This document shows positions 1-64,000 of a stretch of DNA of 64,000 nucleotides, piece by piece. How positions within the stretch are numbered: the stretch's first letter is position 1; each line of letters starts with the position of its first letter. The position numbers and the translations under genes are program-made. The stretch lies in NCBI GenBank assembly GCA_000092065.1, contig CP000588.1; one strand, 5' to 3'. The notes under the pieces were generated by a model that had not been told where the DNA came from, made no database searches, and worked only from the letters and a program-made list of their open reading frames with translations. Source of the DNA: Ostreococcus lucimarinus. Lineage: Eukaryota.

Positions 1-147
1 CCCTAAACCCTAAACCCTAAACCCTAAACCCTAAACCCTAAACCCTAAACCCTAAACCCTAAACCCTAAACCCTAAACCCTAAACCCTAAACCCTAAACC
101 CTAAACCCTAAACCCTAAACCCTAAACCCTAAACCCTAAACCCTAAA
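1..147. repeat. Telomeric repeat array (CCCTAAA)n, about 21 copies, C-rich strand of TTTAGGG
   Basis: Perfect tandem heptamer ccctaaa from position 1. The C-strand lying 5'->3' on the + strand marks this as the left chromosome end. TTTAGGG is the plant/green-algal telomere type. Confidence 0.95.
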
Positions 148-500
148 ACTCGAACCCTAGTCCTCCAAACCCTAGTTTACCCCGCCCTCACTAACGTAGT
201 CCTCAACCCAAAACCAGTATCACACGTTTCCAAAAAACCCAAACCGCGGCCTACGCCCGCGACGACGTAAAGGTCCGGGTCGCCGCCGGCACCCAGAGTG
301 CCGCGAAACGCGCGCGTACACAGATGCAAATGCGTGTTTCATGCGTGTACGCAAAATTCCAGCGTCGTCGACCGCCAGTGTAGTGGTTTCGGTGACCCCT
401 TTACTCGCGCAACTTTCAGGGCGGCAAAAGCGTCATGTTCCAGAGACACTGCTAACCCTAGTTTTCAGCCCTAGTTTCTAACCCTAGTTTCAGGGAGGCG
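148..500. repeat. Degenerate subtelomeric telomere-like repeats
   Basis: Decayed variants of the telomere unit (ctaaaactcgaaccctag, aaccctagttt) and three copies of ccctagtttc at 455-495, separated by unique GC-rich sequence. Confidence 0.6.
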
Positions 501-710
501 CGTTCGAGGGGCGACGCGCTGGGAGACGACGCGGGACGACGACGGTAATGGCGTGGGTGAATCGCTTCGTATTCCTATTCCTTAGCTTTCTAGAGCGCGA
601 TCGTACATGTTCGGTCACACATTCGCATCTTGACGTGCATTGTTTCTTTACATTCGACGACGAGACGCCGTCTCTAAAGGTGGTCGCGGTCAGTCGGTCG
701 CGCTCGTCGA

Positions 711-1823
711 TTAGGAATGAAGGAAATTGATCCCCTTTTTAATGCTAGCTTCCAGTTCTGGTAACATGCTCTCCAACGCGCGCTTCTCGTACGATGATAG
801 CGTTCCAGTGCCCGCCACGCGCTCCACGCCGTTTCGTCCGAGGAGCACCTTGGTGGCAAAAAAAGGCGCCCGCGTCGCCTTGCTCTCGACGTACGCACAC
901 GCCCATATTCCAGACTCACCGCTCAATCCTCTGAGACACGCATCCGCGAACTCCGCCGCGGCAGCGGCCATGGAGAGCGTGGCGCTTCCGGCGCCTCCCT
1001 TCGCTTCGACGACTTCGGTGCCACCGTTTTGGATTCGACTCGTCAACGCGCTCACTTCCTCGGGCGTAAACGAGCAACGCGGAGTGGTTTGAGACAGTAA
1101 CGGCAAAATCGTCGTCCCCGCGTGTCCACCGATCACCGGGACGTCCACCAAAGTCGGGTCGTCGAACCCTTTTGCCGCGGCGACGAACGTCTTCGCCCGC
1201 ATCACGTCGAGGTGCGTCACGCCCAAAAGTTTGCGCGCATCGTAACAACCGTGATTTTTAAACACTTCCGCCGCGATGGGAACCGTTGAATTCACGGGGT
1301 TGGATATGATATTTACGATCGCGTTCGGGCACGTCTTTGCCACACCCTCGCACAGTGTGCGGACGATCCCGGCGTTCACGCCGAACAAGTCGTCGCGCGA
1401 CATGCCCGGTTTGCGCGGCACGCCCGCGGGAATGATGACGAGGTCACATCCTCGTAAACACGCCTCAAGTTCGTCATCACCGACGTATCCGCTCACCTTC
1501 GCTCGCGTGTTCACGTGAGAGACGTCCGCGGCGACGCCTCGAACGACGGGCGCGACGTCGTAGAGTCGCAGTTCCGCCACCTTTGGATTCGCCTTGATGA
1601 ATGCGGAGAGCGTTTGCCCGATACCGCCCGCCGCGCCGAGGACGGCGACGGTGAACGACGCGCGCTTACCACCGATCCCGGACGCACCGAAGAACCAATC
1701 CACGAGCCCGACGCGCGCGGATGGCGCTTCCTGAGGCGTCTGCCGCGACGATGAGGCGGGATCGACGACTTGCGCGCGCAACGCGCCGACGCGACGCGCG
1801 GCGGCACCGACGGCGTTGGACAT
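711..1823 (-). CDS. MDH: NAD-dependent malate dehydrogenase with an N-terminal targeting extension (mitochondrial/glyoxysomal type)
   Basis: The translation contains the NAD-binding motif [12 protein letters not shown], the active-site segment [16 protein letters not shown] and the [13 protein letters not shown] motif. It aligns end to end with organellar NAD-MDH and has an N-terminal extension of about 50 aa. It is transcribed toward the telomere. Confidence 0.9.
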
Positions 1824-1992
1824 CGCACGATCGCCGCGCGCGTTCGCACGCGTCGTCCGTGTCTTTGGAGATCGATCGCCGTCTCGCGGAGGCGACGAGT
1901 GCGGATCGACGGGCTCGATTCGACGGGCGGTTTTCGTTCGGCGTAACGAACTCTCGCGGGGACGTCGGCGACGACGTCAGACCGCGAAGCGC

Positions 1993-2445
1993 ATGCCGTC
2001 GTCCCGCGCGGTCGTCGTCGTCGGCGGTGCATCGATGAAGATGACGTCGCGCAGGTCGCGCGCGCGGCGACTCTCGCGGCGAAGGGCGTCGTTCGACGAC
2101 GACGCCGGGTCGGGTGGCGACGCCGCGACGCCTCGCGTCACCGTGACGTTCGTGGACGCTTGGACGGGCGAGGAGCGCGTCGGGCGAGGCGAGATCGGGG
2201 TGACGAACGTACTCGCGCTCGCGGAGTCGTGCGGGGCGATCGAGGTGAACGACGACTTTTGTCTCGAAGGGCGGTGCGGAACTTGCTCGATGGAGGCGTT
2301 GGGGAACGACGGCGACGGCGACGGCGCGCCTCGGGACGTCGTGCTCGGCTGTCGAACGACGGTGGGCGAGGACGGGCGGTTGCGGTTTCGAGTGGGGTGC
2401 GGCACGACGCCGCGGTTCGATGATGACACGACTTGGTCGATGTAA
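1993..2445 (+). CDS. Small [2Fe-2S] ferredoxin-like protein with a putative N-terminal transit peptide
   Basis: The ORF shows a C-x4-C-x2-C...C cysteine pattern (FCLEGRCGTCSM ... LGCRTT) and a ferredoxin-fold layout (VTVTFVDAWTGEE...GVTNVLALAESCGAIEV). The start at M 1993 is a guess. It sits head-to-head with MDH, 170 bp apart. Confidence 0.45.
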   Translation: MPSSRAVVVVGGASMKMTSRRSRARRLSRRRASFDDDAGSGGDAATPRVTVTFVDAWTGEERVGRGEIGVTNVLALAESCGAIEVNDDFCLEGRCGTCSMEALGNDGDGDGAPRDVVLGCRTTVGEDGRLRFRVGCGTTPRFDDDTTWSM

Positions 2446-2513
2446 TTTATTGATGTTTGTAGTTCTGCTTCCTTTCCTTCTCGACGAGATTCGGCACTTC
2501 TCAACGCGTCCCC

Positions 2514-5500
2514 TCAGAATCCGTCAATCGCTTCGTCGTCTGACTCGGGGTAATTCTCCGCGACTGTCCCCATATTTTTTCTTCTCCTCCCGAACTTCTT
2601 TTGGAACAGTCGTCTTCGTTCGTCGAGAAAGCGCTGTCGTTCGGCGCGTTCAGTGACCTGGCGAAGGTATCGCGCCATCTTTGGTTTTGGTCGGCCGAAG
2701 AAGACGACATTGATTCTGGCGTACTCTCGCAAGCGTTCTACGGCGCTGTTCGTCGTGATAATCTCCTCATCAGTGACGTTCGGGCTCACGTGCTGCACCA
2801 ATGACATGCGAATGACGTTTTTCATTCTGTAGCAAAACTTGGCCGCGATGGTCGCCCGCAAACTTTCCAACGTGCTGTCCGTGAGCGTGATTTCGCGCAC
2901 GCCGACTTCTCCCAAGGCTTGCACCAACAAAATTTTGGGCTTAGTCCTGTGCTGCGCCGCTTTTCGGCGCTTTTCGTTGCCTTCACCGTCAACGATCACC
3001 CCGTTGAGCTCGAGATCGGCGACGAGAAGTTCGTGTAACTCGTTCGGAAACAGCTTGCCGGGCAACGACTTTGACTTGGAGATGCGAATGCGTGTTTTAA
3101 GGAGTCTGCCGCGCATGGTGTCCACCGTGAGCGTCATGTTCGCGCGATATGTATCGAATATTCCCCACGGCACCTCGACGTACGTGATTTGAGTCACTTG
3201 CGTGCCCTCGGTCGCAAAGATATCCTGATAGGTCACTTCTTCCTTCAACTTGAGATACCTCAGGAGAGTGTTGACGCAAAGTCGGCGCGTCGAAGACGTC
3301 GTTGAGTCGATAAACCCGTCGCGTCTGTCGACGTACACTCGCCGTGCAAAAGCACAACCAGCCGCAATCATGAGCCACGTGCCGAGGCTCAAGAGTATCC
3401 AGGGTACGTTCATATCCCACATGAGTGGGTAGCGAAAGTTCTTCGTGACGAACGAAACGCTCTCGGGGATTGTGAACGACGACCCGACGAGTCGATCGAG
3501 GATACGGAAGGCTAACAAGCCAATGAAGAGCGCGCATAACACGCGCTGACTCTGTCTATCGCCGCCAGCATCGTGCTCCATGAACTCGCGGCTTTGGTCA
3601 AGCGTCGCCCTCGTCGTGGCGATTGTTTTTGCTCGGTTGTCTCGCATCACTTCCTTCGCCTGTGCTTGCAAAGTACGCAAAAACTCTTGATTTGCCGAAT
3701 AGTGCTTGACACATCCCTTGACTCTCTTCGCAATCGTCGACTCGAGCACATCAATCGCCAGCGCGTGTTGCAGCCGCTTACTCGATTTCGTGTTCAGCGC
3801 GTAGTACATCGTCGTCCCCGTGATGGGCGTTTCGGGTTCTACGGATTCGCCGAATTGAATAATCGGCGTCTCGCTTGCTACCTCCATGTGTCGTATAGCC
3901 TCACCTAGACGGTACAAATTCGTATTCGTCTCAGCCAAGCTGACTTGAGCGCGACGCAACGTGTCGGGCTCATCGTGAACGCGCTCTAAAATCATTTGTA
4001 AATTTCTTAGCTCTTCCTTCATCGTGGACAATTTTTGGTATAGAACGGTGCAGAAATTTTCCCTCGCCCGCAAAAGGCAAAAGGCCATCAATAATGTCTC
4101 ATGCCGAGCGCAATCGGGACCAGCAAATATTATACCACCGGCACCGATGATGATGACGTCACTGTCGCTCACATCCAGCGCGTAGTGCGTATCGCCGATG
4201 AGCTGCTTAACCTCTGCCTCGATTGAATCGCCGTCGAGGTAGTGCCGCGCGCTGAGCTTGGGCGATATTGTCTCTGCCAGATACAGCGCAAACTTTGGTC
4301 TGTTAGCAAAATCTCCATCGTAAACAGTCTCAAGTACATTTCTCTGATAGAGCGACGTCATGCTCGCCGTGAGCTTGGAACTATCGACTTGCAAGTCGGC
4401 TACGACTCGACTGAGCCAATCGACTGGAATGTCGTTGAGAATTTTCGTCATGACGGATTCAATCTTCATACCGCAAACCAAGTCACCCTCTCGAGCGAAG
4501 CGAAGTCCAAACGACTCGATTTGCGTAATTCCAGCTGCTTCCGGATACTCGACTTCCGCCTCCACGTTGCAATACTGCGCCGCATTCGCCGAAGAGATGC
4601 TAATTCTCGTGAGTCCAACGGGGATCTCGAGACACGTATCCGTGCTCGCGCGATCGACTTCCGAGCTGTAATAGCCACCTTTGTTTCGATCAGAAACCCC
4701 CAAACTTTGCGACAACTCTGTGATTTGCGTACAACTCGTGGGGATCCAGTCGCCAATCAACACGATGACTCGACTCATGGACAGCTGGACGTCCAAATCG
4801 TCCGCTATACTGCTCAAACCTCGTATGGATTCTGAGGCGCGATACGCGTAGCTCGAAAGCGGCCGAGACGCGCTCTTCATGAACTGTCGACAAAGGTACG
4901 GCGAACAGACGTAAGAGACATCTTCGGATTCCGTCACTGTGCTATCGATGTTGAATCCTTCGTCGGAAACCAACTTGAACGTTTCCGTCTTTTCTTCAAA
5001 CACAACCTTGAGCAATGAACCTCTGGGGTCATACATGAATTCATCGCACAGCTCTTTATCTTCCCGAGAAATCGAACCTTGTCGCATGTATTCCAATCCC
5101 TTCTTCGATGGTTGATACGCCATCGTAGATTTCCCGTTGGACGTCGACATCCTTAACGAACGTACCATCCCCGCCTCGACTAAATCGTCGAGATTATCTC
5201 TCGCTTCTTGGGAGATATTCAGCATCATTCGTTTTGAACCGACTTCTTCACCGTATGGGGAGTAATCGTAGTCGAAAACACCAGCCAAGATCGCTTCGTA
5301 AACTAGAACCATGATGTGAAGATAACGAATCCAACGCTCCTTGTCCGTCGCCTTCTCAGCTAATCGACTATGCTTGCTAATAAAGTACAACAATTTGTAG
5401 TGCTCCGGCGTGAGAACGTCTACCACCGAATTCTTGAATAGTTGACTCTTCACTGACGAAGCCACATCTTTCGTTGGCCGGGCTGATGCTACCGCCATAG

Positions 5501-6416
5501 AGCTCGAGAGAGGATCTGAAGACGTCGTCGCGGCCGCGGACGCCTCAATCGCTCGATCAAACCAACGAATCGCGTACCCTTTATCCTGTGGTCTGTACGC
5601 ATCGGCGATCATGAAATCATAATTCAGCTTGTACGTTAAACGCTTGAACTCCTCGTCGTGCGCGTTGAACGCGGCGTCTTCTTTTGTATGACCAGTCACA
5701 AACAAGTACGCATGCGTCATGCCGTGAAGAAGCGCCTCCTTTGTCATTTGCGTCATTTTGAAGCGACGCAAAACGTCCGGCATACGCAAATGCGCCACGC
5801 GTGAATACTGCGACGCCCGTTTCTCGATGACACAGCACACCCCGACGCATAACTGCCTCGGGTTCGCCCCGTGCCACCACTTCGGCACATCGCTGCACAA
5901 ACAATACTTGAATAGACTGTCGAGTTTTGCTTTTTCGCCCATGTCTTCACTCTCATCGTCATTTCTATGCGACGGCGACGCGTGCCAAGAAAACGTGACG
6001 CGGCCGTTGAGTTTGCTTTCGAAATAAATCGAATCGTAGTACGCGAATAAACCGTCGACGTCTGTCCACTCAAGCGGATTGACGTCGCTCAGCGCCGCGC
6101 CGCGCTTCGCAGAGCGCACGCTCGAGAGCGCTTTGCGCCACGAACCGCGCGCTTTGGACTCGTTCGCCGCACCTACGTTAAATATCGACGCTCGCGTTTC
6201 CAGCACGCCTCTCCTTACGTCCTCTTCGTTGATTCTCCCGGTCGGTTGCGACTTTCGTCGTTCGTCTCGCTGAACGCGCAACTCTCTGTCCACGTCTTCT
6301 TTACGCGCGCTCGTGAACGCGACCGTCGCCGGCGTCCGCGCGATCGCACGACCAGGGTCAAGGTTTTCGCCCATCATCGTCGCCCGCGCGCGCTCTAACG
6401 AGTCCCTCAACGCCAT
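2514..6416 (-). CDS. Large (1300 aa) membrane protein with an N-terminal SprT/Spartan-like metalloprotease domain whose catalytic Glu is replaced by Gly
   Basis: Residues about 120-300 align with the Spartan/SprT domain: CVGVCCV...ALLHGMTHAYLFVTGH...NAHDEEF against human SCAGVC...LLHEMIHAYLFVTNN...GHGPEF. The HExxH motif reads HGMTH, so the three zinc-ligand histidines are kept but the general-base Glu is lost. The rest is long with predicted TM helices near the C-terminus; a DUF155/RMD1-like stretch (DVIIIGAGGIIFAG) is possible. Confidence 0.6.
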   Translation of the reverse strand: MALRDSLERARATMMGENLDPGRAIARTPATVAFTSARKEDVDRELRVQRDERRKSQPTGRINEEDVRRGVLETRASIFNVGAANESKARGSWRKALSSVRSAKRGAALSDVNPLEWTDVDGLFAYYDSIYFESKLNGRVTFSWHASPSHRNDDESEDMGEKAKLDSLFKYCLCSDVPKWWHGANPRQLCVGVCCVIEKRASQYSRVAHLRMPDVLRRFKMTQMTKEALLHGMTHAYLFVTGHTKEDAAFNAHDEEFKRLTYKLNYDFMIADAYRPQDKGYAIRWFDRAIEASAAATTSSDPLSSSMAVASARPTKDVASSVKSQLFKNSVVDVLTPEHYKLLYFISKHSRLAEKATDKERWIRYLHIMVLVYEAILAGVFDYDYSPYGEEVGSKRMMLNISQEARDNLDDLVEAGMVRSLRMSTSNGKSTMAYQPSKKGLEYMRQGSISREDKELCDEFMYDPRGSLLKVVFEEKTETFKLVSDEGFNIDSTVTESEDVSYVCSPYLCRQFMKSASRPLSSYAYRASESIRGLSSIADDLDVQLSMSRVIVLIGDWIPTSCTQITELSQSLGVSDRNKGGYYSSEVDRASTDTCLEIPVGLTRISISSANAAQYCNVEAEVEYPEAAGITQIESFGLRFAREGDLVCGMKIESVMTKILNDIPVDWLSRVVADLQVDSSKLTASMTSLYQRNVLETVYDGDFANRPKFALYLAETISPKLSARHYLDGDSIEAEVKQLIGDTHYALDVSDSDVIIIGAGGIIFAGPDCARHETLLMAFCLLRARENFCTVLYQKLSTMKEELRNLQMILERVHDEPDTLRRAQVSLAETNTNLYRLGEAIRHMEVASETPIIQFGESVEPETPITGTTMYYALNTKSSKRLQHALAIDVLESTIAKRVKGCVKHYSANQEFLRTLQAQAKEVMRDNRAKTIATTRATLDQSREFMEHDAGGDRQSQRVLCALFIGLLAFRILDRLVGSSFTIPESVSFVTKNFRYPLMWDMNVPWILLSLGTWLMIAAGCAFARRVYVDRRDGFIDSTTSSTRRLCVNTLLRYLKLKEEVTYQDIFATEGTQVTQITYVEVPWGIFDTYRANMTLTVDTMRGRLLKTRIRISKSKSLPGKLFPNELHELLVADLELNGVIVDGEGNEKRRKAAQHRTKPKILLVQALGEVGVREITLTDSTLESLRATIAAKFCYRMKNVIRMSLVQHVSPNVTDEEIITTNSAVERLREYARINVVFFGRPKPKMARYLRQVTERAERQRFLDERRRLFQKKFGRRRKNMGTVAENYPESDDEAIDGF

Positions 6417-6710
6417 CTCGCGACGCCGAACGCCCCGCGGCCTTCAGAGCGCAACGACTCTGACGCGCGCGCGAACGAACGAACGCGCGTCGTCGCCGTC
6501 GTCGCGCGCGTCGCCGCGTGCGATCGGTCGCGCGTCGTCGTCGTCGTCGTCGTCGTCGCCCGTACCCGCGTCCGCTCCTCCGAACTCGCGCGGCGCGACG
6601 TCTCGACCTCGACCGCCCGCGGGCGTGTGACGACCGGCGGAACGGTCCGGGACGACGCGGACGCGTCGTCACAACCACTCGCACCGCGTCGGTTTGCGGT
6701 GCGGGCGATC

Positions 6711-8939
6711 GGCATGGGACGACGACCGCGGTGGACGACGACGCTCGCGCTCGCCGTCGTCCTCGCGCTCGCCGTCGTCGAACGCGCGCGCGGCGACGAC
6801 GACGTCGACGCGCGAGATGATGGAACGCATCGTCACGGCAATCATCCGTCGACACCCACGCTCGGGGCGTCGTTCAAGGTTGAGATCGCGCACTTATCCA
6901 TCACCACGCCCGCGAGCGTGGTCGGGAAGTATGACATCGCGATAGCCAACTTCGGGCGAACGCTCTACGGCGCATCGCTCAGCGGCGCGTTGACGTATCC
7001 GCACGACGCGAGGCAGCGATTGGGTTGCGGCGCGGGCGCGACGATAGATATTCCAGAATCAGTCAAAGCGGCGCGCATGGCGGTGATTCTACTGCTCGAC
7101 CGCGGATCGTGCGCATTTACAGAGAAAGTGATGAATGGACAGAAGGCGGGAGCGGACGCGGTCATCATCGTTGACGATCGGGACGAGCCGCTATTGACTC
7201 CAGACGCGGCAAACGACGAAGGCACGGGTTCGTACGTCGACAACATCACGATTCCCGCGGCTTTGGCGAGAAAAGTGGACGGTTCGAAGTTCGAAGCTGA
7301 AATCGCACGCAACGAGCGCGTCATGGGGACGATGGATTGGCACGACGTCTTGCCGCATCCCGACGAACGCGTCGAATGGGAACTTTGGGCGGAGACAAAC
7401 GACGAGTGCGGACACACATGTCAGCAACAGAACGCATTCATGCGTGACTTTACACCGATCGCGAAGAGCTTAGAGCAAGGAGGGTACACGCAGTTTACCC
7501 CGCACTACATCACTTGGCAATGTATCGACAATCCGCCCACGACCGAGGCGTGTAAGGCGCAGTGCATAAATGTAGGCCGCTACTGCGCGCCGGATCCAGA
7601 CGCGGACATTCACGCGGGTTACTCTGGCGCTGACATCGTCATCGACAACCTTCGAGCGCTTTGTGCTTTTGACGTCGCGAATAAATCCAACGCGCCCTGG
7701 ATGTGGTGGGATTACGTCTCAGATTTCTCTGACGAGTGCACGATGGGCAATGGCAAATTCGCCATGCGCTCTTGCGCGGAGAAGGTAGCGAAGAACATCG
7801 GCATCGACGTCGACGCCATCAACGCTTGCATGGGTGATACTAACGGAGATCACACGAATCCTATGCTAGAAGCGCAAATCGCGGCGCAGAGTCCACCTGC
7901 GGGGAGTTCTCGGCGCGACATCCGGCTTCTTCCCACCATCTTGATCAACGGCGAGCGATACTCGGGAAAAATCGCGCGCGGCGAGGTGCTGACGGCACTT
8001 TGCGCCGGTTTCGATCAGGCATCTGTTCCGGCCATGTGTAGCGATGCCGGTTTGATGCACGCAGAGTGCGTGCGTGGTCAACAGGGAGACGTCACGTGCG
8101 CGGCGGATAAGGAGGGCGACGGGAAGACGGCGTGCAAGGAGACGGGATCGTTTCCGTATTACGAGTGCGCGTGTCCGGAAGGTTCCCAAAGCGTCGTCGG
8201 TCACGATGGCACGGAAAAGTGCGAATCCGTTAACATGTGCGCTCAAGCGATGCACGACATGGCGAACTGCTCGTGCGACCGTTGTGTGTGCACGAATCTC
8301 CAGCACGGAAAGTTTCAGTGTAAAACCGAAGCCGCCACGGCGTGCGACGAGCCTCTTTCGCGAGCCGCCACGTCTCAGGGGGGATGCTGGGCGAAGGACG
8401 GGTTCAGCGCGTGCGTCGATAATATTGACGCAAAACGCAAAGCGAGTAGAGAGGGGGGAAATCCCGACGAGGTACCAAGCGTCGTGTGCAAGTGCCCGAA
8501 GGGCTTTGAGGGCGACGGAACGACGTCGTGCGTGGAAATTGACGAGTGCAAAACAAAGTGCAAAGACTCGAACGCAAAGTGCGTCAACACGTATGGAAGT
8601 TACAACTGTACGTGTTCTGCGGGATACGCGGCGACGTATCAACCCGAGCCTGTCGATGATTGGATTTGTCTGTCGACGCATCGCAGCGGCGGCGCGAGTT
8701 TGGTGTTCACGAGCGTGTTGATGTCAATCCTCGGCGTTGCGAGCGCGTCGTACGCGTTTTACCAGTACCGCGCGCGTTCGTACATGGATCGGGAAATTCG
8801 ACAAATCATGGCGCAGTACATGCCTCTGGATCAACATCCGCCAGACGACGACGACGACTCGCCTTACGATCAACCGCCGCAGCGCGACTCCGCGAAGCAA
8901 AACATTTTACCGACGAGCATGGAACTGAGCGACTTTTGA
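6711..8939 (+). CDS. VSR: Plant-type vacuolar sorting receptor (VSR/BP-80 family)
   Basis: Signal peptide (MGRRPRWTTTLALAVVLALAVV), PA domain, cysteine-rich EGF-like repeats (CKCPKGFEGDGTTSCVEIDEC...NTYGSYNCTC), a single TM helix and a cytosolic tail with the YMPL sorting motif (IRQIMAQYMPLD) typical of plant VSRs. The first in-frame ATG at 6627 lies upstream of the signal peptide, so I favour M at 6711. Confidence 0.9.
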   Translation, partial: GMGRRPRWTTTLALAVVLALAVVERARGDDDVDARDDGTHRHGNHPSTPTLGASFKVEIAHLSITTPASVVGKYDIAIANFGRTLYGASLSGALTYPHDARQRLGCGAGATIDIPESVKAARMAVILLLDRGSCAFTEKVMNGQKAGADAVIIVDDRDEPLLTPDAANDEGTGSYVDNITIPAALARKVDGSKFEAEIARNERVMGTMDWHDVLPHPDERVEWELWAETNDECGHTCQQQNAFMRDFTPIAKSLEQGGYTQFTPHYITWQCIDNPPTTEACKAQCINVGRYCAPDPDADIHAGYSGADIVIDNLRALCAFDVANKSNAPWMWWDYVSDFSDECTMGNGKFAMRSCAEKVAKNIGIDVDAINACMGDTNGDHTNPMLEAQIAAQSPPAGSSRRDIRLLPTILINGERYSGKIARGEVLTALCAGFDQASVPAMCSDAGLMHAECVRGQQGDVTCAADKEGDGKTACKETGSFPYYECACPEGSQSVVGHDGTEKCESVNMCAQAMHDMANCSCDRCVCTNLQHGKFQCKTEAATACDEPLSRAATSQGGCWAKDGFSACVDNIDAKRKASREGGNPDEVPSVVCKCPKGFEGDGTTSCVEIDECKTKCKDSNAKCVNTYGSYNCTCSAGYAATYQPEPVDDWICLSTHRSGGASLVFTSVLMSILGVASASYAFYQYRARSYMDREIRQIMAQYMPLDQHPPDDDDDSPYDQPPQRDSAKQNILPTSMELSDF

Positions 8940-9023
8940 TAAAGAAATAGACAGCGCATAAAATGAATGATCGTCGCGCCATCACGTCTGTTCCGGCCAT
9001 CGTTCTCACAGTTCTCGTAATCG

Positions 9024-9143
9024 ACGCGTTGGAGAGCATGTTACCAGAACTGGAAGCTAGCATTAAAAAGGGGATCAATTTCCTTCATTCCTAATCGACG
9101 GGCGCGACCGACTGACCGCGACCACCTTTAGAGACGGCGTCTC
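9024..9143. repeat. Inverted near-identical copy (120 bp, 1 mismatch) of the MDH 3' end and 3'UTR (partner is reverse complement of 661-780)
   Basis: Direct comparison: 9026-9143 equals the reverse complement of 661-780 with one mismatch. Diverged similarity extends about 50 bp further (9144-9200 versus RC of 601-660). On the + strand the copy encodes the MDH C-terminus [22 protein letters not shown] inside the VSR/adenylate-kinase 3'UTR region. Confidence 0.9.
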
Positions 9144-9205
9144 GTCGTCGGATGTAAAGAAGCAACGCAACTTGTCGAAGCGTGTCGAATATCGTTCGTG
9201 ATAAC

Positions 9206-10147
9206 TTACATAGCCTTGATGAGACGTTCGATATCCTTGAACACGTCTTGCTTGGCGCGGTTACCGTCCACGTTCTTCATTATGCTCTCGTACTTGCCGA
9301 CGACGGCGTCGACATTCTTGTGGTGCACAGCCAAGCGGTTGGCCGCCTTCTCTTCGGTGTCGTCACTGCGCTGCGTCAAGCGCGCCGCAATTTCGGGCGT
9401 TGGCGGCGGGAAAAAGGTCATGTGGTAGATGGTACCATCCACCGGATCGAGTCGACGACCGACGACGCGGTCGATTAAAATTTCATCCGGCACGTCGAGC
9501 AACAGGAACAAGTCCGGGTCGATCCCACTTTCGATGAGCGCTTCGGCCTGTTCCTCGCTTCTTGGGTAGCCGTCTAACAGCCAACCCTTGGCGCAGTCGG
9601 GTTGCGCCAAGCGATCCTTCACCATGGTGACGACGACTTCGTTGGGCACGAGGTCGCCTCGGTCCATGTACTCCTTCGCTTTCTTACCGGCGTCGGTACC
9701 GGCCGCGACGGCCGCGCGCAAGAGATCACCGGCGGAGATATGCGTGAGGCCAAACTTCTTGACGATCATCTCGCACTGCGTTCCCTTCCCGCTCGCCGGG
9801 GCACCGGCGATGACGATTCTCTTTTGCTTGGACGCGCCTCCGATCGTGCTCGACTTCGAAGCCTTGATCGCGAGCGCCGCGGCCGCGATCGCCACGGCGG
9901 ATCCGACCGCGATCTGCGCCGACGGTACCGACGGTTTCGCCACCGGCGCCGCCGCCACCTTCTTCGCGCTCACCTGCGCGAGCTCGCGTCGCGGATACAA
10001 CGCCGACGCATCCGCGGCGGTCGACGCCGACGACGCGCGCGCCAAGACGACGCCGCGCGCGTGCGACTTGCCCGCGGCGCGACGACGGAAGGTCGTCGTC
10101 GTCGTCGCGCACGTCGCGTTCGCGTTACAGCTCGTGGACGCTATCAT
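9206..10147 (-). CDS. ADK: Adenylate kinase with an N-terminal organellar targeting extension
   Basis: P-loop IVIAGAPASGKGTQC, plus GDLLR, LLDGYPR and an LID region (GRRLDPVDGTIYH). About 100 aa of S/A-rich presequence precede the kinase core. Confidence 0.9.
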   Translation of the reverse strand: MIASTSCNANATCATTTTTFRRRAAGKSHARGVVLARASSASTAADASALYPRRELAQVSAKKVAAAPVAKPSVPSAQIAVGSAVAIAAAALAIKASKSSTIGGASKQKRIVIAGAPASGKGTQCEMIVKKFGLTHISAGDLLRAAVAAGTDAGKKAKEYMDRGDLVPNEVVVTMVKDRLAQPDCAKGWLLDGYPRSEEQAEALIESGIDPDLFLLLDVPDEILIDRVVGRRLDPVDGTIYHMTFFPPPTPEIAARLTQRSDDTEEKAANRLAVHHKNVDAVVGKYESIMKNVDGNRAKQDVFKDIERLIKAM

Positions 10148-10204
10148 CGTGCACGCGTCGCGGTGCGCGGTATGCGGATGGATACGGACGACGCCGACGA
10201 GGCC

Positions 10205-10206
<2 letters not shown>

Positions 10207-10240
<34 letters not shown>
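10207..10240. repeat. (GAC)n trinucleotide microsatellite in a bidirectional promoter
   Basis: About 11 perfect gac units between the divergent start codons of adenylate kinase (10147, -) and choline kinase (10399, +). Confidence 0.85.
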
Positions 10241-10244
<4 letters not shown>

Positions 10245-10398
10245 ATTCTGGCTTATCCATTCGTTTGACGCATTCGACGGCACGCGAACGCCATGAAATC
10301 TCGCATCGACTCGAAATAAAAAGTAAACCCCAGCGCCCCCCGCCCGACGTTTTTGGCGCCAATTCGAACGTTCGCCCGCCTCGCGCGGGCGGCTAAGA

Positions 10399-11802
10399 AT
10401 GGAACGTCGCCACACGATGACGAGCGCGCGCGCGACGACGACGACGGCGTCGACGGCGGATACGAAGGCGAAGACCGTGGCGTACAACGACGTCGATATG
10501 GTCACCGACCGAAGACACTCGAGCGCGAGCGAAGAAAACTCGGGGGCGAGCACGACAGACTTTCAAGACGAAGACGCGCCGACGTCGAGAAGCGCGACGC
10601 CCGCGCCCGGACGATTGAACGTCGAGCTCGACGTCGATCGCGAACAACGCGATGAGTATCAAGGCGTGAAATCCATCGTGCGAAACACCGTGCGAGGGTG
10701 GGCAAACGTCGAAAACGCGGCGCTCGAGGTGAGCCCGGTGCGAGGCGGGATCACGAACGCGCTGTTCAAGGTTCGTCTGGCGCAAGACGCGGCGCCGACG
10801 ACGACGAAGGATCCGATCGCACGCGCGGTGGTGGTGAGAGTTTTTGGCAAGGGTACCGATCAATTCATCACTCATCGCAAAGTACAAGGCGAGACGTCGC
10901 ACGTTTTGAACGAACACGGGTTCGGGGCAAAAGTGCTCGGCGTTTTTTCAAATGGGTTGGTTGAAGAGTTCATCGAAGCCGAGAGTGTGGCTCCGGAGGA
11001 GTTGGCGAACGGAGGGATTTTGCTTCGACGAGTCGCGGCGCAGATGCGACGCTTGCACAAGGAAGTGGCGCCGGATTTAGTGCCTCGCGCCGCGGCTGGC
11101 GAGACCATCGCGCGCGCCCGAGCCAACGCTATCTGGGACACGCTTCAGTTGTGGTTCGACTTGGCGTACGGTGTTGCCAATGATCCGACCATTTTCAAGA
11201 ATGACGCGCGCAAAGAGTCGATTTTGGCATCGTTGAAGATCGATTCGGAATCGCGTCAAATGCTGTTCGAAGTCATTCGCGCGAGGTGCGAAGCCGTGAA
11301 CAGTCAGACAGTGTACTGTCACAACGACATTCACGCCGGTAACTTTTTGCTGAACAGAAAGACGGACAACCTGACGCTCATCGATTACGAGTACGCCGAC
11401 TACGGTCCCCGTGCGTTTGACATGGCCAATCTGTTTTGCGAATTCGCCGGGTTCGAGTGCAACTACGATCAGTTTCCGACGTGCGAACTTCGCCGCGAGT
11501 TTTACTCGGCGTACTTGCACACCACGGTCGATGCGGAGATTGACGCGCTCGAAGCGGAAGTCGCGGCGTGGACGCCCGTGACGCACGCATTCTGGGCGCT
11601 CTGGGCGGTGATTCAAGCCAAGTATAGCGCCATCGATTTTGACTTTTTGGGTTTCGCCGCGATGCGCATGAAGGTGTTTTACGCCTCTGCTCTCGCGCCG
11701 AGTGAGTGGGTGCCGACGAACGCCGCGCTCGGTGGACAGCACGGCACGCCGGAGAAGAGTGTGGGTTGGAATGCCACGGCTGAGGGAAACGTCGTGCTTT
11801 GA
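10399..11802 (+). CDS. Choline/ethanolamine kinase
   Basis: Brenner motif CHNDIHAGNFLL and the choline-kinase motif IDYEYADYGPRAFDMANLFCEFAG. The N-terminal ATP-binding region is GGITNALFKV. Confidence 0.85.
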   Translation: MERRHTMTSARATTTTASTADTKAKTVAYNDVDMVTDRRHSSASEENSGASTTDFQDEDAPTSRSATPAPGRLNVELDVDREQRDEYQGVKSIVRNTVRGWANVENAALEVSPVRGGITNALFKVRLAQDAAPTTTKDPIARAVVVRVFGKGTDQFITHRKVQGETSHVLNEHGFGAKVLGVFSNGLVEEFIEAESVAPEELANGGILLRRVAAQMRRLHKEVAPDLVPRAAAGETIARARANAIWDTLQLWFDLAYGVANDPTIFKNDARKESILASLKIDSESRQMLFEVIRARCEAVNSQTVYCHNDIHAGNFLLNRKTDNLTLIDYEYADYGPRAFDMANLFCEFAGFECNYDQFPTCELRREFYSAYLHTTVDAEIDALEAEVAAWTPVTHAFWALWAVIQAKYSAIDFDFLGFAAMRMKVFYASALAPSEWVPTNAALGGQHGTPEKSVGWNATAEGNVVL

Positions 11803-12112
11803 GATAGTTGTTTTTATTGTAACTACGCGTAATTCTGATATCGAGCGCCCGACAAGCAAGCGGCGTGTTGACGTCTGCCCACGTCGGACCCACCATGTGA
11901 TGCTGGTCGAGGTGGACGCGAGCGCGTGGTGCGGCAAGCGACACAAGACCGCACGAAAAGGTCATCAAACGTCGCAGTGTGCGGGGGCGCGATTCGCTCG
12001 CGCGTGCGCTCGCACGCTCTCTCTCGCGCGCGCGCACGCGCGGCTTCTCGGTGCGTCGAAAGCGAAAGTCGGTTCATCTTTCACAGCGCTCGTACGCGGG
12101 AAGGACGACGCG

Positions 12113-14014
12113 ATGGCGACGAGAGAGGACTCGAGCGAGTCGGAAGCGATGAAAGCGACGCGCGCGATGATGAAGACGATGTACGAATGCAAGCTCGGAT
12201 CTCCACCGATCGTCGCGCGGACGGCGTCGAGGGAGGAGGCGTCGAGGGAGACGCGCGCCTACGCCGCGCGAGCGTTAGAGTTGGAGCGCGCGGGAAGCTT
12301 CGAGTCGTGTGAACTCGAAGGAAAGTGTAATCGGGTGGAATTAGTTTGGAAGTACGTACAGGCACATCGAGAACCGTTCGTCGCGGGGGCGATCGCAGAA
12401 GACGAACGAGACACGAGACGCGACTTCGACGCCATCTTGCTTGACTTGAGCGCGGCTTTCGAGCGATCTCGTGGAAGCGATGGCGCGACGTCGCCGAAGC
12501 GATGGTGTCCGCCGAGCACGTTCGAGCGTCGCACAGTGAAGTATTGGGTGGACCCTCGCGACGCCATTCCAGTGCAGCTCGCGATTTTAAAACATCTACC
12601 GATTCTCGAGTTCAGCGGCGGCGAAGACGCTGAACCACGCGCTGAAGATGACGAAGACCAAGACCGCTCGCTCATAACTTCGGTATATCTCGACAATCCA
12701 CAATTTGACGTTTATCGCACGAGGCTCGCTCGCGAACAAGGCGCCACTCTCGCTCGATGTCGATGGTACGGAGGGTCGGCGCGCTCGGACGACGTCTTCA
12801 TCGAGCGAAAGACACATCATGAATCCTGGTCGGCGCAAAAGAGCGTGAAAGAGCGTTGCAGCATGCGAAGGGAAGACGCTGTGGTACTTTTGCAGGGGAC
12901 ACCGCCGAAAGCGTTGTCGATGTCGAAAAAGAACTTGACTTTGGCGCGCGAAGTACTCGCGCAAGAAATCAAGCGACGCGGCGTGAAACCGACGCTCCTG
13001 ACGCAGTACCGACGCACGGCGTTCCAGAGGTCCGATGGTAATCAACTTCGAGTATCGTTCGATACGGATTTACGCTGGCGCGATGTTCGCGGCGAAGGGT
13101 CTGGGGTGCTCTCGAACGCAGCTTTCAAAGGTGGCGAGCCGGCGGCGTTTCGATTCGCCATTCTCGAAGTCAAATTAGCGACGGAGGACGCGAAGTCGCC
13201 GGAATGGATCGAAAATATCATCTCTTCCTTCAACGTGACGCATGTATACAAGTTCAGTAAGTTTCTACACGGATGCGCGATGTTGTTTTACCCGAACGAG
13301 GCGTTACCGAAGCTACCTCATTGGTATGGCGCAGACGCGAACGAATGCGTCGTCGACGTGCCGATCGAGTCGTCGCGTGGCGACGCCGAACGCCCGCTCG
13401 ATCACGACGGCACGGTTCACGATATCGAGCGCACGGAGTCTGCGAGCTCGTTTACCGAACTCATGCGCGCCGCGGTCGCGACGCTCCGATTTCGTAGGAA
13501 TGAACAAAAGCGAGTCAATCGTTTGGGCGTCGGCGACGCGGACGTCGAGCAGGCGCCGGCGATGAGATTTACTCAAAGGCACGTGCCGGTGAAAGTGGAA
13601 CCGAAAACGTTTTTCGCCAACGAGCGCACGCTCTTGCAATGGCTTTCGATGTCCATCCTCTTACTCTTTCTCGCTCTCGGGTTGCTGGCAATCGAATCCA
13701 GTGGCTCGAACGCGATTCCGTTCGGTGGCTCAAACGCGCGAGCGTCCGCGACGACGCTGGGTAGCCCTTTCGCGGGAGCGATTTGCGGAATCATCATCGC
13801 GCCAATTTCGATCCTATTCATGTTATATGCGCTTTGGACGTACATCGTTCGCGCGAGGCGAATCGCCAGGCGTGAGGCGAGCACGCGGTACGACGACGTC
13901 TTCGGCCCCGTGGCGCTCGTGGTGATTCTCGTCCTCGTCGCCGTGAGCGCCGTGGCGCTATCCGTAGCGTCGATCGATTGGCAAAGTGTGCGCTACGCGC
14001 GCGCGGTGTCTTAG
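12113..14014 (+). CDS. VTC4: VTC4-like vacuolar transporter chaperone (polyphosphate polymerase) with a degenerate or truncated SPX region
   Basis: RRTVKYWVDPRDAIPVQLAILKHLPILEF matches the start of the yeast Vtc4 catalytic tunnel domain ([28 protein letters not shown]). VYLDNPQFDVYRTRL follows, and the C-terminal DUF202 membrane domain is present (FFANERTLLQWL plus 3 TM helices). No canonical MKFG SPX N-terminus was found. The start at 12113 is the first ATG clear of the upstream gene. Confidence 0.75.
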   Translation: MATREDSSESEAMKATRAMMKTMYECKLGSPPIVARTASREEASRETRAYAARALELERAGSFESCELEGKCNRVELVWKYVQAHREPFVAGAIAEDERDTRRDFDAILLDLSAAFERSRGSDGATSPKRWCPPSTFERRTVKYWVDPRDAIPVQLAILKHLPILEFSGGEDAEPRAEDDEDQDRSLITSVYLDNPQFDVYRTRLAREQGATLARCRWYGGSARSDDVFIERKTHHESWSAQKSVKERCSMRREDAVVLLQGTPPKALSMSKKNLTLAREVLAQEIKRRGVKPTLLTQYRRTAFQRSDGNQLRVSFDTDLRWRDVRGEGSGVLSNAAFKGGEPAAFRFAILEVKLATEDAKSPEWIENIISSFNVTHVYKFSKFLHGCAMLFYPNEALPKLPHWYGADANECVVDVPIESSRGDAERPLDHDGTVHDIERTESASSFTELMRAAVATLRFRRNEQKRVNRLGVGDADVEQAPAMRFTQRHVPVKVEPKTFFANERTLLQWLSMSILLLFLALGLLAIESSGSNAIPFGGSNARASATTLGSPFAGAICGIIIAPISILFMLYALWTYIVRARRIARREASTRYDDVFGPVALVVILVLVAVSAVALSVASIDWQSVRYARAVS

Positions 14015-14066
14015 GCGACACTATCGCGACAGCTTTAAAAAATGTCTTTGTTTTTACATCAAATAA

Positions 14067-15131
14067 TTACACATCCGCCGTCGTACGAGTCGATTGCGTC
14101 GACATTTCGTCGTTTTCCTTCTTCTTCTTTGCAATCTCACGCATAGCTGGAAGCGCGCCCGGCGGCGTGCCTTTCTTCCCGATGTTATATACGCACGCGT
14201 ACGGTGCGATGAGAGCGCTTGGATCGATCGCAGCGCACGCGCGACGAATCACGTCCTCAGCCGCGCTCACGAGCGCTTCGTCTTGGCCCACCGGCCCGAG
14301 GCTCACGCGAGCGACGTGCGTAAACCTGTGATCGACTTCGTTCGCCTTGGAGCTCTTGACGACTTCGAAAAGCGAAGCGTCTTGAAACGCACCCGCGCCG
14401 ACGATGGCTTGCGCGCTCGTGATGCCGAAGGTGGTCGCCCAATCATTCGCGTCGACGCCGCCCGCGTTCGCCTTGACGCCGACGAAGATGACGACGTTCG
14501 ACTCGTCGAAACCAAACACCGGCACCACCGCGTCCGAGCCTTCCGCCGCCTCGATCATTTCTCGTCGTTTCGCGCGCGTTCTCGCGAACGCCGACGCCCC
14601 GTCCGCGTCGCTCGGCGCGTACGCCGCGATTTCTCTGCACGCCAGCGCGTGTTCGGTTTGGTTCAGATGCCCCATCTCCACCGCGTCGACGAAATCCGAA
14701 AACGCCGCAAACATGTCCTCCGGCGCCACGTCGTCGAACAGCGCGCAATTGAAGCAAGCGTTGGGTTCTCGAGCGTCTATTCTCTCCTCCCCGTTCCCGA
14801 GCGCGTAGTGAAAGTGCGCGCTCACAAAGTTTGGATGAAACCTCGCCACCTCGACGACGTGCAGCGCGCCCTCCAGGAACGTCCCAAAGATTGGTATCGG
14901 CGCCTCCAGCGTGTCGTACACGTGAAACAGCACGGTGCCGTCGTACACGCGCCGCGCGCTCGCCCCATCGTCGCGTCGCCGCGTCGCCGTCTCGAGCGGC
15001 GCTTCGTTCACGGCGCGACGTCGCCCCGTCGCCGCGCGTCGCGCCCCGAATCGCACACCCTGGCGAACGCGCGTCGTCGTCGTCGCGCGCGCGCGCGCGT
15101 CGCCGGCGCGCGTCGCCATCGCCGTCGTCAT
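14067..15131 (-). CDS. Conserved hypothetical protein (unassigned fold)
   Basis: Only the C-terminal 355 aa of a 562-aa ORF look protein-like (FHVYDTLEAPIPIFGTFLEG...VIFVGVKANAGG...). The upstream part is Arg/Pro low-complexity and translates the minisatellite. The start at M 15131 is inferred and no family is assigned. Confidence 0.4.
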   Translation of the reverse strand: MTTAMATRAGDARARATTTTRVRQGVRFGARRAATGRRRAVNEAPLETATRRRDDGASARRVYDGTVLFHVYDTLEAPIPIFGTFLEGALHVVEVARFHPNFVSAHFHYALGNGEERIDAREPNACFNCALFDDVAPEDMFAAFSDFVDAVEMGHLNQTEHALACREIAAYAPSDADGASAFARTRAKRREMIEAAEGSDAVVPVFGFDESNVVIFVGVKANAGGVDANDWATTFGITSAQAIVGAGAFQDASLFEVVKSSKANEVDHRFTHVARVSLGPVGQDEALVSAAEDVIRRACAAIDPSALIAPYACVYNIGKKGTPPGALPAMREIAKKKKENDEMSTQSTRTTADV

Positions 15132-15235
15132 CGTCGTCGCGGTGCGCGCGGTCGTATCGCGCGGCGCGACGTGCGGATTCCCGTTCGCGGCGCGACGGAT
15201 CGAATCGAATCGAATCGAGATAACGCGACGTCGGC

Positions 15236-15345
15236 GCGGACATTCGGGGACATTCGGGGACATTCGGACATTCGGACATTCGGACATTCGGGGACGATCG
15301 GACATTCGGGGACGATCGGACATTCGGGGACGATCGGACATTCGG
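15236..15345. repeat. Compound minisatellite (cattcgggga / cattcgga / 18-mer cattcggggacgatcgga x3) in a bidirectional promoter
   Basis: Direct tandem units are visible. The array lies between divergent genes starting at 15131 (-) and 15404 (+). Confidence 0.85.
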
Positions 15346-15403
15346 CACGCGCGCGCGACCCGCGTCGCGCGCGCGTCGCGATTCATTCGACGACGGGCCG
15401 ACG

Positions 15404-17389
15404 ATGACGACGCGCGCGCGAACGACGACGCGCGCGCCTCGACGACGCGTCGCCGTCGCGCGCGTCGTCGTCGCGCTCGCGCTGTGCGCCGTCGCGCGCG
15501 CCGCGACGAGCGCGCACGCGACGGGGGTGTTGGTGGAGGACGACGGACGCGCGGGCGCGCGACGCGCCGACGTCGAGGTGCGCGCGCGAAATCGCGAGAC
15601 GGACACCGAGGACGCGATGGCGACGACGACGTCGAGCGAAGCGAACGACGAAGACGCGCGGACGGAGGAGGAGGGCGACGAGGACGAGGACGCGGTGGAG
15701 ACGGTGGACGACGAGGACGCGGTGGAGACGGTGGACGACGAAGCGACGACGACAAAGACGACGGCGAAGACGACGACGACGATGCCGACGGTGGAGGATG
15801 TTAACGCAGAAGATGCGGATGATTCCATCACCGAAGGCGCCGGGGCGGAGGAAGTGCGCTCGGCGGACGCGGCGTTCGAGTCCGAAGCCGCGCCGACGCG
15901 AAGCGTCGGCGCGGAGAAACAGCCGAAACCGTCCGCGGTTGCGCGCGCGGGCGCTGATGAAGCGGATGAAGCCGATGGAGAAGAGATCGAAGGGGGCGAA
16001 GGCGAGGCGAAGGAAGACGAGGAGGAAGAGCTTTCGGAAGAGGAGGCGTTGGCCATCATCGAAAAGGAGATGAAGGATCGCTTGAAGGCGCTGTACGGCG
16101 AACCGACTGAAAAGCAAAAGAAATGGGTATCAAAGGTGAAAGAAGTTCACAACCTCGAAGGCGCGGCGAGCTTTACCGAGGATGACACCACGTGTGGCTC
16201 CACGGGCGGGCTCGCGGTTTTTACGATTTGGCATCACGTGCACGAGTTGGCTCGCGATGCCATCGCGACGTTCGTCGGCGCCAAGGCGGAAGAGTCCAAC
16301 TCTCCGCACTCTCTCTTGTCTCTTCGCGCCAAGGCTTTGAAACTCGTCGCGGCGTACGATTTTGAGTTCAAGGGTACGGGTAAAGCGCGCAATGAATGCA
16401 TTGCAAACTATTTCACTCGACAAAAGGTGCACGAAGTGGTCACGGTTCTGGAGCGACAAAAGGAAGAGAAGCACGCGTACGCGCACAAGACGTTTGATCA
16501 CACGATCCACGAGGACGACACGGAAGACGACTCGGCCGAAGCGATCGAAATGCGCGAACGTCGCATCGGTAGAGTGGCGTACGAGCTCAAGAAGACCATC
16601 ATCGGTCAACTCGACGCTGTCGAAGACGAAGCTGGCGGCGGCAAAGATGAAGCCGACGAACAAGCCGGCGGCACCACGCTCGTGCTCGCGTTGAACTGCC
16701 GAGCGCAACATCAGCATCGACTGGTCGCGGCCATCATGCACGCCGTTCGCGCGCGATTCGGTCTCGGTGTCGCTGATTTCACTCTCGTCGTGGGTAAGAA
16801 AGCCGTGAACGACGAACTCACGACGTTGATTGGCGAATCCTACGATTCGCTCATGAGCAAGCGAACCGACTCGTCCGCGTCTACCGACGCCGTGAAGTCG
16901 CGCGTGGCGGTGTGCCCGGACTTGCCCGGTATCGCTTTTTCAGAAAAAGAAGAACAACCCGAGCGTGAACTCACCGCCATGGAGAAAGCCATGCGCGAAG
17001 CCGAGGATCACGTCATGCGAGAACACCAAGCCACCGGCGACCCGACGAACCCGCAGCACATGAACGCCGGTGGCGACCTCGGCATGCAGGCGCTCCCGGG
17101 GATGCCCAACATTTTCGACAGTAAGAATGCGGGGCATACATCAGATGGCAGTGCTCGCAAGGAGGCTCGAGCGCACTTCGGGCTCAGCGACCGTCAAATT
17201 GGCTCGCACGACACCCGCCATCTCGGCGGCGGCGCGTCGGCGGCGTCTCGCCAACCGTCGCGCCAGCCGCAGACGCGCCAGCGAACTCAAGGCGGTTTCA
17301 ACGCGTTACCGAAAATGAACGATCCTTTGGATTCATATTTAAACGGTCCGACCGGGCCGAGCAAGTACGCCAAGCGCCAGAACGAGTAG
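15404..17389 (+). CDS. Secreted acidic protein of unknown function (signal peptide, D/E-rich)
   Basis: N-terminal signal peptide MTTRARTTTRAPRRRVAVARVVVALALCAVARA, long acidic low-complexity segments and a central non-repetitive domain. No recognizable family. Confidence 0.45.
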   Translation: MTTRARTTTRAPRRRVAVARVVVALALCAVARAATSAHATGVLVEDDGRAGARRADVEVRARNRETDTEDAMATTTSSEANDEDARTEEEGDEDEDAVETVDDEDAVETVDDEATTTKTTAKTTTTMPTVEDVNAEDADDSITEGAGAEEVRSADAAFESEAAPTRSVGAEKQPKPSAVARAGADEADEADGEEIEGGEGEAKEDEEEELSEEEALAIIEKEMKDRLKALYGEPTEKQKKWVSKVKEVHNLEGAASFTEDDTTCGSTGGLAVFTIWHHVHELARDAIATFVGAKAEESNSPHSLLSLRAKALKLVAAYDFEFKGTGKARNECIANYFTRQKVHEVVTVLERQKEEKHAYAHKTFDHTIHEDDTEDDSAEAIEMRERRIGRVAYELKKTIIGQLDAVEDEAGGGKDEADEQAGGTTLVLALNCRAQHQHRLVAAIMHAVRARFGLGVADFTLVVGKKAVNDELTTLIGESYDSLMSKRTDSSASTDAVKSRVAVCPDLPGIAFSEKEEQPERELTAMEKAMREAEDHVMREHQATGDPTNPQHMNAGGDLGMQALPGMPNIFDSKNAGHTSDGSARKEARAHFGLSDRQIGSHDTRHLGGGASAASRQPSRQPQTRQRTQGGFNALPKMNDPLDSYLNGPTGPSKYAKRQNE

Positions 17390-17469
17390 ACGATGGTAAC
17401 TCTTGTAACTCCCAAACTTGTACAGCTCCAGTCGCGCCTCCGAGCGTCACATCGCGAACGGCGCGTGCC

Positions 17470-18408
17470 ATGCGCGCCGTCCGTTCGAACGCGTTCACCG
17501 CTCGCGCGAACGCGCGAACGCCTCGATCGACGCGCGCGGCGCGCCGTCACGCGGCGTCGGCGTCCTCATCCGCAGCTCCGTCGTCGTCGTGCCGAACGCG
17601 CGTCGAGTTTGGTGACGACGTCAACGTCGATACTGCGTCTTTATCGTCGCGTCGACGCGCGTTGGGCGCGTTTGCGTGCGCGTCGCTGAGCGTCGCGATC
17701 TCACTCACGTCGACGTCGACCGAATTCGCCGCGCGCGCCGACGACGAGGACGAAGAACTCGCCGAGCTCGAGGCGAACATGAAGCGCGTGATGGAGACGA
17801 ATAGCGGCGAGCAGACGTTTGTGCGACAGATTGGTTTACGCTCGAGCGATAAGGCGAAGGGTGTTCGAGCGTGCACGTTTGAAGTGAGTAGTTTGTGGCG
17901 CGTCGACGGTGCGCGCGTGGTAGACGCGATGACGACGGAGTGGGGAACGATCGTGGACCCGGTGAACGGGGAGGCGGTGCAAGGCGCTCGAGCGTTCGCG
18001 ACGCCAGACTTTGGGGTGAAGTCGATCGATGATTTAGGGAAGCCGGAGAACGTGGCGGTGGCCAAGGTTTTGGGACTAGATGGGGAAGATTCGTACCGTC
18101 GAGCCGACATGCTCGGCGCGGCGAAGCGCGTCGACGCGAGCACGGGACAAGTATATTACGATTGGGAACTCGTGGCGTCGCCGCCGGCGAAGTCGTGTCC
18201 GAGCGCCGTTGGGTGCTTGTACCCGGAACATATTTATCTCATCTCCGCCTCCGTGCTCGATGGTGTGCTTTACGTGCTTAGCTTGGATGCGACGCCCGCG
18301 CAGTGGCGCGTGACTGGGAACTCGGTCAAACGCATTCGCAACTCGTTCACCGTCGGCGTGGCGGACGAAGCGCCGACGTCGCAAATCGTCGACGCGGCGA
18401 CGGCGTGA
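17470..18408 (+). CDS. PsbP-domain protein (PPD/PsbP-like) with a transit peptide and twin-arginine (Tat) thylakoid-lumen signal
   Basis: S/A-rich presequence followed by the Tat motif SRRRALGAFACASLSVAI...ARA. The mature part has a PsbP-like layout (QVYYDWELVASPP...HIYLISASVLDGVLYVLSLDATPAQW). Confidence 0.65.
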   Translation: MRAVRSNAFTARANARTPRSTRAARRHAASASSSAAPSSSCRTRVEFGDDVNVDTASLSSRRRALGAFACASLSVAISLTSTSTEFAARADDEDEELAELEANMKRVMETNSGEQTFVRQIGLRSSDKAKGVRACTFEVSSLWRVDGARVVDAMTTEWGTIVDPVNGEAVQGARAFATPDFGVKSIDDLGKPENVAVAKVLGLDGEDSYRRADMLGAAKRVDASTGQVYYDWELVASPPAKSCPSAVGCLYPEHIYLISASVLDGVLYVLSLDATPAQWRVTGNSVKRIRNSFTVGVADEAPTSQIVDAATA

Positions 18409-18444
18409 GTTTTTCGATTTTTTACATGTTCGTCCTAGCATCTG

Positions 18445-19527
18445 TCAGTGCTGATATATGTTTGCGTACCCAACGAGCCCCTTTTGCGACGCAATCGGCT
18501 TCCGAAGTCTATCCGACTGCGCCGAGAGGTGCAGTCGTCGCTGCGCGTTTTGTTGCGCCACCGAGGACGACGCGACTGCTCGATGACGCGACTGCGACGA
18601 CATCGGCGTACCTGGTTCAGGCGTACCCACGGCACCGTGGCCTCGCGATTGTTTCGTGTCGACGACGAGCGTTCGCTCGCGCCTAGACGGTACGCTTTGC
18701 GAAATGCGAGGCGTCGCCGCGACGCCGTCGCGGTGTAAACTCTTTGACGCCGAATCCATGGCGTCACAGACGCAATCTATCGTCCCTAACAATTTCTGAG
18801 TCTCGCTCTTAAGTCGACCCAAGAGCTCTTCTCGAACGCGATTGAGCGCGTCGAACGTCTTGGCGTCGTTTGCTCTCGCGTCGCGCAATTCGCTCGAACG
18901 CGCCTCGAGTTCGCCGCGCACGCGATCCAACTCCGTCGCCAACCGGCCCACGCGCACTTCGTGCTCGGCTTCGAGACGAAGACGTATGACGCTCTCTTCC
19001 TGTCGGATCACCGTCTCGCCGCGCGCTATTTCACCGCGCAAATGGCTCGCCTCCGCCTCCGCCGCGACGCGTCCCGCCTCGGCGTCTCTCGCCCTCGCCT
19101 CGAGCGTCTCGCGCTCGGTCGCGTGCGCCACCTCTCGCGACTCCATCGCCGCCTCTAAGCCCTGACGCGTCGCGCGCTCAGCGCTCAGCGCGTCCGCGAG
19201 CGCGCGCGCGCGCGCGTCATCGTTCGCGTCGACGACGCTCGACGCCCCTTCGTCGTCCTCGCGCGCGCGTCCGAGCCGATTCGCGTCTTCGTCGTCGTCG
19301 TCTTCGCGCGCCTCCTCCGTCGCCCTCGACGCGCGGTCGTCGGCGTCCGAGACGCGGTCGTCGTCGTCGTCGTCGTCGCGCGTCGTCGCCGTCGCGCTCG
19401 CCGTCGCGCCGCCGTCGTCGTCGTCCGTCGCGCTTAAAATAGTCGCGCGCGTCATCGCTCGCATGCACGCGCGCACGCGCGTCCTCGCCAGCGCCGCGCA
19501 CGCGTCCTCGCGCGCGCTCGATCGCAT
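18445..19527 (-). CDS. Coiled-coil protein of unknown function
   Basis: An acidic N-terminus, then a long heptad-like R/E/A/L-rich region (LEAEHEVRVGRLATELDRVRGELEARSSELRDA...). No family assignment. Confidence 0.4.
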   Translation of the reverse strand: MRSSAREDACAALARTRVRACMRAMTRATILSATDDDDGGATASATATTRDDDDDDDRVSDADDRASRATEEAREDDDDEDANRLGRAREDDEGASSVVDANDDARARALADALSAERATRQGLEAAMESREVAHATERETLEARARDAEAGRVAAEAEASHLRGEIARGETVIRQEESVIRLRLEAEHEVRVGRLATELDRVRGELEARSSELRDARANDAKTFDALNRVREELLGRLKSETQKLLGTIDCVCDAMDSASKSLHRDGVAATPRISQSVPSRRERTLVVDTKQSRGHGAVGTPEPGTPMSSQSRHRAVASSSVAQQNAQRRLHLSAQSDRLRKPIASQKGLVGYANIYQH

Positions 19528-19748
19528 CGCGCGCGCGTCCTTCGCCCTTCGCCTCGCGACGGACGCGCTTCCGACGCGCGTCCGACGACGACGCGACGAC
19601 GCGACGACGTGTGCCGGTTCGCGTCCCCGGCGCGGCGACGGCGCGAACCGGGTCGGTCGTCCGACGCCACGGGGCGACGCCGACGGGGCGACCGGACGCG
19701 CGCGCGCCGGGCGATACGCGAAAAAAGGACCCGACGACGCGCCGATCG

Positions 19749-20177
19749 ATGGGGAAACCCGCGCCGAGCGCGCCGCCGACGTCGTCGTCCGCGCCGTCCG
19801 CCGCCGACGCGTACGCGCGCGTCGTGACGAAGAAATTTACATTCAAAGGCGGCGCCGCGCTCACGGCGCGCGCGGAGGACAAGGCGAAGAAGCGGGCGAA
19901 GAAGGAGGCGAAGAAGGCGAAGAAACGAGACGGCGCCGATCGCGAGGCGACGACGGCGGGCGGGACGAAGTCGTACGAGGACGAGTTTCCCGAGGAAGCG
20001 CGGCGAGCGACCGAGGGGCGAGGGCGAACGGTGGCGTTCGGCACGAATTATCGAGCCGCGCCGGAGACGTTGCACGGGTACTCGCGGAAGTGGCGAGACA
20101 CGCCCGCGAGCGCGATGACGAGAGAAGAAAAGCTCGATCTGCGCAGCGCGACGAAGGCGGACAAGTTTTGCAAATAG
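19749..20177 (+). CDS. Small lysine-rich conserved protein (possibly FAM32A/DUF1754-like)
   Basis: KKFTFKGG near the N-terminus, a K-rich stretch (KAKKRAKKEAKKAKKR) and a C-terminal EEKLDLRSATKADKFCK. Both the start choice (M at 19749 versus ORF start 19611) and the family are uncertain. Confidence 0.35.
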   Translation: MGKPAPSAPPTSSSAPSAADAYARVVTKKFTFKGGAALTARAEDKAKKRAKKEAKKAKKRDGADREATTAGGTKSYEDEFPEEARRATEGRGRTVAFGTNYRAAPETLHGYSRKWRDTPASAMTREEKLDLRSATKADKFCK

Positions 20178-20246
20178 CGGGCGCGCGGAGGACTATAGGA
20201 GTTGTACCAACACGTAGAGTTTGAGTTCATTAAACACCGAGAGTTC

Positions 20247-21005
20247 CTACACCGAGAGCTGCGGCGGCGACGGCGGACGAGGCGGATGAATCGATTCTTC
20301 GAAATCTACCGGCGTCGTCTCGCGGAACGCGGCGCCGATGAAAGCCTTTTGCTCCGCCGCGCGCGGGTCTCTCGCGTCGCGAACCATGGCCTCCGTCGCC
20401 GCCGGCGTCGTCGTCTTCGCCGCTGACTCGCTCGCGTTCGTCGCCGTCGTCGCCTCGCGATCGCTCGAGCGCGCGCGATCGACCGTCTGCGTCACGGCGA
20501 AGAGCTTGAACAACGCGCTCGCCAGTTTATACGGCGTCGAGTAATACTTGCTCGGCTCGCACGCCAACTCGCAAATCCTTTGAATCGTGAACGGCGCGTC
20601 CCGGTCGAACGCCGACACGCACTCGCCACAAATTTTCTCCACGTCGTCTTCGTACGCCCGTCGCATCGCCGCCACGGTCGCCGCGCTCGCTATCTCCTCC
20701 GTCTCCTCCGTCTCCTCCGTCTCCTCCGTCTCCGTCTCCGTCTCCGTCGTCGTCCTCGCCCGTTTCGTCGCCCGCCCGCCCTCGCCCTCGTCGCCCTCGC
20801 CCTCGCCCTCGCCTCGCTCGCCGCCGAACGCCTCGTCCCCGAACGCCGTCATCGCTCGCCGCAGCGCCTCGCGCACGCGCTCTCGAAATCCCGCGTCGTC
20901 GTCCTTCGCCGTCCCTCGCCACGCGTCGCACGTCCCCGTCCGCGCGCACGCGCGCACGCGGTCGTCGCCGTCGTCGCCGTCGTCGCCGCTCGATCGCGTC
21001 GCCAT
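20247..21005 (-). CDS. Protein phosphatase 4 regulatory subunit 2 (PPP4R2)-like protein
   Basis: PFTIQRICELACEPSKYY matches the conserved PPP4R2 core (YFTIQRLCELLTDP...KYY). It carries an acidic (TE)n/(TEE)n tract encoded by a microsatellite. Confidence 0.6.
   Translation of the reverse strand: MATRSSGDDGDDGDDRVRACARTGTCDAWRGTAKDDDAGFRERVREALRRAMTAFGDEAFGGERGEGEGEGDEGEGGRATKRARTTTETETETEETEETEETEEIASAATVAAMRRAYEDDVEKICGECVSAFDRDAPFTIQRICELACEPSKYYSTPYKLASALFKLFAVTQTVDRARSSDREATTATNASESAAKTTTPAATEAMVRDARDPRAAEQKAFIGAAFRETTPVDFEESIHPPRPPSPPQLSV
20692..20748. repeat. Microsatellite (tctcctccg)x4 plus (tctccg)x3 inside the PPP4R2-like CDS
   Basis: Direct tandem repeat. It encodes TETETEETEETEETEE on the - strand. 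Confidence 0.85.
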
Positions 21006-21363
21006 CCGTCGTCGCGTCGCGGTGTGTCGTCGCCGGAATCGCGCGACACGCCGCGACGACGCGATGCGAAATCAAAAAGTGCGTGCCCTGGCGCCGTCCG
21101 TTCGTTCGTCACGCGTCGACGCGCGATGTCGAGCGAGGACGTCGAGCGCGGCGACGGCGACGATGGGCTCGAGCGATTCGAGCGCCTCGGCCGCGGGCTC
21201 GGTGCGTCCCGCGCGCGGCGACGGCGCGAACGCGCGAAACCGAGGCGACCGAGGGCGACTGACGACGGCTTTCAAATGCGTTTGATTTTTTTGATCGCCC
21301 GCAGCGCGCGCGGCGAAGCGCGAGCTGAGCGCGTCGTGCGCGACGTCGAGCGCGGCGACGAAA

Positions 21364-22341
21364 ATGACGTGCGCGACGCTGGTGCTCGGGTGCGCGGCGC
21401 GAAAGATGGTGATCGGGGAAAAGACGTTCGACGCGGCGTTCGCGCTCGAGGCGTACGCGACGACGCGCAAGCCGTGGACGCTGGTGACTTCGGGGTACGT
21501 CGAACGGTCGTTCGCGGCGTTGGTGGTCGATTGTTGGGGGTTGTTGTACATAGGTGGGATATTAGAACCCGTGTGGGGGGCGAAAGAGCTCACGAGGTTC
21601 GTGGTCGGGGTGAATTTGGCGACGACGACGCTCGCGTGGTTGTCCATGTGCGCGCTCTACGCCCTGAGCGCGGGGGACGAGTTTTATTTGTTTGCGAAAT
21701 TTTCCGGCTTTCACGGCGTCCTCGCCGCGCTGTTGCTCGCGCTCAGGCAAACGTCGCCGGAGGAACCGGTGTTCGCCGGTGAGGGCGCGTTGGGCGCGGG
21801 CACGAGCGGCGTCGTCGCCTCGCTGCGGGCGCTGCGAAACAAGCACTTGATCGGCGCGTACTTGTGCTTCACGGCGGCGTACGCCTTCATGAGCGGTGGT
21901 GCGCATCATCACGTCGGTTTGTACCTGTTCGATATATGGGGTGCGTATTCCGCGTGGGTGTATCTGCGTTTCTTCCAACCGCACGGCTCGGGCGCGCGCG
22001 GGGACGACAGCGACGATTTCGCGTTCGCCGCCCTCTTTCCTCCGGCGGCGCGTCCGGTCATCGCGCGCGTCTCCGCCCCCATAGGCGCCGCCGCGCGTGC
22101 GCTCGAGGCCAGACGCCGCCGCGCGAGAGAGGAAGCGGACACGCGCGCCGCGGCTTCGACTGCGACCGCAAAACCGGCGCAATCTCCCGCCGCCGCCGCC
22201 GCCGCCGCCGTCGTCCGCGCCAAGCTGGAATCGTCGTCCGCGCGCGAGGAGGACGACGACGCCAAGTCCAAGCGCGAGGCCCGCGCCGCGCGAGGTCGCG
22301 CCCTCGTCGAGGCGCGCGCGAACGCGGACGCGTCACCGTAG
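21364..22341 (+). CDS. Polytopic membrane protein, TMEM115/PL6 (rhomboid-like, DUF1751)-like
   Basis: Several TM helices. WTLVTSGYVERSFAALVVDCWGLLYIGGILEPVWGAKE resembles the DUF1751 signature. The C-terminal A/R/E-rich tail is low complexity. Confidence 0.45.
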   Translation: MTCATLVLGCAARKMVIGEKTFDAAFALEAYATTRKPWTLVTSGYVERSFAALVVDCWGLLYIGGILEPVWGAKELTRFVVGVNLATTTLAWLSMCALYALSAGDEFYLFAKFSGFHGVLAALLLALRQTSPEEPVFAGEGALGAGTSGVVASLRALRNKHLIGAYLCFTAAYAFMSGGAHHHVGLYLFDIWGAYSAWVYLRFFQPHGSGARGDDSDDFAFAALFPPAARPVIARVSAPIGAAARALEARRRRAREEADTRAAASTATAKPAQSPAAAAAAAVVRAKLESSSAREEDDDAKSKREARAARGRALVEARANADASP

Positions 22342-22521
22342 TGTATCATAATCGCACGAGCGCTTCGTAGCCCTCTCGGTCCGCACTCGTCAGTCGCCTC
22401 GCGCGTCCGTCTCGCCTTTGGACGAGGCGAGAGCCCCGCGCGGGTCGCGTCGACGTCATTCCGCGACGCGCACCGCGTTCGCGCGTTCGTTCTCGAGCGG
22501 TCCGCGACTCGAGCGCGCGCG

Positions 22522-24216
22522 ATGACGCACGCGACGCGAACGTCCGCGCGCGCGTCCGCGCCTTCGCCGCGCGCCGCCGTCGCGCGATCGCGCGCGCGCG
22601 CCCGCGGACGCGCCGCCGAGGGGGTGCGTGCGACCGGCGTCGCCGGACGCGCGCGCGTCGCGCGCGGCGCGCGATCGCGCGGGACCGTCCGCGCGGTGGT
22701 CAACGCGGCGAGCGATGGCGCGAACGACGCCGACGGCGGACGCGCGGTGCGAGTGCAGGCGCTCACGGCCAAGGAGGAGGAGGTGGATAGAATTCAAGAC
22801 ATGCTCAATAAGCCCTACAAGTGGGGGTTCAGCACGGATGTCGACACGGAGACGATTCCCGCTGGATTGAACGAAGAAGTCGTGCGCATGATCTCTGCGA
22901 AAAAAGAAGAGCCCGAGTGGATGCTCGACTTTCGATTGAAGGCGTTCCGTAAGTGGTTGACGATGGAGGAGCCGGATTGGAGCGACAATCGCTATCCGCA
23001 AATCGACTACCAGGCGTCGTCGTATTACAGCGCGCCAAAGTCGATGGAGAAGAAGAAGAGCTTAGATGAGGTCGATCCGGAGTTATTGGCCACGTTCGAC
23101 AAGCTCGGAATTCCACTGAACGAACAAAAGCGATTGACGAACGTCGCCGTGGACGCGGTGTTTGACTCCGTGTCCATCGGGACGACGTTCAAGGAAGATT
23201 TGCTCAAGGCTGGGGTGATCTTTTGCTCCATCTCAGAGGCGGTGCACGAGTACCCGGAATTAGTCAAGCAATATCTCGGATCGGTAGTGCCGGTGGCGGA
23301 CAACTATTTCACCGCCCTGAACAGCGCGGTGTTTAGCGACGGCTCCTTTGTGTACATTCCCAAGGGCGTCGTATCGCCGATGGAACTGTCGACGTACTTC
23401 CGCATCAACGCCGAATCTTCGGGTCAATTCGAGCGCACGCTCATCGTTGCTGAAGACGACTCTTATGTGAGCTATTTGGAAGGCTGCACGGCCCCGGCGT
23501 ATGACGAGAACCAGTTGCACGCCGCCGTCGTCGAGATTAGCGCGGGGAAAAACGCTGAAGTGAAGTATTCGACGGTCCAGAACTGGTACGCGGGTGATGA
23601 GGACGGAAAGGGTGGCATTTACAACTTTGTCACGAAGCGTGGCTTGTGCAAGGGGGACAACTCGAAGATTTCGTGGACTCAAGTCGAAACTGGCTCGTCC
23701 ATCACGTGGAAGTACCCGTCCGTCGTGCTCGCGGGAGACAACTCGATTGGTGAGTTCTACTCAGTCGCTTTGACGAACAACGCACAGCAAGCGGACACTG
23801 GGACTAAGATGATTCACATCGGTAAAAACACGCGGAGTCGCATCGTGAGCAAGGGAATTAGCGCCGGTAAGAGTAAAAACGTATACAGAGGTTTGGTGCA
23901 AGTGGGTCCAAACGCCTCCGGCGCGCGCAACTACTCTCAATGCGATTCGATGCTCATCGGCGATAAGGCCGGTGCGAACACGTATCCATACATCCAAGTC
24001 AAAGAACCGAGCTCTCGCGTCGAGCACGAAGCGAGTACATCCAAGATTGGTGAGGATCAATTGTTCTACTTCCAGCAACGTGGCATCTCTCCGGAGGAAG
24101 CCGTCGGCGTCATCATCTCTGGCTTTTGCCGAGAAGTCTTCAACGAACTACCTTTAGAATTCGCGGCCGAAGTCAACCAGCTCATGAGTCTCAAACTCGA
24201 GGGATCGGTGGGCTAA
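22522..24216 (+). CDS. SUFB: SufB, Fe-S cluster assembly scaffold (plastid SUF system), with a transit peptide
   Basis: The mature region aligns along its full length with SufB/ABCI8 ([26 protein letters not shown]..., [19 protein letters not shown]-terminal GFCREVF...LEGSVG). About 90 aa of R/A-rich presequence precede it. Confidence 0.92.
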
Positions 24217-24396
24217 TCAGTCGATCGATCGAACGCGCCGCACGCCCTAAACCTTGTAACGTTATGAATAAAAGACATTTTTTCGCGGCGATTTTGTCAA
24301 ATTTTTTATCGCGAATTTACAGGCATTGCGTATTTGCGTATTAAGATCGCATCAATCTTGATGTGGCTAACTAAATTGTATGTCTTCAACATTCTA

Positions 24397-27309
24397 TCAG
24401 TGCGGCTCCGCGTGCTGTTGGAGCTCATCTGCTGAATCTTTCTTCGCCTGAGAGCTGAGGCTCATCATGCTACCTTTCGCACCCTTCGACTTCGACACGT
24501 CGAGCGACAGAAGCGACGTTTCCTCCATCATTTGCATCTTCGCCAACGCCTCGATACGTTTCTTCTCTTTCGCGAGACGAGCCTGCTCTTCGGGAGGAAG
24601 ATCGGGATCTTCGACGCACTTTGCGTCGCTGTCGCTCTTCATCGAGCGCTGAGAATTGGTTCTACTAATCGTGGCGCTGTCCGTTTGCAGCTGAGCAACT
24701 TGCGGCGGCACCACGGCGGGCTCCGTCGCGGGCACGAAGTGCGGCTGCTCCGCGGCGCTCGTTATGGCGACGGGATGCTGAACATGATGTAAGGGAGGAG
24801 GCGATGTTTGCACCGTCGGTGGCGGTAACCCTGGCGCGCTATGTTGCGGCGCCATCGGTTGCGGAGGTTGTGGCGGCAAACCCAGATTGCTGGCACTGTT
24901 CACATTCATCAAGCGCGTCGCTTGTTGCGGTACTGTCTGTGTCGCCAGCGCAGGCGTGTGAGGGCGTTCGTAACGAGCGGACTCGGACCCAGTATCAGAT
25001 CCTGTAAGCAAGGCCATCTTGCTCGCCGTACGTTCAATACGCTTCTTCTGAAGCGAACGGAGCTTTTGCTGGCGCTCAGTCGTGTGACGTTGCCTCATTT
25101 CGGCTTCCTCTTGCTGTTGCTGAAGCTCGAGTTCTTCGAGCAAACGAAGTTCCTCCATCTCTTCCTGTTCTTCTTCGTTCGCGTAAGATCCGGCGTCTGA
25201 ACCTCTATCTCCGATTTCTGACACCGTCGCTGACGACCCACCCTCGATCACGCGCTGCACGTCCTGCATCACACTTTCGGAATATGTCGGCTGCGCGTTT
25301 GCGACTGGAGCTCGAGGTGGCTTCTGCGCAGCCAGATCAAACTGCTCTAGCGATCGGGCGACCTCCGCGGGCTGCACCGGAGCTGGAGAACGAACCGGCG
25401 AAATCCCGGGGGTGGCGTGAGGAGGCGACGCGTCGCCCGGCGTCGTGAAGCCACTCGTCGTGCCCCGCGCCGCGGCGGCGGCGACCGGAGCCTGTTCTTG
25501 AGGTTTCACAGCGGCGAACGCGCTTTGCGGTCGTAAAAGACTCTCTTCGTGCTGCACAGCGTGAGACTTTTCCGGTAAAATTGCGTGGTCATCCACCAAA
25601 ATTCGCGGCTTTTCCGAAAGCGACTCCGTCGACGGCGACTGCGTCAACATCATCTCGATCTGGCTCGGACTCTGCGCTAAGTGTTCCTGACTCGCGCTTG
25701 CAGATATTGCACCCGCTCGACTGGATTCAGGACGCCCGCGCAATTTCTCTTCAGGGCTAGATCCACCGCTGTTCTCGGCGCTATGTCTTTTGCTCTCAGG
25801 GCGCTCGCAAAAGCCCTTCTTCTCGTCCCACAAGTACTTCACCTCCTTTTCTATTTCTCTCTCAATTGTTTCGACCGCGGTCATCTCCAATCCAAGTTCT
25901 TCCACCATCTCAGTCGCAACCGAACGCGCGCTGTCAGTTTCGGTGTTGAAAGGAAACTCCACGGTTCGATTTTGACCCGACGAGTCGGCGATTCTCAAAC
26001 GCAACCGAAGCGAGTTGTCCTCCAAAAACGTCCCCTTGACGCGCACGTCGAGCGAAGCCCCTCGCCTGTGCTCCGGTGGCTCGAGCGTGTCAGCCTCAGA
26101 GTAGACTCTCACAATCTTTCTACCATTATCCCCTCTCGTTTGAGCCACGCGCGGTGGCTCCTCTTCCTCTTCCTCTTCCTTGACAATCGGTCTCGGCACC
26201 TCTGGTTCCTCTTCGACGACGGCGCGCGGAACCATGGTTTTCTTTTCCTTCTTCTTCAACCAAACGTGATCCAACAGCTGCTGAGCCGTCGGGCGTTCAT
26301 CCGCGGGAGCGATGGCGAGAGAGATGAATTCGTAAATGTCATCACCCTTCTCTTTGATGGTCTCCAACGCCGCCGGAGGAATCCCACTTGAAACGCGCTT
26401 GTAAATTTGCGCCGGATTTTTACACTCGTTGTACGGGCACTCAAACGTAACGAGCTCGATCAGACACATACCGAAAGAGTATATGTCCACGCGTTCGTCA
26501 TAGTCTTCCTCGTACAGCTCCGGGGCCATGAACTCGGGTGTTCCGATCACGCTGTGCGTTCGCTGATGATCCAACATCGCGGCGAGACCCAAGTCACCGA
26601 TTTTGATCTCCCCGGCGTTACCGTTGACAAAAATGTTGTCGCACTTCAAGTCACGATGCACGATCGGTGGCTCGTGTGAGTGCAAGTACTCTAGACCTCG
26701 TAAAATTTGACGAGCCCAGCTCTTGACGGCGCGCATATCCAAATTGTTTTTAAATCGCGCGGCGTACTTGTTCAACGTCCCCGCACACGCCTCGGTTATG
26801 AAGTTCACGCTCACCTCTCCCGTCTTCTCGTTCGTCGTGTTCCACGAATGATAAAACTTCAACACGTTCTTGTGATCAAGTCTCTTCAAGATCTCAACCT
26901 CACCGAGCAAGCGCTGCTTCTCCACCGCGGGTAAACCGTGAACTTTGACCTGGTTCCACGCCACGTCCATGCCCTCTTCTTCGTCGAAAGCCTTGTACAC
27001 GTTCTTGTACGTCCCACGACCGAGAAGTTCAGTGGTTCGCCCGAAGCGTCCGGTTGGATCCCACTCCACAAACTTCGTCGTCTCTTCCTCAGGCTCCTCC
27101 TCTTCTTGAGACGGCGGATCGTCCTCCGCGCGCGCGTTGACCTCGTCGGCGTCGCGACGCGTCGGCGACGCTTCGCGCAATCCTTCATCCTGCACATTCA
27201 CCCCATCCGGCGACTCGCTTTCAATCTTTGTCTCCCCGTTCACCTGCGTCTCCTCGTCTCGCATTACGGCCGTCTTGTGCGTCAATTCTCCCTCCTCAGT
27301 GTCCGCCAT
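24397..27309 (-). CDS. WNK: WNK (With-No-Lysine) serine/threonine protein kinase
   Basis: GRGTYKNVYKAFDEEEGMDVAWNQVKV shows the WNK-specific VAW in place of the canonical VAIK lysine. The catalytic loop is HRDLKCDNIF and the DFG is GDLGLA. A long Q/P-rich C-terminal extension follows. Confidence 0.9.
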   Translation of the reverse strand: MADTEEGELTHKTAVMRDEETQVNGETKIESESPDGVNVQDEGLREASPTRRDADEVNARAEDDPPSQEEEEPEEETTKFVEWDPTGRFGRTTELLGRGTYKNVYKAFDEEEGMDVAWNQVKVHGLPAVEKQRLLGEVEILKRLDHKNVLKFYHSWNTTNEKTGEVSVNFITEACAGTLNKYAARFKNNLDMRAVKSWARQILRGLEYLHSHEPPIVHRDLKCDNIFVNGNAGEIKIGDLGLAAMLDHQRTHSVIGTPEFMAPELYEEDYDERVDIYSFGMCLIELVTFECPYNECKNPAQIYKRVSSGIPPAALETIKEKGDDIYEFISLAIAPADERPTAQQLLDHVWLKKKEKKTMVPRAVVEEEPEVPRPIVKEEEEEEEPPRVAQTRGDNGRKIVRVYSEADTLEPPEHRRGASLDVRVKGTFLEDNSLRLRLRIADSSGQNRTVEFPFNTETDSARSVATEMVEELGLEMTAVETIEREIEKEVKYLWDEKKGFCERPESKRHSAENSGGSSPEEKLRGRPESSRAGAISASASQEHLAQSPSQIEMMLTQSPSTESLSEKPRILVDDHAILPEKSHAVQHEESLLRPQSAFAAVKPQEQAPVAAAAARGTTSGFTTPGDASPPHATPGISPVRSPAPVQPAEVARSLEQFDLAAQKPPRAPVANAQPTYSESVMQDVQRVIEGGSSATVSEIGDRGSDAGSYANEEEQEEMEELRLLEELELQQQQEEAEMRQRHTTERQQKLRSLQKKRIERTASKMALLTGSDTGSESARYERPHTPALATQTVPQQATRLMNVNSASNLGLPPQPPQPMAPQHSAPGLPPPTVQTSPPPLHHVQHPVAITSAAEQPHFVPATEPAVVPPQVAQLQTDSATISRTNSQRSMKSDSDAKCVEDPDLPPEEQARLAKEKKRIEALAKMQMMEETSLLSLDVSKSKGAKGSMMSLSSQAKKDSADELQQHAEPH

Positions 27310-28196
27310 CGCGCCGACGCGCGCGTGAGCGTCGAGGATAATTGTCGCTCGCCTCGCCTTTGATTTCTCTCACTTCGCTCGACGAGGCTTAACGACACAT
27401 CGCTCTTCTCGACAAACGATACCACGGCTTCGCGCTCGCAGTATGGAGAGTTTCGACCGCGAATGCGCGCGTCGGTGAAGGCTTACGCGACGCCGCGCCC
27501 GCCAGAGTCAACCCAAAATCACTCGTACGAGTCACGACTCGACCCAGACCCCCTCGAGGCTGCGCCACCCGCGATCCGCGCCGCGCAATGTACGCGCACG
27601 CGACGTCCTATTCGACGCGATCGCGCGCTGCACCGCGCGCGCGCCTTCTTTACGACCGCGTCGTCCCGTTTCACGCCCGATCGCACGCGCGCACGCTCGA
27701 GGACGCGCCTTCAAACGTCGCGATTCGAAAACCGGCCGCGATTCGCACGATGCGCGCGATGACGGTCGTCTCGCGCCTCGCGTCCGCGTCGTTCGCGTCG
27801 ACCGCGCGCGTCGACCGCGCGCGACGCTCGCAAAACTTTTCCTTCGCCTCGATCGACGCCGTTCGCGTCGAACGCGCGCTCGCGACGACGTGCGCGCGGC
27901 GACGCGTCTCCCGCGGGCGCCGCGACGAGGACTCGACGAGTGCGGCGCGCGCGCGTCGCGCGCGCGTCGCGGGTCGTCGCGTGTTCGTCTCGAGACGGGG
28001 TTTCGTTACGTATACCACGCGTTCGAACGCCCGTGTAGTATCACACGAAAACGAACAGATTCGCTCGGCACCTCGCGCGTCGGTCGGTCGGTCGGTCGGT
28101 CGCCCCGGTCGTTGGCCGCAGTCGCGCGCGGGCGTTCGTCGCCGTCGCGAGCGCGGGCGTCGTCGAGGGCGACCGTGGGTGGCGACGGCGCGAGCG

Positions 28197-28399
28197 ATGA
28201 GCGCGCCGACGCTGACGAACATGCTCGACGCGCGCGTGAGCGTCATCACGAACGACGGACGACACATCGTCGGCACGCTGCGAGGGTTCGACCAGGTGAC
28301 GAACGTGATCTTGGAGGACTGCGCCGAGCGCGTGTACTCGAGCGAGAGCGGCGTCGAGGAAGCGCCGTTGGGGGTGTATATGATACGGGGAGATAATGT
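28197..28399 (+). CDS. LSM8: LSm8 (U6 snRNA-associated Sm-like protein), exon 1
   Basis: MSAPTLTNMLDARVSVITNDGRHIVGTLRGFDQVTNVILEDCAERVYSSESGVEEAPLGVYMIRGDNV matches LSm8 Sm1/Sm2 motifs. The reading frame breaks at a GTGCGT donor at 28400. Confidence 0.8.
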
Positions 28400-28524
28400 G
28401 TGCGTCAACGCGAGGCGAAGGCGTCGAGGGGGACGAGGGATTGAATGGACCGAGGACGCGCGCGCGCGCTCGAACGCGAGAGACGCGAAGGACTGACGAC
28501 GAGAAATTGCGTGGCGACGAACAG

Positions 28525-28616
28525 TGCGCTCGTGGGACCGGTGGATGAAGAATTAGATGCAGAGTTAGATTTATCGGAGACCAGGGCACCGCCGCTTAAG
28601 GCGATAAAGTTTTGAT
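28525..28616 (+). CDS. LSM8: LSm8, exon 2 (after a 125-nt intron at 28400-28524)
   Basis: After the acceptor ...ctgacgacgagaaattgcgtggcgacgaacag the frame continues (V)ALVGPVDEELDAELDLSETRAPPLKAIKF*, which matches the LSm8 C-terminus (AVIGEIDEELD...). Confidence 0.75.
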
Positions 28617-28699
28617 TAAAACTTTCACAAAGTAGAGAAGTAGCGAAGCGCGAAGGCGCCGACGATGAGTTGCAAGAAGAATCGGAATCAGTGGCGTTC

Positions 28700-29005
28700 C
28701 TAGTCGTGGTGACCGTGATTGTTGAGGTTTCGGAGTAGCTCTCGCGCCCGCTTTAACGTGTTTATCTCGTCGTCGGTGAGATTCGTCGACGGCGCACGCG
28801 TGGGCGCCAGGATGGAGCGCAACGCTTCGGCGCATTCCGCGCACGCCAACGCGTTGTTGAGTACGTTTGACGAATGTTTCGTACTCGGTGAGGTCGGAAA
28901 CAAAAATGTGATGCGATCCCGGAAGATTTTAGTTTCGTGATGTACATGGTCGTACAGCGCGGACAATCCGACGCTACCACCGGCAAATGGCCTGACGAAA
29001 TTCAT
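28700..29005 (-). CDS. Small hypothetical protein (possibly LYR-motif family)
   Basis: A 101-aa ORF with a C-terminal EINTLKRARELLRNL stretch reminiscent of LYRM/ISD11-like proteins. Weak evidence. Confidence 0.25.
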   Translation of the reverse strand: MNFVRPFAGGSVGLSALYDHVHHETKIFRDRITFLFPTSPSTKHSSNVLNNALACAECAEALRSILAPTRAPSTNLTDDEINTLKRARELLRNLNNHGHHD

Positions 29006-29077
29006 GATCGACGTCGCCGAATGCTGCCGAGGAAAACGACGGTGGCGTCAGTCTCGAGAAGATTATGTCGCACATAA

Positions 29078-29596
29078 TCAACGATAACGTACGATTGCCC
29101 AAAAACACATCACGGTGAATACGACTTGAGTGTGAAGCACGCTCGGGATGAAAACGAGCGAGACGAACGTCACGAAAACCTGCGTAGGAATTCCTATCAA
29201 GGTGGACGCGATCGTTCCGACGAAGCGTCCGATACGAGACAAGGCGGGGAAAACCTCCAGTTTCACCGACTTCACGTGCGCCTCATCCTCGGTCTCGGCG
29301 TTAGCGTCGAGTGGCATCGGCTGAGTCGACATCGCTTTCGCACTGTCGACGTCCGCGTCCGCTCCTATCGCCGCGTCGATGGCTCGCGTCACCGCTCTCG
29401 CAGCGGCGTCTCTGCGCGACGCCGACTCGCCCAAAATTTCTGCCACGCCTTCGTGTTCACCGAGCGCGTCGTCTTTCGTGAACCCTCGCTCTAAAATTTC
29501 TTTTGACGGTTTACCCATCGTTCCGGCCGCCATCGCGCGAACGCTCGCCAGGTACTCGGCGCTGTCTTTTCGCGTCCTCGCTCGAGCAGAGTCCAT
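29078..29596 (-). CDS. Hypothetical small membrane protein (C-terminal TM segments)
   Basis: A 172-aa ORF. The hydrophobic C-terminus is IGRFVGTIASTLIGIPTQVFVTFVSLVFIPSVLHTQVVFTVMCFWAIV. No family assigned. Its ATG overlaps that of the divergent + strand gene in a CATG. Confidence 0.3.
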   Translation of the reverse strand: MDSARARTRKDSAEYLASVRAMAAGTMGKPSKEILERGFTKDDALGEHEGVAEILGESASRRDAAARAVTRAIDAAIGADADVDSAKAMSTQPMPLDANAETEDEAHVKSVKLEVFPALSRIGRFVGTIASTLIGIPTQVFVTFVSLVFIPSVLHTQVVFTVMCFWAIVRYR

Positions 29597-29633
29597 GTGT
29601 GAGGCGTCGTCGTGCCAGTGTCACGCTCGCACG

Positions 29634-29839
29634 ATGACCGCGCGCGCGATCATCGCTCCGGCGATCGTTCGCTCGCCCGTACCGTCGTCGTCTTCGCGCG
29701 ATCGTCGACGCCATCGCGCGGCGCCGTCGACGACGACCGCGCGCGCGGTGTCCCGACGCGAGCTGGGGCTGACGCTGCTCGGGACGACTTTGGGGACGCT
29801 CGTGGGGGAGTCAAACGCGCGAGACGCGCGGGCGATGAG
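29634..29839 (+). CDS. TL29/ascorbate-peroxidase-like class I peroxidase, exon 1 (transit peptide plus Tat lumen signal)
   Basis: MTARAIIAPAIVRSPVPSSSSRDRRRHRAAPSTTTARAVSRRELGLTLLGTTLGTLVGESNA is an S/R-rich presequence followed by the twin-arginine motif RRELGL. The frame ends at a GTGCGC donor at 29840. Confidence 0.6.
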
Positions 29840-29958
29840 GTGCGCGCATCGCTCGCCGACGGTGACGCGCGAACGAGCGATTCGCGGCGTCGAAAGCTCG
29901 GAAGTTTCGCACGCGGACTGACTGACGCGCGCGCCGGTTTCGGTTTCCGCAAACGCAG

Positions 29959-30709
29959 CGACGGCGACGACGAGCCCAGCGTACGAAGGGCGATTCGCGC
30001 CGCGCTGGAAGCGAACGTGCAGAAAACGAAATGTCCAGCGGTGTTGCGCCTGGTGTTTCACGACGCGGGGACGTACTTGGCGAGCGCGAAGGATGGAGGG
30101 ATGAACGCGAGCGTGCGGTACGAGCTCAACCGACCGGAATCGTTTGGTTTGAAGCGAGGATTGAACGTGGTGAAGAGCGCGTATGACGCCTTGGATGACA
30201 CCGCGGCCGCCGGCAAAGTATCGTTCGCGGACATGATCGCGTGCGCGGGGGCGTACGCGGTGGAGTTCACGGGTGGACCGGCTTTCCTGGAGCGCGTTCC
30301 GCTCGGTAGAATCGACGTCGAGACGGCGGATCCGGAAAATAGAATGCCGGAACAAACTTTGGGCGGGAAAGAGATGCGCGAACATTTCGCACGAAGTGGG
30401 ATCACGACCAGAGATATGGTTGCCCTCGCGGGGGCGCACACGATCGGAGGAAAAGGTTTCGGCGACGCGTACACATTCGACAACGCGTACTACGCCACCC
30501 TCGCCGCCGACCCTTGGCACAAGGCGAACATGACCAAGGACGAGGCCGAGATGGCTGAACACATCGGTTTACCGAGCGATAAGTACATGCGAGAAGACGC
30601 CGAAAGTATGGAGTGGATTCGGAAATATGCCAACGATCAGGACGCTTTCTTCGTCGATTTCGTTGACGCGTACATTCGACTCGCCGCACTCGGTGCCGAG
30701 TTCGCGTAG
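29959..30709 (+). CDS. TL29/ascorbate-peroxidase-like class I peroxidase, exon 2 (after a 119-nt intron at 29840-29958)
   Basis: Peroxidase core: RLVFHDAGTY (distal Arg and His, with Phe where class I enzymes have Trp) and the proximal-His motif LAGAHTIGG. The intron's 3' end is ggaCTGACtgacgcg...aaacgCAG. Confidence 0.75.
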
Positions 30710-30933
30710 ACAACTCATTTATATTTTATTAGGAAGGCGCGTTTTTATTTCTGTTCGTATTCGTGTTACAAAGTAAAGACACACAATTCGCGTGATCGTC
30801 ATTCATTTAGGCGAGCAGGCCGCGGTATCCACGAACGCCCGTGAGCGTCGTTTACAGACGTCGAGTCGTCCGTGGCTCCAGCGCTCCGCCGCTCTAACCT
30901 CTTCGTCGCGTTTCATTCAAAAGGACGGAAAGT

Positions 30934-31221
<288 letters not shown>

Positions 31222-31292
31222 TCAGCGTCGTCCGAACCTCGCGGCGCGCGAGGCGCGTCTAAAACCCTATCTTCACTGTCGTCACCACGTAC

Positions 31293-31347
31293 CGAATCTC
31301 ACGAAGCGCGACCGTACCCGGGCGGTAGCGGTGCGGTTTCTTCACCC
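31293..31347 (-). CDS. H3: Histone H3, exon 2
   Basis: (G)[17 protein letters not shown](R). It is flanked by the acceptor gcag and a GTACGT donor. Intron 2 spans 31187-31292 (106 nt). Confidence 0.85.
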
Positions 31348-31501
31348 CTGCGACGTCGCGAACGAGCAATTTCCGATTCGTCAGTCGACGCGTTCTTCGA
31401 CGCGTCTTCGCCCTCGCCACGCGCGTCGTCGTCGTCGATCGCGCGCCTCCGCGAGGGCACGGGAATTCCGTCGCGTCGCGCGTCGTCGCGTCGTCGCGCA
31501 C

Positions 31502-31604
31502 CTCCCGTCGTCGGCGCGGACTTGCGCGCCGCCTTGGTGGCGAGCTGTTTACGCGGCGCCTTGCCACCGGTGGACTTTCTCGCGGTTTGTTTCGTACGCG
31601 CCAT
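31502..31604 (-). CDS. H3: Histone H3, exon 1
   Basis: [34 protein letters not shown](G), ending at a GTGCGC donor. Intron 1 spans 31348-31501 (154 nt). The three exons total 411 nt, giving 136 aa plus a stop. Confidence 0.9.
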
Positions 31605-31691
31605 CGCGGTCGATCGAAACGCGTCGGAGTGACGCCGCGCCCGCGCCGCGGTCTCGGCACCGGGCTGGCCGGGCGAAGGACTGAAGGACTT

Positions 31692-32279
31692 CTACGCCTT
31701 CTTCGCGCGCGCGTACCCTCGACCGACGAGATCGCGCACGCAAAAGTCGACGTGCTCGCCCTGAATCGTCACCATCGCGAGCGTCGCGTCGCCGTCGACG
31801 GCGTCGATGGAGCCGCCGACGCCGAGACTTTGCTTAAACTCGGCGCACATCGCGCGCGCCTCGGCGTACAACACGCCGTCGACGATCGTCACCGTCTTCC
31901 CGCGTCGTCCAGATTTCGTCGCGCGCACGCGAACGGGTAATTTTCCCTTGTTCGCCATCGCGTCGTCTTCCGCGTCGCCGTCTTCGTCCTCGCGCGCCGT
32001 CGCGGGCGCCGTCTTCGCCTTTGCCTCTGGTAACGCTTCGCGGAGCGCCGCGAGCGCGCCGAACGGCGATGCGCGCGGCGCCGTCGCCTCGCGTCCGCGC
32101 TCGACGCGCGCGTCGTCGTCGTCCGCGTCCTCGTCTCCCCGCTCGCTCGCGCGCCCGCGTCGTTTCGCGCGCGCGACGTTTCGTCGTCGTCGTCGTCTTC
32201 GTCGTTCGGTTTCCGGAACCACCGCGCGCGCCGTCGTCGCGGCGCGCGCCGTCGTCGTCGCGACGCCGAGGCGCGGCAT
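31692..32279 (-). CDS. Organellar SUI1/YciH-type translation initiation factor with a transit peptide
   Basis: The C-terminal 90 aa (LPVRVRATKSGRRGKTVTIVDGV...AEFKQSLGVGGSI...ATLAMVTIQGEHVDFCVRDLVGRGYARAKKA) align with bacterial YciH/eIF1 SUI1 domains. About 100 aa of R/A/E-rich presequence precede them. Confidence 0.75.
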   Translation of the reverse strand: MPRLGVATTTARAATTARAVVPETERRRRRRRRNVARAKRRGRASERGDEDADDDDARVERGREATAPRASPFGALAALREALPEAKAKTAPATAREDEDGDAEDDAMANKGKLPVRVRATKSGRRGKTVTIVDGVLYAEARAMCAEFKQSLGVGGSIDAVDGDATLAMVTIQGEHVDFCVRDLVGRGYARAKKA

Positions 32280-32410
32280 GCCTTCCCTCGCGCGTCCGCC
32301 GTCGCCCGCGTCGTTTCGCGCGCGCGCGTGCGGCGTCGAGCGTCGTCGTCGTCGTCGGTCCGGTCGTTACGCCGGTCGACGGTCGACACACGACGACGCG
32401 CCGGCGCTCG

Positions 32411-33892
32411 ATGCAGGCGACGACGACGCGCGCGCGGGCGACGCCGCGATGCGGACGATCGACGACCGGAGGACGCGCGCGCGTCGACGCGCGCGCGTCG
32501 ACGCGACGCGACGGCGCGGCGCGCGCGGGGGCGACGGCGCGCGCGCGGGTGTTTTTGAGCGGGACGACGACGACGACGACGACGACGGATGGTGCGCGCG
32601 CGAGGCGACGGATGGTGCGCGCGCGAGGGAAAATTTCGGAAGACGATCAAGATGAAGACGACGGCGACGAAGAAGCGGGCGCGGGCGGCGTGGAGGGGTG
32701 GCACGGGGCGTACAAACTTTGGAAACCAAAACCGAGGGGGGGCGTCGCGGACGCGGAGGCGGCGAAGCGATTGAAAGTGCGAGAGCTGTTGCTCAGTCGC
32801 GACCCGGGTTTGAACCAGACGTTGATATCGTCCGGAACGAGCATATCGCAGTTGTTCGATCAGGATAAGTGGGAGCGTCATCGCATGGTGGATCGATTCG
32901 TGGTCGATTTGGTGTCGATTCCCCAGAGCACGGTGTTCTTGCGCTTGTTCAGACCGTGCGCGGTGCTGGCGGCGTACACCGCCGTGGTCGTGGCATTTCC
33001 GAGCGTGTTGAAGTACGCGTGCGCGTATTTCAATTTGGCGTTACCGTTTCCGAACTTTGCCATGCAGTCTTTGACGCTGCCGGCGTCGGCGCACTCGTTA
33101 CTGGGCACGCTGTGCGGTTTGGTACTCGTGTTCCGAACAAACTCTAGCTATGCCCGCTTCGTAGACGGACGCACGGCGTGGGGGTCGCTCATCAAGCACG
33201 CGCGTGATGTGGCGCGCTTGGCGATATACATTCCCGACAAGAATCTGCAGAGACGGTTGCTAGAACTGACAACGGCGTACGCGTACGTGCTGAAGACGCG
33301 TTTGAGAAGCGGACGCACTCGGTCCGATCCCACGGATCCCACGGCGTTCCGAGACATTCCCGACGAAGCCGTCCGTCGATGCGTCACCGACCCCGCGCTC
33401 GCGGATGAGGTCTTAGCTTCCGCGAAGACGGGAAATCGGTGCTTGTACACGCTCATGCTCATCTCGAAGACGCTCAAGCTGGCGCTCGAGAAGGGGGCGC
33501 CGAGAGAAATTCATTGGAAGATTGAAGAGGCCGTGAGCGGTATGGGCTTATCTGGAGGTATTTGCGAGCGCATTGTCGCCACGCCGATCCCCCTGAGCTT
33601 CTCGCGTCACTCGGCACGATCGCTCATCATTTGGCTCATCACGCTCCCGTTCGTGCTCGTCCCGAGCATGTCTTGGATGTCCGTGCCCACCATCTTCACC
33701 TTGGCCTATCTCATCCTAGGCATCGACGAGATCGGGATCCAAATCGAAGAACCGTTCGCCACCTTACCCCTCACGCCGCTGTGCGCCACGATCGAGCGCG
33801 ACATGTCCATCGTCATCGCCGATATCTTCGCGAGCGACGACGCCGATCGCGTCGCTCGCGACGTCGTCGCCGGCGACGTCGTCGCGCGGTGA
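32411..33892 (+). CDS. Bestrophin-like (UPF0187/Best family) anion channel, VCCN-like
   Basis: LVFRTNSSYARFVDGRTAWGSL matches the bestrophin/UPF0187 signature (TNxSYxRWWEGR). It has 4 predicted TM segments, and plant thylakoid VCCN channels belong to this family. The first 130 codons of the ORF overlap the upstream gene, so the start at 32411 is inferred; 32612 is another candidate. Confidence 0.65.
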   Translation: MQATTTRARATPRCGRSTTGGRARVDARASTRRDGAARAGATARARVFLSGTTTTTTTTDGARARRRMVRARGKISEDDQDEDDGDEEAGAGGVEGWHGAYKLWKPKPRGGVADAEAAKRLKVRELLLSRDPGLNQTLISSGTSISQLFDQDKWERHRMVDRFVVDLVSIPQSTVFLRLFRPCAVLAAYTAVVVAFPSVLKYACAYFNLALPFPNFAMQSLTLPASAHSLLGTLCGLVLVFRTNSSYARFVDGRTAWGSLIKHARDVARLAIYIPDKNLQRRLLELTTAYAYVLKTRLRSGRTRSDPTDPTAFRDIPDEAVRRCVTDPALADEVLASAKTGNRCLYTLMLISKTLKLALEKGAPREIHWKIEEAVSGMGLSGGICERIVATPIPLSFSRHSARSLIIWLITLPFVLVPSMSWMSVPTIFTLAYLILGIDEIGIQIEEPFATLPLTPLCATIERDMSIVIADIFASDDADRVARDVVAGDVVAR

Positions 33893-34035
33893 CGCACCAC
33901 GCGTCCGTTCGCATCGCGCGCGCGCGCGTGTAACACAGTTTCGAGCGCATCACACCGTTTCGACCACCCCCCGCGCGCGTCGTCGTCTCCCTGATCCTTT
34001 TTCTTCCCGTCGGTTCGCGAATCCCGGCACCCCTC

Positions 34036-37000
34036 TTGAAACGGATTCCCCGAAAATCCACCGCGCCTCCACATCGCGTCGCGCTCGTCGACTCGATGTC
34101 GCACCTCGAGCGCGCGCACGACGCGCGCGCGACCGCAGACACCGACGACGGCCGACGCGCGTCCTCTGATCCGAGTCCGTCGACGCAGAGCGCGTGGAAA
34201 CGCACCATCGCGTCGTGCGAGGTGCGATTTCCGTTGACGCCGTACAAGTCGCAGGTGCAAGTGATGAGCGCGGTCGTTCGAGCGGCGCGCCGAGGAACGT
34301 GCGCGCTCGTGGAGTCGCCGACGGGGAGCGGGAAGACGCTCGCGCTGCTGTGCGCGGCGCTGGCGTGGAGCGAGAGCGAGAGCGAACGCAGGGAAGACGT
34401 GGGCGTGGACGACGACGAAGACGGGGAGGAGGACGAAGCGCGCAAACGCGAGACGAAGAGAATCGGAAACGGTAAACCACCAAAGATTTATTACGCCACG
34501 CGCACGCACGCGCAGATCGCACAAATAGTCGGTGAATTGTCGAGGACGGCGTATAAGCCGCACACCGTGGTGTTGGCGTCGAGGGAGCATTATTGCGTGA
34601 ATAAGAGCGCGAGAAAGGGCGGAGACGTCAACGCGGAGTGTCGAAGGTTGATGGATGCCGGCGCCGCGGGTGGGGACGGGAAAGGGTGTTTTTATAGCGG
34701 ACAAGGGGCGAGTAAGTTGGCGTCGTTGGCGAAAAACCATCCCGACGCGCTGGATATCGAGGATTTGGTGAAGATGGGGACGTCGAAGAAGGGATGCCCG
34801 TACTTTGCGTCGAAAATCATGGCGGAGAGCGCGGAATTAATTTTCTGCCCGTACAACTATCTCTTGGATCCGCGCACGCGTTCGGCCATGGACATCGATA
34901 TCGAAGGTTCACTCATCATTTTCGATGAGGCGCACAACATCGAGGACACCGCGCGCGAGGCGGCGAGTGAGGAAATAATTTTAGACGACGTCGCGAACGC
35001 CATCGATCGTCTGAGCGAGATGCGGCGGCGCGCGACGGCAAACGTGAGCGAGTGCGAATTGGTGTTGAGGAGCATGAAGGGCGTTTACGATTGGTTCATT
35101 GGATTTTGCGACGAAAAAAGCCCAAGTTACGGTCTGAAGCAAGCGCAAGAAGCGTTATCGGCGATGGTTCGAGGGGAGCAGATTTTACAAACGTTGGCGG
35201 AAGCCGGGCTGACTGAAGAGAGCGTTTTAGAAGTCATGCGAGCGCTCGGCGTCATCACCAAGTATAATCAAGAGAACAAAGATCCGAAAGAGCGCGTCGC
35301 GGGCAGCGTTTTCAACACCTGTGAAAAAGTGCTGAATCCTATCAAGTTTTTGCTCTCGCGAGGCGAAGTCACCGCGCGCGATTACAAAATCGTCTTCACA
35401 AAGACGCGCGAAAGCGATCGAGTCGTTTCGACGCAACGAGTGAACTCTGAATTGAATAGATTACCCGTGGAAGAACTGGTGAAGATTAACTTTTGGGCAC
35501 TGAATCCAGCGCTGGCTTTCAGAGAGCTCGTGAGCGAAAACGGCGGCGCGCGTTCAGTCGTGCTCACGTCTGGTACTCTCGCGCCGCTCAATTCGTTCGC
35601 GAGCGAGCTCGGCGTACCGTTTCCCATCCGCATGGAAGCCCCGCACTGCGTGGATATGGATCGTCAGGTCTGGGGCGGCATCGTCGCCGCCGGTCCGAGC
35701 AACATAGCTTTGAATGCCGGTTACAAGTCTCGCGGCGATACTAGTTTTCAAGACGAACTCGGCGCGTGTTTGCGAGACGTCGCGAAAGTCACCCCTCACG
35801 GCTTGCTCATGTTCTTCCCATCGTACAGTCTTTTGGAAACCATCGTTCGACGATGGCGCGAAACGGGACTGCTGCGCGCGATAGAGCAGGCGAGCGGCAA
35901 GAAGATTTTTCAAGAACCGGGTAAATCATGCTCGTACGGTAAAAAACCGGTGACGCTTGAGACGGTGTTGGAAAAGTACTATTCCGCGGTGGCGACGAGC
36001 GTCAAGGCAGCAAAACATCCGTACGCTCCGGCTCCAGCGAACGCCAAATGTCGAGGTGCCATTCTCTTCGCCGTGTGTAGAGGCAAGATTAGTGAAGGTA
36101 TTGACTTCGCCGACGCTAACGCGCGGGCGGTGATCTGTGTTGGGATTCCGTATCCAAACATCAAAGACGCGCTCGTCGCGGCGAAGCGAAGTTACAACGA
36201 AGAAGGAGCGCATCGAGGTTTGCTGAGTGGCTCGAAATGGTACGATCAGCAGGCTTTTCGGGCGCTCAATCAAGCCGTCGGTCGATGCCTGCGGCATCGT
36301 CACGATCACGGCGCAATCATGCTCGTCGATTCGCGTTTCAACAACAGCAACATCCAGGCGCTGCCGAAATGGTTACGTCCCGCCATGCAGAAGAGCGCGT
36401 CTCGCTTTGGCGACCAAGTGAAAAGCTTGGAAAATTTCTTCGTTTCGCACGCCGAGAATCCACCGAGCGATGACGCTCCAGCGAGCAAGACAGGCGACCA
36501 ACGGAAGAATAGCAAACGAGCGAGAGTGTCCATCGTCGCGACGTCTCCTCGAAAGGCGATGCGTAATACGCCAATCACGAGCTTCTTTCAAAAGGCGTCG
36601 ACGAGCAACGCGACTCATTCAGATCCTCTCATGCGCGACATCGAGCAGCCATCGAAAAAGACAAAGGATGACCAAATCGGTGACTACGAGGCGCCAGTGT
36701 TCACGGACGACGACGAGCTTGACGTCGACATTGACGCGCTCATGGCGGACAACCATGAGTTATCGCCAGAGGCGAATGTCGCGCAAGTTCTCGACGGTGT
36801 CGAGTGGGAGGATTGGGAAGACGACGACGATCTAATGGCGCAAGCCGTGCAAGCGACACAAACCGCGCACACGATGAGTAAGGTAGAGAGCACGACACCG
36901 ACTGAACAAGTCCTGGATGTCGTCTCGCCTCTCAAGCAACGCGCGAAGAAAGTCTGCGGCGACGACTCCGTCTGCGCCAAGTGTGGAAACACTCGCTATT

Positions 37001-37299
37001 CGCAGATTGACACCGAAAATGATGATCGAATCGCGCTTCAATCTCAATATTTGGATTGTGTTCTGCAAACCAAGGCGAATGACATCCATGAATTCGCCGT
37101 GGTCGAGATGCGCGGCGGTTGTTGCGCCTCGCCGCCGTCGGAGACGGTTGAATTCGACCGCGACTTGCGCGTCGCCTTCAGTCGAGTGAACTCCTGCGAT
37201 GGCGATCGATTGATCGGATTACGAGTGGAAGCAACGAATGCGATGTATGCACACTTGTGCGATCGCGTCTTGCTCCGGCAACACGACGCCCGCGCGTAG
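34036..37299 (+). CDS. Rad3/XPD-family DEAH-box Fe-S DNA helicase, FANCJ(BRIP1)/RTEL1-like
   Basis: FPLTPYKSQVQVM...ESPTGSGKTLALLCAALAW (Walker A), an Fe-S cysteine domain (HYCVN...CRRL...GCFY...GCPYF), DEAHNIED (Walker B/DEAH), and the C-terminal helicase motifs (VLTSGTL, ILFAVCRGKISEGIDFAD, GRCLRH). Confidence 0.85.
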   Translation: MKRIPRKSTAPPHRVALVDSMSHLERAHDARATADTDDGRRASSDPSPSTQSAWKRTIASCEVRFPLTPYKSQVQVMSAVVRAARRGTCALVESPTGSGKTLALLCAALAWSESESERREDVGVDDDEDGEEDEARKRETKRIGNGKPPKIYYATRTHAQIAQIVGELSRTAYKPHTVVLASREHYCVNKSARKGGDVNAECRRLMDAGAAGGDGKGCFYSGQGASKLASLAKNHPDALDIEDLVKMGTSKKGCPYFASKIMAESAELIFCPYNYLLDPRTRSAMDIDIEGSLIIFDEAHNIEDTAREAASEEIILDDVANAIDRLSEMRRRATANVSECELVLRSMKGVYDWFIGFCDEKSPSYGLKQAQEALSAMVRGEQILQTLAEAGLTEESVLEVMRALGVITKYNQENKDPKERVAGSVFNTCEKVLNPIKFLLSRGEVTARDYKIVFTKTRESDRVVSTQRVNSELNRLPVEELVKINFWALNPALAFRELVSENGGARSVVLTSGTLAPLNSFASELGVPFPIRMEAPHCVDMDRQVWGGIVAAGPSNIALNAGYKSRGDTSFQDELGACLRDVAKVTPHGLLMFFPSYSLLETIVRRWRETGLLRAIEQASGKKIFQEPGKSCSYGKKPVTLETVLEKYYSAVATSVKAAKHPYAPAPANAKCRGAILFAVCRGKISEGIDFADANARAVICVGIPYPNIKDALVAAKRSYNEEGAHRGLLSGSKWYDQQAFRALNQAVGRCLRHRHDHGAIMLVDSRFNNSNIQALPKWLRPAMQKSASRFGDQVKSLENFFVSHAENPPSDDAPASKTGDQRKNSKRARVSIVATSPRKAMRNTPITSFFQKASTSNATHSDPLMRDIEQPSKKTKDDQIGDYEAPVFTDDDELDVDIDALMADNHELSPEANVAQVLDGVEWEDWEDDDDLMAQAVQATQTAHTMSKVESTTPTEQVLDVVSPLKQRAKKVCGDDSVCAKCGNTRYSQIDTENDDRIALQSQYLDCVLQTKANDIHEFAVVEMRGGCCASPPSETVEFDRDLRVAFSRVNSCDGDRLIGLRVEATNAMYAHLCDRVLLRQHDARA

Positions 37300-38003
37300 G
37301 ATAGATGACGTGATGTGTGATTCCAAAAAAGCCTCCACGAAACTCGGCACCACCCGGCGCGTCACAATTCGACGCACGACGCGCACGGCACCCCGTTCGC
37401 CGACGCCGCGAAGAACGCAAGCCGACGACACGCACGCGCGACACGTCTCCATGACCGCCACCACCCGCACCGCCCGCGCCGCGACGCCTAAAGTCGAGGA
37501 GAAAGTCGCGACGACGCGCAAAGTCGTCATTTCCGAGAAGGATGCCGAGACGACGACGACGACGGATGTCACGGCGACGACACCGGTCACGCCCGCGGTC
37601 GCGGTCGAGGACAGCGCGGTGAAGATCTCACGCGCGACGTCTCAAGAGCCCGAAGACGTCGAGGCGGAGATCGAACCGAACGCGAAACGCACCAAGGTTG
37701 ACTCGAGCGCGCAAAACGATTCCGATTTCGAATCGCCGGAGGACGCCGGCGCGTTCGTCGATTCCCAGGAAGACGGTGATTGGCAGCCCGAAGGGTCGGC
37801 GTCGGAGTGATGAAATGTGATACACGTTGTTTGAATGATCTCGAGTTCGCACGCGCGGTGACGTTCGCGCGTCTTCGATGGCCAGCGGCGAAATGTTTGA
37901 TTGGTATCGTCGATCGCGCGAAGCGCCGATGTGAATTCTCGCCGCACGAATGATTTTATGAATAACTCTATGTACTATGCGATGCTTCACGCGCGCGCGT
38001 CGA

Positions 38004-39005
38004 CTATTTCGCCTTGGCGTGCGACGACGTCACGCGTAAGGCGACGTCGATGTATCTATCGACCGTTCGCGTCAACGCGAAGATGCCACCCATCGTCGCC
38101 AACGTCTTGGTGAGAAAATACACGATGCTCTTCGAAGTCACCGTTATGTTCACGGCGATGGCGGATAAGTCGTAAATAAAGAACAACTGCGGCAACGCAC
38201 CCCAATGTGGAGTTTCGATGAAATGTTCCGTGACGCTGTATTGATTCGTTCGCGTGCGCACGGTCCAAGGTATGAAACCGAAGAGCGCTCGCGTCGAAGA
38301 GTACGTCGTCGGCACGACTTTCATAAAGTACTTGTAAATCCCGCTCTTCGTCTCCATCCGCCGCACTCCGTTCATCGGATTCACCGCCCCCGGAAACTCG
38401 GCCCCGAAAGTGAACGTTTTCACCGCGTGCCGCATGTCGATCTCCCACGGTTCGTCGTAAATCTCTTTCAAAAACTCATAACTCTCCGGCCCCGTCGACG
38501 CGCGCAGCGTCCCCGCCACGCGCCGCGCCTCCAATTCCCCGTGCAATCGGCACCCCTCCACGTCCGCCTTCGCCTCCCGCACCTCGTGCGCGTGTTCGGG
38601 TCGTCGCTGAAACAACACCAATCCTCCTAAATCCACCCCTCCCGCGCTCTCGTACTCCCCGATCGCGCGTCCGCTCGCGTCCAACCGCGTCTTGAGCAAC
38701 AGTCCTCGCGCGTCCACCTCGTGTTTCCCGCTCTCATCGTACGCGTCCACGTACAGCAACTGGCACGGCATTCGCGGGAACGTCACGTCTATCTCTATTC
38801 GCAGCGTCGCGTTCCTCGCGTCGTCCACGCCGTGCGTCTTCGCGCGCGTCGGCGTGAGAAAATCTGTTATCTCAACCAGCGCGAGCGCGCACGCGAGGAC
38901 GACGCCGACGACGGAGACGCACGCGCCCGCGCGCGTTCGCTTCGTCAGGTGCGGCGCCGCGCGCGCGAACGCGTCGACGCGCGCGACCGCGGGGAACCAT
39001 CGCAT
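38004..39005 (-). CDS. ERGIC/Erv41-Erv46 family ER-to-Golgi vesicle transporter
   Basis: N-terminal TM helix after MRWFPAVARVDAFARA, the luminal ERGIC_N/COPIIcoated_ERV domain (IDVTFPRMPCQLLYVDAYDESGKHE) and a C-terminal TM helix. Start taken at M 39005. Confidence 0.75.
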   Translation of the reverse strand: MRWFPAVARVDAFARAAPHLTKRTRAGACVSVVGVVLACALALVEITDFLTPTRAKTHGVDDARNATLRIEIDVTFPRMPCQLLYVDAYDESGKHEVDARGLLLKTRLDASGRAIGEYESAGGVDLGGLVLFQRRPEHAHEVREAKADVEGCRLHGELEARRVAGTLRASTGPESYEFLKEIYDEPWEIDMRHAVKTFTFGAEFPGAVNPMNGVRRMETKSGIYKYFMKVVPTTYSSTRALFGFIPWTVRTRTNQYSVTEHFIETPHWGALPQLFFIYDLSAIAVNITVTSKSIVYFLTKTLATMGGIFALTRTVDRYIDVALRVTSSHAKAK

Positions 39006-39060
39006 CGCGGCGTCGCGACGTGACGACAGACCGACGGACCGACCCAGCCATCCATCATGC

Positions 39061-39117
39061 ATTCATTCATTCATTCATTCATTCGCATCGATCGATCGCG
39101 CCGATCGATCGATCGAT
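39061..39117. repeat. Adjacent microsatellites (ATTC)6 and (ATCG)n in a bidirectional promoter
   Basis: attcattcattcattcattcattc, then atcgatcgatcgcgccgatcgatcgatcgatcc, lying between the ERGIC-like gene (-) and the SDR gene (+). Confidence 0.85.
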
Positions 39118-39283
39118 CCGCAGTCGTCGACGCGTCGCGCGGTCGATGCTCGCGTCGCTCGCGTCGCGCGCCGCGCCGTCGCGTCTCGCGATTCCGTCGC
39201 GCGCCGCGCGAACGCGCGCGTCGACCGCGCCCGCGCGACGTCCGCGCGCGCGTTCGCGATTTCGATTCCGACGCGTCGTCGCC

Positions 39284-40144
39284 ATGGCGTCGTCGCCGTT
39301 CGCGTCGGACGCGCCGCCCGAGGGGTACGCGATGGCGGATCAGGTGAAACGATTCGCGAAGGCGAAGGCGGAGTGCGTCGAGCGCGTGATGAACATCGAC
39401 GCGGTGTACGACGGGACGTACCTGGCGGGGAAGCGCGTGCTCGTGACGGGGGCGAATCGCGGCGTCGGGCTGGCGCTGTGCGAGGAGCTGACGCGGCGAG
39501 GCGCGGAGGTGGTGGCGACGTGTCGAAGGACGAGCGAGGCGCTGATGGCGCTGAAACCGAAGGAGGTGATCGAGGACGTGGACGTGACGGACGCGGCGAG
39601 CTGCGAACGCATGGCGAAGGCGGTGGGCGGGACGCTGGACATCGTCGTCAACAACGCGGGATACTTTTACGAACCCGTGGAGAAGGTGACGGATGGGTCG
39701 ATGGCGTTCGACGAGGAGTTGAAGATGATCGATATCTGCGCCGTCGGACCGCTGCGCGTGTCGAACGCGCTGTATAACGCGGGTAAGATCACCAAGGGCG
39801 GGAAGATCGCCATGGTGACCTCGCAAGGAGGGTCGGTGACGTGGCGAGAGGTGCAAAATCCGAGCGGCGGCGACTACGGGCATCACATGTCGAAAGCCGC
39901 CGCGAACATGGGGGCGAAATTGTTGGCGCAAGAGCTCAAGCACGAGGGGATCATGGTGCAAGTGCTCCACCCGGGGTTCAACAAGACGGACATGACGGCC
40001 AAGTACGCAAAGATTTGGGAAGTCGAAGGCGCGGTCGATCCCGCCGTCGGCGCCAAGCGCGTGCTGCACGAAATCAGCTTGATGACGCCGGAACACAACG
40101 GCATGTTCATCAACTGCGAGGACGGCTTACAAATCCCGTGGTGA
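39284..40144 (+). CDS. Short-chain dehydrogenase/reductase (SDR)
   Basis: The Rossmann motif VLVTGANRGVGLA, NNAG, and the catalytic YGHHMSKAAANM (YxxxK). A possible presequence starts at the upstream in-frame M 39146. Confidence 0.8.
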   Translation: MASSPFASDAPPEGYAMADQVKRFAKAKAECVERVMNIDAVYDGTYLAGKRVLVTGANRGVGLALCEELTRRGAEVVATCRRTSEALMALKPKEVIEDVDVTDAASCERMAKAVGGTLDIVVNNAGYFYEPVEKVTDGSMAFDEELKMIDICAVGPLRVSNALYNAGKITKGGKIAMVTSQGGSVTWREVQNPSGGDYGHHMSKAAANMGAKLLAQELKHEGIMVQVLHPGFNKTDMTAKYAKIWEVEGAVDPAVGAKRVLHEISLMTPEHNGMFINCEDGLQIPW

Positions 40145-40252
40145 GCGAGCGCGACGTAACATTCATCAATTCTTCTCCTCCTTCTTTTAATTACAACAAT
40201 GATTTCCTGACTAATAATACATCTCTCTCGACACCGGCGCGGCGTTAGTCGG

Positions 40253-41104
40253 TTAGAACTCGGGTTGTTCGCCCAAGCGATGACACGGCGCGTCGCGGGT
40301 TCCACATCCCTTCGCACACGAGTTATAACACGGCGCCGCGAATGCGGCGTCATTTATGTCCGGCTTTACACCGAATGTCATCACGCAACTCCCATCTTCG
40401 TGATTCGGATCGAGCCGAGCGTCGACGCCGAACGCTTCCTTGAAGAAGCGCTGCGTCGGAATTTTGCAAAAGTTCGCGCAACTCGCTGAACACCCACTTT
40501 GCTCTAAATATCGGCACTTACGCAGCTTCACTTGCGCCATGACCCCATCGCTTTCCCTCGGCATCACTTCGCACGGTCCCACGAGCCAGGCGAAGGCCTC
40601 GCGAGTGATGTACGCGTTCATCTCGTCCACCCACGGCGCCGGCTTTATCATTTTTTTAAACAAAAACCGCACAGGTGCGGGTATGATGGACAAAAGCGCT
40701 CGCGTCACCGCCGCGCGCTGTTCGACCACCGTTCGTCCGTCCGCCAGCGCGTCCGCGAGCGCGACGAGCCGCTCGAATCCGCGCTTCTCGTTCGCGCTCG
40801 CGCTCGCCTCCTCGCCCACCACCGCCGCGAGCTTTGCGTTAAACAACGAGATCGCCAACGCGTCCAGCGCCCCGTCCGCGTACGTCGTGCTTCGGGGATC
40901 GATGACGCCATCTTTATTCGTCGTCGCGCTCGGCGAATACGTCGCGCTCGAGCCTCTGCCGATGCCGAACCGCACGACTTCCACTTCCGTCGAACCGGTG
41001 CTGTCGGACGACGCGCGCGGCCGCGCGTGCCGCGCGTGTCGCGACGAGGGCGACGCGAATCGCGTCGCGCGCGTGTAGTGTGCGCGGACGTCGCGCGCGA
41101 GCAT
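40253..41104 (-). CDS. DWARF27-family beta-carotene isomerase-like protein
   Basis: WLVGPCEV ... EQSGCSASCANFCKIPTQRFFKEAFGVDARLDPNHEDGSCVMTFG matches the D27 conserved core (Cys-rich Fe-S region). An N-terminal presequence is present. Confidence 0.6.
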   Translation of the reverse strand: MLARDVRAHYTRATRFASPSSRHARHARPRASSDSTGSTEVEVVRFGIGRGSSATYSPSATTNKDGVIDPRSTTYADGALDALAISLFNAKLAAVVGEEASASANEKRGFERLVALADALADGRTVVEQRAAVTRALLSIIPAPVRFLFKKMIKPAPWVDEMNAYITREAFAWLVGPCEVMPRESDGVMAQVKLRKCRYLEQSGCSASCANFCKIPTQRFFKEAFGVDARLDPNHEDGSCVMTFGVKPDINDAAFAAPCYNSCAKGCGTRDAPCHRLGEQPEF

Positions 41105-42284
41105 GAGGACGCGCGCGCGAGTGAAGCAGCCGCCGACGAACGCTGTTACAACAGTCGCGCGAGCGCGCGAAACGCGAGCGAAAATAACGCTCGCTCGCTC
41201 GCTCGCGCGGAATACATACGACTAAGTAATGACGCAGCAACAACTCGGGGCGTCGTCCCTCGCTCTCGGATGTCGCACGTCGTCATCAGAACTATCGCTA
41301 TCGTCCTCGTACTCGTACAATCCCGCGTTCGCGCCCGCGCCCTGGCTCGGCAAACGCGCAAACATCCCACCTTCCCCTTCCTCGCTCTCGCTCGGCGTGT
41401 ACTCAATCGTCATCTCCAACGGCCGTTTACGCCGATTTTCATCCCTTCCGCTCGTCGACGGGTCGTTTCGCTCCTCTTCGTCGCGCGGCGCGTCCTCGCT
41501 CGCCTCGTCCTGCCATCGAATGTGCGCCACCCGATCGCGACGCCGCCTTCCCGTCGACGATCGCCGCGCCCCATCGCTCGCCACTTCACTCGTCGTCGCT
41601 TCCGTCGTCGGCATCGTCGTCATCTCCACCGCCGTCGCTTTCGTCGACGTCGTTTTCACGAATCGCGTCTTCACCGCGGACAATCCGCGTCGCGCATTCT
41701 TTTCGTTCGTCGCGGTGTTCGCGCGCGCGATCGAGTCTCGCGAGCGCAGCCCCATTCCAGGCGTTACCGCGCGCGTTTCCGCGCGTCTCGACGGACGCGC
41801 GCGGCGGTGTGGCGACGCGACCGCGCGACGACCGCGCGACGCGTCGAATCGAATCGACGCGCGCCGCGCGCGGCAGAGCGCGTCGCGACGCGCGACGCGC
41901 GATGCCGCCGCGCCTCGACGCGAACGCGCTCGCGACGCTCGCGCGGTGCGCTCGTTCGCGCGCGCGACGCGTCAAGGCGCGATTCGACGCGCGTTTCGCG
42001 GTCGACGAGCGGGACGTCGACGGCGTCGTGCGCGAGGTGTTTCCGGGACCGTTGCTCGCGTGGCCGCCCAAGGAGGGCGTGGACGTCGAGCGCGCGCGCG
42101 CGGAAGTGAGGCGGGGGGAAGTCGACGCGCGCGCGGCGCTGGAGGCGTGGACGCGACGGACGGGAGGGCGCGCGAGGGACGGGACGGAACCGTCGCGGGA
42201 CGAGCGCGACTGGTAGCGAGACATTTTAATTAAAATCCATGTACAGCGATAGCGATGATAGAAGAGAGTGCGAGAGTGCAATTT

Positions 42285-43841
42285 TTAGAGAATGTTACGT
42301 CGTCGGCACAGACGGTAGAGCCAGGCGGACATGCCGATGCACGAACTGATCAACAGCGCGGTGCACAGGTAAAACGCCTTGACGCTCGATTCGAACGTCG
42401 ACGTCAAGTTCATACCGAAAATACCAGTCACGACGGCGCCGATCGCGGCGGCAAAGCTCGCGATGGAGAGCATGAGCTCGATTTTGCTCACCTCGAGACG
42501 TCGAGCCGATAGCGTGACGGAGATGGACTCGTCGAGATCTCTCGTGTTTTCGAGCAACGCCTCGGTGGCTCCGTGCACCGCTTCCGTTTGCTGCACGTAA
42601 TACTCGAGCAAGTTTTCGACTTCCTCCTGTTCTTCCGCCTTGGCCTCGCCCGTGGCTTTGGAAGAAAGCGTCATGCGCTCGATGTCATCTTCGTCGTCTA
42701 AAGTTTCCAGCAACTCGTCTCGAACCGCGGACGCGCGCGATTCGAGCTGCACGAGCGCCTGCTTCATGAAGCGCATCTCGTCAAACGTAGTCTTCTCGAT
42801 CCCGGTTTGAAGCTTGCGCTCGAGCGCGCGGTACCTTCGCGCGCAGTGTTCGAGTCTATTTTCGAGTTGCGCACACGTCTCTTGCAGCGCAGCCTCGACC
42901 ATCGTGAGCTCGAAGGGCAAAACGTCCATGCCGTCGCTGCTGGACTGCGTCGACGCGTTGTTCTGTCTTTGCGTCCACGCCTCGAGAAAGTTCATCGACA
43001 TCATCGTGTCCGGTTCCAACAACAGCGCGTGTTCGGCGCAGATGATGATACGCACACCCAAATTCACCAACACCGAATCCTCGCGAACGATCACCGCGGG
43101 CGTATTCGTCGTCTGCCCGAGCGTCGGGTCGATGCGTCTCAAATCGCGCGGCGACAAATCCGTGTCCCTCAACAGTTGCCTGCGCGTCATGATTTGCTTG
43201 TACGGCACGCGCTGTCCCGCGGCATCGATGCGATACACCGCATAGGGCTTCGATAAATAATGCCCCGCGTGTCGTTCGTGCCTCGATGACCCCTCTCGCA
43301 CGCGTTGCGCGCCCTCCGCCGCGTCCCCGACCCCATTCGCCCCGTTCGCGTTCGACTGAATCTTCTTATCCTCCTCGAACAACCACGCCGAAACGTCCTG
43401 CGACATCGCCGGATTACTTTCAACGTTTTTTTCGCTCTCACTCCTCGACGCTTCGGAATCGCTCACCGCGTTCGACCGCGCGTTTCGTCCCCGCGCGCGT
43501 CGTCTCGCCAACGTCAGCGCCAACGCCGGCGCGCGCGCGAGCGCCCCCCCCATCGTCCCCCATCGCGCGATTTCCTCCCTCCCGCGCGTCGACGACGTCG
43601 AGCACGCGTCCACGCCTCCATCCGCGCCGCCGTCTCTCACCGCGCGCGTCTCTCTCGCGCGCGCACCGCTCGCGCGTTTCAGCGCGTCGCGCGATTCGCG
43701 CGCGGCGATTCCGCGTGCGTCGCCCTCTCGCGTCTTCGCGCGTCGATTCGCGCGCGCTCGCGCGACGCATCGCGCGCGCGTCCGCGTCACTCGCGCTGAA
43801 ACGCGCGCGCTCGCGCGCGTCGTCGTCGTCGTCGTCGCCAT
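42285..43841 (-). CDS. MRS2: CorA/MRS2-family magnesium transporter
   Basis: C-terminal two-TM region with the GMN motif (GIFGMNLTS), an upstream coiled-coil region, and an organellar presequence. Confidence 0.85.
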   Translation of the reverse strand: MATTTTTTRASARVSARVTRTRARCVARARANRRAKTREGDARGIAARESRDALKRASGARARETRAVRDGGADGGVDACSTSSTRGREEIARWGTMGGALARAPALALTLARRRARGRNARSNAVSDSEASRSESEKNVESNPAMSQDVSAWLFEEDKKIQSNANGANGVGDAAEGAQRVREGSSRHERHAGHYLSKPYAVYRIDAAGQRVPYKQIMTRRQLLRDTDLSPRDLRRIDPTLGQTTNTPAVIVREDSVLVNLGVRIIICAEHALLLEPDTMMSMNFLEAWTQRQNNASTQSSSDGMDVLPFELTMVEAALQETCAQLENRLEHCARRYRALERKLQTGIEKTTFDEMRFMKQALVQLESRASAVRDELLETLDDEDDIERMTLSSKATGEAKAEEQEEVENLLEYYVQQTEAVHGATEALLENTRDLDESISVTLSARRLEVSKIELMLSIASFAAAIGAVVTGIFGMNLTSTFESSVKAFYLCTALLISSCIGMSAWLYRLCRRRNIL

Positions 43842-44072
43842 CGTGTGCGGGCGCGCGCGCGCGTCGCGCGATTCGGCGCGTCGTCGGCAGCCATCTTTTT
43901 ATACGACGCGCGCGTCGCATAGAAACGGTGTTTGAGACTATATAGAAGCACTCGGACCGATGAAACCATCACGATAGTGTTTGCGTGTTGATTCGCACCA
44001 CGCGCGCGAATTCAAACGCGACAGCCGCGGCGCGTCGGCGCGTCACGTCGGCGCGCGCGCGAATCGCGAGCG

Positions 44073-45305
44073 ATGGAGGCGGCGATGGCGAAACTGGAGA
44101 CGGCGAAGACGGCGCTGCGCGGCGCGAGCGGGCCGGACGACGGCGATCGCGCGATCGAACTCGCGGGCGAGGCGCTGGAAAAGTTTATGGAGATCGCGAA
44201 CGACGCGGACGCGGACGAGGCGAGCGTGCGACGGGAGACGGCGCGCGCGCACTTTGTGTACGGAGAGGCGCTGTTTCGAGGCGCGCAGGCGCAAAACACG
44301 GTGTTCGGGGAACAGGTGCGGGCGAACGCGGAGGCGAGCGGGACGAGGCTGGAGGACGCGCCCGAGGACGAAGACGTGGGCGAGGAAGACGAGGAAGAAG
44401 GAGCGGGCGCGACGGAGGGCGAGAAGAACGGTAAGGAAGCCGCGGATGACGAGGACGAGGGCGAGGAGGATGAGGAAGAGTCTGATATGGAGTTGGCGTG
44501 GAAGATGTTGGAGACGGCGCGCGTGATGTTTGAAGAGGACGCGAACGCGGCGTTGGAATTGGCGGATGTTTTAGAGACGATCGGGGAGTTGAACATGGAA
44601 CAGTCGCAATTTGATACGGCGTTGTCGGATTACAAGTCGGCGTTGAAGCTCTTGGAAGAAAACTTGGAAGCGACGGATAGGCGTTTGGCGAGCGCGCTGT
44701 ATTCGATTTCCATCGCTAATCAAATGATGGAGGCGAATGACGACGCGCTCGCGGCGAACACGCGCGCGATCGAAATCTGTGACGCGCGAATCGCGGAGCT
44801 CAAAGCTGGGACGGCGCGCGTGAGCAAGGGTGCGCGCGAGAACGCGGATGAAGTCGTCTCGCCCGAGGCTGCCATCGCCGAGTTGGAGCAAATAATGGGC
44901 GTGGCGTCCGATTTGAAGGAGCGCCAACTCGAGCTGAAAGAGCTCGTCAGTGCGGACAACTCCACGCGCGAAGCTCTCCGACAGGCGTTCAAGGCGATCG
45001 GCGGTGCAGCGCCCCCGGGTGCGTCGGAGCCGGAGGAGAGCGCCGGTTTCGCCGCTCCGACGCTTACGTCGAGCGTTCCCGTGCAAGCGGCGCCTGTTCG
45101 CCGCGTATTACCCGCGCCTGTTCGCCGCGTCGAGGTCGCACCGCTTCAAGAAGCGCCGGCGAAGCGCGTGGAGCCGCAGCAAACGTCCGCGCCCGCTGCC
45201 GCTCCAGAGGCGAAGAAGATGAAACCGACGCCCGTGGACAAAGCCGCGTTGATTGGTGCGACTGCTCCCAAGGACGCCGAACCAAACGGATGCCCGCAGC
45301 AGTAG
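44073..45305 (+). CDS. NASP: NASP/Sim3/Hif1 (SHNi-TPR) family histone H3/H4 chaperone-like protein
   Basis: TPR-like repeats interrupted by a long acidic stretch (EDEDVGEEDEEEGAG...DEDEGEEDEEESD), then ELAWKMLETARVMF and a further TPR region. This layout is characteristic of the SHNi-TPR family. Confidence 0.55.
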   Translation: MEAAMAKLETAKTALRGASGPDDGDRAIELAGEALEKFMEIANDADADEASVRRETARAHFVYGEALFRGAQAQNTVFGEQVRANAEASGTRLEDAPEDEDVGEEDEEEGAGATEGEKNGKEAADDEDEGEEDEEESDMELAWKMLETARVMFEEDANAALELADVLETIGELNMEQSQFDTALSDYKSALKLLEENLEATDRRLASALYSISIANQMMEANDDALAANTRAIEICDARIAELKAGTARVSKGARENADEVVSPEAAIAELEQIMGVASDLKERQLELKELVSADNSTREALRQAFKAIGGAAPPGASEPEESAGFAAPTLTSSVPVQAAPVRRVLPAPVRRVEVAPLQEAPAKRVEPQQTSAPAAAPEAKKMKPTPVDKAALIGATAPKDAEPNGCPQQ

Positions 45306-45387
45306 TGCAGTAGTTGATCGAGTTCGCTACTAGTGTAATCGTCATGAATTAAAACAACCATGCTGTTAGCACCTACTGTGCCCTAAG

Positions 45388-46494
45388 CTATCTGAAGAAT
45401 ATAGTCGTCATCGCAAAGACGGCGATGCCCACGGCGACGCTCGTCGCCATCGTCGCGTTTGTCACGCTATTAGCACCTACTGTGCCGAGCAAACTGGTGT
45501 TTCGGGGCTTGATATCTAACGTCGCGACGAGCGGGAAGTGATCGCTCACGCTTGAAGTGACGAGGTCGTGGCGAATCGCCGCGCTGACGACTTCGATGTC
45601 CGCTCGAGACGTCAAAATGTAGTCTAATTTTGCCTTAGACGACCCGCTTTGCCACGTGTACCGACTGACTTGCGCGATTCGCCCACCAACCTCCTCTAAC
45701 TCGTCCACGCCGTCGTCGTTGAAATCGCGCAATCGTTTCAGCACCTTGCTCGTCGGCGAGTTGTTTCCCGCGTCGACGTGGCGATCGGAATAATCGTTCA
45801 AATCCCCGGCGACGATGACGGCGTCTCCGGCGTCGTATCGCGCTTGCGCGATCGCCCGCAACACCTCAACCTGCGCTTCTCGCTGCGCACAGCTACTCGG
45901 CTGCGTCGGATTAGCTTTCAAGTGCGCCCCGATGACGCTGACGTATCGACCGCTCACGGATATCCGCGTCCAAAAATGTTTCGACACGCCGCTCTCCTTA
46001 CTTCCCGAGTACGCGCACGACGACTGCGACGCGTCCCAGGTCGCTCGATTTTCCGTCCGCACAAGATTTGAGCTGAAATCGATTTTGGTCAGCATTCCAA
46101 CCTCCTGCTGCGTCGCGCTATCCGTTCCGTCGACCATCCCGCGCGCGTACGCGGGCGAAGCGTTCGCCGCGCGCGCCAGCGTCTCGCACGTCTCATTCTC
46201 CACGATCACCACGCAATCCGCGTCGACCGCCTGCACGACCGCGCGCACGGCGTCCGCGTGCGCCGACGCCGCGGCCGCGTCCCCGTTCGCGTACGGCGAC
46301 GCCGCCACGTCGTTCACGCCGTCGAACAACCACTTCGCGTTCCAAGTCGCAAACGTCAAAGTCGTCGCGCTGGGCGACGCGCGACGATCGCTCGCGACGA
46401 TCGGCGCGGCGTGACACGTCGTGGCGCTCGCGAACGATGTCTGGACGAGCGCGACGAGCGCGACGAGCGCGACGCGCGCCGCGCGGCGCGACAT
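45388..46494 (-). CDS. Secreted or membrane-anchored endonuclease/exonuclease/phosphatase (EEP) family protein
   Basis: Signal peptide (RVALVALVALVQTSFA), EEP-fold motifs (TFATWNAKWLFDG, VIVAGDLNDY, SDHFPLVATL) and a hydrophobic C-terminus. Confidence 0.65.
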   Translation of the reverse strand: MSRRAARVALVALVALVQTSFASATTCHAAPIVASDRRASPSATTLTFATWNAKWLFDGVNDVAASPYANGDAAAASAHADAVRAVVQAVDADCVVIVENETCETLARAANASPAYARGMVDGTDSATQQEVGMLTKIDFSSNLVRTENRATWDASQSSCAYSGSKESGVSKHFWTRISVSGRYVSVIGAHLKANPTQPSSCAQREAQVEVLRAIAQARYDAGDAVIVAGDLNDYSDRHVDAGNNSPTSKVLKRLRDFNDDGVDELEEVGGRIAQVSRYTWQSGSSKAKLDYILTSRADIEVVSAAIRHDLVTSSVSDHFPLVATLDIKPRNTSLLGTVGANSVTNATMATSVAVGIAVFAMTTIFFR

Positions 46495-46684
46495 TCGTCA
46501 CGTTTTGAGGTTTACTTAACGACCTCACATTAAGTAAACCGACCTCACATTCAAGCGCGGTGGTGCGCCGTCCATCGCCGCGTCCAAGCGAGGCGCGCGT
46601 AGGAGAGAGCTAGACGTCGCACTCGTGCGCGCGCGCCGCTCGAATCACCGCGAAAGACGACGCGCGCGCGGCGCGAGGGGAGGG

Positions 46685-47950
46685 ATGGCGATGGAAATCG
46701 CACTGCCGCTCACGAACGAATGGGTGCGGAAACTCGCGACGGCGATGGAAGCGAACACGCACTGCAGCGTGCCGCGAAGGATATCTAAAATTCTATCCGC
46801 CACCGAGGTTGAAAAGCTGTTCACCGCGGTCGCGCGAGTGCTGAAACGGGAGAAAACTTTGGTGCGCGTGAGGGGCGACGGCGACGACGATTTTGACGAA
46901 GTCGTCGTGGTGGGCGATACCCACGGACAGTATCACGACGTCTTGAAACTTTTCGAGCTCGCGGGCGAGCCCGAAAAGAAGAAAATGTTCGTGTTTAATG
47001 GTGATTTCGTCGATCGCGGGGCCTGGGGAGTGGAAGTGTTGTTGTTGTTGTTGGCGCGCAAGGCGCTCGCGCCGGAGCGCGTAATTTTACTCAGAGGGAA
47101 CCACGAGACGGAATTTTGCACGGAGTGCTACGGATTTGAGCGTGAGTTGAGCGTCAAATACGGGAAAACCGCAGGACGGCGGTTGTATCCAATGTTTTTA
47201 GAGTTGTGCGCGGCGTTGCCGTTAGCTTGCAAGGTGGGGGACGCCACGTTGATTTTACACGGCGGATTGTTTCGAAGCGCGTCGTTGTCGAAGAGGGAGG
47301 CGGCGACGAACCCGAAATTAGGGACATTGGCAGAATTAGAGAAGGCATCAAAAGGCGGCGCGGATCCAATCGGTGAAGGCCGCTCAATGATTGCGGGAGA
47401 CGTATTGTGGAGCGACCCCATTCCTGAAGATGGTTTGCACCACAACGAAAACCGGGGCATCGGCATTCAATTCGGGCCAGCGCAAACACTCGAATTCTTG
47501 CGCAACGAAAATTTAAAGCTAATTATTCGTTCACACGAAGGTCCGGATGCGAGACATGATCGACCGGAGATGCCGAGCATCATGAGCGGTTTTTGCGTCG
47601 ATCACGACTTTGGCGAAGACGGGAAATTGTGCACGCTGTTCAGCGCGCCCAACTACCCGCAGTTTATCGAAGTCGATGACTTGCGCCACAACAACCTCGC
47701 ATCGTTCGTCACGCTGAGCCGCGCGACGAACTTTTGCGATCCAGTGCCGACGTCGTTCGATGCCGTGCCTCGACCGCCGAGTCAGTGTTATTACGAGTTA
47801 GATTTAAATGGAAGCGATGCGGAGGGGCCCGAGAGCGACATTCGTCCCCACGAGCCTCTGCACATCGACGTCGGCGAGGGCGACGAGGGCGCAAGATGGA
47901 AAGAGGATGAACTCTCGCACAAGCTCACCTTAGATCGCGACCAAACGTGA
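46685..47950 (+). CDS. PPP-family serine/threonine protein phosphatase (PP5/PP7-like catalytic domain)
   Basis: GDTHGQ, GDFVDRG, LRGNHE, HGG and the other calcineurin-like metallophosphatase motifs. Start taken at M 46685. Confidence 0.8.
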   Translation: MAMEIALPLTNEWVRKLATAMEANTHCSVPRRISKILSATEVEKLFTAVARVLKREKTLVRVRGDGDDDFDEVVVVGDTHGQYHDVLKLFELAGEPEKKKMFVFNGDFVDRGAWGVEVLLLLLARKALAPERVILLRGNHETEFCTECYGFERELSVKYGKTAGRRLYPMFLELCAALPLACKVGDATLILHGGLFRSASLSKREAATNPKLGTLAELEKASKGGADPIGEGRSMIAGDVLWSDPIPEDGLHHNENRGIGIQFGPAQTLEFLRNENLKLIIRSHEGPDARHDRPEMPSIMSGFCVDHDFGEDGKLCTLFSAPNYPQFIEVDDLRHNNLASFVTLSRATNFCDPVPTSFDAVPRPPSQCYYELDLNGSDAEGPESDIRPHEPLHIDVGEGDEGARWKEDELSHKLTLDRDQT

Positions 47951-48329
47951 TGTCAAATAATACTCTTTAGTTCCACCAACCACACTTCACACTTCGTCTC
48001 GCGCGTGGTCGCATACATGCCGCGCGCCGCCGCCGCGACGTCCGAGCACGCAAAACGTCATCGCGTCGACGGTAACGCGCAGTCCTCGTCGGCGTCTCCG
48101 GACAACGACGAAGAGCTGGAAACTTTGGTGTGGAAGGTGTACCGGGCGCACCGCGATAAAGCGGCGAAATCGACGTCGCTGCGCGGCGAGGACGTCGTAG
48201 ACGGCGACGAGGGGATACGCACTAGCGCTGTGTCCGTTGTCGAGCGAGCGTTGCGCGCGCCAGTGGACGCGTTGACGAATTTGTGAGGGAGGTGCTCGTG
48301 GAGAGCCGAACCAGGCGGCGAGGCGCGCG

Positions 48330-49385
48330 ATGTCAACGGTTTCCCGTCCACACACGCAGCAGCGAAAGGTTTCGCGACGGCGACGGGTGATTCGACGGTT
48401 CGTCGCGCTGATCGCGGTTGCGTTCGTGTCGGCTACGGTGTTTGAGGGGGTGGTATTGTGGACGCACAAAGCGTTCGCGGCGCCTTGGACGTCTGCGGCG
48501 GCGTTCGCGGAGGAGTGGGCGGACATGCCGTTGAAGTGCCAACGACGGTTAGCAGGATCGTTGCCAGTAGACATGCCCACGCGGTCACGCTCGAGAACGT
48601 ACGTTGAGATGGGCCGAACGGCGCGTGAACGCGGAATCGAGGTGTTTGGCGCGAGAGACGGGAGGAGCGCGGCGACGCAAGGTTTGAGGCTCGACGATAT
48701 GTTTAAGATCGGCGTAGATGGAAAGATTTCCCCCAACCTAATGGTTCTCGAGGTACCGGTGCGTGCGATCGTGATTCCGTTTCCCGTGGGTGCCGTCAGT
48801 CAAATCCTACACCAAGGCACGGTGAAGCATCTGCGAAGGTTCGGCTTCGTGGATGAAACCAATGTGTACTTGCAGAACCCGGAAATGTTCCATTTCAGCG
48901 TATTTCACGCGTCGCATCATCTAGAAGAACACGCGGTGAGTGAGGTGGGCTTCCGGGAAGAGGTAAGTGCGATCAGGTCCGTGACGCGCAAGTTTTGTCC
49001 GATTCGCGCCGTGCTGGAGCGCGTGACAGTGACTAGCGGAGGCGTCGTCGTCGCCGGTTGGAACGTTGAACGCACGTCGTTGGGCGAACCGAGCGACTTA
49101 CGCGCGAGACTTCGCGAAGTGCTACCACGAGCACCGACGAAGCAGCTCGTCAGCGACGCTTTCATTCTTCACACCACCCTCGCGCGTTTGGTGCGACCAC
49201 CTGACGGCACTGTCGCTGAGACGCTTGCCGACGCCATGTCGCGCGATTTGACGGACGAGTTCTGCGGTTTAGAGCTCACCCTCGACCGAGCGTGGTTCGT
49301 GAGCGAGCATCATAAGCTCGCCTTAGCGTTGAAAGGAGCCGTCGATAAGTTAGACATGCCGTTCGATTGTCATAGCAGTGGTTAG
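48330..49385 (+). CDS. 2H phosphoesterase superfamily protein (LigT/cyclic phosphodiesterase-like) with an N-terminal membrane anchor
   Basis: Two H-x-[ST]-x motifs (HFSVFH and LHTTLA) about 90 aa apart, as in 2H phosphoesterases. The N-terminal helix is RRFVALIAVAFVSATVF. Confidence 0.5.
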   Translation: MSTVSRPHTQQRKVSRRRRVIRRFVALIAVAFVSATVFEGVVLWTHKAFAAPWTSAAAFAEEWADMPLKCQRRLAGSLPVDMPTRSRSRTYVEMGRTARERGIEVFGARDGRSAATQGLRLDDMFKIGVDGKISPNLMVLEVPVRAIVIPFPVGAVSQILHQGTVKHLRRFGFVDETNVYLQNPEMFHFSVFHASHHLEEHAVSEVGFREEVSAIRSVTRKFCPIRAVLERVTVTSGGVVVAGWNVERTSLGEPSDLRARLREVLPRAPTKQLVSDAFILHTTLARLVRPPDGTVAETLADAMSRDLTDEFCGLELTLDRAWFVSEHHKLALALKGAVDKLDMPFDCHSSG

Positions 49386-49477
49386 CTAGAAGTGCACCTC
49401 CCCGAGAGCGACAAAGTAATGGTCCCTGATTTCGTTGTTTTGACGCCAAAAGGAAACGTATAAGTTGATTTTGGGGT

Positions 49478-49891
49478 ATGGAAGGTCAGTCAGATTATGA
49501 TACGAATACAGTCCAGAAGAAGAAACTTTACGAGGAGTTTGATCTCGAACTCATCGATGTATGGCCAGCCAACCTCGATGATTTAGACGCCTATCAAGAA
49601 AACTGGCACAATACCGCGTTAGGACCGCGTTTTGAGCACATAGTCGCGATGAACTGTGCGGCGCTCCGTAAGAAATATACAAAGGCACTGTCATCAGGAA
49701 GCGACGACTTTCCCGTCTTTGTCACAATGTCTTTGTTACAACTACTGGCAGCAGTGGGCGCAGGGCTCTCGGTGTGGCTCTTGGCGTGGCTCCTGGCGTG
49801 GGGTATGCGACTAGTGATAAGGCGTGCTCGGACAAAGCATAGGAGAATGGGGTGGCGGAGACTCGAAGATGAGTTGGACACACAAATATAG
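49478..49891 (+). CDS. Hypothetical 137-aa ORF with atypical low-GC codon usage and a C-terminal TM helix
   Basis: About 47% GC against roughly 68% in neighbouring genes, with no third-position G/C bias. The hydrophobic C-terminus is LLQLLAAVGAGLSVWLLAWLLAWGM. No recognizable family. Confidence 0.3.
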   Translation: MEGQSDYDTNTVQKKKLYEEFDLELIDVWPANLDDLDAYQENWHNTALGPRFEHIVAMNCAALRKKYTKALSSGSDDFPVFVTMSLLQLLAAVGAGLSVWLLAWLLAWGMRLVIRRARTKHRRMGWRRLEDELDTQI

Positions 49892-50401
49892 ATGGGTGAC
49901 GTGGCACAGTCGCGCGACATAGAATAACGATATTCTATATCTGCTTAATATTCTGCTTAAGATCTCGGCACTTTCGCTTAAGATCTCTTCAGAATGGAAT
50001 CTCTGAACGCAAGGCGTGGATGTACATTGAACCATGAACGAGGCGGGACGCTTTTTTGGATTACAAGTGTAGGTCTACTTTTACGTTTCGCGGACTCCGC
50101 TTGAGTCGGCCGATGTCACCATGTCAGGTGCTTCGAGTGCACTAGAGACGTGACCGCCGATACACAGGACGTCGAGCTCGGCGTGCCTGATTTCTTACTG
50201 GAAAAAGTACAGTTATTACAAAAGTTGTGTGGTGATTTTTTAGTTTCCGCTTTATATGTTTCGCTTGGCTGTTCCCTGATGATGCCGTTTAGGCGCGTTT
50301 GTGGTGACACCCTAGCTCTATCCTCGCTTTTCTGTATTTCATCAACTACGCAAAAGACACTCAGGCCGGAGTATACCAATATAACGGAGAATTTGCGGCC
50401 A

Positions 50402-51379
50402 TCACTGGCCTTCTTGCTCGAAAAGGGCGGCGTCGATGAGAAGCGCGGAACCGATGAGCGTCGATCGCATCGCCCTGTTCGACTTATCGGGCCAGTTGAC
50501 GCTGTAAACGTTCTTCTTGAAACAACACTCATTTTTGAACCCTGCCCAGAGGTCGGTGATGGCCGCTTCGCCGCCGTCGTGCGCCTCCATGGTCTCTGGG
50601 TCGCGAATGTAAAACGGCACACGGAAGCACTTGCCCTTGACGCCATCGAATTTACACTGCACGCAGCATCCACCGAAACACGTATTCGGGCGAATCATGT
50701 ACATGAGATTGTTCTGCGCGTCGAGTACTTTAAACTTGGGAACGAACAAGTGTAGGTCGCACATGTACTGCGTTCGCCCGAGCTTCGTGCCATTCGCGTC
50801 GAAGCTATCCATGTAAGGCAAACAGCAGCACATCGGACACCGCACGGCCCCGTCTTCGCTGCAACCTACAATGACATTCTGTCCGCACGTCTGATTCTTA
50901 CGATGCGTCAATACCGACTTACTATCGGGTGCCGTGCCGTGCTCGTCCTCCCACTCACGCCGATCCAACGTGCGATACGTGGTTGCCCGGCACCCAGGCG
51001 CCCAGCAGCTCCACGCGCGACCGCAATACCCGGCGTCTTCCTGAATCCAAAACTCCCCCTCTTGGAGCTGGTCGAAATCGATCTCCGCGCCTCTCGGGAC
51101 TTGATGCGCAATCGTCCAATGGATGTTCGGCTGGCACACGAAGCAGCGACAACACTCGTTGGTCTTTTGCTTGAGAAGGATCCCGTTCGAGTCGAGATGT
51201 TCGTCGAACGCGGACATTTGTTGCGCCGGAGGGGCAACGCATGCCATAGGAGAGGGTGCCATCTCTATTGGAACGACTCGCGTTGTGACGGCGACGACGA
51301 CGCGATCTGCCCGCACGCAATTTAGGGTAAATCTGACGATAACTTTGCCCAAATTATCGTCAAAATTAAGGTCTGTCAA
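50402..51379 (-). CDS. Phospholipid scramblase family protein
   Basis: Cys-rich palmitoylation-type motif (RCPMCCCLPY) and a C-terminal hydrophobic helix ending LLIDAALFE, as in PLSCR proteins. The gene is about 57% GC, lower than its neighbours. Confidence 0.65.
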   Translation of the reverse strand: MTDLNFDDNLGKVIVRFTLNCVRADRVVVAVTTRVVPIEMAPSPMACVAPPAQQMSAFDEHLDSNGILLKQKTNECCRCFVCQPNIHWTIAHQVPRGAEIDFDQLQEGEFWIQEDAGYCGRAWSCWAPGCRATTYRTLDRREWEDEHGTAPDSKSVLTHRKNQTCGQNVIVGCSEDGAVRCPMCCCLPYMDSFDANGTKLGRTQYMCDLHLFVPKFKVLDAQNNLMYMIRPNTCFGGCCVQCKFDGVKGKCFRVPFYIRDPETMEAHDGGEAAITDLWAGFKNECCFKKNVYSVNWPDKSNRAMRSTLIGSALLIDAALFEQEGQ

Positions 51380-51620
51380 TAACTTTTACTCGTCAATCCT
51401 TGAGTTAATTAGAGGGGGTCGAAGTTATGAAAAAGTTATGAAAATTGACTCTTAGTCGTTTACGCATAACTCGGGGCATAAAGTTATCAAAACGCTTTAC
51501 TCTTAGTCCAATAACGATAACTTTGCCATTAAAGTCGTAGTTATCGTCAAAGTTATCTACGTTAGTCGGCCTTAGAAAACAAAAGACATCTTTGATTAAA
51601 AGTCTTCTCTACAGTCCTTG
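51291..51620. repeat. AT-rich repeat-dense element (possible MITE-like insertion or promoter repeats)
   Basis: Repeated motifs gataactttgcc (x2), ttatcgtcaaag (x3) and aagttatgaaaa (x2). There are imperfect terminal inverted repeats (gacgataactttg at 51332 and caaagttatc within gttatcgtcaaagttatc at 51540). The local GC of about 35% is very different from the flanks. Confidence 0.4.
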
Positions 51621-53276
51621 TCCCGTTATCGTCAAAGCCATCCCTTGTAACTGCGTCAATGCTTCGTGTAGTCGCAGTTGCGCTTTGATTTTCAACTGGA
51701 TTCTACGCAATGCGTTGTCCACAGCCGAACTCGCGCCGACGTCGCCACCGTACAAGTCGACGATTCGGTTCGCAATGTTCACCATCTGCGCCGTGTGGCG
51801 CGGCTTGGAGATATTTTTCTCTATATACTCCAAAATCGGAAGCAGCGACTGGTCGTCGCGGTTGGCGAGTGCCTTCTGAAGCCCCCCTCTTCGACCGACT
51901 TCTTCTATGACTGCGGCGACAACTTCCGCCCTACCCACGTGCAACGCCGCGTCCAGGGCGTCTCCGTATCTAAATTGTTTCAACATTCGATCGTGCGCGG
52001 CCAAGTGCACACGTCGTCGACGAAGCACTCGCGTGGCGTCTGCCGCCGCTTTAGAGTTTTGACCTCGAATAAAGTACCGCCAATGACTCGCATCCAGTCG
52101 TCGAGGTTTCTTCACCGTGAAGCCCTTCTTTTTACTTCGAACGCCTTGATACCCCGAAGGGTCGTCACTGTTACGAGGTTTCGTTCGTCTGCGAACGCTC
52201 AATACTTTATTGGCTAGTCCAGTGGCAAGGCAGTTCGCGTCTGGCGAGAGCGAGCACGTCAGCACGGGTCCAGGGTACTTGATCGAGTGCGTCACGGTGA
52301 AAGTGTCGAGTTCGTGAATCTTGACGAAGCCGTCCAAGGAGCCGGTGATCATGCGAGGCGCGTTTGATTCGAGCGCGCTTTCGCTACCGATCTCATATCC
52401 AGATGCGAACGATGGCGGGCCCGCGTCCGGGTGCACGTGCACGGTGGTGATGGTCTTCTGGTGACTGCGCAACCGACGAAGCAACCGGCCGCCGCCGATG
52501 GCGTCCCACACGCACACGTCCTCGCCACCGACGGAGACGAGCAAGTTTCCGTTGGGATACCACGCGACATCTTCCACGGGCGAACCATGATCGAGCGTCA
52601 TCACCGCCTCGCGTCCTTGTCTAGCGTCCCAAATTTTCACCGTGTGGTCGTACGACCCGCTCGCCCACATCTCTTGAGAAACCGTACTCCGCTCGAGCGC
52701 TCGAACGTAATCCGTGTGCCCATCGTGCCTTCGCACGCAATTCCCAGTGGAAATATCCCATATTCGCACCGTCGCGTCGTCGCTCGCCGACCCTAAGTGC
52801 AGCTTATCCGCGCTCCATCGCACCGCGCGAACCGCCGCGGAGTGCGTCGTAAACTTTCTCAAAACCGCTCGCGACCCGCAATCAAACAACTGCACCACCC
52901 CAGCCTGTCCTCCGACCGCCAGCGCCTTCCCATCGTCTCTCAGCACACCACTGTACGCCACGTCCTTAAATCGCGCGAACGTCCTCAATTTTCTCGCTCC
53001 GCTCGGCGCGTACAGCGTCACCCTCGCCCCGCTCGTCGCCGCCAACGCGCCGCGTTCGCCCCCCGACGACCCCGCGCCTCCGTACGACACGCTCGTCACC
53101 GCGTTCACCTGTTCGCTCAGCGCGGTGGATTTATATTCTCGCCAGTACCTTCCCTCGCCCGTCTCTCGCTTCGCTCGCGCGGCGTAGCGTTTGATTGGAA
53201 GTTTTCGGTACTCGCCCAAACCGGCGGCGAAGAATCCTCCCGCGTCGCCGCGCGCGTTGTGCTCGCGCGCGTCCAT
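51609..53276 (-). CDS. UTP15: WD40-repeat protein, UTP15-like (U3 snoRNP / SSU processome)
   Basis: N-terminal YRKLPIKRY...GEGRYWREYK, then WD40 blades (VRIWDISTGNCVRRHDGHTDYVRAL, VKIWDARQG, VCVWDAIGG) and a helical C-terminal domain. Start taken at M 53276. Confidence 0.6.
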   Translation of the reverse strand: MDAREHNARGDAGGFFAAGLGEYRKLPIKRYAARAKRETGEGRYWREYKSTALSEQVNAVTSVSYGGAGSSGGERGALAATSGARVTLYAPSGARKLRTFARFKDVAYSGVLRDDGKALAVGGQAGVVQLFDCGSRAVLRKFTTHSAAVRAVRWSADKLHLGSASDDATVRIWDISTGNCVRRHDGHTDYVRALERSTVSQEMWASGSYDHTVKIWDARQGREAVMTLDHGSPVEDVAWYPNGNLLVSVGGEDVCVWDAIGGGRLLRRLRSHQKTITTVHVHPDAGPPSFASGYEIGSESALESNAPRMITGSLDGFVKIHELDTFTVTHSIKYPGPVLTCSLSPDANCLATGLANKVLSVRRRTKPRNSDDPSGYQGVRSKKKGFTVKKPRRLDASHWRYFIRGQNSKAAADATRVLRRRRVHLAAHDRMLKQFRYGDALDAALHVGRAEVVAAVIEEVGRRGGLQKALANRDDQSLLPILEYIEKNISKPRHTAQMVNIANRIVDLYGGDVGASSAVDNALRRIQLKIKAQLRLHEALTQLQGMALTITGQGL

Positions 53277-53517
53277 GTTCGCGCCTCGCGATCGATCGCG
53301 CGCCTTCGCGTCGACGCTCGCGCGCGCGCACCGTCGCGAGGTCGCGCTCGACGCTCGCGCGCGCGCGTCGCTCTCTGGGGCGGCGGCGGCGGCGCCAGTC
53401 CGCGACGCATCGCGCATGCGCATCGCGCGCGTCGCTCACCGCGCGCTTCGTCTCGCCCGCGGACGCGCGATTCGGCGCGAGCGCGACTCGCCGGTCGCGC
53501 GCGCGCGATCGCGCGCG

Positions 53518-54174
53518 ATGGCGTCGACGGGCGACGCGTCGACGGTGACGGAGACATTCTTCTTGGACGATTTCGCGGTGCGACAGTGGGACGACGAGCG
53601 ATACAGCGGCACGCGGATCGCGCACGACAAGGCGGACTTCGTGCGAAAGATTCAAGAGGCGCACGAGAGCGGGAAGTCGCCGTTGGTGGATGGGTACGCG
53701 CCGTTTTGCAAACACGTGTTTGTGGAAAATTTCGTCGGCGCCAAGGTCGGCAACGTGGAGATTACGAAATCGAACGAACACCTGTTGAAGAGCGGATACA
53801 GCGCGCGATCTGAGGCGGAATTAGCGGTTCTCACGCGATGGTTTCAAGCGTCGGACGTGGAAGCGCCGGAGGCGACGCATTTGGATGTGATTTTGTACTC
53901 GCGCGAGCAGTTGGAGCTCGAACGCGCGGCGGTGCCGAGTAAGAGCGAGCGACCGCCGTTGCCGAACGCGCCGTGGGGGATCATCAGCGTCAAGGCGCAG
54001 AGCGAGGATTACGAAACGCCCATGCAACCGATCACGATGATGCGGAACGCTTTAGGTCGCGAGCAAGGCGGTTCGGGGGTGCCGCTCGAGAAGGATAAGT
54101 ACGACGCCTCCGTGGCGTACTGGGCGAATCACGCCCCGATCGTCGCCTCCGAGGACGGCGCCGCGGGGGACTGA
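53518..54174 (+). CDS. Conserved hypothetical protein (219 aa)
   Basis: A 219-aa CDS (MASTGDASTVTETFFLDDFAVRQWDDERYSG...PFCKHVFVENFVGAKVGNVEITK), taken from the ATG at 53518 within the longer ORF beginning at 53191. No confident family. Confidence 0.4.
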   Translation: MASTGDASTVTETFFLDDFAVRQWDDERYSGTRIAHDKADFVRKIQEAHESGKSPLVDGYAPFCKHVFVENFVGAKVGNVEITKSNEHLLKSGYSARSEAELAVLTRWFQASDVEAPEATHLDVILYSREQLELERAAVPSKSERPPLPNAPWGIISVKAQSEDYETPMQPITMMRNALGREQGGSGVPLEKDKYDASVAYWANHAPIVASEDGAAGD

Positions 54175-54288
54175 ATCGAGTCATCGGGCGACGTGCGCGC
54201 GCTGTGTACATCAATCAATATCAATCGAAAAATTTAAAGACTTTACAATCGCCTACGACTTTCCGAGCGAGCCTCTCGCTCGCCGCGA

Positions 54289-54810
54289 TCACTTTAACAA
54301 CTCCAACACCGCATCGCGCTTGTCCGGGTTCGCCTTCCCCGCGAGATCCGCCACGGAGTTACCATCTAAATCAACCGTGTTCTTATCCGCACCCGCGGCT
54401 AAGATTTCTTCAATCTTTGGCGTATCGCCCTCGGCGCTCGCGAACAACAGGATGATATCCACCGGATGCAAACCGCTTTCGATGAGGGCGTTCATTCGGT
54501 CGTACGTCCCCTCCACCGCGAGGCATCCCATGTAGTTGAAGTAATGTTCGACGTCATCCTTGTCGTAATCGTCCCGTCCTTGGCTTCCGACGATGCCAGC
54601 GGCGGTGGAATCTTGACGAAAGCGATTGAAAAAGGCGGTGCACTTGGCGCCGTTGGATGGCGCGCGCAAACGCAGGGCGTCGCGGCGTTTGCCCTGCGCG
54701 CCGGCGAAAGACGTGCGCAGGATAACTTGTGCGCGCGCAGAAGCGATCATGGCGCGCGGTCGACGCGAGGTGAAGTGACGCGCCGCGGTGGATGTGTTAT
54801 CCACTTCCAC
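54289..54810 (-). CDS. LTD: Chloroplast ankyrin-repeat protein, LTD (LHCP translocation defect)/GDC1-like
   Basis: Transit peptide, the conserved DVEHYFNYMGCLAVEGTYDRMNALI block characteristic of LTD, and a C-terminal ankyrin repeat (PVDIILLFASAEGDTPKIEEILAAGADKNTVDLDGNS). Confidence 0.6.
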   Translation of the reverse strand: MEVDNTSTAARHFTSRRPRAMIASARAQVILRTSFAGAQGKRRDALRLRAPSNGAKCTAFFNRFRQDSTAAGIVGSQGRDDYDKDDVEHYFNYMGCLAVEGTYDRMNALIESGLHPVDIILLFASAEGDTPKIEEILAAGADKNTVDLDGNSVADLAGKANPDKRDAVLELLK

Positions 54811-54864
54811 GTCGCGGCGAGGGACAAACCCGAGAGCGAGGCGCCGGATTTGGATGACAGACAG

Positions 54865-56955
54865 CTAGCGCGCGGCGATGGACGCGATGAACGCCGCGAA
54901 TGCGGATTCTTCGAGCTTTGGGAGAGCGTAATACGCGGCGCCGAGCGCGTCGGCGATGTCGAGACAGAAATGCTCGCTGACGAAGGCGGAATCCGTGTCG
55001 ACGACGAGCGTCTTGAGGAAGCCGAGCCGACGCGTGGCGATGGAAACTTCTAGAACCTCGTCGCGGAGGGCTTTACGAGTTAACGCGGGCTCCATGGATC
55101 GCCAACGCGGGTCTTCGGACCATCGCAGGCTGCGCGTCGGGCGTCCGTCGCTCAAGATCACTTCGCGGACGGAGCCGACGCTAGACTTCAATTTGGATGT
55201 GCGCGCGTTCAGAGCGCAGCGAGCGGCGACAGAGAGCCCGTGGGCGAGAGGGGTACCGCCGCCGCACGGCATCACGGCGAGCCGTCGGCTCACGAGCACG
55301 GTCGATCTCGTGGGTGGCAGGAGCACGACGGCGGCGTCGTGCGAGAATTCGACGAGCGCCACGAGATCGCGCTTCGTGTACGAAACCTCCAGGAGCTTGA
55401 ACACTGCGGCTTTCGCGACGGACATACGATTGATCGCCATCGAGCCGCTGGCATCGACGACGAATATCGTGAGCGATGCGCTTCGTCGACTGAGCTTCTT
55501 TAGCCTCACGTCGTCCTTCGTGATGAACACGCGTCTCGGTGAGACTTCGCCCGGTTTCAGGCGCCGTTGCCGACGAACGATTTGGTACGGCGCCGCCGCT
55601 CGAAGCGTGGCGTCGACGGCGATTTTGCCTCTCATTTGTCCGCTCTTCGGGAAAATTGGTTTCACGTACCTGCCTCGCATTAAATCGAACACCTTTTCGC
55701 GCTTGGTCCGTCCGCTCACGGAGCCTCGTGATTTCTTCTCCGCGAAGCTTCTCAACATTGCCTTTTCAAACGCGTTGAGCAGTGAATTGACATCAAGACC
55801 ACTTTCATCGGCTCTTTGGACTTCTGGCTCGATCTCTTCCACTTGATCTTCCTCCTCTTCCTCCTCTTCCTCCTCTTGCTCTTCGTCTTCCTGATCTTGT
55901 TGTTCTTCTGCTTCGCGCTCGTTCTTCTGCGTCGCCGGCGGCGGCGGCGGCGGCGGCGTCAACGCATCGTCTGGTGGTTCACGAGTCGCACGTGGAAGTA
56001 TGCTCAAAGAAATCGCCATATTCACATCTTGATCGTTCACCTCGTACGAATGCCGAAGCGCGGCCGAGGCGCGTGCGACTTTCACGGCGAAGAGCTCCGC
56101 TCGATGACCTTGGCATGCGCAGTCCACGGCTATTTTGACCAATCGCCGCACGTTGGCTTCCGATATTTGTACCCCGGGTAAAAAGACGTGATGTGCGAGC
56201 TCGATGTGCTCTCCCAAAGCCTTTTGCTCTGTGTATGAATCACTGACGACGCGACGCCAATCATCTTGCCACGCCATCGCGGCGTCGATCGCCGCGAGTC
56301 GCGTCGTCGTCTGCGCGAGGGCGCCTTCGTCGTCGTCGGTCCCACAAATCATCGCGAATCGATCCACGACGTGCGACCGTAGCTCAGACTCGGCGGGATT
56401 GAAACTCGCGAGCGCGAGACATTCGCAAGGCATCGTAGTGCTCAAACCTTCCCTTTCGACTCTCGCGATGCCTTCGGCGAGACTCGACTGAATCATCGCC
56501 AAAATGGAATCGTCCAGCAAATTGATTTCATCGATGTAGAGCGCCCCACCGTTCGCAAGAGCGAGCAATCCAGGCTGAAACACCGCTAAACCAGATTTCG
56601 CGCTCGCATTGATGTCGAGCGTGCCCGCAACCATGTCCTCGGTGACGCCGAGCGGCACGCTGACGAAACTCGGCGCTCCAATGTCGGCACCCATCACGCG
56701 CGGTCGCGGCAACAGCGACTTCACGCTGCGACATAAGATCGATTTGCCGGTCCCACGTCGACCGCTGACGATCAATGAGCACGCAGGATCGACGGCCGCT
56801 ACGAGGAGTGCAGCTTTGACGCCGTCGTGGTTCACTATCGCCGTCAGCGGCATGGGTTGCGGGTCGAAAACTGGGGCGCTCGCGGCGCGCGCGCTCGCGC
56901 GCGCGGGCGGCGCGCGGCGAATGAATTTGATCGTGAAAGGCTTTACGGTGCGCAT
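54865..56955 (-). CDS. CHLD: Magnesium chelatase subunit D (ChlD)
   Basis: N-terminal AAA+ module (LTAIVNHDGVKAALLVAAVDP...GRRGTGKS), an acidic/proline linker (PPPPPPATQKNEREAEEQQDQEDEEQEEEEEEE) and a C-terminal VWA/MIDAS domain (IFVVDASGSM). Confidence 0.9.
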   Translation of the reverse strand: MRTVKPFTIKFIRRAPPARASARAASAPVFDPQPMPLTAIVNHDGVKAALLVAAVDPACSLIVSGRRGTGKSILCRSVKSLLPRPRVMGADIGAPSFVSVPLGVTEDMVAGTLDINASAKSGLAVFQPGLLALANGGALYIDEINLLDDSILAMIQSSLAEGIARVEREGLSTTMPCECLALASFNPAESELRSHVVDRFAMICGTDDDEGALAQTTTRLAAIDAAMAWQDDWRRVVSDSYTEQKALGEHIELAHHVFLPGVQISEANVRRLVKIAVDCACQGHRAELFAVKVARASAALRHSYEVNDQDVNMAISLSILPRATREPPDDALTPPPPPPPATQKNEREAEEQQDQEDEEQEEEEEEEEEDQVEEIEPEVQRADESGLDVNSLLNAFEKAMLRSFAEKKSRGSVSGRTKREKVFDLMRGRYVKPIFPKSGQMRGKIAVDATLRAAAPYQIVRRQRRLKPGEVSPRRVFITKDDVRLKKLSRRSASLTIFVVDASGSMAINRMSVAKAAVFKLLEVSYTKRDLVALVEFSHDAAVVLLPPTRSTVLVSRRLAVMPCGGGTPLAHGLSVAARCALNARTSKLKSSVGSVREVILSDGRPTRSLRWSEDPRWRSMEPALTRKALRDEVLEVSIATRRLGFLKTLVVDTDSAFVSEHFCLDIADALGAAYYALPKLEESAFAAFIASIAAR

Positions 56956-57036
56956 CGGTGCGCTTGTCGCGTGCAGATGTGTGCGTTTGTTTCGTCGCCG
57001 CCTCGTCGGCCTCGTCTAATGCTACATAAATCTTCG

Positions 57037-58014
57037 CTAACTAATCGCCTTCGGCACGGGCATCGATGCGCGCTTAATAATCTTGATCTCTGGCGTCTTC
57101 TTCGATTCGTTCGCCCGCGCGCTCGGGTTCGGCGCGGCCGTTTGCTTCGGCTTCGGCGTTTTGGTCTTCTTCTTCTTCTTCGATTCCGTCTTGGGCGCCG
57201 CGGGAGCCGCCGTCTTCGCGCCGGTCTTAGACTGCGACGCCTTCCCGGACTTTTTCGAAGATTTCTTCGACGACTTTTTCCCCGCACCCTTTTCGCGCTC
57301 CGCCGCCGCGCGTTGTCGCCACAAAAACTCGAGGAGCGCCGTCGATTTGCGAGGCGCCGATTCCGCGTTCTTCGGCGTCGCCGCCCCCGTCGTCGCCCCG
57401 TTCGCCTTCTTTTTCGCCTCCAGAGCGCCTAAAAACTTCAAATAATCCTCATCTTCCTCGATCGTTCCCTCCAACGCGTTCTCCGCCGGCGCGGTCTCTC
57501 CCGCCGTCGCGTATCGCTCGCCGAACTCTCGCGGCGTCCACTGACTCGGCGCGTACTCCACGCGCGCGCGCGTCTCCTCTCCCCCCCCGCCCTCGATCGC
57601 CCGTCCCTCCTCGTCCCGCGCGCGCACGCGAAACGTCGCCCCATCGTACCTCTCTCGCAGCGCCTTCACCGTCTCCCCGCGCCGCACCGTCGCGTAAAAC
57701 CTCGACGGCGTCGTCGCGCGTCTCGTCGTCGTCGTCGTCGCCCCCCCCGTCCCCCCTCGCGCCTTCCCCCTCGCGTACTCCCACCACTCGAACGTCTCAT
57801 CGAGCGCGCCGAACCCATCCCGCCGCAGCGCTTCCTCGAGCGCCTCTCGCGCGAGCGTCGCCGGCAGGTTTCGTATCACGATTTTCCTTCGTTCGCGCGT
57901 CTCGCGCGCGTCGTCCCGCGGGATCGTCGTCCCGCCGCGTCGTCCGCGTCCGCGTCCCGGCCGTCCGCGCCCGCGTCCGCGTCCCGGGCGTCGCGCGCGC
58001 GCCGGCGCGTCCAT
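57037..58014 (-). CDS. UPF3: UPF3/Smg4 nonsense-mediated decay factor-like protein
   Basis: RKIVIRNLPATLAREALEEAL...FYATVRRGETVKALRERYDGATF...RVEYAPSQ matches the Smg4_UPF3 RRM-like domain. A K/S-rich basic C-terminal tail follows. Confidence 0.65.
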   Translation of the reverse strand: MDAPARARRPGRGRGRGRPGRGRGRRGGTTIPRDDARETRERRKIVIRNLPATLAREALEEALRRDGFGALDETFEWWEYARGKARGGTGGATTTTTRRATTPSRFYATVRRGETVKALRERYDGATFRVRARDEEGRAIEGGGGEETRARVEYAPSQWTPREFGERYATAGETAPAENALEGTIEEDEDYLKFLGALEAKKKANGATTGAATPKNAESAPRKSTALLEFLWRQRAAAEREKGAGKKSSKKSSKKSGKASQSKTGAKTAAPAAPKTESKKKKKTKTPKPKQTAAPNPSARANESKKTPEIKIIKRASMPVPKAIS

Positions 58015-58338
58015 CGCGCCGTCGTCCCGCGTCGCGAGGCGTCGCGAGGCGTCCGCGCGCCGTCGACGGACCCGTAAGTTTAGTTTTTCAACACGGACCG
58101 ACGCGACGCGGGCCGATTGGTCCGTGTTTGAGCGTCTCTCCGCGACGACGCGCGACCGCTAGGTCTTCGCGACGGCGCGCGACGACGCCCGATCGCGACG
58201 CGCGTCGACCGAGCGCCGCGCGAGGCGACGCGACCGAACGACGCGCGGCGAACGCGACGTCGAGCACGCGCGAACGCGAGACGCGCGAACGCGAACGCGG
58301 CGAACGCGACCGACGGTGCGCGATCGACGATCGACCGC

Positions 58339-60060
58339 ATGGCGGCTCTTCCGGCGTTCGAACTGCCGACGGTGGCGCGAGACGACGATGGGTTCGGGCC
58401 GCCGCGGAAGGGATTGGTGACGAGCGAGATCACGGAGATGATCTACGCGCCGTATAACAAGACGGATAAGTTTGGGAGGTGCGCGGATTGGATGGGGGAC
58501 GAGCGGGACGGGCACGGGCGCGAGCGGGACGGCGAGGGACGGGAGAGACGAGGGGATAAACAGAGAGACGAACGACGGGAGAGGAAGGATCGGGAGCGAG
58601 AGGGGAAGGGGAAAGACGCGAGCGCGTCCGCGGGTGGGATTGGAGGCGTGGAGACGGTGTTTAATTTCGTCGCCGACGCGGGGGAGGAGGAGAGTTTCAG
58701 TTTGGTGGATAACACGAACGCGCGGTCGAGCGGTGGCGGCGGTGGACGCGGTGGACGCGGTGGCGGACGTTGGAACCAGTTCGGTGGGCGCGGTCGCGGT
58801 CGCGGGAACATGGACGAGGCGGCGCGAGATCTCGGGGTCGGGGCGGAGCGCGAACGCAACCGCCAGGCGCGCATTCAGTCGAGAAAGGCGCAGCAGTGGA
58901 ACACGTGGGCGTACAACAGGCAGCAGCAGCAGGTGCATTACAGCGCGTCCGTGGATATTCGTCCGGATTGGGAAGTCGTGGAACAAATCGCGTTCCCGGA
59001 AATCATCAAGCAGTCCTTGGAGCTCGCCGAGGCGGCGCCAGAGGACTTGGCGACGTACGGCTCTGTGCGTTGGTTCGATAAGTCGTACGATCGCGTGACG
59101 CCCAAGTCCGAAGTACTCCTGCGAAGACGCACGGAAGAACCGCCGCGTAACGTCACGGCGAGCGAAGATCCGATCATTCAGAAGTACGCCGCCGAGGGTA
59201 CGGGCAACGTGTTCACCACCGACGGCGTCTTGGCCGCCGTCATGTGCGCCGCGCGCTCCAACTACTCTTGGGACATCGTCATCAAGAAGAAGGACGGCAA
59301 GATCTTCCTCGACAAGCGCCCCGATGGTAACTTTGATCAGCTCACCGTGTCCGAAACCGCGCAAGAGCCGATTCCGGACGATCCGGAAGACATCAATGGC
59401 GTTCAACAGCTCTCCGCCGAGGGTACCAAGGCGAACCGAGCCTTTGTCGAACAATCGCTCACCGTCGAAAAGGATGCGTACAAGTTCGGTGAACCCGTGC
59501 CTTTCTTCGGCGAAGACGATAACGACTCAATCGCGTATAAGTACCGCAAATGGAACGTCGACGACACCACCAAGCTCGTGTGCCGATGCGAATTGAACGC
59601 CGTGAGCGAATCCAAGGGCATGGACAAGGGCAAAGCGCTGACCACGCTCGTGAAGGCTTTGAACGAATTCGATTCCAAGGTCACAGGGATTGACTGGAGA
59701 CTCAAGATCGAGACGCAGCGCGGTGCGGTGGTTGCCAACGAGCTCAAGAACAACGCGAATAAGCTCGCCAAGTGGACCGCGATGGCCGTGCTCGCCGGCG
59801 CCGAACAAATGAAGCTCGGTTTCGTGTCGCGCGTGCACCCGCGCGATCCGAACGCGCACGCGATCCTGAACACGCAAACGTACAATACGAAGGACTTTGC
59901 ACAGCAAATCAACATCAAGGAAGCGAACATGTGGGGTTCGCTCAAGCTGTTCCTCGATACGTGCCGCAAGTTTGAAGACGGCTCGTACATTTGCGTCAAG
60001 GATCCGTTGAAGAACATCCTTAGATTTTACAAGTACGAGGAGAGTGCGAGCATGTTCTAA
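58339..60060 (+). CDS. EIF3D: Eukaryotic translation initiation factor 3 subunit D (eIF3d)
   Basis: Aligns along its whole length with eIF3d: FELPTV...GFGPPRK...[114 protein letters not shown]. Confidence 0.92.
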   Translation: [573 protein letters not shown]

Positions 60061-60122
60061 ACGTGCTAGCTTTCTAATTACGTCTTAGTAGTCAACGACC
60101 GTTGTGATTGAATGAATCTTCT

Positions 60123-61937
60123 TCATGCCGCCTCGCGTTCCATCCAGTCCCCGCCGCTTCCACGAGACATGTCGTCTCGCAAGTCTTCATCCATCGCCTC
60201 ATCGCCTTCATCTTCATCGTCCGACATTGTCGCCGCAAATTCTGGGTTCCTAGTCTGCTCGAACTTTTCCAACGCCTTTTGAGCGATGACACAATCCGGT
60301 CGAATCGCCAAAGCGCGCGTGTAATACTTGACGCTCTCCGCCGTTTGCCGTGATAACATCAATGCCTGCGCTAGGCGGCAATACAGCTGAATGAGTTCAT
60401 CCTCATCCGAAGGTTGATAGTCGTCGAGCTGTCGCTGCAAAATCGCCCGAGCGACGTGTACTTTGCCTATTCTGATGTTCAACGCCGCGAGCGCTTTCAC
60501 GGCGCGCACGAGGCGCGGATTGTACGCGAGCGCCTGCTCGTACGCCTTGATCGCCTTGTCGTACTGGTCCTTGTTCTTCGCGTGGACGTCCCCGAGCAAG
60601 CTCCACGCGACCGCGTTTTGCGGACTTCGCTTGTGCGCCTGTCTGGCACACATCATAGCGTTCGCCATCGATCCCAACGCAAGATACGACTTGACCAATC
60701 CGTGGTAAGCCTTCATCGAAACCTTGATGGCGTTGCACTGATTAAACGCGCGGACGGCAGCCTTGTAGCGGTTACCTTTGAGATAAAGAGATCCCAACAC
60801 TAAATGTGCGACATGCGAGCGCGGATTTATTTGTACAGCCTTTTCCGCCGCGACGAGGGCGTCATCGCGACCGCTGTGATGCTCGCGACCGCTGAGCTTG
60901 GTGTCAAAGTATAGCGCCACGCACGTCCACGACTCCGCGGCGTGAGGCGTCAATCGTAACATCTCAGAGCTCAACGCCTCCAACGCGCGCTTCTCACCAA
61001 AGTCGTACAAAATCAATCCGTATTCGTCCATTCCTTCGACGAAGTGTGGATCCATCGCGCGTATAGCGGCGTATTCGCGAATCGCTGCGTCGACGTCTCT
61101 GCCATCGGCGGCGTCCGTGCGCGCTTTTACGCCCGCCACGTAGGGATCATATGGAAACGCGCGCGTCATTTGCGCCACAGCGTTTTGTGCGGTCACGTAA
61201 TCTTCCGCCTCTAACGCGCCGTACGCCGTGGTGTACGCCTCCAGAACTGCAAAATCTTCGCCCTCCGCCTCTGCGTCCGCCGCCGCCTTGCGAATCGCGT
61301 GTCGCGTATCCACCGCCTTCACCCCGAGCTCCGCCAGCGCGACCACGGCCTCGATCGCGAACGGCCACTTCACGAGCACCTCTTTGTACGCCATCACCGC
61401 CGCTCGATCGTGCCCTTCGCTCCGCGCGATTTTCGCCGCCAGCAGTCTATTCTCCAGCGTTCGCTTCGCCGCCGGCGTCTCCTCCAAGCACGCCATCGCC
61501 GCCTTCAGCGACTCCGCGCCTCCGATTCGCACCAACGCGCGCGCTAATTTCATCGACACCTCATCCGCGTCCACGCATTCGAACTTTCCACACGCGTTCG
61601 TCGTCTCTCTCGCGCGTTCGACTCGTCTCGCGAGCGCTCGCGCGCTTCTATACGCCGCCGCCCCCCCCCTGACGTCTCCTCTCCCCATCAGCGCGTCCCC
61701 CTTGACGACGAAATCGATCGCGTCTCGTCGCCATCCATCGCTCGTGCCTCCCGCCGCGCGCATCGCGCCTCCGTCGTCCATCTCGTGTCGCGCCAGCGCC
61801 AGAGAAATCCATCGCAGCGCGCTCTCGTGCGCGTTTTCGTCCATCGCGCGCATCGCGTTCGACGTGCACGCGTCGCGCAGCGCGCGTCGCTTCGCATCCG
61901 ACGCGTCGCCGTCTCGCGTCGCGTCCGCGCGCGCCAT
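60123..61937 (-). CDS. TPR-repeat protein, anaphase-promoting-complex TPR subunit-like (APC7/CDC16-like)
   Basis: Roughly 12 TPR-like helical repeats (AVAWSLLGDVHAKNKDQYDKAIKAYEQALAYNP ...) and an acidic C-terminus. The assignment to a specific subunit is tentative. The start at M 61937 avoids overlap with the divergent gene. Confidence 0.5.
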   Translation of the reverse strand: MARADATRDGDASDAKRRALRDACTSNAMRAMDENAHESALRWISLALARHEMDDGGAMRAAGGTSDGWRRDAIDFVVKGDALMGRGDVRGGAAAYRSARALARRVERARETTNACGKFECVDADEVSMKLARALVRIGGAESLKAAMACLEETPAAKRTLENRLLAAKIARSEGHDRAAVMAYKEVLVKWPFAIEAVVALAELGVKAVDTRHAIRKAAADAEAEGEDFAVLEAYTTAYGALEAEDYVTAQNAVAQMTRAFPYDPYVAGVKARTDAADGRDVDAAIREYAAIRAMDPHFVEGMDEYGLILYDFGEKRALEALSSEMLRLTPHAAESWTCVALYFDTKLSGREHHSGRDDALVAAEKAVQINPRSHVAHLVLGSLYLKGNRYKAAVRAFNQCNAIKVSMKAYHGLVKSYLALGSMANAMMCARQAHKRSPQNAVAWSLLGDVHAKNKDQYDKAIKAYEQALAYNPRLVRAVKALAALNIRIGKVHVARAILQRQLDDYQPSDEDELIQLYCRLAQALMLSRQTAESVKYYTRALAIRPDCVIAQKALEKFEQTRNPEFAATMSDDEDEGDEAMDEDLRDDMSRGSGGDWMEREAA

Positions 61938-62000
61938 GTCTCGTCGCGCGTCGCGCCGTCGAGTGCGGTTTCGAATCGCGACCGACAGACCGCGCCCGCC

Positions 62001-62576
62001 ATGGGCGCGAAGCGCGCGCCCGCCGCCTCGAGCGCGCCCGCGACGCGATTGCGACCGAGCGAGATATGGTACACGTTCGCCCGCGTGCGCGATCGCTTCA
62101 GCGGGTGCGGACGGACGCTGGAGGAGACGCTCGGAGAGATTCGCGACGGCGCGCTCGCGGTCGACGACCTGCCGACGATCGCCGTGGTGACGCACGACGT
62201 CGAGCGGGCGAGCGACGACGCGAGCGACGCGAGCGATGACGACGGCTCGGGCGGGCGACGGCGCGGAGGGAAGCGCGCGACGACGAGGTCGAGGACGGTG
62301 CGAAGGTACTACAGCATGAATAACCGGCGGTTGTGGGTGCTGAAGCGGTGCGAGGCGCTCGGACTGTGCGAGGACGTGCGCGTGCGCGTGGAGTCGCGAG
62401 AGGCGTGCGAACGGTTGTTGAGGAAGGGAAGTAGGAATTTTAGGGTGGATAGGTGCACGCCGGGACCGGTGAAGATCGTGGAGTCGGCGAAGAGGGAGGA
62501 ACGCGCGCCGGCGCCGGCGCCGGCGACGACGGACGAGGACGCGCCGGCGACGACGGACGAGGACGCGCCGGCGTAG
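62001..62576 (+). CDS. Hypothetical protein (191 aa)
   Basis: EIWYTFARVRDRFSGCGRTLEETL ... RYYSMNNRRLWVLKRCEALGLCEDVRVRVESREACERLLRKG and a C-terminal PATTDEDAPATTDEDAPA repeat. No family assigned. It lies head-to-head with the TPR gene, about 64 bp away. Confidence 0.35.
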   Translation: MGAKRAPAASSAPATRLRPSEIWYTFARVRDRFSGCGRTLEETLGEIRDGALAVDDLPTIAVVTHDVERASDDASDASDDDGSGGRRRGGKRATTRSRTVRRYYSMNNRRLWVLKRCEALGLCEDVRVRVESREACERLLRKGSRNFRVDRCTPGPVKIVESAKREERAPAPAPATTDEDAPATTDEDAPA

Positions 62577-62628
62577 CGAAATTGCGCGAATCGCTATGTT
62601 TGATTTATTTAAAGCTAGGTCTATCTCG

Positions 62629-64000
62629 CTAAAGGCCGCCGACGCAGACGTATTTCTGCTCGACGTACTCGTGAACGCCGTCCTTGCCGCCCTCGCGACC
62701 GATCCCGCTCTCCTTCGTCCCGCCGAACGGAGCTTGGGCGGTGGATATGGCGCCCGTGTTCACGCCCACGATACCAAAGTCAAGCTTTTCGCTAAAGTAA
62801 AACGTACGCTTGACGTCAGAGGTGTACACGTACGACGCTAAACCGGCGGTGGTGGCGTTGGCGATGCGAATGGCTTCGGCGTCGTCGACGAACGTCGTCA
62901 CCGCGGCGACAGGTCCGAACGTTTCTTCGCGCATCACCAGCATGTCTTCCGTGCACTTGGACAACACGGTCGGTTCATAAAAGCTACCGTGCGCGCGCTT
63001 GCCACCGGTGTGACACACCGCGCCTTTGCTCATCGCGTCGCGAACGTGCGAATCGACTTTTTCGGCGTGCGCGGCGTTGATCAACGGGCCTTGCGTGGCG
63101 TCTTCATTTTCCAAGCCATCGCCCATAACGAGCGCGCTCGCAGCGTCCGCGAGCTTTTGCACGAATTCAGCCTCCACGGACGCGTGCACGATGAAACGTT
63201 GCGCGCATACGCACGTTTGACCCGCGTTACGAAACTTGCTCGCCATCGCGCCCTGAACGGCGGCGTCCACGTCGGCGTCGGCGCACACCACAAACGGCGC
63301 GTTACCACCCAACTCCATGCTTACGCGCTTCACGGTGTCCGCACTCTGCTTCATCAATAACTTTCCCACGCGCGTGCTTCCGGTGAAGGTAATTTTTCGA
63401 ACGACGGGAGACTCGCACAGCGCCGCGCCTATCGCGCTCGGATCGCCCACGATGAATTGTAAAACACCATCCGGGCACCCAGCTTGCTCCGCGAGCACCC
63501 CGAGCGCAAACGCGCTCAGCGGCGTTTCTTCACTCGGCTTGACGACCATCGAACACCCCGCCGCGAGCGCCGCACCAGCTTTCCTCGTGATCATCGCCAA
63601 AGGAAAATTCCACGGTGTAATCGCCGCCGTCACGCCGACTGGTTGCTTCACAACCATGATTCTCGTCCCCGTCGACGACGAAGGCACGACATCACCGTAC
63701 ACGCGCTTCCCCTCTTCCGCGAACCACTCTAAAAACGATGCCGCGTACGCCACCTCTCCCCGGGACTCTATCAAAGGTTTGCCTTGTTCCGCCGTCATGA
63801 TTCTCGCCAAGTCCTCGGCGTTCGCCTCGACGAGCTCAAACCATCGTCTGATCACCTTTCCTCGCGCGTGCGCGCTGAATTCCGTCGCCCACACTTTCTG
63901 TGCGTCTTCGCTTCGCCTCAAGACGTCGGAAATCGCGGCGCGCGGCGTGGAGAGCACCGTCGCGAGCGTCGCGTTTGTAGCCGGGTTCTTCACCTCGAAC
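62629..64000 (-). CDS. SSADH: Succinate-semialdehyde dehydrogenase (ALDH5/GabD-like), N-terminus cut off by the window end
   Basis: ALDH motifs VSMELGGNAPFVV (catalytic Glu), NAGQTCVCAQRF (catalytic Cys), PWNFP and the GabD-like N-terminus MKNPATNATLATV. The ORF runs to the window edge. Confidence 0.88.
   Translation of the reverse strand, partial: FEVKNPATNATLATVLSTPRAAISDVLRRSEDAQKVWATEFSAHARGKVIRRWFELVEANAEDLARIMTAEQGKPLIESRGEVAYAASFLEWFAEEGKRVYGDVVPSSSTGTRIMVVKQPVGVTAAITPWNFPLAMITRKAGAALAAGCSMVVKPSEETPLSAFALGVLAEQAGCPDGVLQFIVGDPSAIGAALCESPVVRKITFTGSTRVGKLLMKQSADTVKRVSMELGGNAPFVVCADADVDAAVQGAMASKFRNAGQTCVCAQRFIVHASVEAEFVQKLADAASALVMGDGLENEDATQGPLINAAHAEKVDSHVRDAMSKGAVCHTGGKRAHGSFYEPTVLSKCTEDMLVMREETFGPVAAVTTFVDDAEAIRIANATTAGLASYVYTSDVKRTFYFSEKLDFGIVGVNTGAISTAQAPFGGTKESGIGREGGKDGVHEYVEQKYVCVGGL

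Follow-up and report, generated by a model that had tools for sequence, protein, structure and literature searches.

At one chromosome end of Ostreococcus lucimarinus CCE9901, the 3' end of a malate dehydrogenase gene (MDH) is found twice, in opposite orientations, on either side of an 8.2-kb segment, and this arrangement raises the question of whether recombination between the two copies inverts the DNA that lies between them. The window analyzed here, a stretch of 64,000 nucleotides, begins with telomere repeats at 1-147, and the subtelomeric position assigned to the locus in the first-pass annotation was borne out by this (CCCTAAA)n array. The gene identities proposed from the sequence alone were likewise upheld by Pfam (Table 1), with the SprT-like match of the 1300-aa protein being sub-threshold and no Pfam family matching the 150-aa protein. 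Four genes make up the interior of the segment, namely MDH, the 150-aa gene, the 1300-aa gene and a vacuolar sorting receptor-like gene (VSR), while adenylate kinase (ADK) lies just outside it.

The near-perfect inverted repeat was confirmed and proved longer than first described. Repeat search and local alignment gave two inverted arms of 145 nt each, rather than about 120, with sharp ends past which (636/9169 on one side and 780/9025 on the other) the alignment was no better than that of shuffled sequence. The arms are complementary at 141 of 145 positions, the four mismatches being at window positions 639, 643, 654 and 704. The core originally recognized, 661-780, does contain the single mismatch claimed for it (704/9101), but its partner is 9025-9144 and not 9026-9143, and the weaker similarity said to continue for about 50 bp beyond the core amounts to only 25 nt (636-660), of which 22 match. 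Of the block, 711-780 are the last 22 MDH codons with the stop and 636-710 are 3' flank (75 nt), in place of the 19 codons and about 65 bp of 3'UTR first attributed to it. Sub-patterns of 39 nt and 48 nt taken from the arms occur at only two places in the window, against a chance expectation of 0, and the repeat search found no second long inverted repeat of comparable quality in these 64 kb. The second copy sits, as described before, between the VSR stop (8939) and the ADK stop (9206), and the in-frame mini-ORF that it creates on the + strand does read as the MDH C-terminus; this mini-ORF is an incidental by-product of the copy.

Table 1. Features of the chromosome end, in window coordinates
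Feature	Position	Strand	Basis and remarks
Telomere array (CCCTAAA)n	1-147	+	Read directly, tandem family; also ends wild contigs of both orientations
Subtelomeric spacer, no genes, degenerate telomere-like motifs	148-635	.	Sequence inspection, wild contig comparison
Telomere-side arm	636-780	-	In the window the functional MDH 3' end; stop 711-713; TGTAA at 648-652
Malate dehydrogenase (MDH), 370 aa, XP_001419252	711-1823	-	Pfam Ldh_1_N and Ldh_1_C
Invertible interior, 8,244 bp	781-9024	.	BLAST of window against loci, gene orders, SNP analyses
150-aa conserved gene	1993-2445	+	Called in all related contigs; orthologue in sister lineages
1300-aa conserved protein, XP_001419253	2514-6416	-	Precomputed Pfam families PF27231, PF27230
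Vacuolar sorting receptor-like gene (VSR), 741 aa from ATG	6714-8939	+	Pfam VSR_TRX 5e-83, PA, EGF_CA
ADK-side arm	9025-9169	+	85 nt 3' of VSR stop, 36 nt from ADK stop
Adenylate kinase (ADK)	9206-10147	-	Pfam ADK 1e-49; fixed neighbour outside the invertible segment

We refer to the arrangement of the window, with MDH towards the telomere and VSR convergent on ADK, as orientation A, and to the flipped arrangement, with VSR towards the telomere and MDH convergent on ADK, as orientation B. Contigs from at least 25 independent marine metagenome assemblies were colinear with the window outside 636-9169 and carried the interior in either orientation, with both arms intact in every such contig. All four junction types were present: subtelomere-arm-MDH and VSR-arm-ADK, which belong to A, and subtelomere-VSR and MDH-ADK, which belong to B. 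Using orientation-neutral queries (ADK, which served as the anchor for an unbiased survey of orientation, together with choline kinase and the core of the inverted repeat (IR)), we found 13 unique wild contigs of type A and 8 of type B, and contigs of both types reached the telomere repeats. The earlier suggestion of an inversion driven by the two copies is thus supported by the occurrence of both orientations in many independent assemblies, and, to judge from these sequences, both states appear to be common in the ocean. Since contigs span both arms, one orientation seems to be dominant in each sample and switching is not fast.

The orientations come from assembled metagenome contigs, each a consensus of a population, and the majority of wild genomes have arms without a difference over 137-145 nt. 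Where the identical stretch is 137 nt, assemblies made with k=141 resolve it through three k-mers only; assemblies made with k=127 are unable to resolve it and were excluded. It might be argued that only one orientation is natural and that the other was made by arbitrary traversal of the repeat, a reading that we consider very unlikely. It would account for the k=127 Tara contigs that cross the 137-nt stretch, for the many contigs that end in or at the arms, and for L002, a palindromic chimera with ADK joined to both ends of the segment, from which it is clear that assemblers can mishandle this repeat. Random choices by an assembler would also leave orientation unassociated with haplotype, and some miscalls may be present. 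However, the Sanger-finished reference has orientation A, and both orientations were found in a strict subset of sequences whose arms differ enough (indistinguishable over no more than 107 nt) to be resolved by any k-mer of at least 108, with A in the window, L013, L015, L016 and L040 and B in L001, L004 and L005. Scaffolds resolved by paired ends agree (B in L007 and L008, A in L019 and L020), B was also seen in the JGI contigs L026, L027 and L030, and three sister lineages have the MDH-ADK junction of the B type as the ancestral arrangement. Unlike random choices, moreover, orientation carries some phylogenetic signal in the robust set of contigs (p=0.025), and this weak but significant association, together with the strict subset, argues against arbitrary assembly. 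An assembly artefact had been named at the outset as a possible undoing of the observation, and when this was put to the test the observation stood.

The variants within the arms point to exchange between them. At arm positions 4 and 8 the variants remain linked to the flank. In the telomere-side arm, a T/C variant at position 69 is shared by contigs of both orientations, and L004 and L008 have ADK-type bases inside this arm. A lineage with 94% identity overall carries a derived G at arm position 63 in both of the arm types sampled, and the arms are approximately 99% identical between lineages whose overall identity is 94%. Sequence comparison therefore offers the pattern of concerted evolution, in which the arms appear to have been homogenized. 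The first-pass annotation had taken the identity of the copies to indicate either a recent duplication or ongoing gene conversion; ongoing exchange is favored by the ADK-arm bases in telomere-side arms and by the shared G63, but the duplication is not very recent, since it is older than a lineage that has diverged by about 6%. The high identity of the arms is maintained and is not a sign of youth.

The haplotypes of the two orientations were compared over the interior and its flank. Classes A and B showed 0 fixed differences over 8.24 kb, and 12-28 sites were polymorphic in both classes. In the strict set the mean distance within classes was 13.85 and that between classes 13.87 (p=0.45), while in the robust set these values were 15.7 and 17.1 (p=0.025). 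On a Neighbor Joining tree of the SNPs, orientation changed at least three times in the strict set and at least five times in the robust set. Two pairs of contigs have nearly the same haplotype in opposite orientations: L001 (B) and L033 (A) differ at 1 of 8238 interior and 4 of 4206 flanking positions, and L018 (B) and L015 (A) at 2 of 8238 and 2 of 4206. The lack of fixed differences, the near-identical haplotypes in opposite orientations and the changes on the tree together indicate recurrent recombination between the arms. Arrangements that are undifferentiated could in principle reflect gene flux between them instead of new flips.

The latter idea belongs to an explanation that we regard as unlikely, in which a single inversion, old or recent, left two stable alleles that came to share polymorphism through gene conversion, double crossovers or the mixing of haplotypes in consensus sequences. 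Metagenome contigs can indeed blend haplotypes, some clades are uniform in orientation (L003, L006 and L026 are all B), and the weak association of orientation with haplotype in the robust set also speaks for it. An inversion that was both old and unique should, however, have allowed the arrangements to diverge, since the IR predates the lineage that is about 6% diverged, and the absence of fixed differences and the 12-28 sites polymorphic in both classes do not fit this. Nor does it fit that, on two backgrounds, 8.2-kb haplotypes with 4.2 kb of flank are only 4-5 nt apart and yet have opposite orientations.

We consider it probable that a natural flip/flop region ends at the two arms and that its interior has been inverted repeatedly by recombination between them. 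An intrachromosomal crossover (NAHR, homologous recombination) between the inverted arms would invert the 8.2-kb interior, while the arms themselves, the subtelomere and ADK would stay put. MDH is complete in both states because an arm holds its last 22 codons and 3' flank, and the arm that MDH does not use always lies directly downstream of VSR in the sense direction. The ADK-side arm, a 'remnant' copy in the window, is the functional MDH 3' end in flipped genomes, and neither arm is a permanent pseudo copy, since MDH has its real 3' end in the one or the other according to orientation; both copies of a duplicated gene end thereby stay functional. Repeated flips plus gene conversion would keep the arms nearly identical. 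The recombination mechanism, the rate of flipping and the mode of origin are what we infer from the sequences.

An IR-bounded segment present in both orientations at intermediate frequency is also what would be seen in a programmed invertible switch, with a site-specific recombinase acting on the arms as in FLP/2-micron or the bacterial invertons. We judge this to be highly improbable, since the arms are a duplicated gene end and not dedicated sites, contigs spanning both arms imply one dominant orientation per sample, and Pfam detected no recombinase or integrase domain in the five proteins in or beside the segment. A different proposal, which seems to us quite unlikely, treats the flip as a switch of expression that is heritable and can be reversed, comparable to phase variation but in a eukaryote; on this view selection, and not neutral mutation pressure, would hold both states at intermediate frequency in the ocean. 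Depending on the state, either MDH or VSR would lie about 0.6 kb away from the telomere, with the transcript of the other gene converging on ADK, and expression might be altered by a telomere position effect or by antisense 3' overlap.

The order of genes in related algae bears on how the duplicate arose. In three sister lineages MDH lies tail-to-tail with ADK, one of the three having the full B order, and the inverted repeat is absent from all three. Since these lineages without the repeat keep the MDH-ADK arrangement, a B-like order is ancestral and the telomere-side arm is the derived duplicate. The arm sequence was ancestrally single-copy and native to one breakpoint, as the model of Ranz et al. 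expects, and no IR-free O. lucimarinus haplotype was found. The telomere-side arm would then have arisen in this lineage as an inverted copy of an MDH 3' end that was originally single, most simply made together with the first inversion through staggered breaks (Ranz-type) or, failing that, by templated insertion. The two routes give identical junction sequences, and the sequence fits both.

Inverted termini of 145 bp might also suggest a mobile element, with the arms as the terminal inverted repeats of a large transposon or as a dispersed 3'UTR/terminator module, and an imperfect 6/8 direct repeat, noticed post hoc, lies just outside the arms (TCTTGACG at 628-635 and ACTTGTCG at 9170-9177). 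This origin is nevertheless extremely improbable. An exact 48-nt core was found in the JGI metagenomes in nine stretches, all of them this locus, and in the window twice; sister lineages without the repeat show synteny for the interior genes and keep MDH next to ADK; the arm is MDH coding sequence with its own 3' flank; and Pfam detected no transposase in the five proteins in or beside the segment. The fear that the block is a high-copy dispersed repeat was thus put aside, and the idea of a mobile 3'UTR/terminator module was abandoned, with the core confined to one locus. The UTR showed no special RNA fold (z=-0.29), which speaks against the module as well as against a hairpin terminator.

The locus joins a known class, that of IR-mediated flip/flop inversion polymorphisms, and has inverted repeats at the segment ends, both orientations, recurrence (as read from consensus contigs) and homogenized arms; its mechanism is not new in kind. 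One published precedent is the 24-kb flip/flop region of Saccharomyces chromosome XIV (Salzberg et al. 2022, PMC9731477), which is likewise nuclear, spans several genes and is flanked by an inverted repeat, with both orientations common in natural strains, SNP trees that imply multiple re-inversions, arms homogenized within strains and an orientation that is apparently stable in the short term. The yeast repeat, however, is about 4 kb long and consists of whole sporulation genes, whereas the Ostreococcus arms consist of a gene tail and 3' flank; the yeast region is near the centromere and the Ostreococcus segment about 490 bp from the telomere array; and the yeast polymorphism is genus-wide, while the Ostreococcus IR occurs only in the O. 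lucimarinus lineage and its 94%-identical relative.

Recurrent IR-mediated inversions in humans (2014, PMC3961182; Porubsky et al., bioRxiv 10.1101/2021.12.20.472354) are similar in that NAHR occurs between inverted repeats and SNPs or haplotypes common to both orientations are the signature of recurrence. The human repeats are usually from kilobases up to hundreds of kilobases long; humans are diploid and reproduce only sexually, where Ostreococcus, a picoalga with enormous populations, is haploid and mostly clonal; and the human evidence comes from genotyped individuals rather than metagenome contigs. For many organisms, repeats of 145 bp are short for NAHR to proceed efficiently, which counts against such a crossover.

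Where inversions arise through staggered breaks, the duplicates left in inverted orientation measure 46 bp to 1.9 kb (Ranz et al. 2007, PMC1885836), a range that includes 145 bp, and there too ancestrally single-copy, non-repetitive sequence is inverted at both segment ends and the outgroup order is the un-inverted one. The Drosophila duplicates decay (about 88% identity) and their inversions are fixed, while those of Ostreococcus, for which a staggered-break origin is only inferred, are 97-100% identical and would mediate further flips. The inverted repeats of plastid genomes, 10-30 kb long, give flip-flop isomers that are roughly equimolar within a cell. There, as proposed here, homologous recombination between the repeats inverts a single-copy region and leaves gene content unchanged, but the Ostreococcus segment is nuclear and single-copy, with one orientation seemingly dominant per sample.

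If this reading is right, a 145-bp duplication of a gene tail suffices for a four-gene block at a chromosome end to be flipped repeatedly in a haploid picoalga that is abundant worldwide, and the polymorphism is readable from ordinary metagenome assemblies. To our knowledge, a sexual cycle has never been observed in Ostreococcus, and the locus may be a natural reporter of homologous recombination activity in this genus as well as a candidate case for position effects near algal telomeres. Reference-based analyses call for caution, as the CCE9901 reference is one of two common isomers. The gene-free spacer next to the telomere array keeps its link to the telomere-side arm in both orientations and varies more among wild contigs (91-98% identity) than does the remaining locus (>99%).

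Exact matches to MDH and to a 1300-aa protein trace the window to Ostreococcus lucimarinus CCE9901. The telomere repeats with which the window opens identify it as a chromosome end, and the features found there are listed in the table below. A repeat search recovered one outstanding inverted repeat, both in the first 12 kb and across all 64 kb, consisting of two arms of 145 nt that are 97% complementary and separated by 8,244 nt. Local alignment returned identical arm limits, with mismatches at window positions 639, 643, 654 and 704. The first-pass annotation had described a 120-nt core containing one mismatch; this was correct, and the true arm exceeds that core by 25 nt on the outer side. 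Sequences beyond the arms showed no similarity on either the outer or the inner flanks (local alignment scores of 14 and 13, respectively, against a shuffle mean of 13.3), so the arm ends are sharp, and a continuation of the duplicate towards the adenylate kinase (ADK) stop codon was ruled out. Sub-patterns of 39 and 48 nt occurred in the window at two sites, the arms themselves, where none is expected by chance. Each arm comprises 22 codons of malate dehydrogenase (MDH) with their stop codon, followed by 75 nt of 3' flanking sequence, and the ADK-side arm translates in frame as the MDH C-terminus.

Features at the chromosome end (window coordinates)
Feature	Position	Strand	Basis or remark
Telomere repeats (CCCTAAA)n	1-147	+	147 nt, read directly
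Subtelomere	148-635	.	gene-free spacer
Telomere-side arm	636-780	-	
MDH	711-1823	-	XP_001419252; ORF + Pfam
150-aa gene	1993-2445	+	ORF
1300-aa gene	2514-6416	-	XP_001419253; ORF + Pfam
Vacuolar sorting receptor-like (VSR) gene	6714-8939	+	ORF + Pfam
ADK-side arm	9025-9169	+	
ADK	9206-10147	-	ORF + Pfam
Choline kinase	10399-11802	+	ORF + Pfam
VTC-domain gene	next after choline kinase	+	

The subtelomeric spacer contains degenerate telomere-like motifs (aaccctag...) and, at 91-98% identity between wild contigs, is far more variable than the genes beside it (>99%). The 741-aa VSR protein of the window has no exact sequence in the protein collection, the GenBank accessions of MDH, the 1300-aa protein and ADK run consecutively, and ADK is entered as a 229-aa partial protein; the CCE9901 reference thus seems incompletely annotated at this end. 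Further along, a short intergenic tandem array with 8-10-nt units (CGGACATT / CGGGGACATT / CGGGGACGAT) lies at 15237-15353.

We designate as A the orientation seen in the window, in which MDH faces the telomere, and as B the flipped form, in which VSR faces the telomere and MDH converges on ADK. A look-up of the MDH protein in public assemblies returned 10 marine metagenome contigs that were 99.0-99.8% identical to the window, and in all 10 MDH directly adjoined ADK, meaning that the interior is inverted. This look-up is biased to B, since places were ranked by the amount of flanking DNA and MDH is interior in B; it was therefore rejected as a survey of orientation and replaced by queries with genes outside the segment and with the repeat core. 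The orientation-neutral ADK query found seven A and three B places, while that with choline kinase, likewise neutral, added further contigs of both types (L039-L041 in A; L045, along with the L004 contig again, in B). An exact scan of JGI metagenomes with 48 nt of the core gave nine stretches, every one of them at this same locus, with three A and three B. Unique wild contigs from the neutral queries totalled 13 for A and 8 for B, every contig being counted once and k=127 assemblies excluded. Both arms were present in every contig covering both segment ends, all four junction types were found (subtelomere-arm-MDH, subtelomere-arm-VSR, ADK-arm-VSR and ADK-arm-MDH), and telomere repeats were reached by A-type and B-type contigs alike.

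The two arms of most wild genomes match perfectly over arm positions 9-145 (137 nt) and differ at positions 4 and 8 only. Assemblies made with k=141 resolve this stretch, though narrowly, and those made with k=127 cannot; for this reason four Tara contigs (L009, L042-L044) were left out of the orientation counts. We also defined a strict subset in which the longest identical run between the arms is at most 107 nt, either because position 69 or position 39 carries a T or because an arm is truncated. It contains the window and contigs L013, L015, L016 and L040 in orientation A and L001, L004 and L005 in orientation B. Scaffolds from paired-end-aware assemblies also occur in both states (L007 and L008 in B; L019 and L020 in A), and the Sanger reference is A. 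Taken with the ancestral MDH-ADK junction discussed below, these data lead us to accept both orientations as real, on calls made from assembled contigs. One metagenome contig, L002:1-10401 (ERZ10646520 contig_22532), is palindromic: ADK and choline kinase sequence flanks the invertible segment at either end, the ADK copy is frameshifted, and the contig matches the window less closely (98.3% identity). Most probably the inverted repeat misled the assembler into building a chimera, although the contig may represent a real palindromic chromosome end.

In order to compare the two classes, the 8.24-kb interior was aligned across 19-21 genomes, all set in one orientation, and analyzed for a strict set and for a robust set of 21.

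Interior variation between orientation classes
Measure	Strict set	Robust set (n=21)
Fixed A vs B differences	0	0
Sites variable within A as well as within B	12	28
Mean distance within / between classes	13.85 / 13.87 (p=0.45)	15.7 / 17.1 (p=0.025)
Minimum orientation changes, NJ tree	3	5

With randomly assigned labels, the robust tree required a mean of 7.3 changes. The weak but significant association of orientation with haplotype in the robust set is expected of states that are heritable but labile, and is not one that random choices by an assembler would yield. Near-identical genomes in opposite states were also found: L001 (B) and L033 (A) differ at 1 of 8238 interior and 4 of 4206 flank positions, and L018 (B) and L015 (A) at 2 of 8238 and 2 of 4206. 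Together these results point to recurrent flipping. With such haplotypes 3-4e-4 apart and a mutation rate of about 5e-10 per site per generation, a rate of roughly 1e-6 flips or more per generation would be expected. Contigs that span both arms imply that a single orientation dominates within each sample, and thus that switching is not fast over the course of a bloom.

Homologous recombination between the inverted arms (NAHR) would invert the interior, and gene conversion would homogenise the arms; together these are the best-supported mechanism. Three features of the arm sequences support it: the outer variants (positions 4 and 8) remain linked to the adjoining flank, a T/C variant at position 69 of the telomere-side arm is seen in both A and B, and two telomere-side arms (contigs L004 and L008) have ADK-type bases. 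Pfam searches found no recombinase or transposase among the five proteins encoded at the locus. An imperfect direct repeat just outside the arms (TCTTGACG at 628-635 and ACTTGTCG at 9170-9177; 6 of 8 bases matching), noticed post hoc, resembles a target-site duplication. Given that relatives share the synteny of the interior and that a transposase is absent, we rejected a transposon as the explanation and judged this repeat to be due to chance.

Since the arm includes the MDH C-terminus and 3' flank, MDH is intact in both states, and since each arm is the functional end of MDH in one state, both should be under added purifying selection. In both states VSR is followed, 85 nt further on, by whichever arm does not belong to MDH, read in the sense direction. 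What a flip changes is the identity of the telomere-adjacent gene and of the gene converging on ADK, which are swapped. The UTR part of the arm showed no special RNA fold, being no different from shuffles, and a reading of the arm as a hairpin terminator was dropped. A TGTAA inside the arm lies 58 nt after the MDH stop codon and, 213 nt beyond VSR, is also the first such motif to follow that gene. Of 30 long ORFs from the window, only 11 have this motif within 250 nt downstream, roughly a 3-fold enrichment; we count this as no more than weak evidence for a poly(A) signal, and it is speculative that VSR uses the TGTAA of the arm in this way.

Three sister lineages were reached through homologues of the 1300-aa protein (59-65% amino-acid identity; about 68-77% nucleotide identity). 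The first (L021/L022) has its genes in the B order, VSR(-), 1199 aa(+), 164 aa(-), MDH(+), ADK(-), and the order in the second (L024) is 1282 aa(+), MDH(+), ADK(-). The third, Ostreococcus-like lineage (L034:1-19814, L035 and L036) carries the same genes internally rather than at a chromosome end, in the order VTC+, 150 aa-, 1277 aa+, 344 aa-, choline kinase-, ADK+, MDH-, VSR+, 651 aa+, PsbP+. Although scrambled, this order keeps ADK(+), here a 339-aa gene 85% identical to ADK, converging on MDH(-). The several rearrangements of the neighbourhood between lineages suggest a rearrangement-prone region. In all three lineages the MDH 3' end was without an inverted duplicate. This absence, together with the MDH-ADK adjacency, indicates that the telomere-side arm is a derived duplicate of the MDH tail, and on gene order the B-type MDH-ADK junction is the ancestral adjacency. 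The inverted repeat is already present in L025 and L031, a lineage with 94% identity to the window, where both of the arm types sampled share one derived base, a G at arm position 63; the repeat is therefore not young, and its identity has been maintained. When breakpoint sequence that was ancestrally unique is found duplicated in inverted orientation at the two ends of an inverted segment, this is the signature of staggered breaks, a model from a study whose duplications spanned 46 bp to 1.9 kb (PMC1885836). We infer such an origin here; a separate templated insertion would give the same junctions.

The closest analogue is a 24-kb flip/flop region of Saccharomyces chromosome XIV, bounded by homogenised 4-kb inverted repeats and re-inverted many times (PMC9731477), and human inversions mediated by inverted repeats carry the same recurrence signature (PMC3961182; bioRxiv 10.1101/2021.12.20.472354). 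Four features set the Ostreococcus case apart: its arms are very short (145 bp); they consist of a gene tail, as opposed to segmental duplications or whole genes; the invertible segment sits at the end of a chromosome; and the organism is a haploid picoalga, whose inversion came to light through ocean metagenomes. We classify it with the known flip/flop inversions mediated by inverted repeats; no earlier description was found in the available literature, the coverage of which was incomplete, and this instance is apparently undescribed before.

A different chromosome end was seen in orientation B in L001:2300-2800, part of a 493,688-bp contig from JGI sample 3300047157. Its telomere-side arm is truncated to 107 nt and joined to foreign sequence at CCCTAAAGG. 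About 160 nt beyond this junction lies an interstitial (CCCTAAA)~6 tract, and after it comes additional DNA of about 4.8 kb, in which a protein containing F5/8 type C (discoidin) repeats is encoded. The contig could be chimeric, or this end could have arisen by breakage with telomere healing and the later capture of another end.

Follow-up and report, generated by a model that had tools for sequence, protein, structure and literature searches.

The window, a 64,000-nucleotide stretch of Ostreococcus lucimarinus DNA (contig CP000588.1), carries on its reverse strand a complete open reading frame (ORF) in which a basic leader is followed by a SprT-like domain, a variable linker, a membrane-protein core with two transmembrane (TM) helices, and two further domains at the C-terminus (Table 1). 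A protein from public assemblies (P0001) is identical (100%) to the predicted product, and full-length orthologues, which range from 1199 to 1393 residues, are collinear with it. The fusion of the SprT domain to a TM-bearing sequence, which the initial annotation had proposed, is genuine, since collinear fused orthologues occur in at least 19 clusters and, in complete MMETSP transcripts of a relative, a single ORF contains the HGMTH motif together with that of TM helix 1.

Table 1. Features of the ORF, in residues of the 1300-residue protein and nucleotide positions of the window.
Feature	Residues	Position	Strand	Basis or remark
Whole ORF		2514..6416	(-)	ORF list; complete, single-exon, 1300 aa + stop
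Leader	1-110	6087..6416	(-)	basic, poorly conserved
SprT-like (Spartan-type) metalloprotease sub-domain	~111-285	5562..6086	(-)	Pfam PF10263 and Spartan profile match
H231-G232-M-T-H235 in place of HExxH	231-235	5712..5726	(-)	DNA read; alignment to Spartan HEMIH
H253, third zinc-ligand His (Spartan H130)	253	5658..5660	(-)	Spartan alignments; invariant in profile A4
Variable linker, Ser/Ala/Thr-rich	286-334	5415..5561	(-)	sequence reading; orthologue alignment
Core, N-terminal part	~335-599	4620..5414	(-)	approximate boundary; deep-search starts, PF27231, AF2 pLDDT >90
Beta-sheet/alpha cytoplasmic domain and long helical stalk, CorA-like fold	~600-950	3567..4619	(-)	boundaries approximate, aligned residues not displayed
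TM helix 1	955-977	3486..3554	(-)	hydropathy 2.05; AF2 helix 954-977; family conservation
TM helix 2	1004-1026	3339..3407	(-)	hydropathy 1.82; inside AF2 helix
Alpha+beta domain after TM pair	1034-1140	2997..3317	(-)	AF2 E705-785, H795-808 (model mc2a68f86454f), pLDDT 78-93
Beta-grasp (ubiquitin-like) fold domain	~1160-1240	2697..2939	(-)	first AF2 model, pLDDT ~76-83

The leader has pLDDT values below 50 in the AF2 model and contains no hydrophobic segment, the protein having no hydropathy peak ahead of residue 363, so a signal peptide is not expected. An NCBIfam search returned no matches.

A Spartan-type domain that has lost its catalytic glutamate

Judged from profile comparisons, residues ~111-285 are a genuine Spartan-type SprT domain. 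The initial annotation had recognized this domain in the N-terminal 180 residues; the assignment stands, and the domain in fact begins farther in, behind the basic leader. For the protein on its own, the Pfam SprT-like family PF10263 matches residues 190-266 with E=4.7e-5 and 23.6 bits, slightly below the curated cut-off of 25.6 bits, while the fused orthologues score above it (27.0-43.4 bits; P0127 43.4, P0013 33.5, P0272 30.2 and P0002 27.7). The match to human Spartan (PDB 6mdw) strengthens from E=0.004 for the protein alone to E=3.4e-8 for a profile of 18 orthologues (A1) and to a robust E=8.5e-12 for a profile restricted to the SprT domain (A4), and Spartan (6mdw/6mdx) is both the best and the sole significant match of A4 among solved structures. 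Together the two profiles cover positions 24-123 of the Spartan chain, with A4 additionally aligning the N-terminal strand region at positions 24-51. Word-indexed homologue searches added one protein with the full alignment and gave fragments only with the SprT alignment. In the first AF2 model (19 sequences, residues 101-1300), the N-terminal 440 residues have pLDDT values below 50, and since this sole model covering the SprT part places it at 30-50, the geometry of the active site cannot be judged from AF2.

The domain follows the order of elements in Spartan, with N-terminal strands, the H-x-x-x-H helix and then the third His, and the two proteins have in common the local sequence LLHxMxHAYLFVT. 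In the alignment, LLH231-G232-MT-H235...NAH253DEEF corresponds to Spartan H111-E112-xx-H115...H130, so that all three His zinc ligands noted in the initial annotation are present, although the third His follows the second by 17 residues as opposed to 14 in Spartan. The domain further differs from Spartan in a Cys/His-containing insert of about 20 residues (within residues ~165-210) that is specific to this protein's family, and in the absence of both the zinc-binding domain (ZBD, or Zn-ribbon) and the basic DNA-binding region that follow the protease sub-domain of Spartan. Pfam gave no match directly downstream of the protease sub-domain, residues 254-334 contain no Cys, and a Zn-ribbon can thus be excluded from the linker.

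The most conspicuous difference from Spartan is the replacement of the catalytic Glu by Gly at residue 232. The G232 codon is GGC (nucleotides 5721-5723), two substitutions away from either Glu codon (GAA or GAG), and HGMTH recurs in the copies of this protein from independent assemblies (P0019, on 234 contigs, as well as P0020, P0021, P0029 and P0032), which excludes a sequencing error. Among the fused homologues the three His residues are invariant or nearly so (invariant in A4), and the Glu position is occupied by G, A, S or Q in about 25 of them, a set that includes every sequence from Mamiellales-like lineages and Prasinoderma along with P0017, P0239 and P0264. The loss of Glu is conserved in all Mamiellales-like orthologues, where the residue is G, A or S. 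Two more distant fused lineages (P0127/L003 and P0227) retain HExxH, in the form HEMxH, on the same core. Since these deeper lineages keep the motif, the loss of the catalytic Glu would be derived and was probably acquired at least twice. The variation among small residues at just this site, next to invariant neighbors, fits a release from catalytic constraint. In human SPRTN, the E112A and E112Q mutants are proteolytically dead (PMC9240642), and by analogy the domain described here is probably inactive, with the retained His triad predicted to bind zinc.

Mean identity of the SprT segment is 73% among close orthologues and 46% between groups, values that are on a par with those of the best segment of the core (72% and 51%) and lie far above those of the leader (45% and 18%) and of the linker (38% and 25%), which also varies in length. 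Many SprT residues beside the His ligands likewise show no variation between deeply diverged lineages, Prasinoderma among them. This pattern points to strong purifying selection on the His ligands and on the rest of the SprT domain.

A widespread membrane-protein family with a CorA-like fold

A deep search returned 2137 representative matches at E<=1e-3, 450 of them at E<=1e-30. Nearly all lack SprT and begin at profile position ~233, equivalent to residue ~335 of the protein, and they typically span profile positions ~233-1030. Eukaryotic members of about 800-900 residues are collinear with the protein in this search, and BLASTP confirmed the collinearity. Precomputed Pfam matches record PF27231 'MJ1567' and PF27230 'MJ1566_N' for P0001 and for every homologue found. 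The family names refer to archaeal MJ1567 and MJ1566 and suggest two Methanocaldococcus proteins, here combined in one chain. It is more apt to regard the protein as one of a large family of SprT-less membrane proteins (PF27231 + PF27230, with a CorA-like fold) to which a SprT domain was added, and the gain is found in some green picoalgae, among them Mamiellales-like lineages, Prasinoderma and a few other relatives. The initial annotation had described a membrane-anchored, probably inactive SprT paralogue; the lost Glu and the anchor hold, while the direction of the fusion is reversed, with a SprT-less family having gained SprT rather than a SprT paralogue having gained an anchor. A DUF155/RMD1-like region that had also been suggested was not recovered, as Pfam DUF155 matched neither the protein (E<=10) nor 10 diverse family members (E<=1).

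The first part of the core contains helix/beta-hairpin units (e.g., residues 400-445) that may resemble winged helices, to judge by secondary structure. The remainder has a fold like that of CorA, Mrs2 and ZntB (MIT superfamily of divalent-cation channels), in which a cytoplasmic alpha/beta domain is followed by a stalk helix and a pair of C-terminal TM helices, of which the first bears the family motif AG.LAF.I.DR..G and the second is the most hydrophobic segment across the family. Unlike CorA, the protein has about 270 extra residues before the CorA-like part and about 270 after the TM pair. The protein lacks GMN (G-M/V/I-N), the signature that closes TM helix 1 in the CorA superfamily, and just 4 of 61 members of the protein's own family have some form of G[MIV]N in their TM region. 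Comparison of A5 with E. coli CorA by hhalign gave a probability of 0.5%, Pfam CorA matched only one of 10 family members (E=0.12), and a 61-sequence core profile run against PDB sequences matched designed coiled coils and noise, with no CorA. Since neither sequence nor profile similarity was detected, we claim a relation to CorA at the level of fold only.

Downstream of the TM pair, the alpha+beta domain presumably shares its side of the membrane with the N-terminal domains. Foldseek gave weak Bet v 1-like matches that are not assignable with certainty to this domain. The beta-grasp domain matched DIX, PB1 and TBCB/TBCE ubiquitin-like domains (prob 1.0, TM(target) 0.52-0.66, E 0.04-0.09). Most SprT-less relatives stop before this domain. 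A strict co-occurrence of SprT with the C-terminal beta-grasp domain was considered and rejected, as P0103, which lacks SprT, aligns in BLASTP across the beta-grasp region as well.

A scan of contigs for archaeal or bacterial relatives yielded two 'bacterial MAG' contigs only, one of which (L009) is nearly devoid of long ORFs, and eukaryotic contamination probably accounts for both. Some family members bear the JGI name 'WD repeat-containing protein 35', which goes back to an oomycete gene model that is a fusion; the name was rejected as an artefact. Literature searches found no papers on PF27231, PF27230, MJ1566 or MJ1567, or on SprT-like together with Ostreococcus.

What might a protease domain without its catalytic residue do?

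The explanation that we favor, at slightly better than even chances, is that the SprT domain is a lineage-specific, zinc-binding, non-catalytic module carried on the cytosolic side of a membrane protein with a CorA fold. The gene encodes a two-pass protein of a widespread eukaryotic family, with a core whose membrane-proximal half has the architecture of CorA, and this core acquired an N-terminal Spartan-type sub-domain in a group of green picoalgae. In the lineage of O. lucimarinus the general-base Glu of HExxH has changed to Gly with the three His residues kept, which would leave a pseudoprotease that still folds and binds zinc, has lost peptide-bond hydrolysis, and serves as a binding or regulatory module. 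Given two TM helices and no signal peptide, the SprT and core domains, together with the beta-grasp domain at the C-terminus, would all face one side of the membrane, probably the cytosol. Tentatively, and with considerable doubt, one can go further: the protein would be a natural SprT pseudoenzyme and the first of the SprT/Spartan protease lineage to be anchored in a membrane, its zinc-binding domain, seated on the cytosolic funnel of a CorA-fold family of archaeal ancestry, either regulating by sensing a ligand or metal or trapping substrates.

Cytoplasmic Mg2+ sites control CorA, and a more specific form of the favored explanation is that the three-His site of the Glu-less domain likewise senses a divalent metal (Zn2+ or similar) and gates or regulates a metal channel formed by the CorA/ZntB-like core. 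The CorA/ZntB/MRS2-like fold of the core, the retention of three metal-ligand His residues without a catalytic residue, and many invariant acidic residues in the cytoplasmic domain are all in keeping with a sensor. Nevertheless, we regard it as unlikely, since 57 of the 61 family members lack the GMN motif, nothing indicates ion transport by the family, which shows no sequence similarity to CorA, and most members lack SprT, so the domain is not needed for core function; the relatives with HExxH moreover point to an origin as a protease and not as a sensor. Those same relatives imply that proteolysis is, or once was, a function within the family, and a residual or alternative catalytic mechanism may operate in the Glu-less domain. 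If that were the case, another residue or a zinc-bound hydroxide could cleave membrane-proximal substrates, in line with the strong conservation of the domain, the full set of zinc ligands and a conserved Glu four residues upstream of the first His (KEALLH). We find an active protease a little less probable than the sensor, as Spartan has this upstream Glu as well (VETLLHEM), and there it fails to rescue the E112A/Q mutants (PMC9240642), and the Glu site varies freely among small residues, with G, A and S incapable of acting as a general base.

The opposite possibility is that the segment is a functionless relic of an ancestral fusion in the course of decay. A catalytic residue lost, probably several times, and a Pfam score just under the cut-off would agree with decay, but a relic would hardly be as conserved as the best region of the core, or keep its His ligands and many other residues invariant as far as Prasinoderma, and we consider it very improbable. 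An artefact, either a misread Glu codon or two neighboring genes falsely joined, is refuted by the two changes that separate GGC from Glu, by the identical motif in many independent assemblies and orthologues, by the uninterrupted ORF with its collinear orthologues, and by the relative's transcripts that span both parts.

SprT-family proteases, including SPRTN, Wss1 and GCNA, are known as soluble nuclear enzymes that clear DNA-protein crosslinks. The domain described here sits instead on a two-TM membrane protein, whereas soluble nuclear Spartan carries SHP, PIP and UBZ motifs (PMC9240642). Yeast Wss1, a WLM-type protease of DNA-protein crosslinks, has no ZBD (PMC9240642), and the protein resembles it in having a protease sub-domain without one; it differs from Wss1 in matching PF10263 and not the WLM family, in lacking the catalytic Glu, and in its membrane anchor. 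A functional analogy may be drawn with the iRhoms and Derlins, which are reported to keep under selection a protease fold without catalytic residues on a membrane protein for client binding or regulation. The folds are unrelated, those proteins being intramembrane rhomboids and the SprT domain a soluble zinc-metalloprotease domain.

The combination of a Glu-less SprT domain with a widespread membrane core is previously undescribed. It gives the membrane pseudoproteases a representative with a zinc-metalloprotease fold, and it highlights a eukaryotic family of considerable size, comprising over 2000 representative clusters, that has a CorA-like fold, no GMN motif and a Pfam entry without a described function. 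The hosts are ecologically dominant marine picoalgae with related strains that can be cultured, and the algal fusions to SprT and beta-grasp domains, together with the relatives that retain HExxH, offer experimental handles. If the protein is indeed a membrane-anchored SprT pseudoenzyme, the sister lineages that keep HExxH would provide a ready active/inactive pair for dissecting the role of the SprT domain. Its conservation on a membrane protein without the catalytic Glu implies that the SprT fold is used outside DNA repair.

Homology of the N-terminal domain to Spartan

The initial annotation placed a SprT/Spartan-like domain with HGxxH instead of HExxH in the first 180 residues of the 1300-aa window protein. 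A Pfam scan of the whole protein returned SprT-like (PF10263) as the sole match (E=4.7e-5), which at 23.6 bits falls just short of the curated cut-off of 25.6; several orthologues pass the threshold unaided (27.0-43.4 bits). The only solved structures matched by the protein are two crystal structures of the human Spartan SprT domain (E=0.004). A profile of 18 orthologues matched Spartan at E=3.4e-8, and one restricted to the SprT segment did so at E=8.5e-12 with the N-terminal strand region aligned as well. The homology is therefore solid at the profile level, but the domain lies further into the protein than had been proposed (see table), preceded by a basic leader of poor conservation.

Among solved structures, the metalloprotease sub-domain of SPRTN comes closest to the domain. 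The alignment pairs LLH231-G232-MT-H235...NAH253 with Spartan LLH111-E112-MI-H115...GH130, so that all three zinc-ligand histidines are present and the general-base glutamate is replaced by glycine, as originally read from the sequence. Like the window domain, Wss1 has no ZBD (PMC9240642). The window domain differs from both SPRTN and Wss1 in the absence of the catalytic Glu, in its attachment to a membrane protein and in a Cys/His-containing insert of about 20 residues. The family-specific insert region that Spartan lacks (FKYCLCSDVPKWWHG...GVCC...AHLR) has four nearly invariant residues among the fused homologues, C172, H182, C195 and H209, and from their conservation these might form a second metal site.

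Features of the window protein and its surroundings
Feature	Window position	Strand	Residues	Remark
Malate dehydrogenase gene	711-1823	-		neighbour
209-aa ORF	1816-2445	+		Cys cluster CLEGRCGTCS
1300-aa ORF	2514-6416	-		uninterrupted
Vacuolar-sorting-receptor homologue	6627-8939	+		neighbour
SprT domain			~111-285
PF10263 match			190-266
Insert in SprT domain	~5790-5924	-	~165-210	absent from Spartan
TM1	3486-3554	-	955-977	motif AG.LAF.I.DR..G
TM2			1004-1026
GC dip	4001-6000			5' two-thirds of the 1300-aa ORF
GC dip	50001-52000

Residues at the active-site position

The G232 codon is GGC, which would need two substitutions to become GAA or GAG, and independent assemblies of the window protein share the HGMTH motif; together these exclude a sequencing error at this site. 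Searches of marine metagenomes, Tara, MMETSP and NCBI yielded collinear proteins, some full-length and some partial, in 19 clusters, none with a functional name; more SprT-bearing members came from a deep search of representative sequences and a scan of metagenomes. The Glu position is occupied by Gly in the window protein and its homologues P0004, P0005 and P0008-P0010, by Ala in P0002, P0003, P0015, P0016, P0239, P0263 and P0264, by Ser in P0006, P0007, P0011-P0014, P0100, P0200 and P0101 (whose cluster includes P0272 from Prasinoderma coloniale, EukProt), and by Gln in P0017. Although Glu is absent from all of these, two lineages retain the canonical motif, represented by P0127 (LLHEMIHAYLYL...DH) and P0227 (LLHEMGHAFLFL...EH). 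A relative of P0127 that is 82% identical to it is encoded on the metagenomic contig L003, where HEMIH is followed by the same core within a single 998-aa ORF collinear with window aa 49-1081. The L003 ORF terminates within TM1 (…MQMIFAGSLA, stop at 4697-4699), and tblastn similarity continues in frame beyond the stop as far as nt 5161; a sequencing error, read-through or a pseudogene in the contig might account for the stop.

In a neighbour-joining tree of core aa 335-600, the SprT-bearing proteins group together (67% bootstrap) with Prasinoderma (Ser) basal among them. The Glu-bearing L003/P0127 pair is sister to the Gln-bearing P0017 (72%), and these adjoin the Mamiellales-like clade (92%). 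If Glu is ancestral, this branching implies more than one loss, a suggestion that is tentative because the bootstrap support is moderate.

The core membrane protein and its genomic setting

The proposed fusion to a membrane protein is borne out by two TM helices, found by hydropathy and in structure models; the suggested DUF155-like region gave no signal in Pfam. Every homologue carries precomputed matches to the new Pfam families PF27231 and PF27230 (Pfam names 'MJ1567' and 'MJ1566_N'), for which a full-text search found no mention in the literature. Against 1.84 billion representatives, a profile of window aa 101-1300 had 2137 matches with E<=1e-3, of which 450 reached E<=1e-30. Nearly all are proteins of ~750-1050 aa whose match runs from profile position ~233, equivalent to window aa ~335 and close to the N-terminus of the matched protein, to ~1000-1040. 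The SprT domain thus appears as a lineage-specific addition to a large SprT-less family. The sole named member found is from an oomycete. Among the SprT-less members P0102, P0109 and P0114 (KAF1331198.1, Globisporangium splendens) the JGI name is 'WD repeat-containing protein 35', and in the oomycete gene model WDR35/IFT121 propellers and TPRs (aa 1-766) are fused ahead of the core (aa 833-1302); as a name for the core family we rejected it as probably an annotation artefact propagated from that fused model. Eukaryote-type core-family members are also encoded on L009 (JAIYDP010000015.1, 'Verrucomicrobiaceae MAG', 3783-6228) and L010 (JAGQJP010000227.1, 'Myxococcales MAG', 6001-6684). Both are probably eukaryotic contamination of MAGs, as judged for L009 also from a check that found hardly any long ORFs with the bacterial code.

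An AlphaFold2 model of aa 330-1145, built from an alignment of 61 diverse core-family members, is confident (pLDDT 89.6, pTM 0.76). Its first ~270 residues form helix/beta-hairpin units that look like winged helices by their modeled secondary structure, followed by a large beta-sheet/alpha domain, two helices of ~45 and 30 residues, a 60-residue stalk helix, TM1, a short loop, TM2 and a further alpha+beta domain. The core resembles CorA, Mrs2 and ZntB in fold only, its family being Pfam MJ1567/MJ1566_N. Since it has no sequence-level similarity to CorA and TM1 lacks the GMN signature, we term it CorA-like in fold rather than a member of the CorA family. The polar motif of TM1 is family-wide, and its conserved Asp-Arg pair lies inside the predicted membrane helix, a position that would suit lining a pore or forming an inter-subunit salt bridge. 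The last ~140 residues of the window protein include a beta-grasp (ubiquitin-like) fold in a first AlphaFold2 model (pLDDT ~76-83), with Foldseek matches to DIX, PB1 and TBCB-UBL (prob 1.0, TM 0.52-0.66); this domain is absent from most SprT-less relatives and present in P0103.

The flanking genes are such as the nuclear genome of a green picoalga typically contains. The window protein is a single polypeptide; in a relative, complete transcripts (MMETSP) span the SprT motif and TM1. The 209-aa ORF that separates the malate dehydrogenase gene from the 1300-aa ORF has a Cys cluster reminiscent of 2Fe-2S ferredoxins; a Pfam scan gave this ORF no match. GC content averages ~0.60 across the window, which like the Tara and MMETSP relatives is consistent with a genome from the Mamiellales, and falls to 0.50-0.52 in the two dips.

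Possible roles of the SprT module

What might a SprT domain do without its glutamate? In SPRTN, neither E112A nor E112Q supports auto-cleavage, substrate cleavage or complementation (PMC9240642), and for this reason we call the window domain a probable pseudoprotease. The loss of Glu that underlies the earlier description of a probably inactive SprT paralogue is secure at the codon; that the loss entails inactivity we infer from the SPRTN mutants. A residual or non-canonical protease, working without the usual base, is unlikely against that precedent. It is more improbable still that the domain is a functionless relic. Mean pairwise identity of the SprT segment is 73% among ten close orthologues and 46% between two Mamiellales-like groups, beside 72% and 51% for the best-conserved core segment, 45% and 18% for the leader, and 38% and 25% for the linker, and the segment's conservation contradicts decay. 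H231, H235, H253 and many of the residues beside them do not vary, and the former Glu site ranges over Gly, Ala, Ser and Gln, the pattern expected in an alignment of a folded, functional domain with no need of a catalytic base. There is next to no chance that the feature is an artefact, given the orthologues, the GGC codon, and the transcripts and assemblies that carry the same motif.

As a probable pseudoprotease, the SprT module would bind zinc through its three His without cleavage and may have a binding or regulatory role on a membrane protein that is CorA-shaped and probably oligomeric. The window protein has no N-terminal hydrophobic segment and two TM helices; the SprT, core and C-terminal domains would all face the same side of the membrane, the cytosol being the simplest case. 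One candidate ligand is an unfolded peptide segment, held as in a substrate trap. Another is a metal, with the module as a sensor, which is attractive given the CorA/ZntB-like core. Nucleic acid is a less likely ligand, since the domain lacks the ZBD and basic region of Spartan and the linker following it contains no Cys.

In full-text searches we found neither a description of a SprT-like protein from Ostreococcus nor a paper on SprT-type pseudoproteases. Each of the two components, SprT domain and core family, is already catalogued; the new observations are that they are fused, that loss of the catalytic residue is conserved and that sister lineages retain HExxH. The architecture is unusual, and it is experimentally tractable.

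Follow-up and report, generated by a model that had tools for sequence, protein, structure and literature searches.

A recent mosaic insertion carrying a phospholipid scramblase gene in Ostreococcus lucimarinus

The insertion and its empty sites

Positions 49386-51571 of the 64,000-nucleotide stretch of Ostreococcus lucimarinus DNA analysed here (the window) are an insertion of 2,186 bp (2.19 kb) that is specific to the O. lucimarinus lineage. It separates two conserved genes that converge on it with their stop codons, and it is pieced together from six or more unrelated segments that differ in orientation. The empty site found in four related lineages identifies the interval as a lineage-specific insertion and makes its boundaries exact to the base. 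In these lineages (L020, L019, L013-15 and L016-18), the flanking genes stand tail to tail with a gap of 42-46 bp, a 351-aa gene being followed directly by the convergent UTP15, and the same compact junction is present throughout a graded divergence (96-99%, 84%, ~74% and ~74-77% nucleotide identity). The flanks are 95.8% and 98.7% identical at the nucleotide level to those of L020, where the empty site reads GGTTAG-TACTT-TTAGAAAAC, and 84-85% identical to those of L019, where it is equivalent. The order Exo_endo_phos, Metallophos, small ORF, 351-aa gene and UTP15 is shared by L013-L020, and gene order is kept relative to sister species on either side of the insert. The 351-aa gene (48330-49385, plus strand) has orthologues in all of these loci and matches no Pfam family. 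UTP15 (51609-53423, minus strand) is identified by its WD40 and UTP15_C domain matches, and its protein belongs to the same 90%-identity cluster as ABO97560.1. Positions 51572-51608 (24% GC) are the remnant of the ancestral 42-bp intergenic spacer and are identical to L020 926-962. The preliminary description had drawn the limits of the interval at 49386 and 51620; the left limit is indeed the exact insertion boundary, but the right one lies at 51571.

The same insertion was found on 13 independent metagenome contigs, at one and the same site in 13/13. It measures 2,186 bp in this strain and 2,109-2,139 bp in others, with further variants. A recent insertion had been proposed from the composition of the region; sister genomes, which might have carried the same genes at the same place, show the empty site instead, and a recent origin of the insertion in O. 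lucimarinus is strongly supported. It is extremely improbable that the other lineages deleted an ancestral region, or that the interval is intergenic DNA that drifted locally towards AT. Composition itself fits such a history and nothing further does, while the same 42-46-bp junction recurs in four lineages of graded divergence and, for every piece that could be identified, a relative at least as close is present elsewhere. The empty sites thus refute the locally relaxed composition that had been offered as the alternative to an insertion.

The insert starts with CTAG and finishes with GGCC, the target being TTAG/TACTT. The left junction (GGTTAG/CTAGAAG) has the same bases in L001, L002, L004, L021 and L028 and is blunt, with 0 nt of homology. 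The stop codon of the 351-aa gene (TAG, 49383-49385) closes the left copy of TTAG (49382-49385). In L027 and L028 this tetranucleotide borders the insert at either end, and the empty site has a single copy; the present strain lacks the right TTAG copy together with TACTT (9 bp). A 4-bp target duplication can be left by some transposases and integrases, or by the fill-in of a staggered break. As the motif CTTAG is repeated within the adjoining segment of the insert, the TTAG duplication could be partly coincidental.

Segments of the mosaic

From left to right, the insert consists of pieces A, B, X, C, R and D. Piece A (49386-49642, plus strand) was assigned by nucleotide identity, 94.7% to L008 525-783, and represents the decayed last ~83 codons, the stop codon and ~9 nt of a gene from an uncharacterised family. 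In tblastn it is spread over three frames, and upstream of the start codon of the 137-aa ORF described below (ORF137) it shows two lesions, a nonsense change (TAC>TAA) and the deletion of 1 nt. The family comprises 313 relatives, with P0018 and P0078-P0080 as members and a C-terminal motif DGH.VRS..E / PDF / VYIEFWG; no match was found in Pfam, NCBIfam, PHROGs or PDB. Some relatives are fused to KilA/ANT-like and DCD domains. The motifs may be PD-(D/E)xK-like, which would make the family putative nucleases.

Piece B (49638-50194, plus strand) contains the last ~85 codons of a paralogue of a membrane-anchored aspartyl protease (Asp/TAXi_C) and ~300 bp of downstream DNA. It is 91.8% identical to L010 and L031 and 88.9% identical to L009 9363-9934. 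Both of its ends are truncated compared to the family, in which the sequence continues. Pfam Asp/TAXi_C matches occur on the family members P0013, P0016 and P0007, and the family is found on contigs of ~50% GC. A sub-repeat of ~120-180 bp (50017-50194) has a second copy in L009 at 14025-14174. The GCTTAAGATCTC motif is also doubled in piece B, at 49955-49966 and 49976-49987. These direct repeats had been reported correctly, but since the motif is doubled in L031 as well, it was inherited from the donor family and is no insertion signature.

Pieces A and B meet over a 4-nt microhomology, ACAT, and their fusion produces the chimeric ORF137 (49478-49891, plus strand). Residues 1-39 follow the parental frame of A, with an internal methionine as the start; residues 40-~54 run through A out of frame and past its old stop; residues ~55-137 correspond to the transmembrane anchor and tail of the protease paralogue. 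The tail-anchor prediction of the preliminary description holds, as a C-terminal hydrophobic helix spans residues 89-107 (mean Kyte-Doolittle 2.14), with 24 residues after it. The stop codon TAG (49889-49891) is a strain polymorphism, being GAG in other strains, which extends the ORF to 149 aa, and frameshifted and transmembrane-deleted forms occur as well (P0003 and P0002). Compared to the paralogues, dN/dS ranges from 0.67 to 2.3, on very few changes. Most likely, ORF137 is a non-functional by-product that would owe the transmembrane anchor of the protease to the in-frame fusion of A and B. The idea that the small ORF was the cargo of the insertion does not hold, as it arose at an internal junction, where two decayed gene fragments were fused.

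Piece X (50195-50388, unstranded) is 194 bp long with 41.8% GC and now lies directly 3' of the scramblase stop codon. It has a weak 32-bp match to L009 only, and a 20-mer taken from it gave 0 exact viral matches. Piece C (50389-51294, minus strand) holds a complete phospholipid scramblase gene, assigned by Pfam PF03803 and nucleotide identity. The 286-aa product of its CDS (50402-51262) is identical to ABO97559.1 of O. lucimarinus CCE9901 (UniRef A4S0Y0, 'Phospholipid scramblase'). PF03803 scores 31.0 bits, above the gathering cut-off of 25.4 (E = 1.9e-7), with residues 137-283 aligned to profile positions 94-221 of 221, i.e., only the C-terminal 60% of the model. In the alignment of homologues, 54 columns are invariant, including C37, C43, C145, C146, C246, C247 and the L275/D277/E282 tail; the algal homologues also share a hydrophobic helix at the C-terminus. 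The inserted copy has Phe at position 205, where its relatives have a near-invariant Cys. No relative with a solved structure was retrieved by sequence search. Measured against the phospholipid scramblase family (PLSCR, PF03803), the protein is alike in its match above the curated threshold, its Cys-rich blocks and its C-terminal helix, but differs in its partial Pfam coverage and in Phe205; scrambling activity is predicted only.

The nearest relatives of the scramblase are cellular copies in sister Ostreococcus lineages, followed by those of other algae. Piece C is 97.8% identical at the nucleotide level to L012 and 97.0% to L024-26, and its relatives lie beside BipA on standard-GC contigs, within a 12-kb colinear BipA/Pex2-12/Lon context (L011, L012, L024-26 and L030). 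With these BipA-linked copies, the only others known, homology extends no more than 13 bp past the stop codon and 32 bp ahead of the ATG. The parent copies (L012 and L024) are uninterrupted ORFs. Insert-type scramblases are much commoner than BipA-type ones among the cluster members listed, a single CCE9901 accession occurs among 40 of the 209 members, and the scan of JGI metagenomes gave six insert-type and four BipA-type loci. Such counts are suggestive of a single relocated copy rather than a duplicate. Between the insert and BipA-type clades, dN/dS is ~0.73 (14 non-synonymous and five synonymous changes). Faster evolution of the inserted copy, with 15 of 19 changes on the insert branch, had been considered and was dropped: it had been polarised with an error-prone long-read contig (L011), and cleaner outgroups (L024, distant homologues and the third-type P0321) place changes on both branches.

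Piece R (51295-51322, minus strand) is the 28-bp remnant, in this strain, of a copy of a dispersed, promoter-like repeat of 66-100 bp, which at other loci immediately precedes genes. The repeat contains CTAGGGTTTAG motifs and faces the scramblase ATG. It is 86% identical to L031 282-372, which stops at the ATG of a called gene, and further copies are present in L009 (three) and L011. The R/C junction may share TCG. Piece D (51323-51571, unstranded) is a hypervariable, AT-rich spacer, present here as haplotype I. It carries the motifs GTTATCGTCAAAG, ACGATAACTTTGCC and AAGTTATGAAAA in both orientations and closes with TAGTCGGCC; positions 51323-51353 are a strain-specific patch. Haplotype II (L021-23 and L028) has an unrelated block of ~140 bp between the same ends. 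Donors for X and for both haplotype blocks of D were found in none of the loci retrieved, which is why only two internal junctions are resolved. Rfam returned no non-coding RNA family anywhere in the window.

Composition and origin of the insertion

The region had first drawn attention as a low-GC island, and this was confirmed in part. No other 2.2-kb stretch of the window is poorer in GC than the insert (0.505); of all windows of this size, just 0.6% have a value as low, and these are essentially the insert itself plus 3622-5807. The dip is real yet overstated, as the surroundings do not reach the 65-70% GC ascribed to them (0.606 on average over the window and 0.555-0.61 in the flanking genes). 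The lowest 300-bp window of the 64 kb (51319-51618; 0.347 GC) does fall in one of the AT-rich flanks, but such gaps are common: short AT-rich intervals between gene ends, at 0.33-0.43 GC, are frequent in the window. The scramblase CDS has 0.569 GC, in agreement with the ~57% reported, and a GC3 of 0.711. The real genes of the window span 0.53-0.69 GC and 0.63-0.86 GC3, so the scramblase is no compositional outlier. ORF137 has 0.50 GC rather than 47%; its GC3 is the lowest among the candidate genes, but its codon positions are not flat (0.565/0.384/0.551). The dip stems from the 137-aa ORF and the non-coding spacers.

A link to a low-GC genome compartment is partly supported, as relatives of A, B and R occur on contigs of ~50% GC with repeats and mobile-element-like genes (donor-like contigs have 0.495-0.519 GC versus 0.57-0.63 at standard loci). 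We infer that the insert is low in GC because A, B and R come from such repeat-rich DNA and because it includes non-coding spacer, and not because the scramblase is foreign. The locus itself does not have the character of an outlier chromosome (BOC/SOC), given the window mean of 0.606 GC and the conserved gene order.

A derivation of the island from a prasinovirus or other giant virus, or by horizontal acquisition, is highly unlikely. A GC content below the host average would fit, as would the piece-A relatives fused to KilA/ANT-like and DCD domains and a weak Peptidase_S74 match on L031. IMG/VR, however, yielded no confirmed relative of ORF137, the scramblase or the piece-A family (single-protein queries, which reach close relatives only), nor of the spacer DNA. 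An AT-rich 18-mer from D had 44 exact viral matches, none of which extends beyond ~23-33 bp; as they do not extend and sit in AT-rich, phage-like contigs, we regard them as chance matches. Nor is a horizontal or viral origin of the scramblase supported: it is a host gene whose closest relatives (97-98% nucleotide identity) adjoin BipA in sister lineages.

The content of the insert also resembles that of a transposable element which is non-autonomous and captures gene fragments, Pack-type or unclassified, with a 4-bp target-site duplication. The TTAG that is single in the empty site flanks the insert on both sides in L027 and L028, several gene fragments and one whole gene are typical capture content, and the relatives of A, B and R are dispersed on low-GC contigs with a DNA methylase and a DUF5906 gene. 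Nonetheless, such an element is unlikely. Terminal inverted repeats (first versus last 200 bp, in both the L028 and window versions of the insert) scored 8-11 against a shuffled mean of 10-11 and maximum of 16-17, and terminal direct repeats or LTRs scored 9-10 against a shuffled mean of 10-11. The CTAG.../...GGCC ends correspond to no superfamily known and are not the TG...CA ends of an LTR element, the 13 copies recovered share one site, and no second copy of the insert is present in the 64-kb window. The insert contains no transposase and no Pfam domain besides the scramblase. Helitrons insert between A and T without duplication and have a 5' TC end, a 3' CTRR end and a subterminal hairpin; none of these was found here. 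The transposon proposed in the preliminary description is not supported, terminal repeats and a transposase both being absent.

An RNA-mediated route, in which reverse transcription with template switching yields a chimeric cDNA that is integrated as a processed retrocopy, is very unlikely. C is roughly transcript-sized, A and B each represent the 3'-terminal part of a gene, and the A/B microhomology is of the kind seen at template switches. On the other hand, the insert has no poly(A) tract (no A/T run of seven or more), the sequence past the 3' boundary of the scramblase is not A-rich, A ends 9 nt past its stop, B breaks off where the sequence of its relatives runs on, C points the other way, and R and D are not mRNA-like. 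The patchwork may also have been built elsewhere, for instance in repeat-rich DNA of an outlier chromosome or subtelomere, and have arrived as a single segmental copy. In line with this, relatives of B, R and, weakly, X share a single low-GC locus of 20 kb (L009), with which a 766-kb contig begins, and B-family fragments are joined to unrelated sequence elsewhere too (L031 and P0015). As the A/B and R/C junctions were found nowhere outside this site and the scramblase relatives lie beside BipA on standard-GC contigs instead of in low-GC DNA, we consider such a segmental copy unlikely too.

The best reading is that several DNA fragments were captured during the end-joining repair of a break, which we hold to be probable. 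The tiny intergenic spacer would have suffered a staggered double-strand break, repaired by non-homologous or microhomology-mediated end joining, with several loose genomic fragments captured as filler DNA. Repair would have left the 4-bp TTAG target duplication and the 4-nt ACAT microhomology at A/B, and piece D may have been remodelled afterwards by indels and local patching. At its new locus, the scramblase would have R plus D as its new upstream region and X as its new 3' region, while the 351-aa gene would have lost its native 3' UTR, its termination probably now lying in the downstream sequence of B. In O. tauri, DNA integrates in an NHEJ-like manner, with short stretches of the target duplicated or deleted and with sequence of unknown origin inserted (PMC8002553). 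Counting against random capture, it is striking to find a whole CDS, with margins of 32 and 13 bp, joined in the right orientation to a promoter-like repeat. A more specific process, selection from a large number of events or a pre-assembled donor could account for this. It is improbable that the insertion is the footprint of an undescribed gene-shuffling process or element of Mamiellales that has no terminal repeats and leaves 4-bp duplications. It would move gene pieces and R from low-GC, outlier-chromosome-like DNA into standard chromosomes, its products here being a re-wired scramblase (new promoter, Cys205Phe) and a newborn gene for the tail-anchored ORF137.

Significance and comparison with known systems

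Mamiellales genomes are extremely compact, and discussions of their structural variation usually centre on the outlier chromosomes. The present locus is a clean, base-resolved natural case on a standard chromosome, in which one patchwork event moved or copied a gene and gave it new flanks, with the empty site kept in related lineages and several derived alleles in natural populations. It also changes the reading of the annotation, as ABO97559 is a recent arrival at its locus and the 137-aa ORF consists of two fused pseudogene fragments instead of foreign cargo. Should the captured repeat drive expression of the scramblase, the locus would offer a small model of promoter capture and early duplicate divergence in a picoeukaryote.

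Like transposed gene duplicates, the scramblase is a gene-sized segment at a non-syntenic site, with an intact BipA locus in close relatives, and the copy gains new regulatory flanks; unlike them, it is embedded among other captured fragments. With the Pack-MULEs and Helitrons of rice and maize, the insertion has in common a mosaic of host gene fragments, a chimeric ORF and an apparent short target duplication, but it lacks terminal inverted repeats, Helitron termini, a hairpin and an AT target, and it occupies a single location. Filler-DNA or patchwork insertions at breaks repaired by NHEJ or through microhomology are known from plants and yeast. These agree with the insertion in the precise empty site, the several unrelated segments in mixed orientation, the junctions scored (blunt at the left end, 4-nt microhomology at A/B), the apparent small target duplication or deletion and the absence of mobile-element hallmarks. 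They differ in that the present insertion, at 2.2 kb, is of unusual size, brings a promoter-like repeat together with a complete gene, and is natural and common to 13/13 insertion-type contigs instead of experimentally induced, the repair pathway being a proposed one here. On our best reading, the insertion is a fresh instance of this already known kind of event.

An insertion between two convergent genes

The 351-aa gene (48330..49385, +) and the convergent UTP15 gene (51609..53423, -) are separated in the window by an insertion of 2,186 bp (49386-51571). In every ortholog contig that extends beyond the stop codon of the 351-aa gene (L020, L019, L013-L015 and L016-L018), convergent UTP15 comes 42-46 bp further on; the 351-aa orthologues have 94%, 85%, 62-64% and 58% protein identity. 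The outer gene order is conserved on both sides, with Exo_endo_phos and Metallophos genes on the left and DUF3228 and Mg-chelatase/VWA genes on the right. The recent insertion suspected in the preliminary description is strongly supported by sister-lineage synteny, as the same flanking genes enclose an empty site.

The 351-aa gene and UTP15 of contig L020 are 95.8% and 98.7% identical to those of the window (dS 0.09 and 0.05, respectively). Its empty site reads ...GGTTAG-TACTT-TTAGAAAAC..., and the window reads ...GGTTAG/CTAGAAGTG...(2,186 bp)...GTCGGCC/TTAGAAAAC... (slashes mark junctions). The right end in the insertion carriers L027 and L028 is ...GTCGGCC/TTAG-TACTT-TTAGAAAAC; together, these junctions imply that TTAG (4 bp) was duplicated when the insertion arose. 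On the right, the junction of the reference strain, i.e., that of the window, has since been shortened by 9 bp. The insertion is present in 13 independent metagenome or run-assembly contigs, always at the same site (13/13) and between genes with 99.2-100% identity to the window. A 13-mer, GTTATCGTCAAAG, occurs both in the spacer block of the insertion (51540-51552) and at the UTP15 3' end (51625-51637), 85 bp apart. The UTP15 copy has a G (Thr codon) in all insertion carriers, with both spacer haplotypes, and the empty-site contigs L020 and L019 have an A (Met) there. Local templated copying or spacer-gene conversion could account for this sharing, as could coincidence with a CpG transition.

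The 286-aa scramblase of the window is identical to ABO97559.1/XP_001419266.1 of O. lucimarinus CCE9901 (UniRef A4S0Y0, 'Phospholipid scramblase'), while UTP15, CorA and the kinase share 90%-identity clusters with ABO97560.1, ABO97556.1 and ABO97551.1, respectively. The phosphatase and the 351-aa gene flank a small ORF (48005-48286, +). It comprises 93 aa from a GTG start (89 aa as called in L001-L004) and matches no Pfam family; the same position holds a small ORF in some sister species (98 aa in L013-L015) and no called gene in L016 and L018. This could be a genuine small gene, easily overlooked.

The low-GC island reported earlier stands: at 0.505 GC, the insertion is the lowest 2.2-kb stretch in the window, a value reached by just 0.6% of windows of that size. 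Its surroundings had been placed too high at 65-70% GC, as the window mean is 60.6% and the flanking genes have 0.555 (Metallophos phosphatase), 0.588 (351-aa gene) and 0.61 (UTP15); real-looking ORFs have a GC of 0.53-0.69 and a GC3 of 0.63-0.86. The dip is uneven across the insertion, with 0.451 in piece A, 0.513 in piece B, 0.418 in piece X, 0.568 in the scramblase segment (piece C) and 0.390 in the right spacer (piece D), next to 0.243 in the old intergenic remnant. The lowest 300-bp window of the whole 64 kb (0.347) is at 51319-51618. The scramblase CDS, initially taken for a compositional outlier, is ordinary (GC 0.569, GC3 0.711), and the short direct repeat GCTTAAGATCTC (x2) is real. 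The second-lowest stretch of the window (3622-5807; 0.50) falls within a 1,300-aa ORF (2514-6416, -; GC 0.528, GC3 0.633) with a sub-threshold SprT-like hit as its sole match.

A mosaic of host fragments

BLASTN against the compared loci resolves the insertion into pieces A, B, X, C, R and D, in this order. Piece A (49386-49642, +) corresponds, at 94.7% identity, to the 3' end of a small L008 gene; in the window it has decayed, carrying a nonsense mutation (TAC>TAA) and two shifts of frame. Its family (P0078-P0101) is widespread but uncharacterised, counting 313 relatives at E <= 1e-3 of typically 250-310 aa; P0078-P0080 (260-310 aa) have no matches in Pfam, NCBIfam, PHROG or PDB. The conserved pattern DGH.VRS..E / PDF / VYIEFWG might be nuclease-like. 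The conserved C-terminal domain of this family, covered by no Pfam model, is variously fused to Zn-ribbon-like, KilA/ANT or DCD (development and cell death) domains.

Piece B (49638-50194, +) overlaps piece A by 4 nt (ACAT) and is 89-92% identical to aspartyl-protease (Asp/TAXi_C) paralogues on L009, L010 and L031, contigs of 0.495-0.51 GC. It consists of the last ~85 codons of a protease paralogue and ~300 bp of downstream DNA, and is a truncated fragment, since the family homology runs past it at both ends. Region 1-19646 of L009, the start of a 766-kb contig, is low in GC (0.51) and has many short broken ORFs. It carries aspartyl protease, DNA methylase, Tudor-like and DUF5906 genes along with repeated segments similar to pieces B, R and X, and looks like subtelomeric, outlier-chromosome-like or integrated-element DNA. 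No source of piece X (50195-50388) was found among the compared loci.

ORF137 (49478-49891, +; 137 aa) is a fusion of A and B. It starts at an internal Met in the parental frame of piece A (residues 1-39), continues out of frame through the former stop codon (~residues 40-54) and reads the remainder from piece B in the protease frame, from which its TM anchor and basic tail are therefore inherited. Its GC is 0.50 (0.565/0.384/0.551 by codon position). The C-terminal hydrophobic helix, previously described as a tail anchor, is real; the A/B make-up explains both this helix and the weak codon bias. Codon 138 is TAG in the reference strain, L001, L002 and L004, and GAG in L021 and L028, yielding a 149-aa form (P0022; 454 contigs listed). 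There are also frameshifted variants (P0003) and ones with TM-segment deletions (P0002), dN/dS against the paralogues is 0.67-2.3 (from 8-12 changes) and no A+B fusion was found outside this lineage among the ORF137 relatives. These observations suggest a non-functional by-product ORF rather than a gene, albeit one too young for decisive conservation tests. P0022 is also listed on a 140,429,288-bp contig of a public assembly, which probably represents a large eukaryote genome contaminated with Ostreococcus DNA.

The scramblase gene, its upstream repeat and the right spacer

Piece C (50389-51294, -) is a complete scramblase gene with 97.8% identity to L012 and 97.0% to L024-L026, where a colinear block of 12 kb holds the gene together with BipA, Pex2/12, a nucleotide-diphospho-sugar transferase, an acetyltransferase and Lon. 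The homology ends 13 bp past the stop codon and 32 bp ahead of the ATG. The inserted scramblase exceeds the Pfam threshold for PF03803, has 54 invariant alignment columns in common with algal homologues and is intact in 9/9 insert-type contigs. Insert-type and BipA-type copies form two clean groups with 19 fixed differences (14 non-synonymous, 5 synonymous; dN/dS 0.73), and the near-invariant Cys205 is changed to Phe uniquely in the inserted copy. Faster evolution of the inserted copy, based on a first polarisation, was dropped as better outgroups put changes on both branches. One CCE9901 accession among 40 of the 209 cluster members, and the predominance of insert-type proteins among the members listed, weakly suggest a single relocated copy in CCE9901, with no BipA-linked copy kept. 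P0321 (Tara gene catalogue) is a third type that mixes insert-type (E60, V117, M187, Q202, F242, V252) and BipA-type states (K57, S58, A107, R108, E152, C205, V278); it could stem from an intermediate lineage, be the parental copy in the reference lineage or have arisen by recombination. In L012, the left 2.5 kb (Lon, acetyltransferase, AD) runs the opposite way to that of L024-L026 and L011 and overlaps by 94 bp at the scramblase end, owing either to a genuine inversion or to a fold-back in the assembly.

Piece R (66-100 bp, of which the reference strain kept only 28 bp, 51295-51322), immediately upstream of the scramblase, shares 86% identity with a dispersed repeat containing CTAGGGTTTAG motifs. 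This repeat spans ~190-250 bp, has two or three of these telo-box-like motifs and occurs just upstream of genes in L031 (138-372, ending at the ATG of a called gene), L009 (2903-3081, 3237-3484 and 7801-7855, head-to-head) and L011 (2267-2453). The repeat could represent a MITE-like element of Ostreococcus or a mobile promoter module, and R may act as a promoter.

Piece D (51323-51571), singled out early on as AT-rich, has two unrelated haplotypes between identical ends: a GTTATC-repeat block (I) in the window, L001/L002 and L027, and haplotype II in L021-L023 and L028. All of these contigs are 99.2-99.6% identical elsewhere, yet diverge over 51295-51571. L001 and L002 both terminate a few bases from the right junction, which would fit a break in the assembly at diverging alleles. 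Among the strain-specific changes in the spacer are 6-bp indels, an indel of 127 bp and, in the reference strain, a 31-bp patch (51323-51353) in place of ~40 bp of R repeat. The patch contains a TTTAGGG heptamer and a second copy of the 14-mer ACGATAACTTTGCC (51336; the other at 51514-51527), and forms a near-palindrome with the next bases.

Origin of the insertion

A transposon or viral fragment, as initially proposed, is not supported as the source of the island. In the insert, terminal inverted and direct repeats stay at the level of shuffled controls, A or T runs >= 7 are absent and no transposase was detected, and no copy occurs at other sites among the recovered contigs; IMG/VR searches with ORF137, the scramblase, the family of piece A and spacer DNA gave no viral relative. 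A Helitron was rejected, as target and ends are not Helitron-like. The insert joins unrelated host fragments in mixed orientation, bluntly or by 4-nt microhomology at the junctions resolved, within a 42-bp spacer with a 4-bp target duplication. These features argue for fragment capture during end-joining repair as the likeliest explanation: a staggered break in the spacer would have been repaired with the capture of several fragments. The insertion with its boundaries, mosaic structure and junction sequences is shown; the repair pathway is inferred, as are a promoter role of R and the lack of function of ORF137. Repeated repair at the same spot after insertion is suggested by the 9-bp loss, the 14-nt re-copying (51336 and 51514) and the replacement of the D haplotype.

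Integration of foreign DNA in O. tauri follows an NHEJ-like route whose side products are of the same kind as at this insertion: the target is duplicated or deleted over a short stretch, and inserts of 64-83 bp of unknown origin occur (PMC8002553). An undescribed repeat-less gene-shuffling process, exporting pieces and promoter modules from low-GC DNA, seems improbable. The insertion provides a natural, well-resolved example from a model picoalga and corrects the reading of ABO97559 and its neighbourhood. While Pack-MULE and Helitron capture have a similar outcome, their defining features were tested here and not found. The event is a further instance of a known phenomenon, with filler-DNA patchwork insertions and transposed gene duplicates as its closest counterparts.
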